Shown here: positions 1 to 43,738 of the stretch, piece by piece
How positions within the stretch are numbered: the first letter of the stretch is position 1
How the letters are laid out: every line of letters begins with the position of its first letter
DNA from: a virus
IMG/VR virus record: IMGVR_UViG_3300038701_001717
Span: 1 to 43,738 of that record
Length of the DNA: 43,738 nt
Strand: one strand, 5' to 3'
The notes under the pieces: model-generated
Seen by the model: only the letters and a program-made list of their open reading frames with translations
Databases searched by the model: none
What the model was told of the DNA's origin: nothing
Made by a program: the position numbers and the translations under genes

Positions 1-127
1 GCTTTTAAATTGGCAGAAAAGGCTAGCAACTCAGCAACAAAAGTTGGCAAGGTTGCAAGGCCATTGAGAAAACTTGGCACTGCATCAGCAGCAGTTTTTA
101 TTGGCTATGGAGCTGCAAAAGTCACTA
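1..127. repeat. Terminal direct repeat copy 1, an exact duplicate of 43612..43738 (circular-closure overlap)
   Basis: Read directly: gcttttaaattggcagaaaaggctagc...ggagctgcaaaagtcacta is identical at both window ends (127 nt). An ORF passes through it in frame. Confidence 0.95.
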
Positions 128-312
128 GAGGTTTCACCGGAGAAAAAAATGAATTGTTTGAGAGTGCTGTTGGAACTGGTTCAGCCGCCGCAGTATTAAA
201 TGCAAGAAATATATCAGAGAATTTGTTTCAATCAGGTCAATACCCAAAAGCTTCTATTAAAAAGTGGGGAAAGAAAGCTCTTAAAAAAATTGTTTCAAAA
301 GGTAAATTGTGA
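1..312 (+). CDS. 3' part of the junction-spanning CDS that starts at 43321 (RVIPI-tag paralog B)
   Basis: Track ORF 10..312 is in frame with 43321..43738. The TTG at position 10 is an internal Leu, not a start. The stop TGA overlaps the GTG of the next gene. Confidence 0.8.
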   Translation, partial: AFKLAEKASNSATKVGKVARPLRKLGTASAAVFIGYGAAKVTRGFTGEKNELFESAVGTGSAAAVLNARNISENLFQSGQYPKASIKKWGKKALKKIVSKGKL

Positions 313-1139
313 GTTTTTTTGAGAACAGTAAAGTAGAGACCCTTGCACAGAATCAGGTTGAGGAAGTGCAGGATCTCAATAAAAGAGAAGTGAAAAAGAT
401 GATGAAGCTCTATAAGAGCATTCGCCTTGAGCTTATTGATAGGCTTCACTCAATGCCAAAGGGAACTTTCACATCTCAGAGAATGAGATCCACTCTTGTT
501 CAAATTGATGCTGCCCTGGTGGAAATGCAGAGAATTCTGGGTAAGGGAATCAAAGAGAGCTCCATGATTCTTGGTGAGAGATCTTCTGAGGATCTCATCA
601 AAGAAATCAACACTTTTGACAAAGAGTTCACTGGTGCTGTTTTCCCACTAGATCTCGATGCTGCCCTGGTGGCTTCAAAGACTTCCAACTTCTTATTTGA
701 AAGACACGAGTCGAGTCTTGAAGCTTATAGCAAAGCTTTAAGACAGGACTTTGCCATGGAGCTTACTGAAGCTGTTTTAACTGGGAAGTCTAATTCTGAG
801 ATAGTAATGGAGCTGGGCCAAAAATTTAAAGGTGAACAATGGAAGCTTGAGCGAATAGCAAGAACAGAGCTCCATAATGTTTACAACATAGCAAAGATGG
901 ATGGAATGAAAGAGGTCAGAGACAGTGGTGATATTCCAGATCTTATGAAAACCCTTTTTCATCCAATGGACAATAGAACTGGAGCCGATTCAAAAGCTCT
1001 TAATCATAAGAATCCGAAGATTCCTATTGATGATCCGTTCAAATTTAAGTGGGGAGATCAGGAAAGAGTCTTTATGGCTCCACCAGATCGGCCAAATGAT
1101 AGAGCCATTTTGCTCCCCTATCGCAAGGACTGGAAATAA
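309..1139 (+). CDS. Phage head morphogenesis protein, SPP1 gp7 / Mu F-like
   Basis: 276 aa. ERIARTELHNVYNIAKMDGMKE is a typical MuF-family core. It sits downstream of the portal and upstream of scaffold and capsid. GTG start in a GTGA overlap. Confidence 0.8.
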   Translation: MSFFENSKVETLAQNQVEEVQDLNKREVKKMMKLYKSIRLELIDRLHSMPKGTFTSQRMRSTLVQIDAALVEMQRILGKGIKESSMILGERSSEDLIKEINTFDKEFTGAVFPLDLDAALVASKTSNFLFERHESSLEAYSKALRQDFAMELTEAVLTGKSNSEIVMELGQKFKGEQWKLERIARTELHNVYNIAKMDGMKEVRDSGDIPDLMKTLFHPMDNRTGADSKALNHKNPKIPIDDPFKFKWGDQERVFMAPPDRPNDRAILLPYRKDWK

Positions 1140-1190
1140 ATCGGCATGGGTCGATATTAAAAAATGAACATTTAACGGGAGGAGACTCGT

Positions 1191-1928
1191 ATGTCAGGAA
1201 CAAACGACGACAAAGATAAAAACAAAAATGTAAAGCCTAACCCTGGCGGTGAAGGTGGAGAAGGTGGATCTGGAAACGGTGAAGCTGGAGGAAATGAAGG
1301 CGCAGAAGGTAGCGAAAATCTAAACCCTGGTGGTGAAGGTCAAGGTACTGATGAGTTTGATTATAGTGATCCTGAAAAGGTTCAGAAAGAGCTCAAAAAA
1401 CTACGCAAAGAGAACGCCTCCCGTAGAGTATCTAGCAAAGAGGCCAACGAGAAGCTGGCCAAAATGGAAGAAACTCAAAAGAAATTAAAGGTCGCTTTGG
1501 GCCTTGAGGAAGAAGACGATCCGGCTGAGCAAGTTGAATCTCTTCGCTCTCAAAACGAAGCTTTACAGATGGAAATACAGCTCAACTCGATTGCGAGTGA
1601 ATTGGAAATTCCGGCGAAAGGTCAAAAGTATTTTAAATTTTTGATCCATGATCGTTTAAGTGAATTAGAAGAAGGTGAAGAACTTTCAGATGAGGATCTT
1701 GCCGAGATCGCCAAGGAAGTAAAGGGAATGGGTGGAAATGCCCCAAGTTCAACTGGTGTGAACAGTGGTGGCCAAGGTGGCGGTGGAAAAGCCCCATCAA
1801 AAGGTGATGAGATGACTGTTGAACAGTTTGGACAAATGTCTCTCACAGAGAAATCAGCCCTTTACCAAAAAAATCCAAAAGAGTATGAGCGCCTATTTTC
1901 AGCAGCAAAAGAAAAAGGGTTAGTTTAA
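1191..1928 (+). CDS. Capsid scaffolding protein (coiled coil with Gly/Glu-rich low-complexity ends)
   Basis: 245 aa. The N-terminus is NPGGEGGEGG low complexity, followed by KELKKLRKENASRR...EALQMEIQL helices. It lies immediately upstream of the major capsid gene. RBS GGGAGGAG. Confidence 0.7.
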   Translation: MSGTNDDKDKNKNVKPNPGGEGGEGGSGNGEAGGNEGAEGSENLNPGGEGQGTDEFDYSDPEKVQKELKKLRKENASRRVSSKEANEKLAKMEETQKKLKVALGLEEEDDPAEQVESLRSQNEALQMEIQLNSIASELEIPAKGQKYFKFLIHDRLSELEEGEELSDEDLAEIAKEVKGMGGNAPSSTGVNSGGQGGGGKAPSKGDEMTVEQFGQMSLTEKSALYQKNPKEYERLFSAAKEKGLV

Positions 1929-1942
1929 CTAAGGAGAATTAA

Positions 1943-2854
1943 ATGAGCGCAACTCAATCAAGTGATGTGGCCTTTGTGCCAAAGGTGTGGTCCGACCATA
2001 TAAACGCGTATTTCGACAGAAAAATGGGTTTAGGTTCGTTGGCCATGATGGATAAAACTCTTCAAGGGGAGCCAGGTGATACTGTCAATTTCCCTTACTT
2101 CAAGACTATCGGAGCAGCTCAAGAGCCTGCAGAAAATGAAGGTCTGGAAGTTGAAGCTCTCCAAGATGACGCTTTCAGCGTGACTGTTAAGGAGATCGGG
2201 AAAGCGATTGGTTGGAAAGATAAAGCACGACGCAAGTCTGCTGCCAACAAGCGTGGTATCAATCCGAATGGTCGTCAGGAAGGTGAAGGTCAACGTCAGA
2301 TCTCTCGTGTTTTCGCAGAGAAAGTTGATGCTGACATCATCACTGAGATCAATACCAATGGAAATTATGAAGCTGGTTATGTGGCTACTTCTTCAACTCA
2401 TACTTGTACTGTTCAAAAAATATTACAGTCCAAGATTACCGCTTTCGGTGACAAGCAAAGTGATGCCTTGGCAATCGCAATGCACTCACAGGATTTCTTA
2501 TCCATGATGACGGATTCAAACACTGGCTTTCTAAAAGCTGATGCTAATGATCCTTTTTATGGTCGTCCTGGTTTCGAGGGTCGTTTACTGGGAATGGCGT
2601 TGTTCACTTTGGACACTATGCCAGAGGTTAGCGGTGGAATTGACAGCACGACTGCTTATTACCACTTTATTTTCAAGGCGAATCCTTTCGGGATTTATAT
2701 GGCCGAAGATATGGACCCAGAAATGGATCGAGACATTCTCCATCGTGAGACTATCTTGGCAGCCACAATGTGGTACGGAGTGCTTGCACTTCATGGCAAG
2801 GTTTCTTCTAACGATAAGAGAATTGCTCGCGGAGCCTTCTGCGTATCAGCTTAA
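1943..2854 (+). CDS. Major capsid protein (HK97-fold type)
   Basis: 303 aa. Position after the scaffold, GDTVNFPYFKTIG-type N-terminal region, strong RBS AAGGAG, and a hairpin terminator directly downstream. Confidence 0.8.
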   Translation: MSATQSSDVAFVPKVWSDHINAYFDRKMGLGSLAMMDKTLQGEPGDTVNFPYFKTIGAAQEPAENEGLEVEALQDDAFSVTVKEIGKAIGWKDKARRKSAANKRGINPNGRQEGEGQRQISRVFAEKVDADIITEINTNGNYEAGYVATSSTHTCTVQKILQSKITAFGDKQSDALAIAMHSQDFLSMMTDSNTGFLKADANDPFYGRPGFEGRLLGMALFTLDTMPEVSGGIDSTTAYYHFIFKANPFGIYMAEDMDPEMDRDILHRETILAATMWYGVLALHGKVSSNDKRIARGAFCVSA

Positions 2855-2860
2855 TTGATT

Positions 2861-2884
2861 GGGGCTACCAAGCCCCTTTCTTCG
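2861..2884 (+). terminator. Rho-independent-type hairpin after the capsid gene
   Basis: GGGGCT-acca-AGCCCC stem-loop followed by TTTCTT. Confidence 0.6.
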
Positions 2885-2916
2885 TATATTTATTTTAATT
2901 TTTTCAAGGAGATATT

Positions 2917-3303
2917 ATGTCTTTAAGTAATGACAACAACCGTGGGAAGGTCAGCGTTTATGTGGGGACACTAGCCACTGATGACACTCAAGTTCCCGTT
3001 TGTCACTTCGCAAAAAAGGTGAAAATCCTTTCTGTGAAACTGATTAACAATGCTGTGGTAGCAGCTAATGATTCCAACTATGTTCAGCCTTCTCTCCAAC
3101 ACGTTGGCGGGAACGTAATTGCTGAACTTGACACCAGAGCAGCTCACGAAGGTGCGCTTGCGAAGAATGTTGGGAAAGCAATGAACATCGTTGAGGCCGA
3201 GCAATACGTTGCTGCTGGTTCGGATTTAGAACTTGATTATCAAGAAGCTGGAACAGTGACTCTCACTGCTGCCGTTCTTGAGATCGACTACTTAGAACTT
3301 TAA
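2917..3303 (+). CDS. Hypothetical head-module protein (possible decoration or auxiliary capsid protein)
   Basis: 128 aa with RBS AAGGAG. It is a single gene bracketed by two hairpin terminators next to the capsid gene. I recognised no family motif. Confidence 0.6.
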   Translation: MSLSNDNNRGKVSVYVGTLATDDTQVPVCHFAKKVKILSVKLINNAVVAANDSNYVQPSLQHVGGNVIAELDTRAAHEGALAKNVGKAMNIVEAEQYVAAGSDLELDYQEAGTVTLTAAVLEIDYLEL

Positions 3304-3310
3304 TATTTAG

Positions 3311-3336
3311 AGCGGGGAATTTACCCCGCTTTTTTA
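3311..3336 (+). terminator. Rho-independent terminator
   Basis: AGCGGGG-aattta-CCCCGCT stem followed by TTTTT. Confidence 0.75.
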
Positions 3337-3349
3337 ACGGGAGGATTTT

Positions 3350-3601
3350 ATGGGCGCAACGATGTCTCGTAGAAGAATTAAAGATAAGAAGAAGAAAAAG
3401 ATGACCTTAGTTCCAAATAATGGAGCTGGTGAATCTGAGATTGAGAAGAAAACGAAGAAGAAGACCACAACTAAAAAGGTGACTACTTCTAAGAAGAAAA
3501 CAGCCAAAAAAGCTGCGACTTCTAAAGCTAAAAAGAAAACAAAGAAGAAGGTCACAAAGGCTGCTCCTAAAAAGGCGACCAAGAAGACCAAAAAAAAGTA
3601 A
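3350..3601 (+). CDS. Poly-lysine, histone-H1-tail-like basic protein
   Basis: 83 aa. Sequence is KKKKKMTLVPNNG...KKTKKKTTTKKVTTSKKKTAKKAATSKAKKKTKKKVTKAAPKKATKKTKKK. It is preceded by TTTTAACGGGAGG. The antisense poly-Phe ORF is an artefact. Confidence 0.7.
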   Translation: MGATMSRRRIKDKKKKKMTLVPNNGAGESEIEKKTKKKTTTKKVTTSKKKTAKKAATSKAKKKTKKKVTKAAPKKATKKTKKK

Positions 3602-3614
3602 ACCTTAAGGGGGA

Positions 3615-3971
3615 ATGATGGCTTTCACTGAAACTGAAAAGGTGAAGATCCTAAGATATATAGGGTGGCCACCAACAACTATTGTCAGCACTTCCCTTGA
3701 TTATTCTAAGATTGTATCTGATCGACTTACAAACGCCAGCACAGTCACTCAGGGGCTCGTTAGAGAGCTCCTTGATAGAGTGGAGAAGCTAGACTTAAAA
3801 CTCGATACAGCCATTTCTCGTGCGGGTGTGAAGCAAATTGATGACATCACTCTGAGGGACAATGAGATTGAGATTCTGAGAAAGGAACGTCGAAAGATTT
3901 TCCGAGAGATTGCTCTCCTCGTTAATATAAGAATGATTGGTGGTTCGATGATGGGGACTGTCTGCGTATGA
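3615..3971 (+). CDS. Hypothetical head-tail joining module protein
   Basis: 118 aa with RBS AAGGGGG. Assigned by its position between the head and tail genes. Confidence 0.6.
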   Translation: MMAFTETEKVKILRYIGWPPTTIVSTSLDYSKIVSDRLTNASTVTQGLVRELLDRVEKLDLKLDTAISRAGVKQIDDITLRDNEIEILRKERRKIFREIALLVNIRMIGGSMMGTVCV

Positions 3972-4387
3972 GTGGAATAGTTGATGATCTCAAAGAAGGT
4001 TTAGATGACATCCTTGGAATCAGGGATGACATAGGTGCAGCCAAGCAAGAGGTCTATTTTCTCGAATACGAATTTAGTGGAACTGAACTTGGTGATGGAA
4101 CAAAAACCATGAAGTCAAAGGAGCGGATGCTTCCTACCCCACGAGTAGTCGAGTTCAAGCATCAGCTTGGAATAAAAGAGGGTGGAGCTGTAAAGCAAGG
4201 AGACATCTTACTCAAGATGGTTTCAAAAGCAAAATATCCTGACAAAGCCACTTTGGAGTTTTCAGGTTTAGAGAAGAACGTCGAAAAGTTTTATGAGATT
4301 GGCGGCAGGAAATACCGACCTATAGAGATTACTGAGAAGCATCTCACTTGGTCGATTCTCTGCAGACCATTATCGGGACAGAGGTAA
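3968..4387 (+). CDS. Hypothetical head-tail joining module protein
   Basis: 139 aa. ATGA overlap with the upstream gene. Confidence 0.6.
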   Translation: MSGIVDDLKEGLDDILGIRDDIGAAKQEVYFLEYEFSGTELGDGTKTMKSKERMLPTPRVVEFKHQLGIKEGGAVKQGDILLKMVSKAKYPDKATLEFSGLEKNVEKFYEIGGRKYRPIEITEKHLTWSILCRPLSGQR

Positions 4388-4389
4388 AA

Positions 4390-4848
4390 ATGGCAAAAGA
4401 ACCAGTAAACAAAAAAGGTCAGAAAGTAAGGTTTATCAGGAAAAATGGAAGAGTGATTCCCATTAAAGTAAAAGCTGGATCTTCTGCTGGTGGTACTGGT
4501 CTGAAAGGTAGGAAGAAAAAGTCAAAAGACCCTGCTTTAAGAAAACTAGAGAAAAACGCTTCGTCTTTATCTAAAAAAAGAGGTGCTGCCTATAAAAAGT
4601 CAATGTCTAGAAATAGGGTAGCCAATAAAGTTGGCGTGGCTGGGATGGCTGTGGCTGCGGGATCAGTTCTTTTTGGAAATAAAAAAGGTATCTTGGCAGG
4701 AGTAGCAACAACAGTGGGATCTCTTGGTTTTATCAAGGCAACAGGAGGAAAATCTAGTAAATTATTACGAAAAGAACTGGATGCTTACGATAAAGTAGAT
4801 TCATATAAAGCGAATAAAAAATATCAAAAAAATAGAACAGGAATTTAA
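4390..4848 (+). CDS. Basic Gly/Ala-rich protein, RVIPI-tag paralog C
   Basis: ATG at 4390 after RBS GAGG. The track start at 4348 would overlap the upstream gene. Translation is MAKEPVNKKGQKVRFIRKNGRVIPIKVKAG...VGVAGMAVAAGSVLFGNKKGILAGVATTVGSLGF. Confidence 0.75.
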   Translation: MAKEPVNKKGQKVRFIRKNGRVIPIKVKAGSSAGGTGLKGRKKKSKDPALRKLEKNASSLSKKRGAAYKKSMSRNRVANKVGVAGMAVAAGSVLFGNKKGILAGVATTVGSLGFIKATGGKSSKLLRKELDAYDKVDSYKANKKYQKNRTGI

Positions 4849-4857
4849 GGAGGAATT

Positions 4858-5013
4858 ATGAAAAAAGTAGGTGGAAAAAAATCATTGGATCAATTGGAAA
4901 TCGTTAGTCATCCGCAAAATCACAATGCTGGTTCTGCTAGAAATGGAAAAGCTCGTCCTTGTAATCCAGGTCTGAAGCCAAAGGATTCAACGATGGCGGT
5001 CCCTGGTAAGTAA
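4858..5013 (+). CDS. Small hypothetical protein (51 aa, below the ORF-track cutoff)
   Basis: Strong RBS AAGGAGG 5 nt upstream. Translation is MKKVGGKKSLDQLEIVSHPQNHNAGSARNGKARPCNPGLKPKDSTMAVPGK. TAATG overlap with the next gene. Confidence 0.55.
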   Translation: MKKVGGKKSLDQLEIVSHPQNHNAGSARNGKARPCNPGLKPKDSTMAVPGK

Positions 5014-5477
5014 TGGCTGTAAAAACGGTAAGACTTGAGGACTTTGCCAAAACTCTAGAAGTTGATGGCAAGCAAAGAACGGAAGATTTCAGGAAAGCGG
5101 TTGTCCGTGGAGCCATGAGATCCATTCCTGATCTTGTAGAAAATTCCCCAGTTGATACCGGACTCTATGCGGCTTCGTGGAGATTCGAGCCGAAAGAGTG
5201 GGGAGCTATCATTGGAAACTTTGCTCCTCATGCAGCAATTATCGAGGAAGGTGCAAGACCCTTCACTCCTCCCATGGGGCCTTTATTGGCGTGGGCAAAA
5301 AGGGTTTTAAAAGATCCAAGCACCCCACCAAATTATTCAAGCGAAGTCTGGGCTCTTGCTAAAGGAACCCAACTAAAAATTCAAAAGTATGGCATGAAGC
5401 CAAAGCACATTTTGCAGAAGCAAATTCCAGAGATTCTGGACAACATTAAAGATGAATATGAGAGGCTTCAAAAATGA
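5013..5477 (+). CDS. HK97 gp10-like head-tail / tail-completion protein
   Basis: 154 aa. SPVDTGLYAASWRF...APHAAIIEEGARP matches the HK97-gp10-family DTG-L..S / vE.G signature. Confidence 0.7.
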   Translation: MAVKTVRLEDFAKTLEVDGKQRTEDFRKAVVRGAMRSIPDLVENSPVDTGLYAASWRFEPKEWGAIIGNFAPHAAIIEEGARPFTPPMGPLLAWAKRVLKDPSTPPNYSSEVWALAKGTQLKIQKYGMKPKHILQKQIPEILDNIKDEYERLQK

Positions 5478-6085
5478 GTGAACCAAGAGCTCTGGATGCA
5501 GTACAAAAGGCTATTATCAAGCACCTTGAAGAAAATCTTCCTGGTGTTGATTCTGTGCTCGATGGTTTTCCAAATGTAAATGAAGAACTAAGTTTTCCAG
5601 CGGCTTCAATAATGATGAAAGATCCAATTCTTGATCTAGCCATGAACGAATACACAATTTCAAAATCAGAAGTCGAAGCCCCAGGAGATGGGGAGACTGG
5701 AGAGAAGTCTAAGATTCTCAGAGTTTATGGCGAATACACAATTGAAATGCAAGTTGATTTGTGGGCTGAATATAAGCCTCAACTAAGAACTCTCATGGAA
5801 GAATTTTCTAAACTATTTAATCCCTCGATTGGAAAGACAGGGATTTCTGTTCAGTTGGAAAATTACCATGATGAATATGTCACCTACACTTTAGAAAGGT
5901 TTAGGATTGTTGAGGGAGAAGCCGAAGCTCAAAGGAATGAGTGGAGAGCTATTGCTACGGTTTCGACTGGATGTCGAGCAATAAAAGAGCACCTAGAATA
6001 TCTCATGCACACTATCGAGAACAATATAGAAACACCAGATGAGATCGAAAGCGAGGATGATCCTAGCTATTTCGGAATCATTTAA
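5474..6085 (+). CDS. Hypothetical tail-completion / terminator-position protein
   Basis: 203 aa. ATGA overlap, immediately upstream of the sheath gene. Confidence 0.55.
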   Translation: MSEPRALDAVQKAIIKHLEENLPGVDSVLDGFPNVNEELSFPAASIMMKDPILDLAMNEYTISKSEVEAPGDGETGEKSKILRVYGEYTIEMQVDLWAEYKPQLRTLMEEFSKLFNPSIGKTGISVQLENYHDEYVTYTLERFRIVEGEAEAQRNEWRAIATVSTGCRAIKEHLEYLMHTIENNIETPDEIESEDDPSYFGII

Positions 6086-6100
6086 AACAAGGAGATTATA

Positions 6101-7909
6101 ATGCCTGGAATTTTTCGATCTACCGATCCCACAGTTTGGGACGACATAGACGGGATTTATATCAATGAGGTGACTCCCCCTCCTAGTGTAGTGGGAGCCG
6201 CCGCAAACGTAGCCATTTTGGTTGGACAAACTGAGCGGGGCCTTTCGGCTTTGACTGAGCTTGCCGGAACCCAAGATTTCTATGAGCGATTTGGTAGAAA
6301 TTCATCTTTCGGAGCTCACACAGCTCTATTAAATAAAAAAATGGGACGTATCAAGTTGATCCGAGTGGTCGCCTCTGATGCTGTCGTGGCTTCCAAAACA
6401 TTCGACACCAAGTTGACCTTTACGGCCAAGCAAGGCGCGGGAGTTTATGGGAATAGCTTGCAAGTAAAAATTGAACAAGGTTCAAGCTCTCGTCAAGAGA
6501 AGCATACAATCACTTGTGTTGCTGATGACTCTGATGATCTTGATGGAACTTTCTTCACTCTTCCTGATGAAGTTGGAACTGTTGGTTTTTGGATTGATAC
6601 GGATGACAGTGGTACTTCTGCACCAACAACTGGAGCGGATCGTGATGTAGAAATCTCAACCATTGTTACGGATGACGATGATGAAACCGTAGCCTCTAAA
6701 ATTGCGGCTGTCATAAATGCAGATTCTAAGTTCTCAGCGGTTGCCGTTGGTGCAGTGGTGACAGTGACTTGTTTGGCTTATAATGCCAATTCGGATTCTG
6801 CCGCTGCAAATACTTCAGGCTTCACAATAGCTCAAACAGTGGTTGGTGTTGATTCTGGGAAGAAATACACAGTTCGAGACAATGGATCAACAGCTCAACT
6901 TCCAGTCGAAGTTTTTGATGATGTGAAAATAGCTTCAATTACTTCATTCACTTTCTCAGGATCGCTCCTGATTAGTGTCGCGGTTGTTGATGATGCAAGT
7001 GGGGAGCCTGCAGACCAAGCTTATACAGCTTTGGAAAGTGGAGCAGATGGAACTGTCGCTGATACTGACTATGAAACGGCAATAGCTTTGGCTGCTGTTG
7101 AAAAAGCTGGGAATGTGATCTTCTTGGATTCTTACAATGATGCAAGAAATGTTTATCTCAAAACTCATGTGGCAGCCACTACTGATAAAATTGCGGTTCT
7201 TGGTGGAAGTTCAACTCAAACCTTTGCAGAGTGGATCGCGGATCTTGATAATTATCGAGATACTGATGGTCGAATGATCTATCCTTTTGGTTGGGTTGAG
7301 ACGCTCATAGGTGGGGTTCTAACGTACACAAGTCCAACAGCTTGGATTGGTTCAATCTTATCGCAAACAACTCCTTACAAGAGCTTGAGCGCGGTTGAAA
7401 ACGCATCCATGATGGCGGCGGTTACTTCTCTAAAGACTCCACTCACCAGAGCGCAGCAAGTTCAAGCAGACGCGGCTGGTGGGCTAACTTTTGAGTTTGA
7501 TGAAGATTTTGGATACTTGGTCAAAAATGCTGTTACCACTCAAATTGCTAACAGTGAGAAGAGAACAATCCTTCGTAGAAGAATGACTGACTATCTTACT
7601 TCAAGCATGGGTACTTATCTCAAAAATTACTCAAACGCTGTGAACTCTCAAGAGAACAGAATAGCTGTGAAGGGTGCCATGATGGACTTCATTAACCGTC
7701 AAGAAGTTGATGGGATCTTGCCAAAAGATTCAGAAGTTGAAAATGGCGTGGCAAAGTTGGTGGACACAGAATCCCTGAACACCAATAGCTCAATCGGTCA
7801 GGGGTTTTTTAAAATTGCTTACAAACAAAGAATTTACAGCTCAATGAGATACATAGTGCTCTCAATCGAGGTTGGAACTTCTGTGGTTGTAACCGAGCAA
7901 GCGGCGTAA
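6101..7909 (+). CDS. Contractile tail sheath protein (with an acidic insertion domain)
   Basis: 602 aa. The N-terminus MPGIFRSTDP...INEVTPPPSVVGAAANVAILVGQTERG is sheath-typical and the tube gene follows. An Asp-rich insertion lies at about aa 130-250. Confidence 0.85.
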   Translation: MPGIFRSTDPTVWDDIDGIYINEVTPPPSVVGAAANVAILVGQTERGLSALTELAGTQDFYERFGRNSSFGAHTALLNKKMGRIKLIRVVASDAVVASKTFDTKLTFTAKQGAGVYGNSLQVKIEQGSSSRQEKHTITCVADDSDDLDGTFFTLPDEVGTVGFWIDTDDSGTSAPTTGADRDVEISTIVTDDDDETVASKIAAVINADSKFSAVAVGAVVTVTCLAYNANSDSAAANTSGFTIAQTVVGVDSGKKYTVRDNGSTAQLPVEVFDDVKIASITSFTFSGSLLISVAVVDDASGEPADQAYTALESGADGTVADTDYETAIALAAVEKAGNVIFLDSYNDARNVYLKTHVAATTDKIAVLGGSSTQTFAEWIADLDNYRDTDGRMIYPFGWVETLIGGVLTYTSPTAWIGSILSQTTPYKSLSAVENASMMAAVTSLKTPLTRAQQVQADAAGGLTFEFDEDFGYLVKNAVTTQIANSEKRTILRRRMTDYLTSSMGTYLKNYSNAVNSQENRIAVKGAMMDFINRQEVDGILPKDSEVENGVAKLVDTESLNTNSSIGQGFFKIAYKQRIYSSMRYIVLSIEVGTSVVVTEQAA

Positions 7910-7919
7910 GGGAGGACTG

Positions 7920-8342
7920 ATGTCAGCAAGTTTAAGAGGCCATCAAGGCCAATTCAAAGTGTATGAAAATGGTCAGCCAGTCGAGCCAATTCCAATTACG
8001 AGTGTTGATATAAATCAAGACTCGTCCTTTTCGCGCACCTTCTATGTGGGGAATCCCGTACCAGAAGGCGATCAGGTTATGGAAGGTTTTTCTGGAACCA
8101 TTGAAATGGAAGTTAAGGACGACAGCATTGAGAGATTCATTGATGCCTTAATCACCAATAACCTAAATGGAATTGGAGTCAGTGATTACTCCATGATCTC
8201 CACTGAGGAATATGCCAACGGGCAAAATGCCTCTTATGTTTATTATGATTGCCAGTTCAAGCTTTCAAAAAGACAGGGTGGATCTCGTGACAAGATCACA
8301 AAGAGACTCGATTTTCAATGTAGTGGAAGACAAAGATTGTAA
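7920..8342 (+). CDS. Tail tube protein
   Basis: 140 aa, directly after the sheath gene. RBS GGGAGGA. Confidence 0.75.
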   Translation: MSASLRGHQGQFKVYENGQPVEPIPITSVDINQDSSFSRTFYVGNPVPEGDQVMEGFSGTIEMEVKDDSIERFIDALITNNLNGIGVSDYSMISTEEYANGQNASYVYYDCQFKLSKRQGGSRDKITKRLDFQCSGRQRL

Positions 8343-8367
8343 TTTAATAATTTAAACGGGAGGCAAT

Positions 8368-8787
8368 ATGTCTGGAAAACACAACAACGGTGGCGGTAAT
8401 AATCGCCACCAAAATAATAATCAGAACCAAGGTCAGCAAGAAGAAGTTTACAGCATCGTTTTAAGTGCTGACTCTGAAGAAGAGAAAACAATATTTCTCC
8501 GAAAAATGAAAATTTCCTATAAGGGAATTGCCATGAAGTCAGCTCTTTCAAGAGCTAACAATGATAGAAATCATGCAATGGCTGTTTTGGATGAGGAACT
8601 TTTAAAATTATTACTCGTTTCTGTTAATGGAAAAGATGTTTCAGCTTCGCAAAAGGAAGACTTAGATAGTCTTTTTGAGCCAAGTGAGTTCTGGAGTTTG
8701 TTGGAAGTTCTCCCGCAAATTACTGGAATGGATAATGGAGGGACTAATGCCCCCCAGGTGAAGATCGCCTTTACTGGGAAACGATAG
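8368..8787 (+). CDS. Tail assembly chaperone (short, in-frame product)
   Basis: 139 aa. Canonical position between the tube and tape measure genes. Preceded by TTTAAACGGGAGG. Confidence 0.7.
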   Translation: MSGKHNNGGGNNRHQNNNQNQGQQEEVYSIVLSADSEEEKTIFLRKMKISYKGIAMKSALSRANNDRNHAMAVLDEELLKLLLVSVNGKDVSASQKEDLDSLFEPSEFWSLLEVLPQITGMDNGGTNAPQVKIAFTGKR

Positions 8788-8912
8788 TTTGGATCTGTCG
8801 ATATACTAGCCTCCGTCCGAAAGATATTCACGAGATGGAGCCTTGGCAATTCAAGGTAGTGATCGACAAGCTCAATGAGATTCTTGAAGAAGAATCAGGG
8901 GGAGAAGAATGA
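8368..8912 (+). CDS. Predicted -1 frameshift-extended chaperone isoform (G-T-like)
   Basis: The -1 frame is open only from 8748 to a TGA at 8910..8912 that overlaps the tape-measure ATG. It reads PPGEDRLYWETIVWICRYTSLRPKDIHEMEPWQFKVVIDKLNEILEEESGGEE. A C6 run sits at 8750..8755, and the 120-nt gap is otherwise uncoded. Confidence 0.45.
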
Positions 8913-10768
8913 GCGCACCTTTAGCATATAAGGTTTTAACGGAGTTTAGGTTTGAGATCGGTAGTGCCGTTACAAACACAAGAACTCTTGCCGGAGAGGT
9001 CAACAAGATCTCGGATGCTGCTGGTAATGCTCAACAAGCTCTCACTGGTGTTGGAGTCTCACTCGTTCAAAGTTTTGGCGTTGGATATTTGACTGTTGGT
9101 GGAACTATTTTTAAAGCTTTTATGGCTTCTGAAAAGTTCTATCAATCTCAATTAAAATTATCCAATATCTTCTTATCAAAAAAATTCTTTGAAGGTCCAC
9201 AGGCTTTCCAACAATCAATGGCGGCATCGGCTGATGCTTTGGAAAGAATGAAGAGTACCGCAAGGCAGTTTTCACTTCCAGCAACAGCTCTGGCTGGATT
9301 GTCTAGTTCTATAGGTGCGGCTTTGACCGTGAAGGGTCTTGATGACTCTTCACTATCAAAATCGACGGATCTTTCAAGAGCCTTCTTAAAATCAGCTCCA
9401 ATCCTTTTGCCTGGGCAGGACCCATTGGCATACCAAGGGCAGCTTATGAATTTAGTTTCTGGCCGAGCTAATATTGGAGGAACTCTTGTTCAAAGATTAA
9501 TGGATGAGACAAGTGCCATGAAGCCTTTTGCCGGAAAGGGTGGAACTGGAAAGTTCAATGCTCTTGATCCTGCAAAGCGTCTTGATGTACTTACGAAATC
9601 ACTCGATCAGTTCTCTAAGCAAGTAAAGGTCAATGATGCAATTGCAAAGTCATTTACTGGTCAAATGCAAAGAATGAGAGATAACCTTTTTAGTATGTTT
9701 TCAATTTTCAGAAAGATTGGTGATGCCATCAGGATTCCACTCACTGACATCATAAAAAATGTTAATGATTGGATCGAAACTCATGGTGAGAAGATCGCAA
9801 ATAATATGGGAAGTATGCTTGAAAGAATCTTGCGTGATCCTGTTAAGTTGTTTGTAAACCTTCAAACTTTAAAAGGTATGGGATCAGATTTTAGTGCAGC
9901 TGGAGCTTTTTTGAAATTGCTTACTCAACTGGAGTTCGCTGCATTTGCTGCCACAGGTCTTGGAGGCTTGGGTCTTCTTGGTGGTTTTTCTGCGGGGGCC
10001 GTTAAATTTGGTAATATAGTCAAAAAAATAGTTGGATGGTTTTTGCCTCTCTCTACTTTAGCCTCTGGTGGGATGATTGCTGGAATAGGAAAGTTATTGT
10101 TAGCTGTTGGTAGACTCTTTGGATTCATCTTCTTTATGCTTCAAACTATAACAATGGCTGGAGCAAAGGCGAGTGTGCATAATAAGCTTTGGCTTGCTGA
10201 AAACAGCTCCAAGGTGAGTGACATCATTGTCAAATTGAGCAAAGCCTTTTCTGCAATCCTGTATCCTATAACTGCCGGAATGGACGCTTTGGCTGAAGTA
10301 ATATCTCTATTCTTTCGATTAGATTTATCAGGAAATTTTTTGATAGCAACTTTTGAGATTTTGGCATCAGTTCTGGAATTTCTTGGGAAAGTAGTTCTTA
10401 GAATCTTTGGATTCATCCAGGGTGTTGTCGATATGCTGACGCAGATACCTTTGAACCTTTCGAGCTGGATGTCCGGTGATATTGGTTTCAGCGATATGCT
10501 AAGTCAGATGGGTGATACATTCATGCGAGGTTGGGACTACCACTATAATAAAATCTATGGTGATGAAAATGAAGTTCCTTATGCACCAGGTAAAGGTAAG
10601 ACATCCAAAAACACGACTTACATGAATGTGAATATGTATAATCAGTTCAAGGAGCAGATGGAGCCGGATAGAATCGCCTTCACCCTTCAAGAACAACTTT
10701 TCAAGGCGGCGACTAACCCTAGAGGGACTAAACGTCGATCATTTCAGAGAGGATCATTGAAAAAATAG
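8909..10768 (+). CDS. Tail tape measure protein
   Basis: 619 aa. Helical N-terminal half and a Gly/Ala/Leu hydrophobic central region. Lies after the chaperone gene. Confidence 0.8.
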   Translation: MSAPLAYKVLTEFRFEIGSAVTNTRTLAGEVNKISDAAGNAQQALTGVGVSLVQSFGVGYLTVGGTIFKAFMASEKFYQSQLKLSNIFLSKKFFEGPQAFQQSMAASADALERMKSTARQFSLPATALAGLSSSIGAALTVKGLDDSSLSKSTDLSRAFLKSAPILLPGQDPLAYQGQLMNLVSGRANIGGTLVQRLMDETSAMKPFAGKGGTGKFNALDPAKRLDVLTKSLDQFSKQVKVNDAIAKSFTGQMQRMRDNLFSMFSIFRKIGDAIRIPLTDIIKNVNDWIETHGEKIANNMGSMLERILRDPVKLFVNLQTLKGMGSDFSAAGAFLKLLTQLEFAAFAATGLGGLGLLGGFSAGAVKFGNIVKKIVGWFLPLSTLASGGMIAGIGKLLLAVGRLFGFIFFMLQTITMAGAKASVHNKLWLAENSSKVSDIIVKLSKAFSAILYPITAGMDALAEVISLFFRLDLSGNFLIATFEILASVLEFLGKVVLRIFGFIQGVVDMLTQIPLNLSSWMSGDIGFSDMLSQMGDTFMRGWDYHYNKIYGDENEVPYAPGKGKTSKNTTYMNVNMYNQFKEQMEPDRIAFTLQEQLFKAATNPRGTKRRSFQRGSLKK

Positions 10769-10777
10769 GAGGGGTCT

Positions 10778-11953
10778 TTGGGAATTTTAAATGACACTCT
10801 TTCCACTGGACTCAATAGCCTTGGAGTTAATACTTCTAAGGTTGTGAATGTTCCTGATTATGTGGGTGGTGATTTTCCTGATGGCCTTGTTATTACTCAA
10901 ATCATTAATGACAAAGAAGAAGAAGACTCCCAAGGAAAGCCAGTCAATTTAGTTCTCAGAGGAACTTTTTCTCCTCATCAACCTTGGGAATGGGGTGGAG
11001 AGCAACAGATTGTAAAGGAATATTATTCCGGTAATGATCTCCCATCGGTTCAAGTCTTAGGACCTCGTGAATCTGACATCCCTATAAAGGGAACATTAAA
11101 ATCAAAATTTTTTAAAAAGCAGGATGCTCAAAATATTCGATTGGCTGCAGAGGCTTATCAACAGCAATTGGATCTCCTTAGAAAAAAGGGAAATCTTATA
11201 AAGATACAATTGGGTGAATGGCAGAGATACGGCTACATAAAAATGGCCAGCTTTAAAATGAGAACCAGAGCGGACATTGATTATGAACTTGATTTTATGG
11301 TGATCTCTGAAGAAAAGCCAGATTTTTCCAAATTTACAGAAAGGTCTGATGATGATTTAAAGGCTCCAAATAAAGCTCTCATTGATGCTGCGGCTGCACA
11401 GCTTTCAGCTTCAAGAACATTTCCTACTGAGATGACTCAATCGGTGGCTGAGTTATTGAATGACCAAATTTCTGAGGTAGCTTCTTCAATTGCTGTGGTG
11501 ACTGATTTTGTGAACGGTATTCTCACGGATGCTGAACAACTACAGGCTTCTGCTTCGAGAGCTGTTGGTTTAATTCGATATGCAAGATCACAAATAGCCA
11601 CAGCTTCTCGTCGAATAGGCGCAATTTCCTATAATGTTTCAAACCTTGGAGCGACTGCCGCCACAGAAGCTCAGAAGTCAGTGGCCAGCATTGAAAGCAT
11701 AAATCACATTGGGCAAACAAGACTCAATTTCACTTCATTGGCTCAAAGGTTGGCAGCCATGCAACAGAAGTTCGCCTCTCTTGCTTTTACTTTGCCACTT
11801 GAAAGGTATCTGGTCAGAGAGAACGACACTCTTCAGAAAATCTCTATTCGTTATTATAACACTGTAGACAATTGGACTGTCATATATGACCACAATGAAT
11901 TGAGTTCAACAGAGCTCACTAAAGGGCAGATCCTAGAAATTCCGAGGCTCTAA
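10778..11953 (+). CDS. Tail protein at the Mu gp43 (DNA-circularisation protein) position, with a C-terminal LysM domain
   Basis: 391 aa. TTG start after RBS AGGAGGGG. The C-terminus YLVRENDTLQKISIRYYNTVDNWTVIYDHNELSSTELTKGQILEIPRL is a LysM motif. Confidence 0.7.
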   Translation: MGILNDTLSTGLNSLGVNTSKVVNVPDYVGGDFPDGLVITQIINDKEEEDSQGKPVNLVLRGTFSPHQPWEWGGEQQIVKEYYSGNDLPSVQVLGPRESDIPIKGTLKSKFFKKQDAQNIRLAAEAYQQQLDLLRKKGNLIKIQLGEWQRYGYIKMASFKMRTRADIDYELDFMVISEEKPDFSKFTERSDDDLKAPNKALIDAAAAQLSASRTFPTEMTQSVAELLNDQISEVASSIAVVTDFVNGILTDAEQLQASASRAVGLIRYARSQIATASRRIGAISYNVSNLGATAATEAQKSVASIESINHIGQTRLNFTSLAQRLAAMQQKFASLAFTLPLERYLVRENDTLQKISIRYYNTVDNWTVIYDHNELSSTELTKGQILEIPRL

Positions 11954-13377
11954 TGGGAATATTTTACCCACAGGCTGCAGTAACATTGAAACTAAGACTA
12001 GAGGACTATGTCAGGGATTCCAATTCACTGGATTTCTATGAGTTCACCGTTTTGGCAAAGTCTGTCACAGTGACCACAAATTCCTATTTTGAAGCAGATA
12101 CTTTTGAGTGCTCAATTGAATACAAAAATTTTCCTTTTGATCCCAGGACTATTCGAGCATGTGGTGTGACTGTTCACGCTGAGAACATGAAGAAGCTTTA
12201 TGGTAAAGATGGGAAAAGAGTTGAGATAGTTCCAAATAAAGCCAACACAATTTTTCAGGGTTTTGCTGATGAGGACGAGATCAAATTCGACGACTCAAGC
12301 CGCACAGTGACCCTGGAGGGTCGTGATTTCACATCCCTATTGATTGATGCTCCTTACTTAAAAGGCAATTTCTCGGTCAATCAGAAGCTTGATGTGGCCA
12401 TTCAACAATTATTGTCAGAGCTCCCTGCTACCGCTCAACTTCTTGTGGATAATAGAGTGGGGAATCTTCCAACTTTATCCAATTTTTGGTCTGATAAGCA
12501 GCCAGGGTCAGGTCGAAAGAATGTCAGAAAAGATCAATCGTACTGGGATCTAATCCAGTCAATGATCGCTGAAGCTGGTCTTATTGCTTACATTGAGCTC
12601 GACAAGTTGGTCATTACAAAGCCTCGCCTACTCTATGATAAATCAAATGCTAAGGTTTTTATCTATGGCCACAATATAAAATCACTCAAATTCAAAAGGA
12701 AGCTCGGAAGAAGAAAGTCTTTTAATCTCGTTGTCAGATCAATGAACATTGAATCAAAGAAAGTGCTGGAAGCTAAAATACCAGAAGAGGCGACAGCAGC
12801 ATGGCTTGAGCGCAACAGTTACAGAAAACAGCCTATAAAAGAAATAAAATTTGATACCGAAGGAAAGCCGATTCCCGATGCTGATTTGAAGCCATCTCCA
12901 TATATATCCTTCAGATTGACCAATATTGCCAACAAAGCCCAGCTTGTTGAAGTAGGCGAGGAGCTCTTTGAGGAGATCGCAAGGCAGGAAATAGAAGGGG
13001 ATTTTTCAACAAGAGAAATGAGCATCTATTATCAGGAGCTTAATCAAGATGGTTTCCCAAAAGCCAATAGTCAGGTTCAGAATTTTGATGTGTTAAGCCT
13101 AAGAGCTGGAACTCCAGTGGCCATTGTCCTTGATGATAATGATCTGAAGAAAGCCACCAAAATTGAAAATAAAAAGGAAAGAGAGATCTATCTTAAATCT
13201 AGGGGATATGATCCCAGCGTGGCTGCAGCTCTTTCTGATTCTTTGGGAAAGTATTCAAACATTTTCTACACCAAAGGTTATCGAGTGCGAATTGATGCAC
13301 AGGATGGAGTCACATTTGATGTGAACTTTATCAACTACATTGATGTGGATGAGAAATTTGCGGAGTTTACGACATGA
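11953..13377 (+). CDS. Baseplate hub protein (Mu gp44 / P2 gpD position)
   Basis: 474 aa. Assigned by synteny between the LysM tail protein and the spike. TAATG overlap. Confidence 0.6.
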   Translation: MGIFYPQAAVTLKLRLEDYVRDSNSLDFYEFTVLAKSVTVTTNSYFEADTFECSIEYKNFPFDPRTIRACGVTVHAENMKKLYGKDGKRVEIVPNKANTIFQGFADEDEIKFDDSSRTVTLEGRDFTSLLIDAPYLKGNFSVNQKLDVAIQQLLSELPATAQLLVDNRVGNLPTLSNFWSDKQPGSGRKNVRKDQSYWDLIQSMIAEAGLIAYIELDKLVITKPRLLYDKSNAKVFIYGHNIKSLKFKRKLGRRKSFNLVVRSMNIESKKVLEAKIPEEATAAWLERNSYRKQPIKEIKFDTEGKPIPDADLKPSPYISFRLTNIANKAQLVEVGEELFEEIARQEIEGDFSTREMSIYYQELNQDGFPKANSQVQNFDVLSLRAGTPVAIVLDDNDLKKATKIENKKEREIYLKSRGYDPSVAAALSDSLGKYSNIFYTKGYRVRIDAQDGVTFDVNFINYIDVDEKFAEFTT

Positions 13378-13988
13378 TGATTGATATGGAAGGCTGGAGA
13401 CAAGTTCTCGAACAAGACGACGTTCATATCACTTTGGGACAGATCACAAAACTATTACTGGCCGATGATCGTTCAGTGCTCAGAGTCCAGGTTGCTTTAT
13501 TTCCAGAGCTTGAAACAGAGTTTATTTGTCGAATGAGCTGGGAAGCTGTTGGCCCAGAAGCCGGATTCTTTCAATTTCCTAATGCTGGTGATCTCGTTGT
13601 TCTTGGTATTCCCGATGCTGATGAGGCCATCCCTTTTGTAATTTCAAGGCTCACATCCAAGGAAGACAAGATCCCACTTAATGCGATTGATGGTCATACA
13701 GTCTTGAAAGCTTTGAACGGAAAAAAGAACTGGATAACTTCAGACACTAAAATTTTACTTTCAAAAGGTGATGATGAACCAACAGAGAATCTGGTACTGG
13801 GCCAAGTCCTAAAGACTTTTATTTCAGATGTTCTGACATTAATTATTGGTCACAACCACACATCAAGTCAGCCAGGTTTTCCGTCGAGCCCTCCTCTCAA
13901 TGCCAGCGACTTTTCTGACTTAAAATCTGATCCTGTCGATAATGAAGGTATATTGAGCGATCTTGCTTTCACAGAGAAGGGGGACTGA
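13374..13988 (+). CDS. Baseplate central spike, gpV / Mu gp45-like
   Basis: 204 aa. FPNAGDLVVLGIPDADEAIPFVISRL is the gpV/VgrG OB-fold-type signature. Confidence 0.65.
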   Translation: MMIDMEGWRQVLEQDDVHITLGQITKLLLADDRSVLRVQVALFPELETEFICRMSWEAVGPEAGFFQFPNAGDLVVLGIPDADEAIPFVISRLTSKEDKIPLNAIDGHTVLKALNGKKNWITSDTKILLSKGDDEPTENLVLGQVLKTFISDVLTLIIGHNHTSSQPGFPSSPPLNASDFSDLKSDPVDNEGILSDLAFTEKGD

Positions 13989-14209
13989 TGCCTTTATCTA
14001 ATGCGGGAATGGCTGCTGCAATAAAAGCAAAGCTTCTGGAAGGAAAAGGCGAAGCTGCTGAGGATGATGCTGAATTGGATATTCTCTGCGATGCAATTGG
14101 GGCGGCTGTTGTTGAGTATCTTAAAGCAAATGCTTTAATAACTGGGACAGCGTCGGTGGCCGGAGGATCTTCTTCTGGATCTCATCCAGTAACAGGGACG
14201 GTGACTTAA
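13988..14209 (+). CDS. Small hypothetical baseplate-module protein
   Basis: 73 aa. TGATG and TAATG overlaps couple it to both neighbours. Confidence 0.55.
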   Translation: MPLSNAGMAAAIKAKLLEGKGEAAEDDAELDILCDAIGAAVVEYLKANALITGTASVAGGSSSGSHPVTGTVT

Positions 14210-14607
14210 TGGCAAATATTGAAGAAGTTTATAAAAGGGATCTGGCCTTTGTCAGTGACTTTGTAAAAACACCGACTGGTGACATTGATACAGTCACAGG
14301 TTTGAGAAATTATAAAGATGCTCTTTTCCGTAGATTAATAACAACACCAGGAAGCTTGGCCCATAGACCTTTATATGGAGTTGGTGTGAAAAAATACAGG
14401 AATAAACTCAACACACTGGCGAATCGAGAGAAATTGGCGAGAGATATTAAGCAACAATTTGAACAAGACCCCAGAACTGTTGAGGTGGTTTCCGTTGGAT
14501 TTACTTCTGACGATTATAAGCCTGAAACATTGAGGGTCCATACAACGGTGGAGTCGGTAGGATATGGCAAGTTGGAGCTTCAATTTAGTCCGTTTGGAGG
14601 ATTATAA
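14209..14607 (+). CDS. Baseplate wedge protein, GPW/gp25 family
   Basis: 132 aa. LRNYKDALFRRLITTPGSLAHRPLYGVGVKKY matches the gp25-like core. Confidence 0.75.
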   Translation: MANIEEVYKRDLAFVSDFVKTPTGDIDTVTGLRNYKDALFRRLITTPGSLAHRPLYGVGVKKYRNKLNTLANREKLARDIKQQFEQDPRTVEVVSVGFTSDDYKPETLRVHTTVESVGYGKLELQFSPFGGL

Positions 14608-15764
14608 TGGCATTAAAAAGTCAATCAGAGCTCTTGCAGCTATTCATCGACGAGCTTCAAGCCAGAGATCCGAGCCTAACGGACGACAACGAAGGGTCAA
14701 AGCTCGATGTATTGGGTGGAGCGTTCTCGGTAGCCGTAGCAGAGAGCCAAAGAACATCAGTCGAGGAGTTCAAAAAGACATACATAGATACTTCAGAGGG
14801 TGACAATCTTGAGTTTCTTCTGGTGGATCATTTTGGATCTTCATTCGCTCGTCCAGAGGCCTCCAAAGCCACTGGCACAGTTACTTTTTCAAGAGCAAAT
14901 ACAGATGAGGGTAATGTCACAATTCCAGTGGGGACTATTGTAGCAACGGTTCAAAACGCTGCAGGAAACTCGACAAGGTTTGAAGTTATCGCTGAGGTCG
15001 TTATGACCGGAACAACAATTGATGCTTCTGTGAGAGCTCTGGTTGCTGGTACGGATGGAAATGTTGATGACTCAACGGTCACAGTTATTGAAAGCTCTCT
15101 CACAGATTCCTCGGTAGTGGTCACAAATGCTTTAGCTTTTGGGGATGGAACTGAAACTCTCAATGATGCTGAATATAGACAGTTTGCTAGAAATCTTCTC
15201 CTTTCTCTTCGTGGTGCCACTCTTGATGCAATCGTGGCCACAGCTCTGACAGTCTCAGGAATCACAACAGTCACAGGAATTGAGTTCTCTCAATATGTTA
15301 AAGAGTGGAATATTTCAACAGGAACAGCTACCGGAGATTATTTCAAGATAGCTCGTGTGAAGCTTTATGTTGCTGATGTGAATGGTGTTGCTAGTGCTGC
15401 ATTACTTGCTGCTGTAGAGACTGCCATTGAGCCAGTTCGAGCTGCTGGAGTTAATGTTGAGGTGTTGGCTGCAGTGGCCGTTGAATTGGATTGGACCGCT
15501 GAAATTACTCTTAATCCTGCTGGACCTAATTACGCCACTTTTGTTTCTAATGCCCAAGCTATTTTGGACACTATGGAGCTTTACCTTCAAGGTCTTTCCA
15601 TTGGAACTGATTTTGATAAATCAACAGCGGATGCTTACATCATAAGTCTATGGGGTGGATCTGGAACTGGTGATCTTACAGACTTTACAACTACAATTCC
15701 AGTGGGGAATGTTTCTGCAGATGCAAATGAGAAAATAATCCCAGGAACAATGGCGGTGGAATAA
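14607..15764 (+). CDS. Baseplate J-like protein
   Basis: 385 aa. Follows the gp25-like gene, with size and order as in P2 gpJ / Mu gp47. Confidence 0.7.
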   Translation: MALKSQSELLQLFIDELQARDPSLTDDNEGSKLDVLGGAFSVAVAESQRTSVEEFKKTYIDTSEGDNLEFLLVDHFGSSFARPEASKATGTVTFSRANTDEGNVTIPVGTIVATVQNAAGNSTRFEVIAEVVMTGTTIDASVRALVAGTDGNVDDSTVTVIESSLTDSSVVVTNALAFGDGTETLNDAEYRQFARNLLLSLRGATLDAIVATALTVSGITTVTGIEFSQYVKEWNISTGTATGDYFKIARVKLYVADVNGVASAALLAAVETAIEPVRAAGVNVEVLAAVAVELDWTAEITLNPAGPNYATFVSNAQAILDTMELYLQGLSIGTDFDKSTADAYIISLWGGSGTGDLTDFTTTIPVGNVSADANEKIIPGTMAVE

Positions 15765-16390
15765 TGGCTCTTACCCAGACTGATTGGTATGAAAGACTAA
15801 AAGCTTGGGTTCCTGGTTGGGTTTTTGAGGGTGATGATTCTGAAGTATCTGATGCAGTTTTTTATGCCATGGCAAAACTTCTCTCAACAATGGATGATGA
15901 AAGGGCAGAGCTCTTGTTGTTCACTTACATTGATTCAGCGGTCACTCCATATCTGGAGCTCCTGGGAGATGAGAGATCAGTGGATCGACTCAGCGGTGAG
16001 TCTAACGCTCTCTATCGCCAAAGAATTAAAACAAGAAATATAAGTTCTAAATGTTCTTACCCAGAGATTGATGCAATTGCTCAAGACGCAATGACTGTGA
16101 ATGTGGTTGTAAAAGAAGACCAAAAATGGGGATTCTTTTGTGATGCTGGATCTTATTTGAATCGTGGGGACATTCTTTTCGATTGGATTGAGAACGGTGG
16201 TTTTTCTGTGATTGTTGACAGGGGTGCTGACCCAGATGAAGTCGAAGCTATGATTTTATCAATTAATAGAAACAAAGCTTTTGGCGTTTTATATAGAGTC
16301 GTCGAAAGGTATATAAGCGGGACACTTCTTCTCACAGAAGAAGGTGATGATTTTATAACAGAAGAGGGAGATCTTCTCATTGGTGGTTAA
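15764..16390 (+). CDS. Baseplate / tail protein, P2 gpI / Mu gp48-like
   Basis: 208 aa. Assigned by synteny after the J-like gene. Confidence 0.6.
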   Translation: MALTQTDWYERLKAWVPGWVFEGDDSEVSDAVFYAMAKLLSTMDDERAELLLFTYIDSAVTPYLELLGDERSVDRLSGESNALYRQRIKTRNISSKCSYPEIDAIAQDAMTVNVVVKEDQKWGFFCDAGSYLNRGDILFDWIENGGFSVIVDRGADPDEVEAMILSINRNKAFGVLYRVVERYISGTLLLTEEGDDFITEEGDLLIGG

Positions 16391-16391
16391 T

Positions 16392-18053
16392 ATGAAAAGT
16401 TTTTTATTAGTGTTTTTACTGACATTTGGCTCGATATGCTTTCCAGCTCAAAAGAAGATCAGTGATCTGACTGCGATTACAAATGCAGAAGTTTCAACAA
16501 GTGACCTGATTACTGTTGTTGATGTCGATGGTACTCCCACCAAAACAAGAAAAATGACTTTCTCTGAGCTTGATCTCAGATGGCTTTCTTCTCCAATTAC
16601 TTCAGCAATAGTGAGCACTGGTCTTGTTTTTGATAATGAGGCTTATTCTGAATTTCAAGAAGCCACAGGAAATGGTGACAACTATGTGAGAATCAAAGCT
16701 CCTGCGAGTCTTGGCGCTGACTATGTTCTGACCCTTCCTGTTGATGATGGTGATTCTGGGGAGTGTTTAAAGACCGATGGCGATGGAGAAATGTCATGGG
16801 GTGTTTGTAGTGCTTCTGCTACTGCCGCAGATATTACGAATGTTGCTGCGGGAAATATAGCTGCAACTGATGTTCAAGATGCGATTAATGAATTAGATAC
16901 TGAAAAAGCCGCTCTGGCTGGTGCTACCTTAACCGGAGCCTTTGTTCCAAATGCTAACAACACTCTTGATTTTGGTGGCAACAGTTTAAATTGGAGAATT
17001 ATTTATGGAAGGTTGTTTCTTGGTAATGCTGGGACAACCATCTTTGGATCTGATTATGAGACTGGATTAGCTGCTGGTGTAGAATCTGGATCTAATGTTG
17101 GCTCTGGTAATACCGGAGCTTTCACTTCTCATGTAGGAGATCAGCTTTCCACTGGAACTGGTGAAGTTGGTTTGCATACTGTTAGAGGTGGCCAAATTCA
17201 AGAGGCTACTAACACAAATGATGGCGGTAGTGTTCTCATTGAATCTGGATCAACTCTAGGATCTGGAGACTCTGGAGACGTAACTGTAAAAATTCAAACT
17301 TCTGGTAGTGGTGCCCAAGGTGATATTAAATTTATAAAACAAGGCGACACAACTGTTGTTGGAGACTTGTGGAGAGCCAGTGGAACTGATGGTTCTGGTT
17401 ATTGGGAAACTCCGACAACTCCTACAGTGCAAATTTTTACTTCTGGATCTGGAACTTACACTACTCCGACAAGCCCATCTCCAATTTATATAATTGTAGA
17501 GATGTCTGGCGGTGGCGGCGGCGGTGGTGGATCTGGAACCACTAATGGAACTATTGGTGGAACCGGAGGAACAACAACTTTTGGAACAAGGAATGTTACT
17601 GGTGGTTCTGGTGCTCAAAGACTTGCTGGAGCTTCTGGCGGTGGGATCACTGGGTCTGGATATGAAATAATCTCTTCCAATCAAGGCGCGCAAGGTAGTG
17701 GCGGCGGCGTGAACCCTTCCACTCCTGATGGCACTCAGATGCCAGGAGGAGCTGGCGGGTCGAATCGTTTCGGCGGAGCTGGCGGTGGCGGCAGTGCTGG
17801 CGGTGGTGGGATACCCGCTCAAAGCAATACGGGTGGCGGTGGCGGCGGAGCAGGGAATGATAACGTAGGAAGTTCTCAATCAGGTGGCGGCGGTGGAGCT
17901 GGCGGATATATTAAGTTTTTGATCTCCTCTCCTGCATCATCATACTCTTACGCTGTTGGAGCCGCTGGGACCGCTGGGACCGCTGGGACAAGTGGTAGAG
18001 TAGCTGGAGCTGGTGGGTCTGGCGTAATAATTGTGACTGAGTATTATCAATAA
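16392..18053 (+). CDS. Tail fibre protein with a poly-glycine-rich C-terminal domain
   Basis: ATG at 16392 (the track TTG at 16380 is less likely). Fibre-type motifs KKISDLTAIT and AADITNVAAGNIAATDVQDAINELDTEKAALAGATLTG. The C-terminal roughly 180 aa is GGGGGGGSG...GGAGGSNRFGGAGGGGSAGGGG...GGGGAGGYIKF...GSGVIIVTEYYQ. Confidence 0.8.
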   Translation: MKSFLLVFLLTFGSICFPAQKKISDLTAITNAEVSTSDLITVVDVDGTPTKTRKMTFSELDLRWLSSPITSAIVSTGLVFDNEAYSEFQEATGNGDNYVRIKAPASLGADYVLTLPVDDGDSGECLKTDGDGEMSWGVCSASATAADITNVAAGNIAATDVQDAINELDTEKAALAGATLTGAFVPNANNTLDFGGNSLNWRIIYGRLFLGNAGTTIFGSDYETGLAAGVESGSNVGSGNTGAFTSHVGDQLSTGTGEVGLHTVRGGQIQEATNTNDGGSVLIESGSTLGSGDSGDVTVKIQTSGSGAQGDIKFIKQGDTTVVGDLWRASGTDGSGYWETPTTPTVQIFTSGSGTYTTPTSPSPIYIIVEMSGGGGGGGGSGTTNGTIGGTGGTTTFGTRNVTGGSGAQRLAGASGGGITGSGYEIISSNQGAQGSGGGVNPSTPDGTQMPGGAGGSNRFGGAGGGGSAGGGGIPAQSNTGGGGGGAGNDNVGSSQSGGGGGAGGYIKFLISSPASSYSYAVGAAGTAGTAGTSGRVAGAGGSGVIIVTEYYQ

Positions 18054-18062
18054 GGAGATTTG

Positions 18063-18947
18063 ATGCCACGAAGAAAATTTAGTGATGGAGTCGAGGCCAA
18101 ATATGAAGACCTCAACGCTATCACTTACGCTTTAGAACGACAGTTTTATGATCGAATTATTCGACAAATGGTTTCCAATGATGTGACTGGTTTTTGGAAG
18201 TCTGGATTCTTAGTTTCAAGAACTGACTCCGACACAATTTCAGTTGCGGCAGGAATAGGGATTCAAATTGATAATACACAGATTTCTCCACAGGCAGAGG
18301 GAAGACCTGTTGTTTCTTTAGCAGCTCAATCTCTTGATATAACAGCACCGGACGGATCGAATGATCGAATTGATATTGTTGTCACAAAATCTGATCTTGT
18401 GAACGAAATTTCAGAAGATAGAAGATTCAAAGATGAGGACACAGATGTAATCACAGAAGAATCTACTTGGGTTCAAGAAGATTGGTCTAACGATACAATG
18501 ATAGTTGAGGGAACTCCTGCGGGATCTCCAGTGGCTCCAGCGGTCCCTTCTGGTTACACTAAGATCGCAACTCTTTATGTGACACAAACGACAGGAATGG
18601 CTTCTGATGCTGTTACTGATAACAGAACAGTTCTAACAATAATTGGCGACGGTGGAAGTGAAACTCCAGATCCAGGTGATTATCCAGTGACTCTGGATCA
18701 ATCAAAAGACAAATATATTTATTATGTAAATTCAAACGCAGCTAGAACAATAAACTTACCAGCTCCAGCGGTTGGTTTCCAAATCACCTTTGTTGATAAA
18801 GATGGTTTAATGGGAACCAATGCTTTGACAGTTGGAAGGGACAACTCTTCTGAGACAATCAATGGTGTTGCACAAGATTTTCTTTGTGAGTCCAATCATG
18901 GAATCTGGAAATTTACTTCCGATGGTGTTGGCTGGTTTGTTAATTAG
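18063..18947 (+). CDS. Tail fibre / baseplate-attached structural protein
   Basis: ATG at 18063 after RBS AAGGAG. NDRIDIVV...GTPAGSPVAPAVPSGYTKIATLYV...DNRTVL resembles a fibre-shaft-type pattern. Confidence 0.6.
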   Translation: MPRRKFSDGVEAKYEDLNAITYALERQFYDRIIRQMVSNDVTGFWKSGFLVSRTDSDTISVAAGIGIQIDNTQISPQAEGRPVVSLAAQSLDITAPDGSNDRIDIVVTKSDLVNEISEDRRFKDEDTDVITEESTWVQEDWSNDTMIVEGTPAGSPVAPAVPSGYTKIATLYVTQTTGMASDAVTDNRTVLTIIGDGGSETPDPGDYPVTLDQSKDKYIYYVNSNAARTINLPAPAVGFQITFVDKDGLMGTNALTVGRDNSSETINGVAQDFLCESNHGIWKFTSDGVGWFVN

Positions 18948-18955
18948 GAGTTTAA

Positions 18956-20287
18956 ATGGCTAATAAAGTTAGAAAACAATATGAAATAGTGGCTCCAAAT
19001 TCTGGTAGCGGGATGACTCAAGAGTGGGTTTGCCCAGCAAATGTAAGCTCTATAAATGTCATAGGACTTAATCGCAGAAAAATAATGAGTGCAGCCAGGA
19101 CTGCTGGATTTATTGAGCAAAATGGCCAAATTTATATGATGGGAGATAATGTTCACGGACAACTTGGAGATAACACTGTTGTTCCAAAATCTTCAGCGAC
19201 ATTGGTTGTCGGTGCAGCTTCAGGACTTAGCTTTAAAGAGATTGCGGTTCAAACAGAAGTTGCAACTTCAAAATGCCACTCTTTAGCTTTAGATTATTAT
19301 GGAAGACTTTGGGCTTGGGGCTTGAACGAGCATGGCCAGCTCGGAGACCAAACTGTAGTCCCAAAATCAACTCCAGTCTTAATTGCTACAGATCAAAAAT
19401 TTAGAAAAATAGCTCTATCAAATAACAGCTCTTTTGCCATTGATGTAAATGATGACCTTTATGCTTGGGGCGACAACACTCACGGACAAATAGGTGATGA
19501 TACTAATGTTCCTAAGTCATCACCAGTTATTGTTGATAGTTCTAAAAAATGGAGATCTGTTTTCACTTCTGAACAATACGGATGTTTTGCAATAACTCAA
19601 GATGGAGACCTCTATTCATGGGGTGTTGGAGAAGATAGTTTAGCAAATGGCAATCTTGCAGTGTCAACTCCAACTCTTGTCACGGGAACTCAGGGATATA
19701 AAGAAATATCGGCTGGCTTAGTGTCTGTTGGAATAAAGTATGATGGCTCAACTTTTGTGTGGGGGTATGGAGACTCTTATGGATTAGGGGATGGAACTCT
19801 TACAGCAAAATCAACTCCAACAGCAATCGCTGGTGGCCATCAGTTCATAAGTGTTGCATCAGGAAATGGTCATTGCTTGGGCCTAAAATCCAATGGTGAA
19901 ATTTGGGCATGGGGAAGAAATGGCCAGGGTCAACTAGGTACTGACGATACTGTAGACACCTCAAGTCCTGTTCTTGTTGCTGGATCTGGAACCGATAGAA
20001 TATTTAAACACATTCAATGTGGAACTCTTCATTCCTGGGGTGTTGATGATTCAGGAGCTCTCTTTTACTGGGGAACCGGATCTGGAGGAAAAGGAGCTGC
20101 TGGTGGTGGTGGCACTTTCGCTAGTTCTCCAACTCCTGTTGTTAATAACCATATAGTGTTTTCTTCTGATAAAGTTGAAAATCAAAAAATCAATTTTCCT
20201 GTAACACCAGGGCAGACATATAAAGTGAAAAACTTTGCGTCGATGGTTTTAGGATCGGAGATTTTAGTCTTAGAATATGATTCATAA
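18956..20287 (+). CDS. RCC1-repeat (7-blade beta-propeller) protein, putative receptor-binding tail protein
   Basis: 443 aa. Repeated blade motif: HGQLGDNTVVPKSSATLV, EHGQLGDQTVVPKSTPVLI, THGQIGDDTNVPKSSPVIV, GQGQLGTDDTVDTSSPVLV and others. Confidence 0.8.
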   Translation: MANKVRKQYEIVAPNSGSGMTQEWVCPANVSSINVIGLNRRKIMSAARTAGFIEQNGQIYMMGDNVHGQLGDNTVVPKSSATLVVGAASGLSFKEIAVQTEVATSKCHSLALDYYGRLWAWGLNEHGQLGDQTVVPKSTPVLIATDQKFRKIALSNNSSFAIDVNDDLYAWGDNTHGQIGDDTNVPKSSPVIVDSSKKWRSVFTSEQYGCFAITQDGDLYSWGVGEDSLANGNLAVSTPTLVTGTQGYKEISAGLVSVGIKYDGSTFVWGYGDSYGLGDGTLTAKSTPTAIAGGHQFISVASGNGHCLGLKSNGEIWAWGRNGQGQLGTDDTVDTSSPVLVAGSGTDRIFKHIQCGTLHSWGVDDSGALFYWGTGSGGKGAAGGGGTFASSPTPVVNNHIVFSSDKVENQKINFPVTPGQTYKVKNFASMVLGSEILVLEYDS

Positions 20288-20310
20288 ACCATTTTAAACG
20301 GGAGATCTAA

Positions 20311-21291
20311 ATGGATAAAATGTTAATGCCTGCAAACCTAATACCTGCCTGGAGGGTTCAGAACGCCTTCAGAAAAGGATTTCAAAATAACTTTTTAATA
20401 AGCACTTGGGGAGGACTTGGAGATCAAGTTTGTGCAGAGCCTACCTTAAGATATGCTCTTAAAAGATTTAAAGATTGTGACATCAGCCTCTTCAGTGAGT
20501 GCCCTTCACTTTTCGATCATTTAAATTTTAAAGAAGTTTTAGAATATTCAGAAAGATTGGAAGCTCGAAAACAGTTTTCAGAAAAATATCTGATTTTCGA
20601 CACTATAGTTCCCACTGATAATTTAGCTTGGCAATTCTTTTCCCACTGCTTAACAAATGCTGTTGATTTCGCTTCAATGTGTGCCTTTCGTTGCCAATTG
20701 CCAATAGCTGACAGAGAGATTCAGTTACCAAATTTCACGGATATTGATCTGGATCGCTATCCTATAGAGTGGAAAAATGCAGTGATAATCCACCCAGGAA
20801 GACACTGGCCTTCAAAAACTTTCCCAAAAGAGTGGTGGGACAGAGTGATCGCTTCTATTCAAGCAAGAGGTTTTCAGCCTGTCATAATTGGAAAAGAGAC
20901 CGATGATAATAGAGGGACTGTTGATGTTCATATAGGCCCAGGAGTTATTGACACAAGAAACCAACTTTCGTTGAAAGAATTAGTTATGATCTGCAAACGG
21001 GCTAAATATGTTTTAACTAACGACTCTTCCCCTCTTCATATTGCTGCCGCAGGAAAAGCTCATATTTTCTTTGTAGCAAGCTGCAAACACCCTGATTACA
21101 TAACTCACTGGAGGAATGGTCAGTGGGGCTGGAGAATGAAAAACTTGGGATTAGATGGTGTCTGGAATTATATAAATGAGAATCCATCAGTAAAAGATGA
21201 GGTGACTGTAGAGCACTTGCCAGATGGTGTGATGGAAAAAATACTTCCAAGTCCATCATCTGTCGCTGATGAAATTGCAAAGGTAGGGTAA
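20311..21291 (+). CDS. Glycosyltransferase family 9 (heptosyltransferase-like)
   Basis: 326 aa. N-terminal WGGLGDQVCAEPTLRYALKRF and C-terminal LTNDSSPLHIAAAGKAHIFFV match the GT9 IGD...P and DSGpmHlAaA signatures. Confidence 0.75.
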   Translation: MDKMLMPANLIPAWRVQNAFRKGFQNNFLISTWGGLGDQVCAEPTLRYALKRFKDCDISLFSECPSLFDHLNFKEVLEYSERLEARKQFSEKYLIFDTIVPTDNLAWQFFSHCLTNAVDFASMCAFRCQLPIADREIQLPNFTDIDLDRYPIEWKNAVIIHPGRHWPSKTFPKEWWDRVIASIQARGFQPVIIGKETDDNRGTVDVHIGPGVIDTRNQLSLKELVMICKRAKYVLTNDSSPLHIAAAGKAHIFFVASCKHPDYITHWRNGQWGWRMKNLGLDGVWNYINENPSVKDEVTVEHLPDGVMEKILPSPSSVADEIAKVG

Positions 21292-21596
21292 TGGACGTAA
21301 ATGGTGGAAGATTTATTCATTGGAGATTTAATTCAATAGAAACACTTGGTTTTGGTCTTTCCATTTCCAGTGTTGCTGTGGCAGTTGTTCTTTGGTCATT
21401 TTCCACATTCAAGTCAAAAGCCGAGGCCGACAAGGAATCTGTTCGTTTAAATAGAGCCTTGGAGTTAAAAGATCTTGCTTATGAAAAGAGGTTCAGCAAC
21501 CTTGAAGATGAGATTAAGGTCTATAGAGAATCAGTTATTAAAATGAGTTCTGACGTTTCTTACATAAGAGGTCGATTAGAACCTAAACCAAAATAG
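21291..21596 (+). CDS. Single-pass membrane protein with a coiled-coil tail (holin / antiholin / spanin-like candidate)
   Basis: 101 aa. TMD LGFGLSISSVAVAVVLWSFSTF, then a charged helical segment. Confidence 0.5.
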   Translation: MDVNGGRFIHWRFNSIETLGFGLSISSVAVAVVLWSFSTFKSKAEADKESVRLNRALELKDLAYEKRFSNLEDEIKVYRESVIKMSSDVSYIRGRLEPKPK

Positions 21597-21606
21597 GAGG
21601 TAATAA

Positions 21607-22074
21607 ATGGGGAAATCACTCTTCATTGTGTTGTCATTATTTATGACAACTTTATTTGCGCTTTTCGGAGCGTCTTATGCACTAGCACAGGTGGCAGTGC
21701 CAATTCCCGACAATGTCGAGGGTGCCACATCACTTTTAGGAGTGCTTATTGAAGCCATAACGGCTGGGAAATGGTTGGTTGTGGCAGGACTTGCCATAAT
21801 GATTATTGTCCTAGCGATACGGCAATATTTGCTCCCGAAGTGGGGATTATCATCTGCGGTTCTTCCGTGGGTCAATATAGCAATATCAGTTCTGCTGGGA
21901 TTAGGTTCTCATTTAGCTGGTGCTTTTGATTTGAAAACTGCTGCTCTTGTCGTTTTGGTATCCAGTGGGATAGCCGATCAGATTTGGAGTCTCGGTGGAA
22001 AATACGTTATGGACTGGCTTCTCAAAGCTATTGGTTCAGAGGGGGTCGCCAAAAGCCCTAAAAAGGCCGCATAG
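21607..22074 (+). CDS. Multi-pass membrane protein, holin candidate
   Basis: 155 aa with 3-4 hydrophobic segments and a basic C-terminus KSPKKAA. Lies in the lysis cluster. RBS TAGGAGG. Confidence 0.5.
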   Translation: MGKSLFIVLSLFMTTLFALFGASYALAQVAVPIPDNVEGATSLLGVLIEAITAGKWLVVAGLAIMIIVLAIRQYLLPKWGLSSAVLPWVNIAISVLLGLGSHLAGAFDLKTAALVVLVSSGIADQIWSLGGKYVMDWLLKAIGSEGVAKSPKKAA

Positions 22075-22076
22075 TC

Positions 22077-22436
22077 GTGAGAGATTTACTAAGTGGCTTT
22101 TACGAGGATTGGGTCCTAGAATTTATCTGGGACCGCCTTGTATCTTCAGTAATAATTTTTGGAGCTCCTGTTCTTGCATGGCCAATTTTGGGCCCACTTT
22201 TGAGACATTTTTTTGATTTGTATTTAGGTCCAGTTATCCATGATCTTCTTAGGGTTATGAAATTCGAGATAGTTGATTGGGAGAAAGCCGCAGCGAATGG
22301 ACGATATTCTAAAATCCTCGATAAGATAAAGGTAGCTGAACTTCAACAAGAGGACCCAAGTGAAGAAGAACTCTCAGAATTACGCCAAGAATATAGGGAA
22401 GCTATGTTTGACGTTGTCAGCGTTGATCTTCCTTAG
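22077..22436 (+). CDS. i-spanin candidate (N-terminal TMD plus helical periplasmic domain)
   Basis: 119 aa. GTG start. TMD VSSVIIFGAPVLAWPILGPLL. The 3' end overlaps the lipoprotein gene in another frame. Confidence 0.5.
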   Translation: MRDLLSGFYEDWVLEFIWDRLVSSVIIFGAPVLAWPILGPLLRHFFDLYLGPVIHDLLRVMKFEIVDWEKAAANGRYSKILDKIKVAELQQEDPSEEELSELRQEYREAMFDVVSVDLP

Positions 22437-22740
22437 TGGAGCAACTTGTTCAAAAGTTAAAATCGCCGACCCTGAGTGGTGCGGTGATATTGGAAAATGG
22501 GGCGCTGAATGTGTCCAATCATTCGATAAGACCAAAGGTCGTTCTTTAACAAAGCCAGAGTGGGATAAAATTAGAATAGGCTGGATGTGTACGAAGCATG
22601 AAAGCGTATCAAATTGGGCTGGAGCCATTACTAAGCTCTGTGCAGATACCAGATATTGCACCAAAGAAATCAAAGAAAAAATCAACAATTTAAACAGTAA
22701 TCTAGAAAAAATAAAAAAGAAAACGGGAGTTTCTGAATGA
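22360..22740 (+). CDS. o-spanin candidate (outer-membrane lipoprotein, Cys-rich)
   Basis: MKKNSQNYAKNIGKLCLTLSALIFLSGATC is a signal peptide plus a lipobox-like Cys (codon 22447..22449) placed just after the i-spanin stop. The start lies inside the upstream gene (overlapped architecture). Confidence 0.55.
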   Translation: MKKNSQNYAKNIGKLCLTLSALIFLSGATCSKVKIADPEWCGDIGKWGAECVQSFDKTKGRSLTKPEWDKIRIGWMCTKHESVSNWAGAITKLCADTRYCTKEIKEKINNLNSNLEKIKKKTGVSE

Positions 22741-23897
22741 TGAACAATAAGTTTTTCGATCATATTTTAAAAGTAGAGGGTGGTTGGTCAGATCACAAGA
22801 ATGATGCTGGCGGTGCGACCATGATGGGAATTACAAAAAGAACTTACGAGGCTTGGCTCGGTAGATCAGTCTCTAAAAATGAATTAAGAAATATCTCAAA
22901 AAAAGAAGTCTTAGATATATATAAGGCTCGCTATTATGATGTGAACAGAACTGCTCAATTGGATAATGAATTTGTTCGACTTGCTCTGTTCGATCAAGCG
23001 GTGAACAGAGGACCAAGAACTGGAGCTAAATTGTTGCAAGAGACTTGTAATCTTTTTGGAAAAAATCTTTCTGTTGATGGTCGAGTGGGTAATCTAACTT
23101 TAGCAGCCGCCAATTCTATTGATCCAAAAGAGCTTGGTATGGACTTTGTTCAAAAAGCACAGCATGGTTATGTGAACATTGTTAAATCAAAGAGCTCTCA
23201 AATGGTTTTTCTATCTGGATGGATGAACCGAACCCATGTTTTATTGGATGATTATGCTGGATATGTTGGTCAGTTTGATGGATCAATGGCAAAAACTCCT
23301 GAAGAAGATCCCGCAGATATTATTGAGCTTGGGTTATTTTCCAAGATTGTAAAACACAACCCTACAATAAACAAAATTGGTCTTACAAAAGCTTTATCTT
23401 TTTACGATCACCCTAGCGTGACAGATAAAAAGTATATGACCTTTGTGGACTTTGATATAAGGTCGAGCAAGCCAAGAATGTGGGTTCTAAATATGAGAAC
23501 AGGTGAAGCTATCTTCCATCTTAAAGTGGCTCATGGAAAATACTCAGACCCAAATCACGATGGTTATGCTGATAAGTATTCCAATAAACCTGGATCTGGA
23601 CAGAGTTCTCTTGGGGCAATGGTTGTTGGTGAGAAATATGGAAGTAGTGATGATGGTTGGAGCAAATTTCCAGTGGCCACAAAACTCAGAGGAATAGAGC
23701 CAGGTCTTAATGATAATGTTTATAAAAGAGCTGTTGTCTTCCATTCTTCAAAATATGTGAATCAGTTCAATAAATTAATTTCTGGAAGATCATTGGGATG
23801 CTTTGCTGTTGATGATGATGTCGCAAAGAGAGTTCAAGAATATATTTATGGAGGAACTTTACTCTATGCTTATGATAAGGATTTTTTATCAGCCTAA
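22737..23897 (+). CDS. Endolysin: GH108 muramidase plus PG_binding_3, fused to a YkuD_2 L,D-transpeptidase-fold domain
   Basis: 386 aa. ILKVEGGWSDHKNDAGGATMMGITKRTYEAW is the GH108 motif. The C-terminus VAHGKYSD...SNKPGSGQSSLGAMVVGEKYGSS...VVFHSSKYVN...GRSLGCFAV carries the His...SxGC LDT catalytic signature (Cys codon 23799..23801). Confidence 0.8.
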   Translation: MMNNKFFDHILKVEGGWSDHKNDAGGATMMGITKRTYEAWLGRSVSKNELRNISKKEVLDIYKARYYDVNRTAQLDNEFVRLALFDQAVNRGPRTGAKLLQETCNLFGKNLSVDGRVGNLTLAAANSIDPKELGMDFVQKAQHGYVNIVKSKSSQMVFLSGWMNRTHVLLDDYAGYVGQFDGSMAKTPEEDPADIIELGLFSKIVKHNPTINKIGLTKALSFYDHPSVTDKKYMTFVDFDIRSSKPRMWVLNMRTGEAIFHLKVAHGKYSDPNHDGYADKYSNKPGSGQSSLGAMVVGEKYGSSDDGWSKFPVATKLRGIEPGLNDNVYKRAVVFHSSKYVNQFNKLISGRSLGCFAVDDDVAKRVQEYIYGGTLLYAYDKDFLSA

Positions 23898-23909
23898 AGG
23901 AGTCATAAC

Positions 23910-24920
23910 ATGGCAATGAATCATTATCTTAATGGAACTGCTGTTGCCTTGAAATTATTCAGAGAAGGTGATGGATCTGTTGGATATTTTGGGACTTTGC
24001 CAGGGCTGACAGTTGATGCTTCAGCTATAGGAGGCTCTTATATTGATATGGGGGCCACTTTTGCAAGCCGTGGTCTAATTTTTTTAGGTGGAAAAAATCT
24101 TGGAGATGGTACTTCTAAGAATTTCTCCAGACTTTACAGAGTCCGATTCCAAAGCATGAGTAACAATAAGCCTCTTGGAGCTTTTGGAATCCAAGGAAAT
24201 AATGGAGCTGCTGGAATAGATACTTATGTAGATCCATCTGGAAATCTCCGTTGCACAATGTGGAATGATGCTGGCTCAAGAGGGTTAAATAGTGCTACAG
24301 CATCCTTAAGTCTTTTAATAAATATTTGGTACGACATAGGTTGGACTTGGAATAACACAACGAGAGATCTGAAAATTTATTTAAATGGTGTTCTAATTAC
24401 CACTCTAAATTCTTCGAGAAATTTATCTAATGGGTGGACTGGCTTAAACTCTCCTTACGTTGCAATTGGACACTCTGGAAACTCTGGAAATACTCAAATA
24501 GATTTAAATGAGTCAGCTTTTTGGGACGAGATTGTTGATTTTGGCCCTTCTGGATTGAATACAAATGGTGCCGCAAGAACTGAGTTTCTTGATTACACTC
24601 CTCCACAACCTGACACATGGCCCGCTGTTGGAAAGGTTGCTGCTGGCACAACTTGGTTTGAATCTGAAGTTCAAAAAACTGGGACTTCTGTTTCGCCAGA
24701 TACTTCAGTTGTTAAGCTTGGTGAAGGATATGGGGAAGACGGAACCGAATTTGTTGGAGCTTACGTTCCATCGTTACCTCCTGAAGAAATTATGATGATT
24801 GATCTTGAGGAAGATTTAGAGAGTGTCGTCGTTCTGTTGGATTCAGACATCGACGACGATCAATTAACAGTGGTCATTGAAAATGATCCAATTACAGTAA
24901 TTATTGAGGAGAAATTATGA
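23910..24920 (+). CDS. LamG / concanavalin-A-like lectin-fold protein with an acidic C-terminal tail
   Basis: 336 aa. WYDIGWTWNNTTRDLKIYLNGVLITT is a typical LamG-type jelly-roll strand pattern. The C-terminus is DLEEDLESVVVLLDSDIDDDQL. Confidence 0.5.
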   Translation: MAMNHYLNGTAVALKLFREGDGSVGYFGTLPGLTVDASAIGGSYIDMGATFASRGLIFLGGKNLGDGTSKNFSRLYRVRFQSMSNNKPLGAFGIQGNNGAAGIDTYVDPSGNLRCTMWNDAGSRGLNSATASLSLLINIWYDIGWTWNNTTRDLKIYLNGVLITTLNSSRNLSNGWTGLNSPYVAIGHSGNSGNTQIDLNESAFWDEIVDFGPSGLNTNGAARTEFLDYTPPQPDTWPAVGKVAAGTTWFESEVQKTGTSVSPDTSVVKLGEGYGEDGTEFVGAYVPSLPPEEIMMIDLEEDLESVVVLLDSDIDDDQLTVVIENDPITVIIEEKL

Positions 24921-25297
24921 GTGTGAAAACGGTTGGTCGAGTAGTTATTGAGCAAGGCGAGGATTTTAGCAAAACTTTTAAGCTCAGAACTGATGGTGGA
25001 TATACAGCTATTGGCCTGGCGAGTGCAACGGCATTTACCTTCGCCATGAGGAAAACTGATGGAACTTGGTTGCTAAAATCTACAGCCGATGAATCTTCAA
25101 CTGTTGAGATTTTAAACTCAGGAACAACAGGGGACGTTTCTCTGGGTCTTTCTCAGGCTGAGACAGCATCTCTTAAGCGCGGAAGAAAACAAAACATTGA
25201 AATGAGCTACCTGGATGCAGATTCAAAAAAGCAGGTAATTATTTTAGAAGGAGTTTTAGATGTCGTCGAACCAAAAGGAATTACTTACTCAGCTTAA
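24917..25297 (+). CDS. Hypothetical beta-rich (Ig-like?) protein
   Basis: 126 aa. ATGA overlap with the upstream gene. Confidence 0.5.
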   Translation: MSVKTVGRVVIEQGEDFSKTFKLRTDGGYTAIGLASATAFTFAMRKTDGTWLLKSTADESSTVEILNSGTTGDVSLGLSQAETASLKRGRKQNIEMSYLDADSKKQVIILEGVLDVVEPKGITYSA

Positions 25298-25871
25298 AAC
25301 CATTGGCTATGTTTATATCGGGCTATCTGGAGAGCCTAAGCCCGATACTTTCTCATGGCTTATTCAGCTATTTTTGACAATTCTTAAGTGGGTCAGGACT
25401 GGCCGCTGGGAGCCCGTAAACTTCTCACACGGAGCTTCAGGATACTACTCAATAGATTGTGATGAGTTCGTCTTTGCAGACGCTTCCAGCTCAGTCCAGC
25501 TCGATACTGTTGACCAATTCCTTGATGATGGGAAAACCGTCATCCGTCATGCCTGGGCCGTGGAAGTAACCCCAGAACAAAGAACAGCCTTCTGCAAGAG
25601 AATGGTTGAGCTCAATGGATGGAAATACTCAAACAAAAGATCCTTGGCTTGGTTGGTTTTTGCCGCTTTCTTAGATATAGAATGGACCCCTTTCTCAAAC
25701 AAAAAAAGAATGTGGTGTAATCAGTATCCTGATGAAATGCTCAATGCCGTTGAACTCCCTTCTACTGCTCAGATTCTAGATTTAAAGAAGCACCAGACAA
25801 CCCCACTGGATCTATTCAAAGCCATGGAAGTTCTCAGTATGTCTTCAGATAGAGTCCGAAAAGTCCTTTAA
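25260..25871 (+). CDS. Possible permuted papain-fold (YiiX/C92, NlpC/P60-related) hydrolase
   Basis: 203 aa with RBS AGGAG 7 nt upstream. His-before-Cys order: NFSHGASGYY...VQLDTVDQFLDDGKTVIRH...VTPEQ...NGWKYS...KRMWCNQYPDEML. Confidence 0.35.
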   Translation: MSSNQKELLTQLKTIGYVYIGLSGEPKPDTFSWLIQLFLTILKWVRTGRWEPVNFSHGASGYYSIDCDEFVFADASSSVQLDTVDQFLDDGKTVIRHAWAVEVTPEQRTAFCKRMVELNGWKYSNKRSLAWLVFAAFLDIEWTPFSNKKRMWCNQYPDEMLNAVELPSTAQILDLKKHQTTPLDLFKAMEVLSMSSDRVRKVL

Positions 25872-25903
25872 AAAAACCTCGAGTAACTGCCTATATATTA
25901 AGC

Positions 25904-25922
25904 AATGGTACCATTTTTTTTC
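25904..25922 (+). terminator. Weak candidate terminator at the end of the late/lysis block
   Basis: Palindrome AATGGTACCATT running into a T9 tract. The stem is short. Confidence 0.3.
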
Positions 25923-26035
25923 TGGAGTCTATCTCCAAAGAAAGGCTCCATAATGCAACGCTAATGCTAATAAATTGGCCCTCGTTGGATCCAACTTCCT
26001 ATAAAATAAGCAGGGTCAAATTCCTATTGACTTAT

Positions 26036-26054
26036 TACCACAGAATACCACAGA
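26036..26054. promoter_or_regulatory. Tandem direct repeat TACCACAGA x2 (10-bp period) overlapping a TTGACT hexamer; candidate operator/promoter of the early block
   Basis: ttgacttatTACCACAGAaTACCACAGActcaatcttgacc, read directly in the 225-bp gap upstream of the exonuclease gene. Confidence 0.4.
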
Positions 26055-26096
26055 CTCAATCTTGACCGTACAACCATACGCCAAAGAGGAGTTTAA

Positions 26097-26924
26097 ATGT
26101 TCAAACCTGAACACCTTGAAATACTTGAGAATATCAAAGAAATGGAAGCAAGTGGGGACCTGGATCGGGCTCGATTTTCGGACATACCGATCGAAGTCTA
26201 CCACCACCCAGATTGCCCAGGGATCTCATCATCTCAGATTAAATTGATTCTGGAGCGTTCATTCGCTCACTACAAGGCTAAGGTCGAAACCTATGCTCTA
26301 AGATTCGGGAATGTATTCCACACCTATACAAACGAACCTGATACGTTTGCCGATACCTACGAGATCGCCCCCACTTCATCCAAGAGATCTAAGGAGTGGT
26401 TTTCAGCTCAAAGGAAAAATGCCGGCCAAAAGATCCTCATCACCATTGATGAGTTCTATCTTGCCAAATTTATGAGCAACAAGGTTTTCGATCACCCAGA
26501 GGCCGGACCCCTTCTCCAAGGAGCCACTTTTGAGGAGACTTTCTTTTCTCGTGATGAGGAGACTGGAATCCTGAAAAAGTGCCGAGTGGATGCCAGAAAG
26601 GGTCTGGTCTTATCGGATCTCAAAAGCACAGAAAACGCCAGCGCCAGAGCTTTCAGATCCGATGCCATTCGATACGGATATGGAATCTCTGCGGCATATT
26701 ATTGTGAAATCGTTACCGAGGTCCTGGGTCAAATCGTTGATGATTTTAGACTCTTGGCTTGTGAGAAACCCAGTCCACATGAGGTGGCTGTCTACAAGAT
26801 CCATGAAGGATCTCTGCAGGATGGAGAGCAAAAATTCCGCGAGGTTTTACGCACTGTTGCTGCAATTGAATCTGGAAAACAAACCTGGAAGGGGTATCCT
26901 TTCAACCAAACCATAATCATCTAA
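26097..26924 (+). CDS. PD-(D/E)XK family exonuclease (RecE/DUF3799-type recombination exonuclease)
   Basis: 275 aa. YHHPDCPGISSSQIKLIL...FGNVFH...RVDARKGLVLSDLKST has the D..D/ExK arrangement. It is paired with a downstream annealing protein. Confidence 0.7.
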   Translation: MFKPEHLEILENIKEMEASGDLDRARFSDIPIEVYHHPDCPGISSSQIKLILERSFAHYKAKVETYALRFGNVFHTYTNEPDTFADTYEIAPTSSKRSKEWFSAQRKNAGQKILITIDEFYLAKFMSNKVFDHPEAGPLLQGATFEETFFSRDEETGILKKCRVDARKGLVLSDLKSTENASARAFRSDAIRYGYGISAAYYCEIVTEVLGQIVDDFRLLACEKPSPHEVAVYKIHEGSLQDGEQKFREVLRTVAAIESGKQTWKGYPFNQTIII

Positions 26925-26937
26925 CAAAGGAGTAAAG

Positions 26938-28107
26938 ATGACAAATTTACAACCAACTAATCACCAAGTTGTTCCCGTTCAAACGGATGGGGCTATGGCA
27001 CAAATAATGTCAAATGAAGCAGTGGCTCGGATGCAAGGCCGAGTATTTACTGCGATGACTCGTCCTAGAGATGAAAATAACTGCTTGGAGAAGATCAAAA
27101 AATCATGTTCGGTCAAAGCACTAGCTGTTCGATCGCACTATTCATATCCAAAGGGATCAACCACTGTCGAAGGACCTTCGGTTCATTTATTAAGAGCTGT
27201 TGCTGGACACTGGATGCACCTTGATTGGGGGTGGAGTGAAGTTGAAACTAAAGAAGGGAAAGGTAATGTTCCTGGGTGGACCAAAATAAGATGCTATTGC
27301 TTGGACCTAGAAACAAACTCTAATGAGGAACTTGTCTACACAGTTCATCACTATATATCCACCAGAAAGGGAAAGAAAGTTCTCACCGACCCAAGAGATA
27401 TTTACGAGCTGGTGGCAAATATGGGAGCTCGTCGAGTTCGAGCCATGCTCCAGCACGTTATCCCATCTTATGTTTGGGAAGAGGCATCGGATCTTTGTAA
27501 AGCAACAATAAAGAACACCCAAGAAGGTGAGGATCTCAAATCATTAATACAGAGCATGATAGAAAAATTTAGTGAGTACGGTGTTAAAAAGGAAAATCTT
27601 GAGAAGAGATTGGGCCATAAAATTGAAGCCACTTCCAGAGTTGAAATCATAACTCTTGGTGGAATATATAACTCAATTAAAGATGGTTATGTTCCTGCCT
27701 CTGAGCATTTTCCTGAAATGGATATGACTGAAGAAGTTCCAGAGGAGCCCAGCTTTGATGATCCAGTGGACGAGCCACCAGCGAAGTCTGTGAAGAAAGC
27801 CAAAAAGAGTACAAAAAAGAGTACAAAGAAAGCCGACCCAAAACCGGCCGTTCCCAACTATGCCCCAGGTGCCGACAATCCACCGGAGCCAGAGGAGCCA
27901 CCCCAGGAAGAAGAGGAGCGCGACATGACAAAGCGAGTCTCTGCAGAAGATGAAGAGTGGGCCTCGTTAGTTGGAGCCTGTCAGGACAAGGGTTTGTCAC
28001 AAGAGGAGCTCTCACAAATGGCTGAAGAAGGCTATGGTGTAAAAACCGGAGGATTGACTCGTGAGCAGTGTGTGGAATTATCATTGATTGTTTTGAATAA
28101 ATCGTAA
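26938..28107 (+). CDS. Single-strand annealing protein (recombinase, RecT/Redbeta-superfamily-like) with a basic/acidic Pro-rich tail
   Basis: 389 aa. SHYSYPKGSTTVEGPSVHLLRAVAGHW...DLETNSNEE...DPRDIYELVANMGARRVRA. Assigned mainly by the partnership with the adjacent exonuclease. Confidence 0.55.
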   Translation: MTNLQPTNHQVVPVQTDGAMAQIMSNEAVARMQGRVFTAMTRPRDENNCLEKIKKSCSVKALAVRSHYSYPKGSTTVEGPSVHLLRAVAGHWMHLDWGWSEVETKEGKGNVPGWTKIRCYCLDLETNSNEELVYTVHHYISTRKGKKVLTDPRDIYELVANMGARRVRAMLQHVIPSYVWEEASDLCKATIKNTQEGEDLKSLIQSMIEKFSEYGVKKENLEKRLGHKIEATSRVEIITLGGIYNSIKDGYVPASEHFPEMDMTEEVPEEPSFDDPVDEPPAKSVKKAKKSTKKSTKKADPKPAVPNYAPGADNPPEPEEPPQEEEERDMTKRVSAEDEEWASLVGACQDKGLSQEELSQMAEEGYGVKTGGLTREQCVELSLIVLNKS

Positions 28108-28136
28108 CCAACCAACCCAAAGAGGAGAAATTTAAA

Positions 28137-28853
28137 ATGAGTGATTTAGCATTATTAAACCCATTGAAAACAAATGTCTCGGAGGCCGCCGCAAAGGCTG
28201 CCACTGTGATTGTCAGCAACGAAGAAACAAAGGAGCTTGCCCTTGATGTGGGGAAAGCTCTTGGAGGCATCAAGAAAAAAGTAACCACTTCAGCTAAGAA
28301 ATTAAAAGATCCGCACAATGCGGAACTCAAAAAAATTATCACTTTTGAAAAAGCTCTTTTGGCTCAGGTCAAAGAAGCTCAAGATCATTTAAAGTCAGAG
28401 CTCTTTAAGTGGGAGCAGCACCTCACAAAAATTAGAGAGGAAGAGAAGAAAAAGCTTGAAGCTGAACGTGCCAGAGTCGAAGAAGAAAAGCGAGTTCTGG
28501 CCGCCAAGGATGTCACCCCAGTAAAAACTGACTGGAACAATCTTCTAAAAACACCGGAAGAAATTGGAATCAAAACCAAGCAAGCCGAAATTGAGAAGAA
28601 GGTTGAGCTGGATCAATTCGAGGCTGAGACTTCTCGTGATCTTAGAGAAAAAGAAAAAGCTATCGCTGCCACCAAAGTAAAAGGTGCAACGAAAGTGTGG
28701 AAGTTTAAGATCACATCAGCCGCCGAAATTCCGCGTGAGTTCCTTTCAGTGGATGAAGCCAAGATCAAAGCCTGGATGAAAGACAAAGATCTTTCCAAGG
28801 CCACCATCAATGGTGTTAAATTCTTTCAAGAAACCAGAATGAGTCTTCGATGA
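28137..28853 (+). CDS. Lys/Glu-rich coiled-coil protein of the recombination module (Gam/Gp157-like role possible)
   Basis: 238 aa. Long charged helices, with C-terminus IPREFLSVDEAKIKAWMKDKDLSKATINGVKFF. Confidence 0.4.
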   Translation: MSDLALLNPLKTNVSEAAAKAATVIVSNEETKELALDVGKALGGIKKKVTTSAKKLKDPHNAELKKIITFEKALLAQVKEAQDHLKSELFKWEQHLTKIREEEKKKLEAERARVEEEKRVLAAKDVTPVKTDWNNLLKTPEEIGIKTKQAEIEKKVELDQFEAETSRDLREKEKAIAATKVKGATKVWKFKITSAAEIPREFLSVDEAKIKAWMKDKDLSKATINGVKFFQETRMSLR

Positions 28854-29041
28854 TGTTATTGGATTTTAAAGGCGCAGCAGCCTACATCGGATTTTCAATC
28901 GACTATTTGAGATATTTGAAGAAGAGGGGAGACATCCCCTTCATTCAACCATCAGGGAAAAATGGAAAAATTTTCTTTGAAATTAAGGATCTTGATAAGT
29001 GGCTTTCAGAACGCAAAAAAAAAGCTCACCAACCACAGTGA
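28850..29041 (+). CDS. Excisionase/MerR-type HTH_17 DNA-binding protein
   Basis: 63 aa. LDFKGAAAYIGFSIDYLRYLKKRGDIPFIQPSGKNGKIFFEIKDLDKWL. Confidence 0.65.
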   Translation: MMLLDFKGAAAYIGFSIDYLRYLKKRGDIPFIQPSGKNGKIFFEIKDLDKWLSERKKKAHQPQ

Positions 29042-29146
29042 GCTTTAAAACCGTATAACCATCCCCAAAGAGGATCAAAACTTTAAGGTAACCCATGGGG
29101 ACAATTTTTAGCAAGTGTTTTAATGATTAAAACGGGGGAATAATTC

Positions 29147-30001
29147 ATGGAGTATATTGAAGTCGAGTTCCACGATAAGAAGTGGAAAAAGCTCATTCGA
29201 CGGGCAGATCTTAAGAAACCGCAATGGTTCGCTGTCGAGCATGAAACTCTGGGTCATCCCGATTTTCTTAATTTTACCCACTCAGAATTTGTCGCATATA
29301 TTTGGATTTGTTCAGTCGCTTGCAAGATGAATTCTCCAAGAGTGCGTATTTATCCAGCATTATGTGAGCGTGATTGCAGGGTGTCTGTAGGAGACACTGT
29401 GTCAGCAATCACTAAACTAGAGGATAAGAGATGGGTCTTGGTAGGAGACAGCGCGCATAATCCAAAACCTGAACTAGATCAAGGACTTGATGCTATGTCT
29501 CCTATTTCACCCGTTCGTGATCCGTACGGACCCGTTCGGAATCCGACCGTTACAAGACAAGACAAGACAAGACAGTACTCAGAAATAAATAATAAAACCC
29601 TACTACCCTCTTCTGCCTATTCTGACAGCACCTCTGCTGACGCAGAGCGTGGGGGTGCTTTTGATCTCAATGAAATCTATTCTCACTTCCCAAGAAAACG
29701 CGGTAAGTCAGAAGGGATGAAGATACTGAAAACGATTATCAAGAAGCAAGAAGACTTTGACCAAGTCCTTCAGGCTGTTGAGAATTTCAGATCTGAGATG
29801 ATTCGCTTGGCCCGACCTGAAGCAAAGATTCCCTACTTCGACACGTTCATGCGAAGCCAGTGGAAAGATTACATCACGCCGGAGGCGAGCGAAGATTTTT
29901 CACAGAGCCGTGGGGAGAGATCCCAGGCCGAGTGGGACGCAATTTTAGAAACCGTAAACCAACCAACACCAGGAGAAACAGCATGGAAGCCAATCAGGTA
30001 A
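29147..30001 (+). CDS. Putative replication initiator (two domains joined by a repeat-bearing linker)
   Basis: 284 aa. The call rests on position, on the iteron-like DNA repeats in the linker (29509..29575), and on a downstream coupled small Zn protein. I recognised no catalytic motif. Confidence 0.4.
   Translation: MEYIEVEFHDKKWKKLIRRADLKKPQWFAVEHETLGHPDFLNFTHSEFVAYIWICSVACKMNSPRVRIYPALCERDCRVSVGDTVSAITKLEDKRWVLVGDSAHNPKPELDQGLDAMSPISPVRDPYGPVRNPTVTRQDKTRQYSEINNKTLLPSSAYSDSTSADAERGGAFDLNEIYSHFPRKRGKSEGMKILKTIIKKQEDFDQVLQAVENFRSEMIRLARPEAKIPYFDTFMRSQWKDYITPEASEDFSQSRGERSQAEWDAILETVNQPTPGETAWKPIR
29509..29575. repeat. Iteron-like cluster: 21-bp imperfect tandem repeat x2, a 10-bp palindrome, and (ACAAG)x4
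   Basis: aCCCGTTCGtgATCCGtacgga / CCCGTTCGgaATCCGaccgtt (15 of 21 identical). TCCGTACGGA palindrome at 29521..29530. ACAAGACAAGACAAGACAAG at 29552..29571. Confidence 0.8.
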
Positions 30002-30537
30002 TCACCGTCTTAAAAAAGCTTGAAAACACCTACGGAGTCTACAGCCAGGAACAAGTGAGACTCATCATAAAACCCGCCATGAAGCTTGAAATGCACGATT
30101 TTGAGTATGTCGTTGAGGGATTGATTTTGGAGGGGAAGAAGCCAACACCCAAGACCGTTCTCAGGAAAATTGGGGAAGCTCACGACAGAGCCAGTGCTCG
30201 CAGAGCTAAACTCAACCAGTCCAGAATCGGCGACACACAGTCCATTGAAGCCCATAAAAAATGCCAGATCTGCAAGGATTCGGGGTTCGTTTTGCACAAG
30301 AAAGCCAGCAAAGAAACAGGGATCACCATATTCGCTGGATGCCTTTGTGAGAAAGCTTCTCAAGACTTTGGCTACAACATCGAACAACCCAACGAAGCAG
30401 GAGAATTGCCACGAGGTTTTTTCAAGCCGCAGGGAAACATTTGGGAAAAAATGCAGGAGTGGAAAGAATGGCGATCAACGTCGAGAAGCTACTGGGAAGA
30501 CCAAATTGCCAAGCAGCAAGATCTCCCCTTCTTCTGA
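29983..30537 (+). CDS. Hypothetical replication-module protein with a Cys4 zinc-binding motif
   Basis: ATG at 29983 after RBS AGGAGA (the track start at 29860 would overlap 140 nt). CQICKDSGFV...GCLCEK. Confidence 0.55.
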   Translation: MEANQVITVLKKLENTYGVYSQEQVRLIIKPAMKLEMHDFEYVVEGLILEGKKPTPKTVLRKIGEAHDRASARRAKLNQSRIGDTQSIEAHKKCQICKDSGFVLHKKASKETGITIFAGCLCEKASQDFGYNIEQPNEAGELPRGFFKPQGNIWEKMQEWKEWRSTSRSYWEDQIAKQQDLPFF

Positions 30538-30791
30538 GCACCATGTCAATCGGTGTTTTTGGGCAAAGGTATATCCAAGCATAGGGTGGACCATATAAAT
30601 TCAAGAGCGCCGCATTTATGTTCGTTTAAATGTGGAAAGAGATCAGACAACTTCCTTCAACTTCAACCTAGACTTATGTAGACCTGCGTCATAGAAAATG
30701 AGGCCGACAGCAAACGGGAGTAAACCATCGACCCCAACAGGCTGCGGGAGTAGTCGCAACCTTTCCACCTATCGTCAGCCCTCACGTTTAG

Positions 30792-30848
30792 TTCCAGTAT
30801 TCTCCAGTAGGCTCCAGCACCAATCATTTGCTTTCGGCAGGGTCCAGA
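30792..30848. promoter_or_regulatory. Helically phased YCCAG repeats inside a 390-bp non-coding region
   Basis: CCAG at 30794, 30804, 30814 and 30844, so all spacings are multiples of 10 bp: gtTCCAGTAttcTCCAGTAggcTCCAGCAc...ggTCCAGAtt. Confidence 0.45.
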
Positions 30849-30926
30849 TTTTGTGACTTGTCGCATTTCTCTTGAAGCAAACAGATCCACTTGTTGAAAT
30901 CTTTTCAAACCAACCAAGGAGTAAAA

Positions 30927-31040
30927 ATGTTTGATGAAGATTACGAAGACCTTTTTGATGAGTGTCCAGAGTGCGGATATACAGCACTCGCCTGCACTTG
31001 TGGAGTTGAAGATGAAGAAGATCCAGAGTGGGAGGACTGA
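30927..31040 (+). CDS. Small acidic zinc-ribbon-like protein (37 aa, below the track cutoff)
   Basis: RBS AAGGAG. Translation is MFDEDYEDLFDECPECGYTALACTCGVEDEEDPEWED. TGATG overlap with the next gene. Confidence 0.5.
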   Translation: MFDEDYEDLFDECPECGYTALACTCGVEDEEDPEWED

Positions 31041-31279
31041 TGTCGATGCCACAACAGAAAACAGATCCAAACGATTTTGCATCACCTACAGGAGACCATT
31101 CTGGATATACAGCCACAGCGGGATTGACCAAGAGAGAAAGATTCGCAATGGCTGCTATGCAGGGGTTTGCTGCTGATCCAAATATGGCAACTACTGAAAC
31201 AAAAGATGTTGCCAAACTTAGTGTTACTTGGGCCGATGCTTTAATAAAAGCTTTAAATGAAGAAAAGCCAAAGGAGTAA
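31040..31279 (+). CDS. Small hypothetical early protein
   Basis: ATG at 31040 after GGGAGGA (the track GTG at 31028 is an alternative). Contains LTKRERFAMAAMQGFAADPN. Confidence 0.6.
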   Translation: MSMPQQKTDPNDFASPTGDHSGYTATAGLTKRERFAMAAMQGFAADPNMATTETKDVAKLSVTWADALIKALNEEKPKE

Positions 31280-31282
31280 GAA

Positions 31283-31492
31283 ATGTTTGAAAGCGAAACT
31301 GCTTTTGATCCAGATGATTCAAGAAGATCAAAGAAATTTTATGAAGAAGGAGATCTTTGTCCAGAGTGTGAATCTGGTCACTTACAACACGAAGAAGTAG
31401 AGAACTGTAATTGCCACAATGTGGCTCCATGCTCTGCTTGCATAAACAACCCACTCATTTGTGATGAGTGTGGGGAAGAGACGGAGGTCTAA
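31283..31492 (+). CDS. Small zinc-ribbon protein
   Basis: 69 aa. CPECESGHL...CNCHNVAPCSACINNPLICDECGEE. RBS AAAGGAG. Confidence 0.6.
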   Translation: MFESETAFDPDDSRRSKKFYEEGDLCPECESGHLQHEEVENCNCHNVAPCSACINNPLICDECGEETEV

Positions 31493-31692
31493 TGGAATAC
31501 CTAATAAACAAAATTCTCAATTATGATTACACGATTCAGATGGCCCCTTCATTTGATGGGAATGTCGTCTTAAGAGCTTACTGTGTTGAGAAAAATATAG
31601 AGCTTACTTATGGAGTCAGAACTAAAGAAGAAACAATTAACGAAGGCTTAGAAAAGGTCTTGGAAAAAATAATTAAGGAGGAATTGAAATGA
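31492..31692 (+). CDS. Small hypothetical early protein
   Basis: ATG at 31492 in a TAATG overlap, after GGAGG. 66 aa. Confidence 0.55.
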   Translation: MEYLINKILNYDYTIQMAPSFDGNVVLRAYCVEKNIELTYGVRTKEETINEGLEKVLEKIIKEELK

Positions 31693-31874
31693 CCGATTAT
31701 GTATCAACCAGAAAAGATGAGAAGGCCCAGGCAACGGTAGAGAATCTGTTGGCCAACTTGGATTCTAAGAAATTCAATGAGGGTGAGAAGACTTTTATCA
31801 AGAGATTAAAAAACCGCCGCTTTATTCAAGAGTCTGAATATGAGATGGCCAAAACCTTGGAGAAGAAGCTATGA
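31689..31874 (+). CDS. Small hypothetical early protein
   Basis: 61 aa. ATGA overlap. Confidence 0.55.
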   Translation: MTDYVSTRKDEKAQATVENLLANLDSKKFNEGEKTFIKRLKNRRFIQESEYEMAKTLEKKL

Positions 31875-32107
31875 AGAATAAATTATATTGGCTTTTTAGA
31901 AATGCCGCAGCTTTGTTTTTTATGATTATAACTGGACCAATCTTCATTGTGTTGGTCTACCTTGCCCATTTAATTCTTTCATTTCTTGAGACTCTTCAAA
32001 TGGATGGTTCTTCTGAATTAGAGTTCCCATGGAACCATAACTATCGGGAAGCCTTTGTTATTGATGACATCAAACATGAGTGGCAACGATTGCGGGGTAA
32101 GTTATGA
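31871..32107 (+). CDS. Small membrane protein
   Basis: 78 aa. TMD AALFFMIITGPIFIVLVYLAHLILSFL. ATGA overlap. Confidence 0.55.
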   Translation: MKNKLYWLFRNAAALFFMIITGPIFIVLVYLAHLILSFLETLQMDGSSELEFPWNHNYREAFVIDDIKHEWQRLRGKL

Positions 32108-32328
32108 AAACAAGTGTCGGAGTGGCTAATGCTTTAAGAAATGAAATGGAGGTGACTTTCGCATCGAAGTCACACCACATGATTCGCATTTATGTCACAG
32201 ATAATTCACAACGACCTATTTTGACTAAATCCAGAGCTGTCACTCTCAGTGAAGTTGAGAACTCTGGTCTAGCCATTGTTCAGCTCGTTAATGACATCAA
32301 AGAAGAGAGGACCAAATGCCTAAAGTAA
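32104..32328 (+). CDS. Small hypothetical early protein
   Basis: 74 aa. ATGA overlap. Confidence 0.55.
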   Translation: MKTSVGVANALRNEMEVTFASKSHHMIRIYVTDNSQRPILTKSRAVTLSEVENSGLAIVQLVNDIKEERTKCLK

Positions 32329-32720
32329 AACCAAAGTATCATCCAGATGTTATCAATAAGACTCTCGGTGGTATTTGCAAATCGAGAGATTCTGATAATG
32401 GTTTTAAAGCCGTTCTTATGGGATCAGGATTCAAACACCAGCTTATTGATATTGCCAAATGCTCTGGAGCAAAAGATCCCCACGAAGAAGTGAATACTCT
32501 TGTGGGGATGGATATTGTTACCTGTAAGGGTATCACAGGACCAGAGGCATATTTCTTTGAAACAACACTGCAAGCAAGAATCTTCAGAGATCAGATCAAT
32601 GAAAAGATCGCCTCTGGAATATTGTGGGAAGCAATAGCTGCCACTGTTGAAAGGATGATCCGATACGATCAATCTCAATTTGAAGAAACTGAAATTCACA
32701 CTATGGGGGATTTAAAATGA
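32316..32720 (+). CDS. Hypothetical early protein
   Basis: 134 aa. Preceded by GAGAGGA. Confidence 0.55.
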   Translation: MPKVKPKYHPDVINKTLGGICKSRDSDNGFKAVLMGSGFKHQLIDIAKCSGAKDPHEEVNTLVGMDIVTCKGITGPEAYFFETTLQARIFRDQINEKIASGILWEAIAATVERMIRYDQSQFEETEIHTMGDLK

Positions 32721-33115
32721 TAACAGACGTTCTTGAATACCAAGCTACCAAGTTAAATCTCAATGAATGTAATTATGCAAGACTTATTAAAAGAGAGTTT
32801 GCTAATGAACCAAAATATAGCCAACACAAAGACTATATGACTGGAGAGATTATTGCGAATTTCCAGTGCTATTTCCTTTCTAGAGAACTCAAGGAAGCTT
32901 ACTGTTATTCTCATCCAAAAAACTTATGGCACTTACTGTTGTTCTTTATTTTTGGTCGATGGGATTGGTTTAGATATAAGTTCATTAAGTTCAATCGTTA
33001 CACGATTACTTTAAAAGAAGCTTATACGAATATCACAATCCCTGAGAAAGAGCCTTTTGTAATCATTAACAAATACAAGAATGGTTCTGAAGTGGCTACC
33101 TGGGAGGAGAAATGA
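32717..33115 (+). CDS. Hypothetical early protein
   Basis: 132 aa. ATGA overlap. Confidence 0.55.
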   Translation: MITDVLEYQATKLNLNECNYARLIKREFANEPKYSQHKDYMTGEIIANFQCYFLSRELKEAYCYSHPKNLWHLLLFFIFGRWDWFRYKFIKFNRYTITLKEAYTNITIPEKEPFVIINKYKNGSEVATWEEK

Positions 33116-33363
33116 TTGAAGGACAAGCCTACACCCCACTTGAACGAATGACTAGAGAGCGTGATGTTGCTGTTGAAGCCTGTCGCATAGGTGAAACTAC
33201 AGTGGAAAATTACAGGAGAAGATGCGCTCAACTAAATGCAGAAGTGAGAATCCTTAGAAGCAAAGTTCAAACTGCTGAAGCTAAAGAAGACAAGGCAAAT
33301 ATTATAAATTTGATTCTCCTTTGTTTTCTAATTGTCCCTATTCTGTTGTGGGTGGGCGTATGA
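33112..33363 (+). CDS. Small tail-anchored membrane protein
   Basis: 83 aa. Coiled coil followed by the C-terminal TMD IINLILLCFLIVPILLWVGV. Confidence 0.55.
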   Translation: MIEGQAYTPLERMTRERDVAVEACRIGETTVENYRRRCAQLNAEVRILRSKVQTAEAKEDKANIINLILLCFLIVPILLWVGV

Positions 33364-33749
33364 GTAAGGCTCCAACTGAAGCCCAAAGAAAACGAGTTAT
33401 TAGGTTTGTGAATAAGTACAGGCACAAGCTCTTTCTTGAGAAGTGGGATCTCAATATCAGCTATATGAGATACAATAAAAGTGGATCAAAAGCTGTTGCT
33501 GACATCAGTATCAATGAGGAATATTTCGATGCTAAAATCTGCATTTACCCAAGGTTCTGGAATCTCTATGTGAAGGACCAGGAGTTCGCAATTCTCCATG
33601 AGCTTTGCCATTGCATTACAGAAGAGTCCTTTGATGTTGCTGCCAACATTCTCCAGGGCTCCATGACTACACATGAAGCTATTAGATTTACAAATGAGCG
33701 CATGACTCAGACTATCGCTAAAATACTTTTTTATAGAGGTGGGAAATGA
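33360..33749 (+). CDS. Minimal HExxH zinc-metallopeptidase-like protein (SprT/WLM-like)
   Basis: ATG at 33360 in an ATGA overlap. FAILHELCHCITEE, preceded by the W-x-I...I-x-I strand pattern. Confidence 0.45.
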   Translation: MSKAPTEAQRKRVIRFVNKYRHKLFLEKWDLNISYMRYNKSGSKAVADISINEEYFDAKICIYPRFWNLYVKDQEFAILHELCHCITEESFDVAANILQGSMTTHEAIRFTNERMTQTIAKILFYRGGK

Positions 33750-34519
33750 ATAAAATGAAAGAATTTATTAATATCTGGGAGGGTCTTTGTATTCTTTCAG
33801 AGAGCAAGAAAATGGACCGCATAAAAGTGGTTTTGCCCGAAGTGATATTTCATCAAGCTAGAGCCAGAGCTTTGTCATATTTATATCAAAATGGCACTGG
33901 TGAAGATCCTAATTCACCACCAGATAGATTCCAATTTCTTGGCATCACTTATATCAAGGAGAGCAATTCTCTTTATCCTGATATTAAAGTCACAACTGAA
34001 AAACTCGGATGTTTTGCCGCTGATAGTTGGTTGATGAAAGAGTTTGAGAAAATGGACAAAAAGCCTTCGATTCTTAAGACAGCACTTGAGAATGGTTATT
34101 TTGAGGGAAGAGGTAAAGGAGAGAGTGTGAAGTTTCCAAGACTTAACACTCTTATACAAGATAAAGAGATTGGTAAATTTAGAAAAATTCTAGATGAGGT
34201 TTCTTATAAGGACTGGAATTTCATTGTTGATAGAGATGTTGGATCGTCTCGCTGTTATCTTCAGATTCAATTCAAAGGTCATTGCTCTGTCACCGGAGAG
34301 CCAGCCCCACAGAGAGGCCGTAAGTGGTTCCTCTCTCCCCACATGACCAAGAGTGAAGTTGTTTCCACTGCCTTTAAAGCTGTAATGACAGCAGAGGAAC
34401 ACGAAACAAGAGAGCATTTTAAATACAAAGACCAAGCCATATATGGTCCCCACTTTGACGTAGACTTCTTAGTTCTTGGTGCTAGGTATGGCCACACTGA
34501 CGTAAGGGAGAAGAAATGA
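33746..34519 (+). CDS. Hypothetical protein
   Basis: 257 aa. Conserved-looking C-terminal half: YLQIQFKGHCSVTGEPAPQRGRKWFLSPHMTKSEVVSTAFKAVMTAEEHETREHFKY. I could not name a family. Confidence 0.6.
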   Translation: MNKMKEFINIWEGLCILSESKKMDRIKVVLPEVIFHQARARALSYLYQNGTGEDPNSPPDRFQFLGITYIKESNSLYPDIKVTTEKLGCFAADSWLMKEFEKMDKKPSILKTALENGYFEGRGKGESVKFPRLNTLIQDKEIGKFRKILDEVSYKDWNFIVDRDVGSSRCYLQIQFKGHCSVTGEPAPQRGRKWFLSPHMTKSEVVSTAFKAVMTAEEHETREHFKYKDQAIYGPHFDVDFLVLGARYGHTDVREKK

Positions 34520-34719
34520 TTAAATCAAAAGAAGGAATTTTAGTTTTGTGGGATGAGTCCTGTTATCCAATGACTGTGGAGCAAGCAGAGAAAGAAATGA
34601 TTATCAAATATCTTCAGCTCTGTGAAGGTAACAAGACCATAGCTGCAAAGATACTGGGGATGAGCCTAAAGACTCTTTACAACAAATTGCACCAATACGG
34701 AATGATGGAGAAGCGATGA
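34516..34719 (+). CDS. Fis-type (HTH_8) DNA-binding protein
   Basis: 67 aa. MIIKYLQLCEGNKTIAAKILGMSLKTLYNKLHQYG matches the Fis/NtrC C-terminal HTH. Confidence 0.7.
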   Translation: MIKSKEGILVLWDESCYPMTVEQAEKEMIIKYLQLCEGNKTIAAKILGMSLKTLYNKLHQYGMMEKR

Positions 34720-34871
34720 CATTTTTACTTATAGGAATAGCCATTTTTAGCTTTGTAATGGGGTTTATGTTTCACATAGGAATCCTGTTTGACCAGAACA
34801 ATTTCGATGAATTTTGCAGATACAGACTACAATCAATTGAACGACAGAAACAAAAAAGGAGAAAGAAATGA
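34716..34871 (+). CDS. Small membrane peptide (51 aa, below the track cutoff)
   Basis: ATGA overlaps at both ends. Translation is MTFLLIGIAIFSFVMGFMFHIGILFDQNNFDEFCRYRLQSIERQKQKRRKK. Confidence 0.5.
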   Translation: MTFLLIGIAIFSFVMGFMFHIGILFDQNNFDEFCRYRLQSIERQKQKRRKK

Positions 34872-35416
34872 ATAAGAGATCACGATTTAAAAAGAAGCAG
34901 AGCAAAGTTGGTGCTGCCATAGTATTATGGCTAATGGTTTTATGGATTGTATTCTCATTCATAATGATGAGCTGCACTCCGACCCATGATGGGGAGCCAA
35001 CACCAAATCAAAAGACTGCCATATTGGTAGAGGGTCTTTTTAGCCACGAATCTGGCTATGTGAGAGATCATTGGAAGCCTTACCTAGAGGAGAAAGGGTT
35101 CTTTGTTTACAGTGAGCCATGGACAACTAAGAGGCCAATAAAATCGGATCTCTGCGCTTGCCACTCTCTTGGAGGTGGATCTTGCATCACTAAGTTCGTT
35201 GACTGCAAAGTTTTAATCACCTTTGATGCCAGATCTTCAAAAGGAGATATATTTTCTAAACTATATACTTCACCAGGAGGAACTCACTTCAATTTCTATC
35301 AGAAGAAAAGCTTTAGAGGTTGGGAGATTCCAGGCGCTTTAAATATTGAACTAAAGGTAGGTCACACAGAGATGCCAAAAGCTGGTCTTGATTGGATGAA
35401 GGAGAACATCAAATGA
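34868..35416 (+). CDS. Secreted or lipid-anchored minimal alpha/beta-hydrolase (esterase/lipase-like)
   Basis: 182 aa. Basic N-terminus, then hydrophobic AAIVLWLMVLWIVFSFIMMSC. Nucleophile elbow CHSLGG. Candidate Asp in TFDARS and His in VGHTEM. Confidence 0.55.
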   Translation: MNKRSRFKKKQSKVGAAIVLWLMVLWIVFSFIMMSCTPTHDGEPTPNQKTAILVEGLFSHESGYVRDHWKPYLEEKGFFVYSEPWTTKRPIKSDLCACHSLGGGSCITKFVDCKVLITFDARSSKGDIFSKLYTSPGGTHFNFYQKKSFRGWEIPGALNIELKVGHTEMPKAGLDWMKENIK

Positions 35417-35718
35417 ATATCCGTCATATTAAAGACTCATGGATTCCAAAGAAATTGGGGGTGACTGCGATCACCATTTTCCCATTTATCTTTTATGCTG
35501 AATCAAAGCCATCCTATGAAACTCAGGCCCATGAAATGATCCATATTGAGCAAGTGAGAAAGATCGGATGGATTCGTTTTTATTTGTCTTATTTGCTGTT
35601 TTATATTGCGTTCAGACTGATGACGTTTGACCATAAAGATTCACACGATAAGTCTTATTACTCCATACCTTATGAAGCAGAGGCTTATCACAACCATAAT
35701 GAAGAACCTAGGGGGTAA
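35413..35718 (+). CDS. Membrane-associated HExxH protein
   Basis: ATG at 35413 in an ATGA overlap. LGVTAITIFPFIFYAES...AHEMIHIEQVRKIGWIRFYLSYLLFYIAF. Confidence 0.5.
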   Translation: MNIRHIKDSWIPKKLGVTAITIFPFIFYAESKPSYETQAHEMIHIEQVRKIGWIRFYLSYLLFYIAFRLMTFDHKDSHDKSYYSIPYEAEAYHNHNEEPRG

Positions 35719-35722
35719 AATA

Positions 35723-35809
35723 ATGAATGATGGTATGGATGTTCTTGGTGTTTTGTCGGCGATGGCAGTCATCTTATGGATAATAAACTTTATAATTGAG
35801 TTAATTTAA
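35723..35809 (+). CDS. Possible 28-aa membrane peptide
   Basis: Translation is MNDGMDVLGVLSAMAVILWIINFIIELI. Short, with a weak RBS (GGGGG). Confidence 0.3.
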   Translation: MNDGMDVLGVLSAMAVILWIINFIIELI

Positions 35810-35820
35810 CGGGAGTAAAT

Positions 35821-36204
35821 ATGAAAAAACTAATAATAGGAATTGATTTTGATGGGACTGTGGTGCAACACGCCTATCCTGAGATTGGAGAGCCAATTGA
35901 GGGAGCCATTGAAACAATCAAACGATTACAAGATTGTGGTCACAAAATAATCCTTTACACAATGAGATCAAGGGACACACTTGCTCATGCCGTTCAATAT
36001 TTGTCGGATCATGGGATCAATCTCTATGGGGTTAATCACAACAAAGCACAACACCACTGGACAGAGAGCCCAAAAGTTTATTGTCACATATACATTGATG
36101 ATGCAGCCGTGGGTTGTCCACTTCACTTTCCTGAAGGAAATGAACGTCCATTCGTAAATTGGAATAGAGTAACAGAGGAACTTATATCAAGGGGAGCACT
36201 GTAA
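35821..36204 (+). CDS. HAD-superfamily phosphatase-like protein
   Basis: 127 aa. IIGIDFDGTVV is the DxDxT motif I, followed by ILYTMRS (motif II-like Thr/Ser) and YIDDAA. Confidence 0.6.
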   Translation: MKKLIIGIDFDGTVVQHAYPEIGEPIEGAIETIKRLQDCGHKIILYTMRSRDTLAHAVQYLSDHGINLYGVNHNKAQHHWTESPKVYCHIYIDDAAVGCPLHFPEGNERPFVNWNRVTEELISRGAL

Positions 36205-36582
36205 TTGTTTAATTTTGAAAGGGCGAAAAAGGATTTCATGTATTTTTGTGGATTCTTTTTTGCTGAAAGCTTAACACCAGAACAGAAACAAATAGCTAAG
36301 GAGTTTTATATGAGTAAATTAGATCAAGAGCTTGCTTCAAAGCTCACAAAAATGAACAAAGGCAAGAAAGATCCAGACATCGGGAACAAGAGAGAGGATC
36401 TCGCAAACCTTAAGAAAATAGCTTGGGAAACTCGTAGAGTGGTCGAAGTGGGGCACAACACTCCTAGTGGAAGAGTTGTTTCTTATGAGACAACAAGTGA
36501 TGTCCATGAGTGGCTTAATCAAGAGTTCAAAAAGCTAGCTAGAGCTCAAGCTCGACAAGCTAAAAAAAAGGCTAAATTATGA
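36205..36582 (+). CDS. Hypothetical protein (start uncertain: TTG 36205 or ATG 36310)
   Basis: The ATG at 36310 has a strong AAGGAG RBS. The TTG at 36205 abuts the upstream stop, with GGGGAG 9 nt upstream. Confidence 0.5.
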   Translation: MFNFERAKKDFMYFCGFFFAESLTPEQKQIAKEFYMSKLDQELASKLTKMNKGKKDPDIGNKREDLANLKKIAWETRRVVEVGHNTPSGRVVSYETTSDVHEWLNQEFKKLARAQARQAKKKAKL

Positions 36583-36824
36583 AAACCAAATTTAAGGATC
36601 AAACAATAAATTTGGGAAGGGTGAAAGAGATTGGTCCAATCCAAGAAGGAAAATTCAATGTCTATGCTGGAAAGACTTACAGCTTCACCGTTCATTTTAA
36701 AACAGAGTATCTCAACCAAGTACCAATCAAAGAGCCACTACATTTTTGTTCCAACAATGAGCAGGCTTTAAAGGATGATAGAATGGAGCTTATTGAGAAA
36801 TTCAACTTTTGGAGGATTCATTGA
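36579..36824 (+). CDS. Small hypothetical protein
   Basis: 81 aa. ATGA overlap. Confidence 0.55.
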   Translation: MKTKFKDQTINLGRVKEIGPIQEGKFNVYAGKTYSFTVHFKTEYLNQVPIKEPLHFCSNNEQALKDDRMELIEKFNFWRIH

Positions 36825-37201
36825 GCGAAGAAAAGAAAGATTCAGACAGGCCCAGTAATGGGTCTTTATACACTAGCATGACAAAAGATTTGGCCAGAGC
36901 TCACTCAACTTTTGAGGGATTCCACGAAATGTGTCGCATGGCTTCTGCCAATCCATTTATTATGATTATGGCTTCATTTACTGTGACAAAGGAGCTGCAA
37001 GCCTCTTTCCCAGAGCTTTACGAGCTTTGTGAGAAGGTTCAGGAAACAATAGATCAGGGACCAGGACTCTTTGGAGATCCGAAGCTTAGGGACCAGTTAT
37101 TAGATTTTGCTGGACAAAGGCATGATCTACTTACGAGAATTGCAGAAAAGCATGGGGTTAAGATTGAAAAAGAGTCGAAACTCATTTTGTTAAACAAGTA
37201 A
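36809..37201 (+). CDS. Hypothetical protein
   Basis: 130 aa. Non-ATG start, at TTG 36809 or TTG 36821. Confidence 0.5.
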   Translation: MEDSLSEEKKDSDRPSNGSLYTSMTKDLARAHSTFEGFHEMCRMASANPFIMIMASFTVTKELQASFPELYELCEKVQETIDQGPGLFGDPKLRDQLLDFAGQRHDLLTRIAEKHGVKIEKESKLILLNK

Positions 37202-37226
37202 AATTGCAGACCAAACGGGAGGAATT

Positions 37227-37631
37227 ATGCAAAAAAATAAAGAAGTAAAATTAACAGAAGATCAAGAACAAAGAATCGAGGATGCCCTTGATTGTTTGGA
37301 CGCTCTTAACGCTAAGGACTTGGATGAGAAATTCCAAGCTCAGTTTGATAACTGTTGTAAAAAAATGAAAGAAGCTCAAGAAGCTCAGAGCTTTGATAAG
37401 TTTGAAAAAGTAGAAGACAAAATTCTCGCTCTCCACAGAGCTGTCTTTGCTAGTAATGTAGACACTGGAAAAAACGAAGAAGAGAAGGAACCAGTAAGCC
37501 CAAATGGGAGTGAAGAAACGGGAGCTCCAACGTCTGAGGACACAACGGACTCTGGTTCCAATGATGATTTAAACCCTGGTGGCACCGCCCCAGAAACTTC
37601 GGATGATGCCTCCGATAATACTGACTCATAG
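37227..37631 (+). CDS. Strongly acidic small protein (DNA-mimic-like composition)
   Basis: 134 aa, with roughly 40 Asp/Glu against about 16 Lys/Arg by eye. Preceded by AAACGGGAGG and followed by a strong terminator. Confidence 0.65.
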   Translation: MQKNKEVKLTEDQEQRIEDALDCLDALNAKDLDEKFQAQFDNCCKKMKEAQEAQSFDKFEKVEDKILALHRAVFASNVDTGKNEEEKEPVSPNGSEETGAPTSEDTTDSGSNDDLNPGGTAPETSDDASDNTDS

Positions 37632-37645
37632 TCACTGGGTTTTGA

Positions 37646-37675
37646 GGGGGGACATGGACGTTCCCCCTTTTTTTT
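37646..37675 (+). terminator. Rho-independent terminator
   Basis: GGGGGA-catggacgt-TCCCCC followed by T8. Confidence 0.8.
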
Positions 37676-37685
37676 AGGAGGAAAA

Positions 37686-37922
37686 ATGGAATTCAATTTA
37701 GAAACCCGCATTTGTATATCACTCAAATGCACCAAAACTTTCAGAACAATGCCAGACAGTCCCTCAGTTTATTGCTGTGAGGATTGCAAATATATAAGCG
37801 GCGGGAAGAAGAAGTCCCTCGCAGAAGTAAAACGACGACATGGAAGACACGTTAAAGCATCACTCAAATCCAAGAACCAAGGAGTAGGTAATGGCAAGAG
37901 ATACATCGGCAAAAGCTTATAA
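37686..37922 (+). CDS. Small basic Cys-rich (zinc-ribbon-like) protein
   Basis: 78 aa. RBS TAGGAGG. CISLKCTKTF...YCCEDCKY. Confidence 0.6.
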   Translation: MEFNLETRICISLKCTKTFRTMPDSPSVYCCEDCKYISGGKKKSLAEVKRRHGRHVKASLKSKNQGVGNGKRYIGKSL

Positions 37923-38160
37923 TTCAATTTATCCAAAATTAGGTGAAAAACAAAAAGACGTTCTGCGGGTAATCCGTAGACATCCAAGAGGGATCGCTCT
38001 CTTTGAACTACCCGACCAACTTGGTTGGCCCATCAATTCCATTTCAGGAAGAATCACAGAACTATCAGAAAAGAAACTCATTGAAATCTGCGGTGAGAAG
38101 GTGAATCCCCACACTGGAAGAAAAGCTAAACTCTGGCGAACTATTAAAACGGCTTATTAG
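37891..38160 (+). CDS. Winged-helix (MarR-like) DNA-binding protein
   Basis: 89 aa. RBS AAGGAG. QKDVLRVIRRHPRGIALFELPDQLGWPINSISGRITELSEKKLIE. Confidence 0.6.
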   Translation: MARDTSAKAYNSIYPKLGEKQKDVLRVIRRHPRGIALFELPDQLGWPINSISGRITELSEKKLIEICGEKVNPHTGRKAKLWRTIKTAY

Positions 38161-38164
38161 AGAA

Positions 38165-38214
38165 GTGGAAAGACAGCTCAAACAATTTTGATGAGGGGTC
38201 TGAGCTGCCTCCAC
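38165..38214 (+). promoter_or_regulatory. Long imperfect hairpin upstream of the sigma-factor gene
   Basis: GTGGaaAGaCAGCTCA, then a 20-nt loop, then TGAGCTGcCTCCAC (about 13 bp paired). No T-tract follows. Confidence 0.4.
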
Positions 38215-38274
38215 TAAGTGCAAGTAGATAAAATCTTCTTACGCTCGACAATAGTTTTGCGGGAGTAATTGGAT

Positions 38275-39060
38275 ATGGCAAGCTCTAAGAAGCCAACACT
38301 TGACGAAGTGCTGGAGTATGCTGAGCCCAACATAAAGAATTTCATATCGAAAGAGGCCAAGGGGCTGCCTTTCGAGCAAATTGAAGAGATTCTACAGGAA
38401 GGGCTCATCAGAATAATAAAAGCTTACGAAGGTCTTGATCCTGATAAGGGTTGGAAGACTTTTGTATATCAACACGCCAGAGGCGCGGTCCTTGACTACT
38501 TGAAAGGTGGTCATGGATTCACAGAGGAAAGGTGGTCGATAGCAAAACCTGAAGAACATGATTCACGAAACGTCAGCAAAATGAGGAATAGACTCGGATT
38601 GGTGAACGAAAAAGGTGAGGATATGTCCGTCGATTTTGTCCTGGGGATAAACGGCGAGTTTGATGAGTTTGTGGACAAGCTCAAAATAAACTGGGATCTG
38701 GTGTCTCGGTTGGCTTTTAATGACATTGGAGTGAATGTTTTTGCTCGGCACATACAGGGATTTTCAATAGAAGAAATCTCCCACCGATTAAGGCTCTCAA
38801 GAGCTCGCATTGGCCAAGTATTAGATGAGTTCATTTCTAGGTTTGACGATCCCAATTGGACATGGAATCCACGTTTTCAACAAATTTGCTATGCTTTCGG
38901 GCTCTCAGAGCTCCTGGGTTATCCACCAGAAGATAATGGAAAAGGCTGGTCTTTTGAGCCAGTGAATGTTTTCGATACGACGCCACTCCCACCGGAGGAA
39001 GATCAACAACTGAGTTTCTTAGTTTTAATCGAGGATGGGGATGGCAAAGAAGAAGAGTAA
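38275..39060 (+). CDS. Sigma-70-family RNA polymerase sigma factor (regions 2 and 4) with an acidic C-terminal tail
   Basis: ATG at 38275 (the track TTG at 38269 is an alternative). EGLIRIIKAYEGLDPDKGWKTFVYQHARGAVLDYL is region 2. GFSIEEISHRLRLSRARIGQVLDEFISRF is region 4.2. Confidence 0.8.
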   Translation: MASSKKPTLDEVLEYAEPNIKNFISKEAKGLPFEQIEEILQEGLIRIIKAYEGLDPDKGWKTFVYQHARGAVLDYLKGGHGFTEERWSIAKPEEHDSRNVSKMRNRLGLVNEKGEDMSVDFVLGINGEFDEFVDKLKINWDLVSRLAFNDIGVNVFARHIQGFSIEEISHRLRLSRARIGQVLDEFISRFDDPNWTWNPRFQQICYAFGLSELLGYPPEDNGKGWSFEPVNVFDTTPLPPEEDQQLSFLVLIEDGDGKEEE

Positions 39061-39733
39061 AAAGAAGGCCACAAAAAAGACAGCTAAAAAAGCTACTGTG
39101 AAAAAACCACAGAAGAAGGTCCTTACTCAACTTCAAGAGAATTTCTTGAGAGAATATGTTGTTATTCGTAACGCCACTCAAGCAGCCAAGCGAGCTGGTG
39201 TAAAAGGTAACAATCTCAAACAGCGTGGCCACCAGATTCTCCACGACCCTTTAGTACAAGAAAAATTAAAAGAGTTCACCCAGAAGAAGTGGAATGAAAG
39301 AACAGTGGCTTTTGACCGGATGCTGGATCGACTTGAGTTCCTTGCTTGTGATGATTTTGAAGAAGCTGACATCACAGATATTTTGAAGTGGGACGAACAT
39401 GACAATATAAACATGACCAAATATGAGGATCTATCCCCACAAGCTAGAAGGTCCATAAAGGCCCTCAAACAAGTCATTTCCAAATCTGGGGATAAGGGTG
39501 TCGCTGTTGAAATGAGGGACACAGGACAAGCCCTGGCGGCCATGAAGATGTTTGCTGATTACATTGGCCTCAAAGAATACATGAAAGAAATGAAAGCAAC
39601 GGAGAAGGAGCTGGATGAGAGAGTTAGACAAGGCTCTCGTGAAAGAGCTAAATCAACTAGAATGGGACGACTTCTTGAAAATGCTCGACTCTACAAAGAG
39701 CGAGCAGGATCAAAACGATCTGATAATTCATAG
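39035..39733 (+). CDS. terS: Terminase small subunit (Terminase_2-like)
   Basis: LTQLQENFLREYVVIRNATQAAKRAGVKGNNLKQRGHQILHDPLVQEKL. Start at ATG 39035 or ATG 39041. Confidence 0.75.
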   Translation: MGMAKKKSKKKATKKTAKKATVKKPQKKVLTQLQENFLREYVVIRNATQAAKRAGVKGNNLKQRGHQILHDPLVQEKLKEFTQKKWNERTVAFDRMLDRLEFLACDDFEEADITDILKWDEHDNINMTKYEDLSPQARRSIKALKQVISKSGDKGVAVEMRDTGQALAAMKMFADYIGLKEYMKEMKATEKELDERVRQGSRERAKSTRMGRLLENARLYKERAGSKRSDNS

Positions 39734-41273
39734 GTGCGCGGAGGATATTAGAGGCTTCGCAATTCTCTTTTTCCCCCACTATTGCACAAGGAAATTTAAT
39801 GTTTTTCACGAAGAGAGTTTTGAGAACTATCAATGGAATGAGAGAGACGTTCGACGGGTTCGCGCTGCACCTCGTGGAGCGGCAAAGTCTACGCTCGCCT
39901 GTCTCATTAAGCCGATTCACGATGTCTGCTATGACCTGGAAAAATTCATCGTTGTCATATCAGCAACAACTGCGCTGGCAAATAAAAAGCTCAAGAATGT
40001 TCGGCAGGAGATACAGTTCAATCCTTTTTTGGCTGATGTATATGGAACTCATTTTCCAACTAAAAAGCCTGGTGCACAGGAATTTGAAGCCCACTCAGAC
40101 ATATCTTCAACATACTTTGTGGCGTTGGGAAAGGGGTCTGCAGTTCGAGGGATCTCTATTGGACAGTACAGACCCACTAAACTTGTACTCGATGATGTCG
40201 AAGACGCAAGAGAAGTTCTCAATGAGATGCTTAGGCAGAAAGATAATGATTGGTTCTTTGAGGATGTTCTTAAAGCTGGTGACACTGGTACAAACGTGGA
40301 CTTCGTCGGAACAGTACTTCACCCCGAATCTTTACTAAAAAAGCTCCTCCAGAATCCTAGATATGATGTGAAGCCCGTTTATCAGTCCATAATGAGATGG
40401 TCAGAGCGTGAAGATCTCTGGGAAAAGTGGCGGGAGATCTATAGAGACATTGACCTTCCTGATCGAGCAGCCAAGGCCCAAGCCTTCTATTCAATGAATA
40501 AAGACGAAATGATTAAAAACACTTTAGTCATGTGGCCTGAAAAAGAGTCCTATCTGGATCTTATGATTGAGATGGAAGAGATTGGCCGCCGAGCTTTTAT
40601 GAAAGAGAAGCAGAATGATCCTGTTGGTTCAAATGACACGATCTTTGAGAACTTTCATTGGTACAGAGAAGAAGAAGATGGACTAAGAATCGAGAGTAAT
40701 GGAGCTCTGATTCTTTGGAAAGAGTTGTTTCCTGTTGGTGCGATTGATCCTGCTACTGGACAAAATGGATCGAAAGTTCAAAAGGGAAAACTGCCGGATT
40801 ACACTTGTATTCCCGTGGGGTTCAAAGACATGAAAAAACGTCTTTTTGTTCACCACGATTTTACAAAAAGGGTGTCGCCGTCGAAGGCTATTACAGAGAT
40901 TTTTAATCTCTACGACAAGTATGAGTTTGAGAAATTTGCCGTAGAGACAAATTTATTCAGAAACTTGCTGCTTCCTAACATCAGGGATGAGCAGAGGCGC
41001 AGGGAGAAGAAGACAGGTAAGAACTTTAAAATATCGTTTTATGATGTGGTTCAAACGGAGAATAAACACGAGCGGATCTATAGAATGGAACCGAAAGTGA
41101 ATCATGGCTGGATATTATTCAACAGAGCATTGAGTGCTCCTTTTAAGAATATGTTCAGAGATTTTCCATTTGCAGATCACGACGATGCACCGGATGCAGT
41201 CGAGATCATGTGGAACTTAATTCATAACCGATACAAACCATCGGCAATGAACGTCAGTGCGATGAACAGGTGA
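39615..41273 (+). CDS. terL: Terminase large subunit
   Basis: 552 aa. Walker A-like RAAPRGAAKST, then LVLDDVED (Walker B-like). The C-terminal nuclease half includes DHDDAPDA. The ATG at 39615 has an AAGGAG RBS. ATG 39681 is an alternative. Confidence 0.85.
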   Translation: MRELDKALVKELNQLEWDDFLKMLDSTKSEQDQNDLIIHRCAEDIRGFAILFFPHYCTRKFNVFHEESFENYQWNERDVRRVRAAPRGAAKSTLACLIKPIHDVCYDLEKFIVVISATTALANKKLKNVRQEIQFNPFLADVYGTHFPTKKPGAQEFEAHSDISSTYFVALGKGSAVRGISIGQYRPTKLVLDDVEDAREVLNEMLRQKDNDWFFEDVLKAGDTGTNVDFVGTVLHPESLLKKLLQNPRYDVKPVYQSIMRWSEREDLWEKWREIYRDIDLPDRAAKAQAFYSMNKDEMIKNTLVMWPEKESYLDLMIEMEEIGRRAFMKEKQNDPVGSNDTIFENFHWYREEEDGLRIESNGALILWKELFPVGAIDPATGQNGSKVQKGKLPDYTCIPVGFKDMKKRLFVHHDFTKRVSPSKAITEIFNLYDKYEFEKFAVETNLFRNLLLPNIRDEQRRREKKTGKNFKISFYDVVQTENKHERIYRMEPKVNHGWILFNRALSAPFKNMFRDFPFADHDDAPDAVEIMWNLIHNRYKPSAMNVSAMNR

Positions 41274-41300
41274 TTCGCAAAGGACAAGTGAGGAAAGAAT

Positions 41301-42785
41301 ATGTTTGGTTGGAGTAATAAGAAAAAGGGTGGCTATAAAAGGAGTCGTTCTGGCCAAAGGCAAAAGAACAATCTTGGTATTATTGGTCTACCTAATGAAA
41401 AGAAAAAGCTTAAGTTCAGAGATGAGAGGCTGGATCTTCTTGATTCTTATTATGAGAACACTCAGTACGATGATTTAATGGAGTGGAGTGAAGAATGTTA
41501 TAGTGATGGAACTTTCATTCCTGTACGTCAAAGATGCCCAAGAATTAAAGCTCCTATTGCAAAAATGATGTGCTCAAGACTTACATCAATGATGATTGGT
41601 GGATCTGCTTTCCCAGATACTCCTATTGCTGATATGCCAGATGAGCAAGAGTTCATTAATGCTGTTGTCAGAGAATCTCATGTTAAGTTCAGAATTTTAG
41701 AGCCGTTCAGAAGAATGTTGAATACTGGATCAGTTTTTATTCGATTCTACCTATCCGGTGGAACAATGAAAGTGGAGCACTTTCTCTCAAAATACTGTTA
41801 CCCCACTTTTGATGATTCCGATCAGCTTGAAAAAGTCATTGTGAAATATGTCTTTGAAGATCCTGAAGAACTGGATAAAGACGGAAACTTCAAAAAGAAG
41901 TGGTTCAAGATGGAGCTCAATAAGATGAGCGAAATCATGTATGACAATCCAGACTTCGATCCTGACGCAAAGGATGAGCCTGAGTTCACAGTAGTTGCCC
42001 AGGTTGACCACGAGCTAGGGTTTGTTCAAGGAACTTGGTTCAGGACCTCTGAGGATCGACACAGTCCTGATGGTTATTCCATGATAGCTGACTGTTTAGA
42101 TTTCATTGATGAAATGTGCTATTCGATGTCCCAGAGCTCCACTGCTGTTGAATACAATCAAGATCCACAGCTTGCCTTTAGCTCAATGGATAGTGAGGAA
42201 CTTGAGAAAGTGATCCGATCAGCGGCTAAGTCTTGGAACCTTGGAAGAGAAGGAAAAGCCGAGTTCCTAGAGTCCAATCTCAGTGGTGTTGAAAAAGCAA
42301 TAGAGCTTCGAGACAAATTCCGTCAGAACATTCAGGACTTCATGCGAATCCTATTGATGGACCCTGAGAAGATTGTTGGGAACGCTCAGAGTGCAAAAGC
42401 AATGGAAGTTCTTCATGGCCCCATGGTGGATCTTGTTCGGGAACTTCGTGGAGTTATCGAGCCACAATTGAAAGAGCTTCTAATAAAAATGGAAGTAGTA
42501 CTTCTCCATGCCAATGAGAAAGGGATGGATCTTCCTTTTGATATTCCTCCAGGTTGGAGACCTCAAACAATAGTTTTCAGTATCAAGTGGAAACCAATAT
42601 TTCCTGAGACAGTTGCAGATCAACAAGCAAGGGTCAGTCTTGCAGTGAGTGCTAAGAACGCAGGACTTCTTTCTCGTGAAACAGCTCTTAAGAATGTCGC
42701 TGATATTTTTGGAGTGGAAGACATCGAACTTGAAATGCAAATGGTTGATGATGACCCAGTAACCAATCCATTTGGAGGATTTTAG
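41301..42785 (+). CDS. Portal protein
   Basis: 494 aa. Lies immediately after the large terminase and upstream of the MuF-like gene. Size and acidic helical composition are portal-like. Confidence 0.75.
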   Translation: MFGWSNKKKGGYKRSRSGQRQKNNLGIIGLPNEKKKLKFRDERLDLLDSYYENTQYDDLMEWSEECYSDGTFIPVRQRCPRIKAPIAKMMCSRLTSMMIGGSAFPDTPIADMPDEQEFINAVVRESHVKFRILEPFRRMLNTGSVFIRFYLSGGTMKVEHFLSKYCYPTFDDSDQLEKVIVKYVFEDPEELDKDGNFKKKWFKMELNKMSEIMYDNPDFDPDAKDEPEFTVVAQVDHELGFVQGTWFRTSEDRHSPDGYSMIADCLDFIDEMCYSMSQSSTAVEYNQDPQLAFSSMDSEELEKVIRSAAKSWNLGREGKAEFLESNLSGVEKAIELRDKFRQNIQDFMRILLMDPEKIVGNAQSAKAMEVLHGPMVDLVRELRGVIEPQLKELLIKMEVVLLHANEKGMDLPFDIPPGWRPQTIVFSIKWKPIFPETVADQQARVSLAVSAKNAGLLSRETALKNVADIFGVEDIELEMQMVDDDPVTNPFGGF

Positions 42786-43324
42786 TGGCCAAAAAGAAGG
42801 ATGAAAATAAGCGCGTAATATTCCGTCGAGTTGGCGGACGTGTCATTCCAATTACTTTGGCTGGTGGTGCAGCTCTAGAAGCTTCTAGAAGAAAAACTGT
42901 ATATAGGGGGCAGAACCTTGTTGTTAAGCAAAGAAAATCAATATTCACAAGAACCACAACTTTAAAAGCTATCCGTAGTTATCCACTTTTAAATTCATCA
43001 AGAGTTGTGGGGAAAGCTGTTTTTCAGAAGCAAAAAAAGAACAGAGCAAAAATTAAATATTTTGAGGCTCTTGATAAGAGATCAGCTCCAGCTCTTTTTT
43101 CATCAATGAATAAGAGTGCGAAGAAACAGAAAATAAAATTTTTCAATTCAATTGCAGTCAATCCAAGAGTTGCTGACATAACAAAAGCAAGAAAAGGAAA
43201 ACTTCTATCTATATCAAAATCAGGAGTACGATTTGTAGGAGCTAGAGCGGCCAAAGGTGAAATAACTAGAGCAAGAAAAGGTTATGTTCGAGCAGGCATA
43301 AAAGCAATAATGAAGGTGAAATGA
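42785..43324 (+). CDS. Basic protein, RVIPI-tag paralog A
   Basis: 179 aa. GTG start overlaps the portal TAG. Translation is MAKKKDENKRVIFRRVGGRVIPITLAGGAALEAS... and is very Lys/Arg rich. Confidence 0.75.
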   Translation: MAKKKDENKRVIFRRVGGRVIPITLAGGAALEASRRKTVYRGQNLVVKQRKSIFTRTTTLKAIRSYPLLNSSRVVGKAVFQKQKKNRAKIKYFEALDKRSAPALFSSMNKSAKKQKIKFFNSIAVNPRVADITKARKGKLLSISKSGVRFVGARAAKGEITRARKGYVRAGIKAIMKVK

Positions 43325-43738
43325 TGAAAAAACGTGATCAAAATAAAAGAGTTATCTTTCGCAGAGTGAGAGGTCGGATCATTCCAATAAAAATTGCTAC
43401 AAATAAAAGAACCAACAGTCTTTCTGAAGGCGGGAAGTATGTAGCTGGTGGAGCTGCTATAGCTGCAGGATCGGGAAAAATTTATAAAGAGGTGAATAAA
43501 TTCTCTACTCGTAAAAGCATGAAAGCTTTCAGATCTCTTGAGAGAATATCAAACTATCCAAAAGCTGGTGGCTCTCAACTTACATTTTTTCAAAGGCAAA
43601 GACAGTTTAAGGCTTTTAAATTGGCAGAAAAGGCTAGCAACTCAGCAACAAAAGTTGGCAAGGTTGCAAGGCCATTGAGAAAACTTGGCACTGCATCAGC
43701 AGCAGTTTTTATTGGCTATGGAGCTGCAAAAGTCACTA
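43321..43738 (+). CDS. Basic Gly/Ala-rich morphogenesis-module protein, RVIPI-tag paralog B (5' part; continues over the circular junction to the stop at 310..312, about 200 aa in total)
   Basis: ATGATG start overlaps the upstream TGA. Translation is MMKKRDQNKRVIFRRVRGRIIPIKIATNKR...FKAFKLAEKASNS. Position 43621 equals position 10, and the offset from 43321 is divisible by 3. Confidence 0.8.
   Translation, partial: MMKKRDQNKRVIFRRVRGRIIPIKIATNKRTNSLSEGGKYVAGGAAIAAGSGKIYKEVNKFSTRKSMKAFRSLERISNYPKAGGSQLTFFQRQRQFKAFKLAEKASNSATKVGKVARPLRKLGTASAAVFIGYGAAKVT
43612..43738. repeat. Terminal direct repeat copy 2, an exact duplicate of 1..127
   Basis: Same 127-nt string as the window start. The unit genome length is therefore 43611 bp. 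Confidence 0.95.

Follow-up and report, generated by a model that had tools for sequence, protein, structure and literature searches.

The window, a 43,738-nucleotide stretch of viral DNA that we analysed over its whole length, carries terminase, portal and baseplate genes. Its head genes follow one another in the order large terminase (TerL), portal, p1, p2, MuF, scaffold and major capsid protein (MCP), with p3 immediately 5' of the Neck1/tail-completion gene (Table 1). This agrees with the original prediction, which had placed two of three related basic proteins between the portal and MuF-like genes and the third among the head-tail connector genes. The last 127 bases are identical to the first: the assembly overlaps itself, the genome being 43,611 bp long and either circular or terminally redundant. 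In addition to the matches listed in the table, PF05133 is on record for the portal protein in the source contig, and the MCP has tblastn matches to annotated major capsid proteins. The MuF protein reaches 29.7 bits against a PF04233 cut-off of 29.6 (TIGR01641, E = 1.3e-4); it is 276 residues long and carries the MuF domain only. The coat protein has 303 residues and the scaffold is encoded separately. From portal through p1 and p2 to MuF, each gene overlaps the next (portal stop/p1 start, TAGTG; p1 stop/p2 start, ATGA; p2 stop/MuF start, GTGA), an arrangement that fits coupled translation and places p1 and p2 in the context of the low-copy vertex, and the final codons of the portal gene, GGAGGA, double as the Shine-Dalgarno ribosome-binding site of p1, which starts with GTG.

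Table 1. Coordinates of the tagged genes and of the surrounding head genes in the window.
Feature	Position	Strand	Basis
Large terminase (TerL), context	39615..41273	+	phrog_38, 7.7e-77
SPP1-type portal, context and candidate receptor	41301..42785	+	phrog_64, 2.9e-22
p1, 179 aa, pI 11.9: tag, conserved post-tag segment and degenerate GNAT-like remnant	42785..43324	+	ORF, translation
p1 tag VIFRRVGGRVIPI, FRR flavour	42815..42853	+	pattern match
p2 (200-aa protein), 5' part	43321..43738	+	continues at 128-312
p2 tag VIFRRVRGRIIPI, FRR flavour	43351..43389	+	pattern match
127-bp copy of bases 1-127	43612..43738	.	exact identity
p2, 3' part: apolar helices 2 and 3, basic C-terminal helix	128..312	+	join in frame
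MuF / SPP1 gp7-like minor head protein, candidate receptor	309..1139	+	PF04233, TIGR01641
Scaffolding protein, context and candidate receptor	1191..1928	+	phrog_172 and phrog_4708
Major capsid protein (MCP), context	1943..2854	+	phrog_544, 1.7e-25
p3, 152 aa, pI 11.0: tag, then long helical hairpin with two 16-residue Gly/Ala-rich apolar segments	4390..4848	+	
p3 tag VRFIRKNGRVIPI, FIR flavour	4426..4464	+	pattern match

All three open reading frames exist and their translations confirm the N-termini that had been quoted for them. The coordinates previously given for p1 and p3 stand, while those of p2 had to be corrected: because the end of the window repeats bases 1-127, reading straight on into base 1 loses the frame, and the gene instead resumes at base 128, giving 603 nt with an in-frame join that we checked. 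Logan contig SRR15330770_591 has the same protein, annotated there as 199 residues starting with the second Met. The proteins are as basic and rich in Lys and Arg as had been claimed (pI 11.0-11.9, K+R 22-27%), and in BLASTP their likeness to one another is limited to the first ~26 residues. Searches of Pfam, PHROGs, NCBIfam and PADLOC placed none of the three in a family and gave their cargo portions no recognisable function; the tag likewise matches no known family in these collections, in keeping with the earlier remark that it could not be named.

The shared tag comprises 13 residues with the consensus V-x-F-[IR]-R-x-x-G-R-[IV]-[IV]-P-I. Its pattern matches exactly three times in the six-frame translation of the window, each time at the N-terminus of an open reading frame, and the corresponding degenerate DNA pattern was found three times against 0.00 expected from 100 shuffles. 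The tags of p1 and p2 have 11 of 13 residues in common, yet only 2 of 13 codons and 27 of 39 nucleotides, and in a set of 104 distinct tag DNAs the invariant V, F, R, G, R, P and I positions each draw on the full range of synonymous codons. Selection therefore acts on the peptide, as had been proposed, and the divergence of codons rules out a nucleotide-level recombination site as the reason for conservation.

For both flavours of the tag, AlphaFold2 predicts a beta-hairpin, which is the most confident part of each model. Each model was computed from one sequence only, and as a whole the two are of low confidence (pLDDT 46 and 66). In p2 the predicted strands span residues 12-16 and 19-23 (block pLDDT 74, the highest in the protein); in p3, which has a mean pLDDT of 66, they span residues 12-18 and 21-26 (block pLDDT 82) and are followed by helices at 48-94 and 98-149. 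A Foldseek search of the p3 model against viral structures returned nothing below E = 0.25, and a full-text literature search for the motif strings returned nothing relevant.

The first hairpin of AbrB/SpoVT/MazE domains, which we take to follow V-R-x-h-x-x-x-G-R-V-V-I-P (VRKVDELGRVVIPIELR in AbrB), looks similar to the tag. The tag might accordingly be a nucleic-acid-binding arm that contacts DNA as AbrB/SpoVT-type N-terminal hairpins do, with the proteins acting as histone-like DNA condensers, and the protein pI of 11-12 and the 3-5 Arg/Lys residues in each tag are consistent with such a role. However, no PF04014-type AbrB/MazE match was obtained from Pfam even at E <= 10, and the spacing from G-R to P is one residue shorter than in AbrB. 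Furthermore, the complete domain spans ~45-50 residues, whereas conservation of the tag ends directly after P-I-[RK], at half the length of the fold and with its second half absent. We conclude that the tag is not an AbrB/SpoVT/MazE domain and that the likeness is a resemblance only. The invariant positions of the tag are mainly hydrophobic or structural (V, F, G, P and I), while the basic positions 2, 4 and 6 vary; the rest of each protein is basic enough for DNA binding without a conserved motif, and the tag also occurs, at either terminus, on enzyme-like domains. SPP1 gp7 binds DNA, to judge from the title of reference 84 in PMC6316719, but on balance we regard a DNA-binding arm as quite improbable.

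Related phage contigs from metagenomes encode 281 distinct tagged proteins. The tag is conserved among relatives of the virus, and the lack of such conservation, which the original prediction had named as refuting it, is not what we see. It is N-terminal in 233 of these proteins, C-terminal in 45 (~5 residues or less from the stop codon), present at both ends in two, located 33 residues from the start in one, and never found deeper; a looser pattern raises to five the number of proteins tagged at both ends. With the tag masked, 275 of the 281 proteins fall into 166 BLAST clusters, and in one cargo family the tag is N-terminal in eight members and C-terminal in seven. At 84% portal identity, the first 26 residues of tagged proteins remain 46-85% identical while the remainder is 14-46% identical. 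The comparison of p1 with a 285-residue GNAT-type protein of one relative (L001) illustrates this pattern, with 85% identity in residues 1-26 and 14% beyond. Close relatives have exchanged the cargo that follows the tag. The p2 body is kept in a family of relatives that includes L004 and an L113 protein bearing another motif. Among 1.84 billion representative proteins we obtained 51 matches, with the tag terminal in all save one spurious repeat. A word-indexed search of 5.8 billion proteins, which has low sensitivity, returned just 24 short matches for the tag-region profile and only p2 itself for p2. The original prediction of a modular tag marking a set of cargo proteins, rather than three unrelated hypothetical proteins, is strongly supported by the comparative data.

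Most tagged proteins are small and basic with Gly/Ala-rich apolar helices, and some resemble enzymes, whose genes lie in the connector region or in the interval from portal to MuF. One cargo (P0054) matches Acetyltransf_1 (GNAT) at 23.5 bits, above the Pfam cut-off of 20.7, and is the only GNAT to do so. Matches below the cut-offs comprise an R2K ATP-grasp (P0052, E = 3.7e-5), a Tox-MPTase4-like cargo (E = 0.0026), in which HExxH and a downstream Glu are invariant in eight proteins, and a PARP/Tpt1-like (ART-like) cargo (E = 0.003). Profile searches of the PDB gave sub-significant matches only for the GNAT family, nearly all of them to acetyltransferases, and no relative for the zincin family or the p2 family. 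These cargo types appear to match known virion-delivered effectors, most of the assignments lying below curated cut-offs. Two further readings were set aside. A kinase-like identity of the 309-330-residue double-tagged proteins is without Pfam support. As for p1 being a GNAT acetyltransferase, hhalign aligns it with the GNAT-cargo family at 98% probability, but it is mainly residues 1-60 that align, with a gap where motif A should be; that motif (Q/R-x-x-G-x-G/A) is missing and there is no Pfam GNAT match.

The apolar helices raise the possibility that the proteins are made late and act in the membrane of the infected cell, where they might time lysis, exclude superinfecting phages or remodel the envelope; the tag would then anchor them on the cytoplasmic side or be the signal by which the host membrane machinery sorts them. 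An apolar stretch (Kyte-Doolittle 17-residue mean of at least 1.2) is present in 81% of tagged proteins, with a median of two runs per protein flanked by many Lys/Arg residues. In the window, p2 and p3 do have the Gly/Ala-rich apolar stretches described previously (residues 40-52, 122-136 and 152-163 of p2; 81-96 and 100-115 of p3). These runs extend over 12-16 residues, short for a bilayer span, with Kyte-Doolittle means of 1.2-1.56, and the sole apolar stretch of p1 (20-31) overlaps the tag; calling them glycine-zipper membrane segments, as the original prediction did, is therefore not warranted. The genes are embedded among the portal and MuF genes, which they overlap, and not among the lysis genes at 22737-23897. 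Tat and Sec signals are N-terminal, with an n-region followed by a 12-20-residue hydrophobic core, and the Tat motif is S/T-R-R-x-F-L-K; we know of no conserved sequence in Sec signals. The tag does not behave as such a signal peptide: it can be C-terminal, including on enzyme-like cargo, its FIR flavour lacks the twin arginine, and the first apolar run of p2 begins 17 residues past it. A membrane role of this kind is, in our judgement, very improbable.

Loci picked by the tag carry homologues of the portal, MuF and MCP of the window, and conversely 61 of 65 loci selected by their portal have one to six tags within 3.5 kb past the portal gene, all on the portal strand. Three places receive tagged genes, namely the TerL-portal gap, the portal-MuF gap and the connector region, where the p3 site is frequently occupied, and they lie ~5 kb or less from the MCP gene. 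True tags are confined to contigs with the head genes of this lineage: 770 kb of control DNA gave no tag call, and in 596 Gb of bacterial and archaeal genomes they occur solely on phage-like contigs, most of 43-46 kb, that were binned into MAGs. The MAGs concerned are unrelated (Chlamydiae, Bacteriovoracaceae, Chitinivibrionales and Pacearchaeota) and no prophage is found among the tag-bearing GTDB matches. A tblastn search with p2 and MuF against 50,697 phage records gave no match, and the portal and MCP reach only ~24-28% identity to isolates, which lack this arrangement.

Two of the relatives (L120 and L127) have no tagged gene past the portal yet keep all head genes, which indicates that the tag system is dispensable. 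We looked in portal, MuF, scaffold, MCP and TerL for columns whose residue is kept by at least 90% of the phages with the tag and changed in the four without it; none of them differs in the whole tag-less quartet, and the handful that differ in two of its members are isolated single positions. Separately, two phages with an alternative motif have extended portal C-termini, an observation to which we attach no evidential weight.

The presence of several tagged proteins in most of these genomes could also mean that the tag serves hetero-oligomerisation, hairpins of different tagged proteins joining up as a sheet or barrel and so uniting the set in one multi-protein body, an inner core or an ejection channel for instance, without docking on a conserved head protein. 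A tag at each end, as in some proteins, would permit chains or rings, and the predicted hairpin has hydrophobic residues on both faces. Against this, 14 of the 65 portal-selected relatives (L004 and L131, for example) have a single tagged gene just past the portal, so that a tag acting purely between partners would there be without a mate, though self-association is possible, and the strict tie to one portal/MuF/MCP lineage would be left unexplained. We consider pairing of this sort unlikely as the primary function; it is compatible with docking on the head.

The occurrence of the tag on hundreds of otherwise unrelated proteins of one phage group makes a loading signal its most likely role. 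The explanation that we consider moderately probable is that the tag is a self-contained terminal beta-hairpin that docks cargo, in modular fashion, into the capsid. Upon late expression, the tag would attach to some conserved element of the head while it assembles in this lineage, the likeliest partner being the portal/MuF vertex and the alternative being the scaffold. Any polypeptide bearing the tag would then be built into the procapsid and later exit with the DNA. Both the meaning 'load into the capsid' and the choice of receiving protein are what we infer. In the window, the cargo would consist of three small, very basic proteins, probably internal or ejection proteins that accompany the DNA and might act on the envelope of the host. 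Among relatives, the tag would carry cassettes that can replace one another, with GNAT-, zincin-, ATP-grasp- and ART-like domains among them. The original interpretation as a whole, a capsid- or portal-targeting signal on internal or ejected cargo, is partly supported.

Extending this docking-tag reading to the whole group is a more tentative step. Quite possibly, though we would stop just short of calling it probable, an uncultured clade of ~43-kb contractile-tailed phages uses an end-independent 13-residue hairpin as a plug-and-play capsid-loading signal. Any tagged protein, whether acetyltransferase-, zincin-, ATP-grasp- or ART-like or small, basic and perhaps envelope-acting, would be packed beside the DNA and injected. 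How accessory proteins are chosen for packaging is understood in few model phages only. A short tag that works at either end of hundreds of cargos would, if confirmed, amount to a simple loading rule for a whole lineage, and metagenomes could be mined directly for virion-delivered effectors, likely counter-defence or host-takeover enzymes; no function is known for most of the 166 cargo clusters. The 13-residue peptide is also a candidate engineering tool that could load foreign proteins into phage capsids.

Comparison with known systems brings one further alternative into view. The targeting sequence of T4 is cleaved off by the prohead protease, and the tag could likewise be a recognition or cleavage site of a maturation protease, removed in the process and conserved for protease specificity rather than targeting. 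Yet a PHROG and Pfam search of the head genes found no prohead protease gene between terminase and neck, the sole 'protease' PHROG match there being to the MuF domain of fusion families. A 303-residue coat protein with a separate scaffold is, moreover, a layout usually without proteolytic maturation, and cutting the C-terminal tags so close to the stop codon would free just a tiny peptide. We give a cleavage site hardly any chance.

The T4 capsid targeting sequence (CTS), a short terminal peptide shared by diverse small basic or effector head-encoded proteins, including an ART, suffices for prohead loading (PMC3012670; PMC5512222). The tag resembles it in being a lone terminal peptide common to diverse, fast-evolving head-encoded proteins (IPI-III and Alt in T4), and here it is the only feature that the 281 proteins of 166 clusters have in common. 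The two differ in that the CTS, located solely at the N-terminus, attaches to the scaffolding core and is cut by the prohead protease, whereas the tag occurs at either end (45 are C-terminal), is predicted to form a beta-hairpin and belongs to an SPP1-like, MuF-containing head module in whose genes no protease family was found. No homology to the CTS or the internal proteins was detected with p1-p3 in PHROGs and Pfam or by tblastn against the 50,697 phage records.

In SPP1, gp7, the MuF homologue, binds the portal and in this way gets into the procapsid; a like route is presumed for toxins fused to gp7-like proteins (PMC6316719). In MuF-fused polymorphic toxins and polyvalent proteins, effector-type domains (metallopeptidase, ART and others) are encoded next to the portal and MuF genes and presumed to enter the capsid via the portal-MuF interaction (PMC5576092; PMC5512222; PMC6316719). 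The phages studied here share with them variable effector-type domains in the portal/MuF neighbourhood. There, however, the effector is covalently fused to MuF, whereas here MuF is bare, the cargo is separate and bears the tag, and no tagged protein matches MuF (PF04233). Were the receptor MuF or the portal, one would have a counterpart of the MuF fusion that serves several cargos and needs no covalent link, and covalent and non-covalent solutions to delivery could, if this is confirmed, be compared side by side.

Encapsulin cargo-loading peptides are likewise short and C- or N-terminal; they bring unrelated enzymes, encoded beside the shell gene, into an HK97-fold shell (PMC8346489), much as the tags are terminal and their cargo is encoded near the MCP gene. 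Encapsulins, in contrast to the virus of the window, form compartments of the cell that have neither DNA nor portal nor tail; their peptides bind the shell protein and have motifs unrelated to the tag. On the clade-wide reading above, the tag would be a phage analogue of these targeting peptides. The P1 Dar proteins and the P22, T7 and N4 ejection proteins are accessory sets that become part of the head and are delivered along with the DNA (PMC9024508; PMC8402733; PMC5512222), and some have apolar segments for crossing the envelope; they differ in having no common short tag, and their incorporation proceeds via ordered protein-protein dependencies or large domains. The best reading is that of a modular docking tag for capsid loading that would be like the T4 CTS in logic and unrelated to it in sequence.

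The window holds a complete phage genome with a true length of 43,611 bp; a Logan assembly of run SRR15330770 contains this contig as well. An exact 127-bp direct repeat at its ends (1-127 = 43612-43738) is the overlap left by assembly of a genome that is circular or terminally redundant. All large ORFs lie on the + strand, contractile-tail-type baseplate genes follow the head module, and no integrase was found among the ~30 ORFs scanned, a set drawn from outside 30-39.6 kb.

Features of the window
Feature	Position	Strand	Length
Large terminase	39615-41273	+	
SPP1-type portal	41301-42785	+	
p1	42785-43324	+	179 aa
p2	43321-43738 plus 128-312	+	200 aa
MuF/gp7-like protein	309-1139	+	
Scaffold	1191-1928	+	
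Major capsid protein	1943-2854	+	
Several small ORFs without assignment	2917-4387		
Lys-rich ORF, no tag	3350-3601	+	83 aa
p3	4390-4848	+	152 aa
Neck1/tail-completion protein	5013-5477	+	
RCC1-repeat (beta-propeller) protein	18956-20287	+	
Endolysin-family protein	22737-23897	+	

Our interest was in p1, p2 and p3, three small proteins that were predicted to be very basic and to share an N-terminal tag conserved as peptide rather than as DNA, all of which is borne out. Their pI is 11.0-11.9, with 22-27% Lys+Arg, and their mutual similarity is restricted to the first ~26 residues. Translation of the window in all six frames gives three copies of the 13-residue tag motif, V-x-F-[IR]-R-x-x-G-R-[IV]-[IV]-P-I, each of them 10-13 residues away from a start codon; its degenerate DNA equivalent finds three matches, versus none in 100 shuffles. 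The p1 and p2 tags agree at 11/13 residues and use identical codons at only 2/13, and the 104 distinct tag DNAs of relatives use every synonymous codon at each invariant residue, indicating that the peptide, not a nucleotide element, is selected. The original prediction also placed p2 across the junction of the window ends; that ORF is real, but one 127-base copy has to be skipped, as in any ORF over the junction, because the frame otherwise breaks.

The genes from portal to MuF overlap (portal/p1 by TAGTG, 42775-42790; p1/p2 by ATGA, 43318-43326; p2/MuF by GTGA, 306-314), unlike the scaffold and coat genes, which have separate spacers. The Shine-Dalgarno sequence of p1, GGAGGA, forms the last two portal codons and encodes the end of the conserved portal C-terminus (...NPFGGF). 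These overlaps are compatible with, without proving, coupled expression at a low, portal-like level.

The spread of the tag was traced in several collections. A degenerate pattern picked out 83 IMG/VR stretches, many of them bearing 2-4 matches on a single strand, and nearly all tag-selected loci with enough DNA carry homologues of the window's portal, MuF and coat proteins. In loci fetched by portal similarity only, a set free of tag selection, 61 of the 65 with at least 2 kb downstream of the portal had 1-6 tags within 3.5 kb after it, every one of them on the strand of the portal gene. No tag was called in 770 kb of control DNA from unrelated phages and bacteria. In bacterial and archaeal genomes totalling 596 Gb, true tags lay exclusively on phage-like contigs binned into assorted MAGs; seven further matches were internal and due to chance. 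Most of the GTDB contigs of this clade (L158-L174) are 43-46 kb long, and they sit in MAGs of unrelated phyla (Chlamydiae, Bacteriovoracaceae, Chitinivibrionales, Pacearchaeota), three of them in a single Bacteriovoracaceae MAG; this placement is probably mis-binning, so the MAG taxonomy is uninformative on the host.

A local HMM census yielded 421 tags, representing 281 distinct proteins. The tag lies within ~30 residues of the start in 233, a few residues from the stop in 45, at both ends in two (five by a looser pattern) and 33 residues from the predicted start in one; none of the 281 has a deeper internal tag. Among 1.84 billion representative proteins, a three-sequence tag profile matched 51 at E <= 0.001, with the tag terminal in all but one, a spurious repeat protein. 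As less likely rival readings, the motif might be a protease site or a DNA-binding arm. Among the untagged products of the window, the 83-aa ORF is extremely Lys-rich with a histone-H1-like tail (KKTAKKAATSKAKKKTKKKVTKAAPKKATKKTKKK); it lies between a 128-aa head-module ORF without assignment and the connector genes, has a counterpart at the same position with the same N-terminus (MGATMSRRR.KDKK) in the related locus L001 (9596-9868) and may be another DNA-associated virion protein. The RCC1-repeat protein, downstream of the baseplate genes, probably forms part of a fibre or acts in receptor binding.

What follows the tag, here termed cargo, is diverse. Once tags are masked, BLAST sorts 275 proteins into 166 clusters, and in one cluster the tag is N-terminal in eight members and C-terminal in seven. 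The median length is 179 aa and the median pI 11.4. Orthologues from three contigs with a portal 84% identical to that of the window show 46-85% identity over their first 26 residues and 14-46% over the remainder; in L001, an 85% identical p1 tag leads into a different protein of 285 aa. By these sequence comparisons, cargo evolves and is swapped behind a constant tag, and we regard it as close to certain that the tag exists and is modular.

Some cargo resembles enzymes. The 285-aa protein (L001, 5113-5970) belongs to a family bearing GNAT motif A, of which P0054 matches Pfam Acetyltransf_1 at 23.5 bits (cut-off 20.7); the best PDB matches of the family profile are N-acetyltransferases, at sub-significant E-values, and we count the GNAT call as solid. 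This family and p1 share the tag plus a conserved segment that follows it (A..RT.RVY.KGN.TI type). The acetyl-CoA-binding motif A is absent from p1, which is therefore probably no active acetyltransferase and looks, from sequence, like a cut-down relative of GNAT-type cargo. Further assignments are motif-supported leads, all below curated cut-offs: a putative zincin type with HExxH and a downstream Glu invariant in eight proteins (best Pfam match Tox-MPTase4, E = 0.0026), a candidate R2K-clade ATP-grasp protein (P0052, E = 3.7e-5) and a possible PARP catalytic domain in L006 (E = 0.003), whose 'HGT' motif recurs in L008. Such domain types are known from MuF-fused effectors or polyvalent proteins (PMC5512222).

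AlphaFold2 models from single sequences were poor overall (mean pLDDT 46 for p2 and 66 for p3), with the tag the best-scored block in both, predicted as a hairpin of two strands that turns at the x-G pair. Beyond it, p2 is modelled as helical at low confidence and p3 as a long helical hairpin (pLDDT 50-82, peaking at 76-82 at the apolar segments), with its turn between the two apolar segments. The anticipated Gly/Ala-rich apolar stretches do exist in p2 and p3 (12-16 residues, of moderate hydrophobicity only), but p1 has essentially none beyond the tag. Such stretches could be membrane segments; another, less likely rival reading takes the tag itself for a host-membrane sorting signal.

Across L001-L157 the tag comes in two flavours, V[RK]FIR[KV]xG and V[VI]FRR[IV]xG, in which positions 4 and 6 swap hydrophobic and basic residues. 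The predicted hairpin register would put one Ile/Val together with the invariant V, F, R and P on one face and the flavour-distinguishing positions (F-I-R-K versus F-R-R-I) on the opposite one. Tagged genes concentrate at three sites, namely TerL|portal, portal|MuF and the connector region. FIR tags outnumber FRR tags 28 to 5 at the connector site, the portal|MuF site has 45 FIR versus 55 FRR and C-terminal tags are 8 FIR versus 31 FRR, a pattern that may reflect two orientations or a pair of receptor sites.

We propose that a docking tag would bring variable cargo into the assembling head, given that the tag is the sole conserved feature of a diverse protein set, does not depend on the end that bears it and is confined to phages with one common head module, that the tagged genes are expressed from within the structural operon, and that some enzyme cargos would be of use only if already there when infection occurs. 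For its function we lean, by a little, towards packaging of cargo into the head. Tag-to-tag oligomerisation is a rival that is compatible with docking. Double-ended tags occur in a small family (L043, L029, L077 and P0029; 171-187 aa) with the core STFPxF(F/Y)RELGF and a large one (L149 and L014; 309-330 aa), whose kinase-like H-x-G-N ... D-T-[GA] pattern lacks Pfam support.

Four relatives lack the tag, and no conserved portal, MuF, scaffold, coat or terminase column is altered in all four. Two, L113 (4270-4974) and L119 (4111-4689), keep a p2-type protein with the N-terminal motif GSRGGHIIGHTKSGAPIY instead of the hairpin tag; in L120 and L127 the site is occupied by small, unrelated ORFs, and the tag system is thus accessory. 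This second motif (consensus GEGSRGGKVIGHTKSGKPIY ... FS.(E/Q)DH.DA) is present on 86 IMG/VR stretches (L175-L254), mostly phage contigs of 40-170 kb, is not terminal and often appears 2-3 times within one His/Lys-rich protein. The one such protein tested received no NCBIfam name, and a literature search with the motif strings found no paper.

The tag itself matches no Pfam, PHROG, NCBIfam or PADLOC model and was found in no phage record or PDB sequence searched, nor in any paper by literature search. At half the length of an AbrB domain and with no model match, it is not one. Its logic matches that of the T4 capsid targeting sequence (PMC3012670) and of the SPP1 portal-gp7 route, which MuF-toxin fusions are thought to use (PMC6316719). 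It is no member of the T4 family, since homology is lacking, C-terminal tags occur and no protease gene was found; no MuF fusion, since cargo and MuF are separate; and no encapsulin system, since terminase, portal and tail genes are present. In concept, the tag would work like all three.
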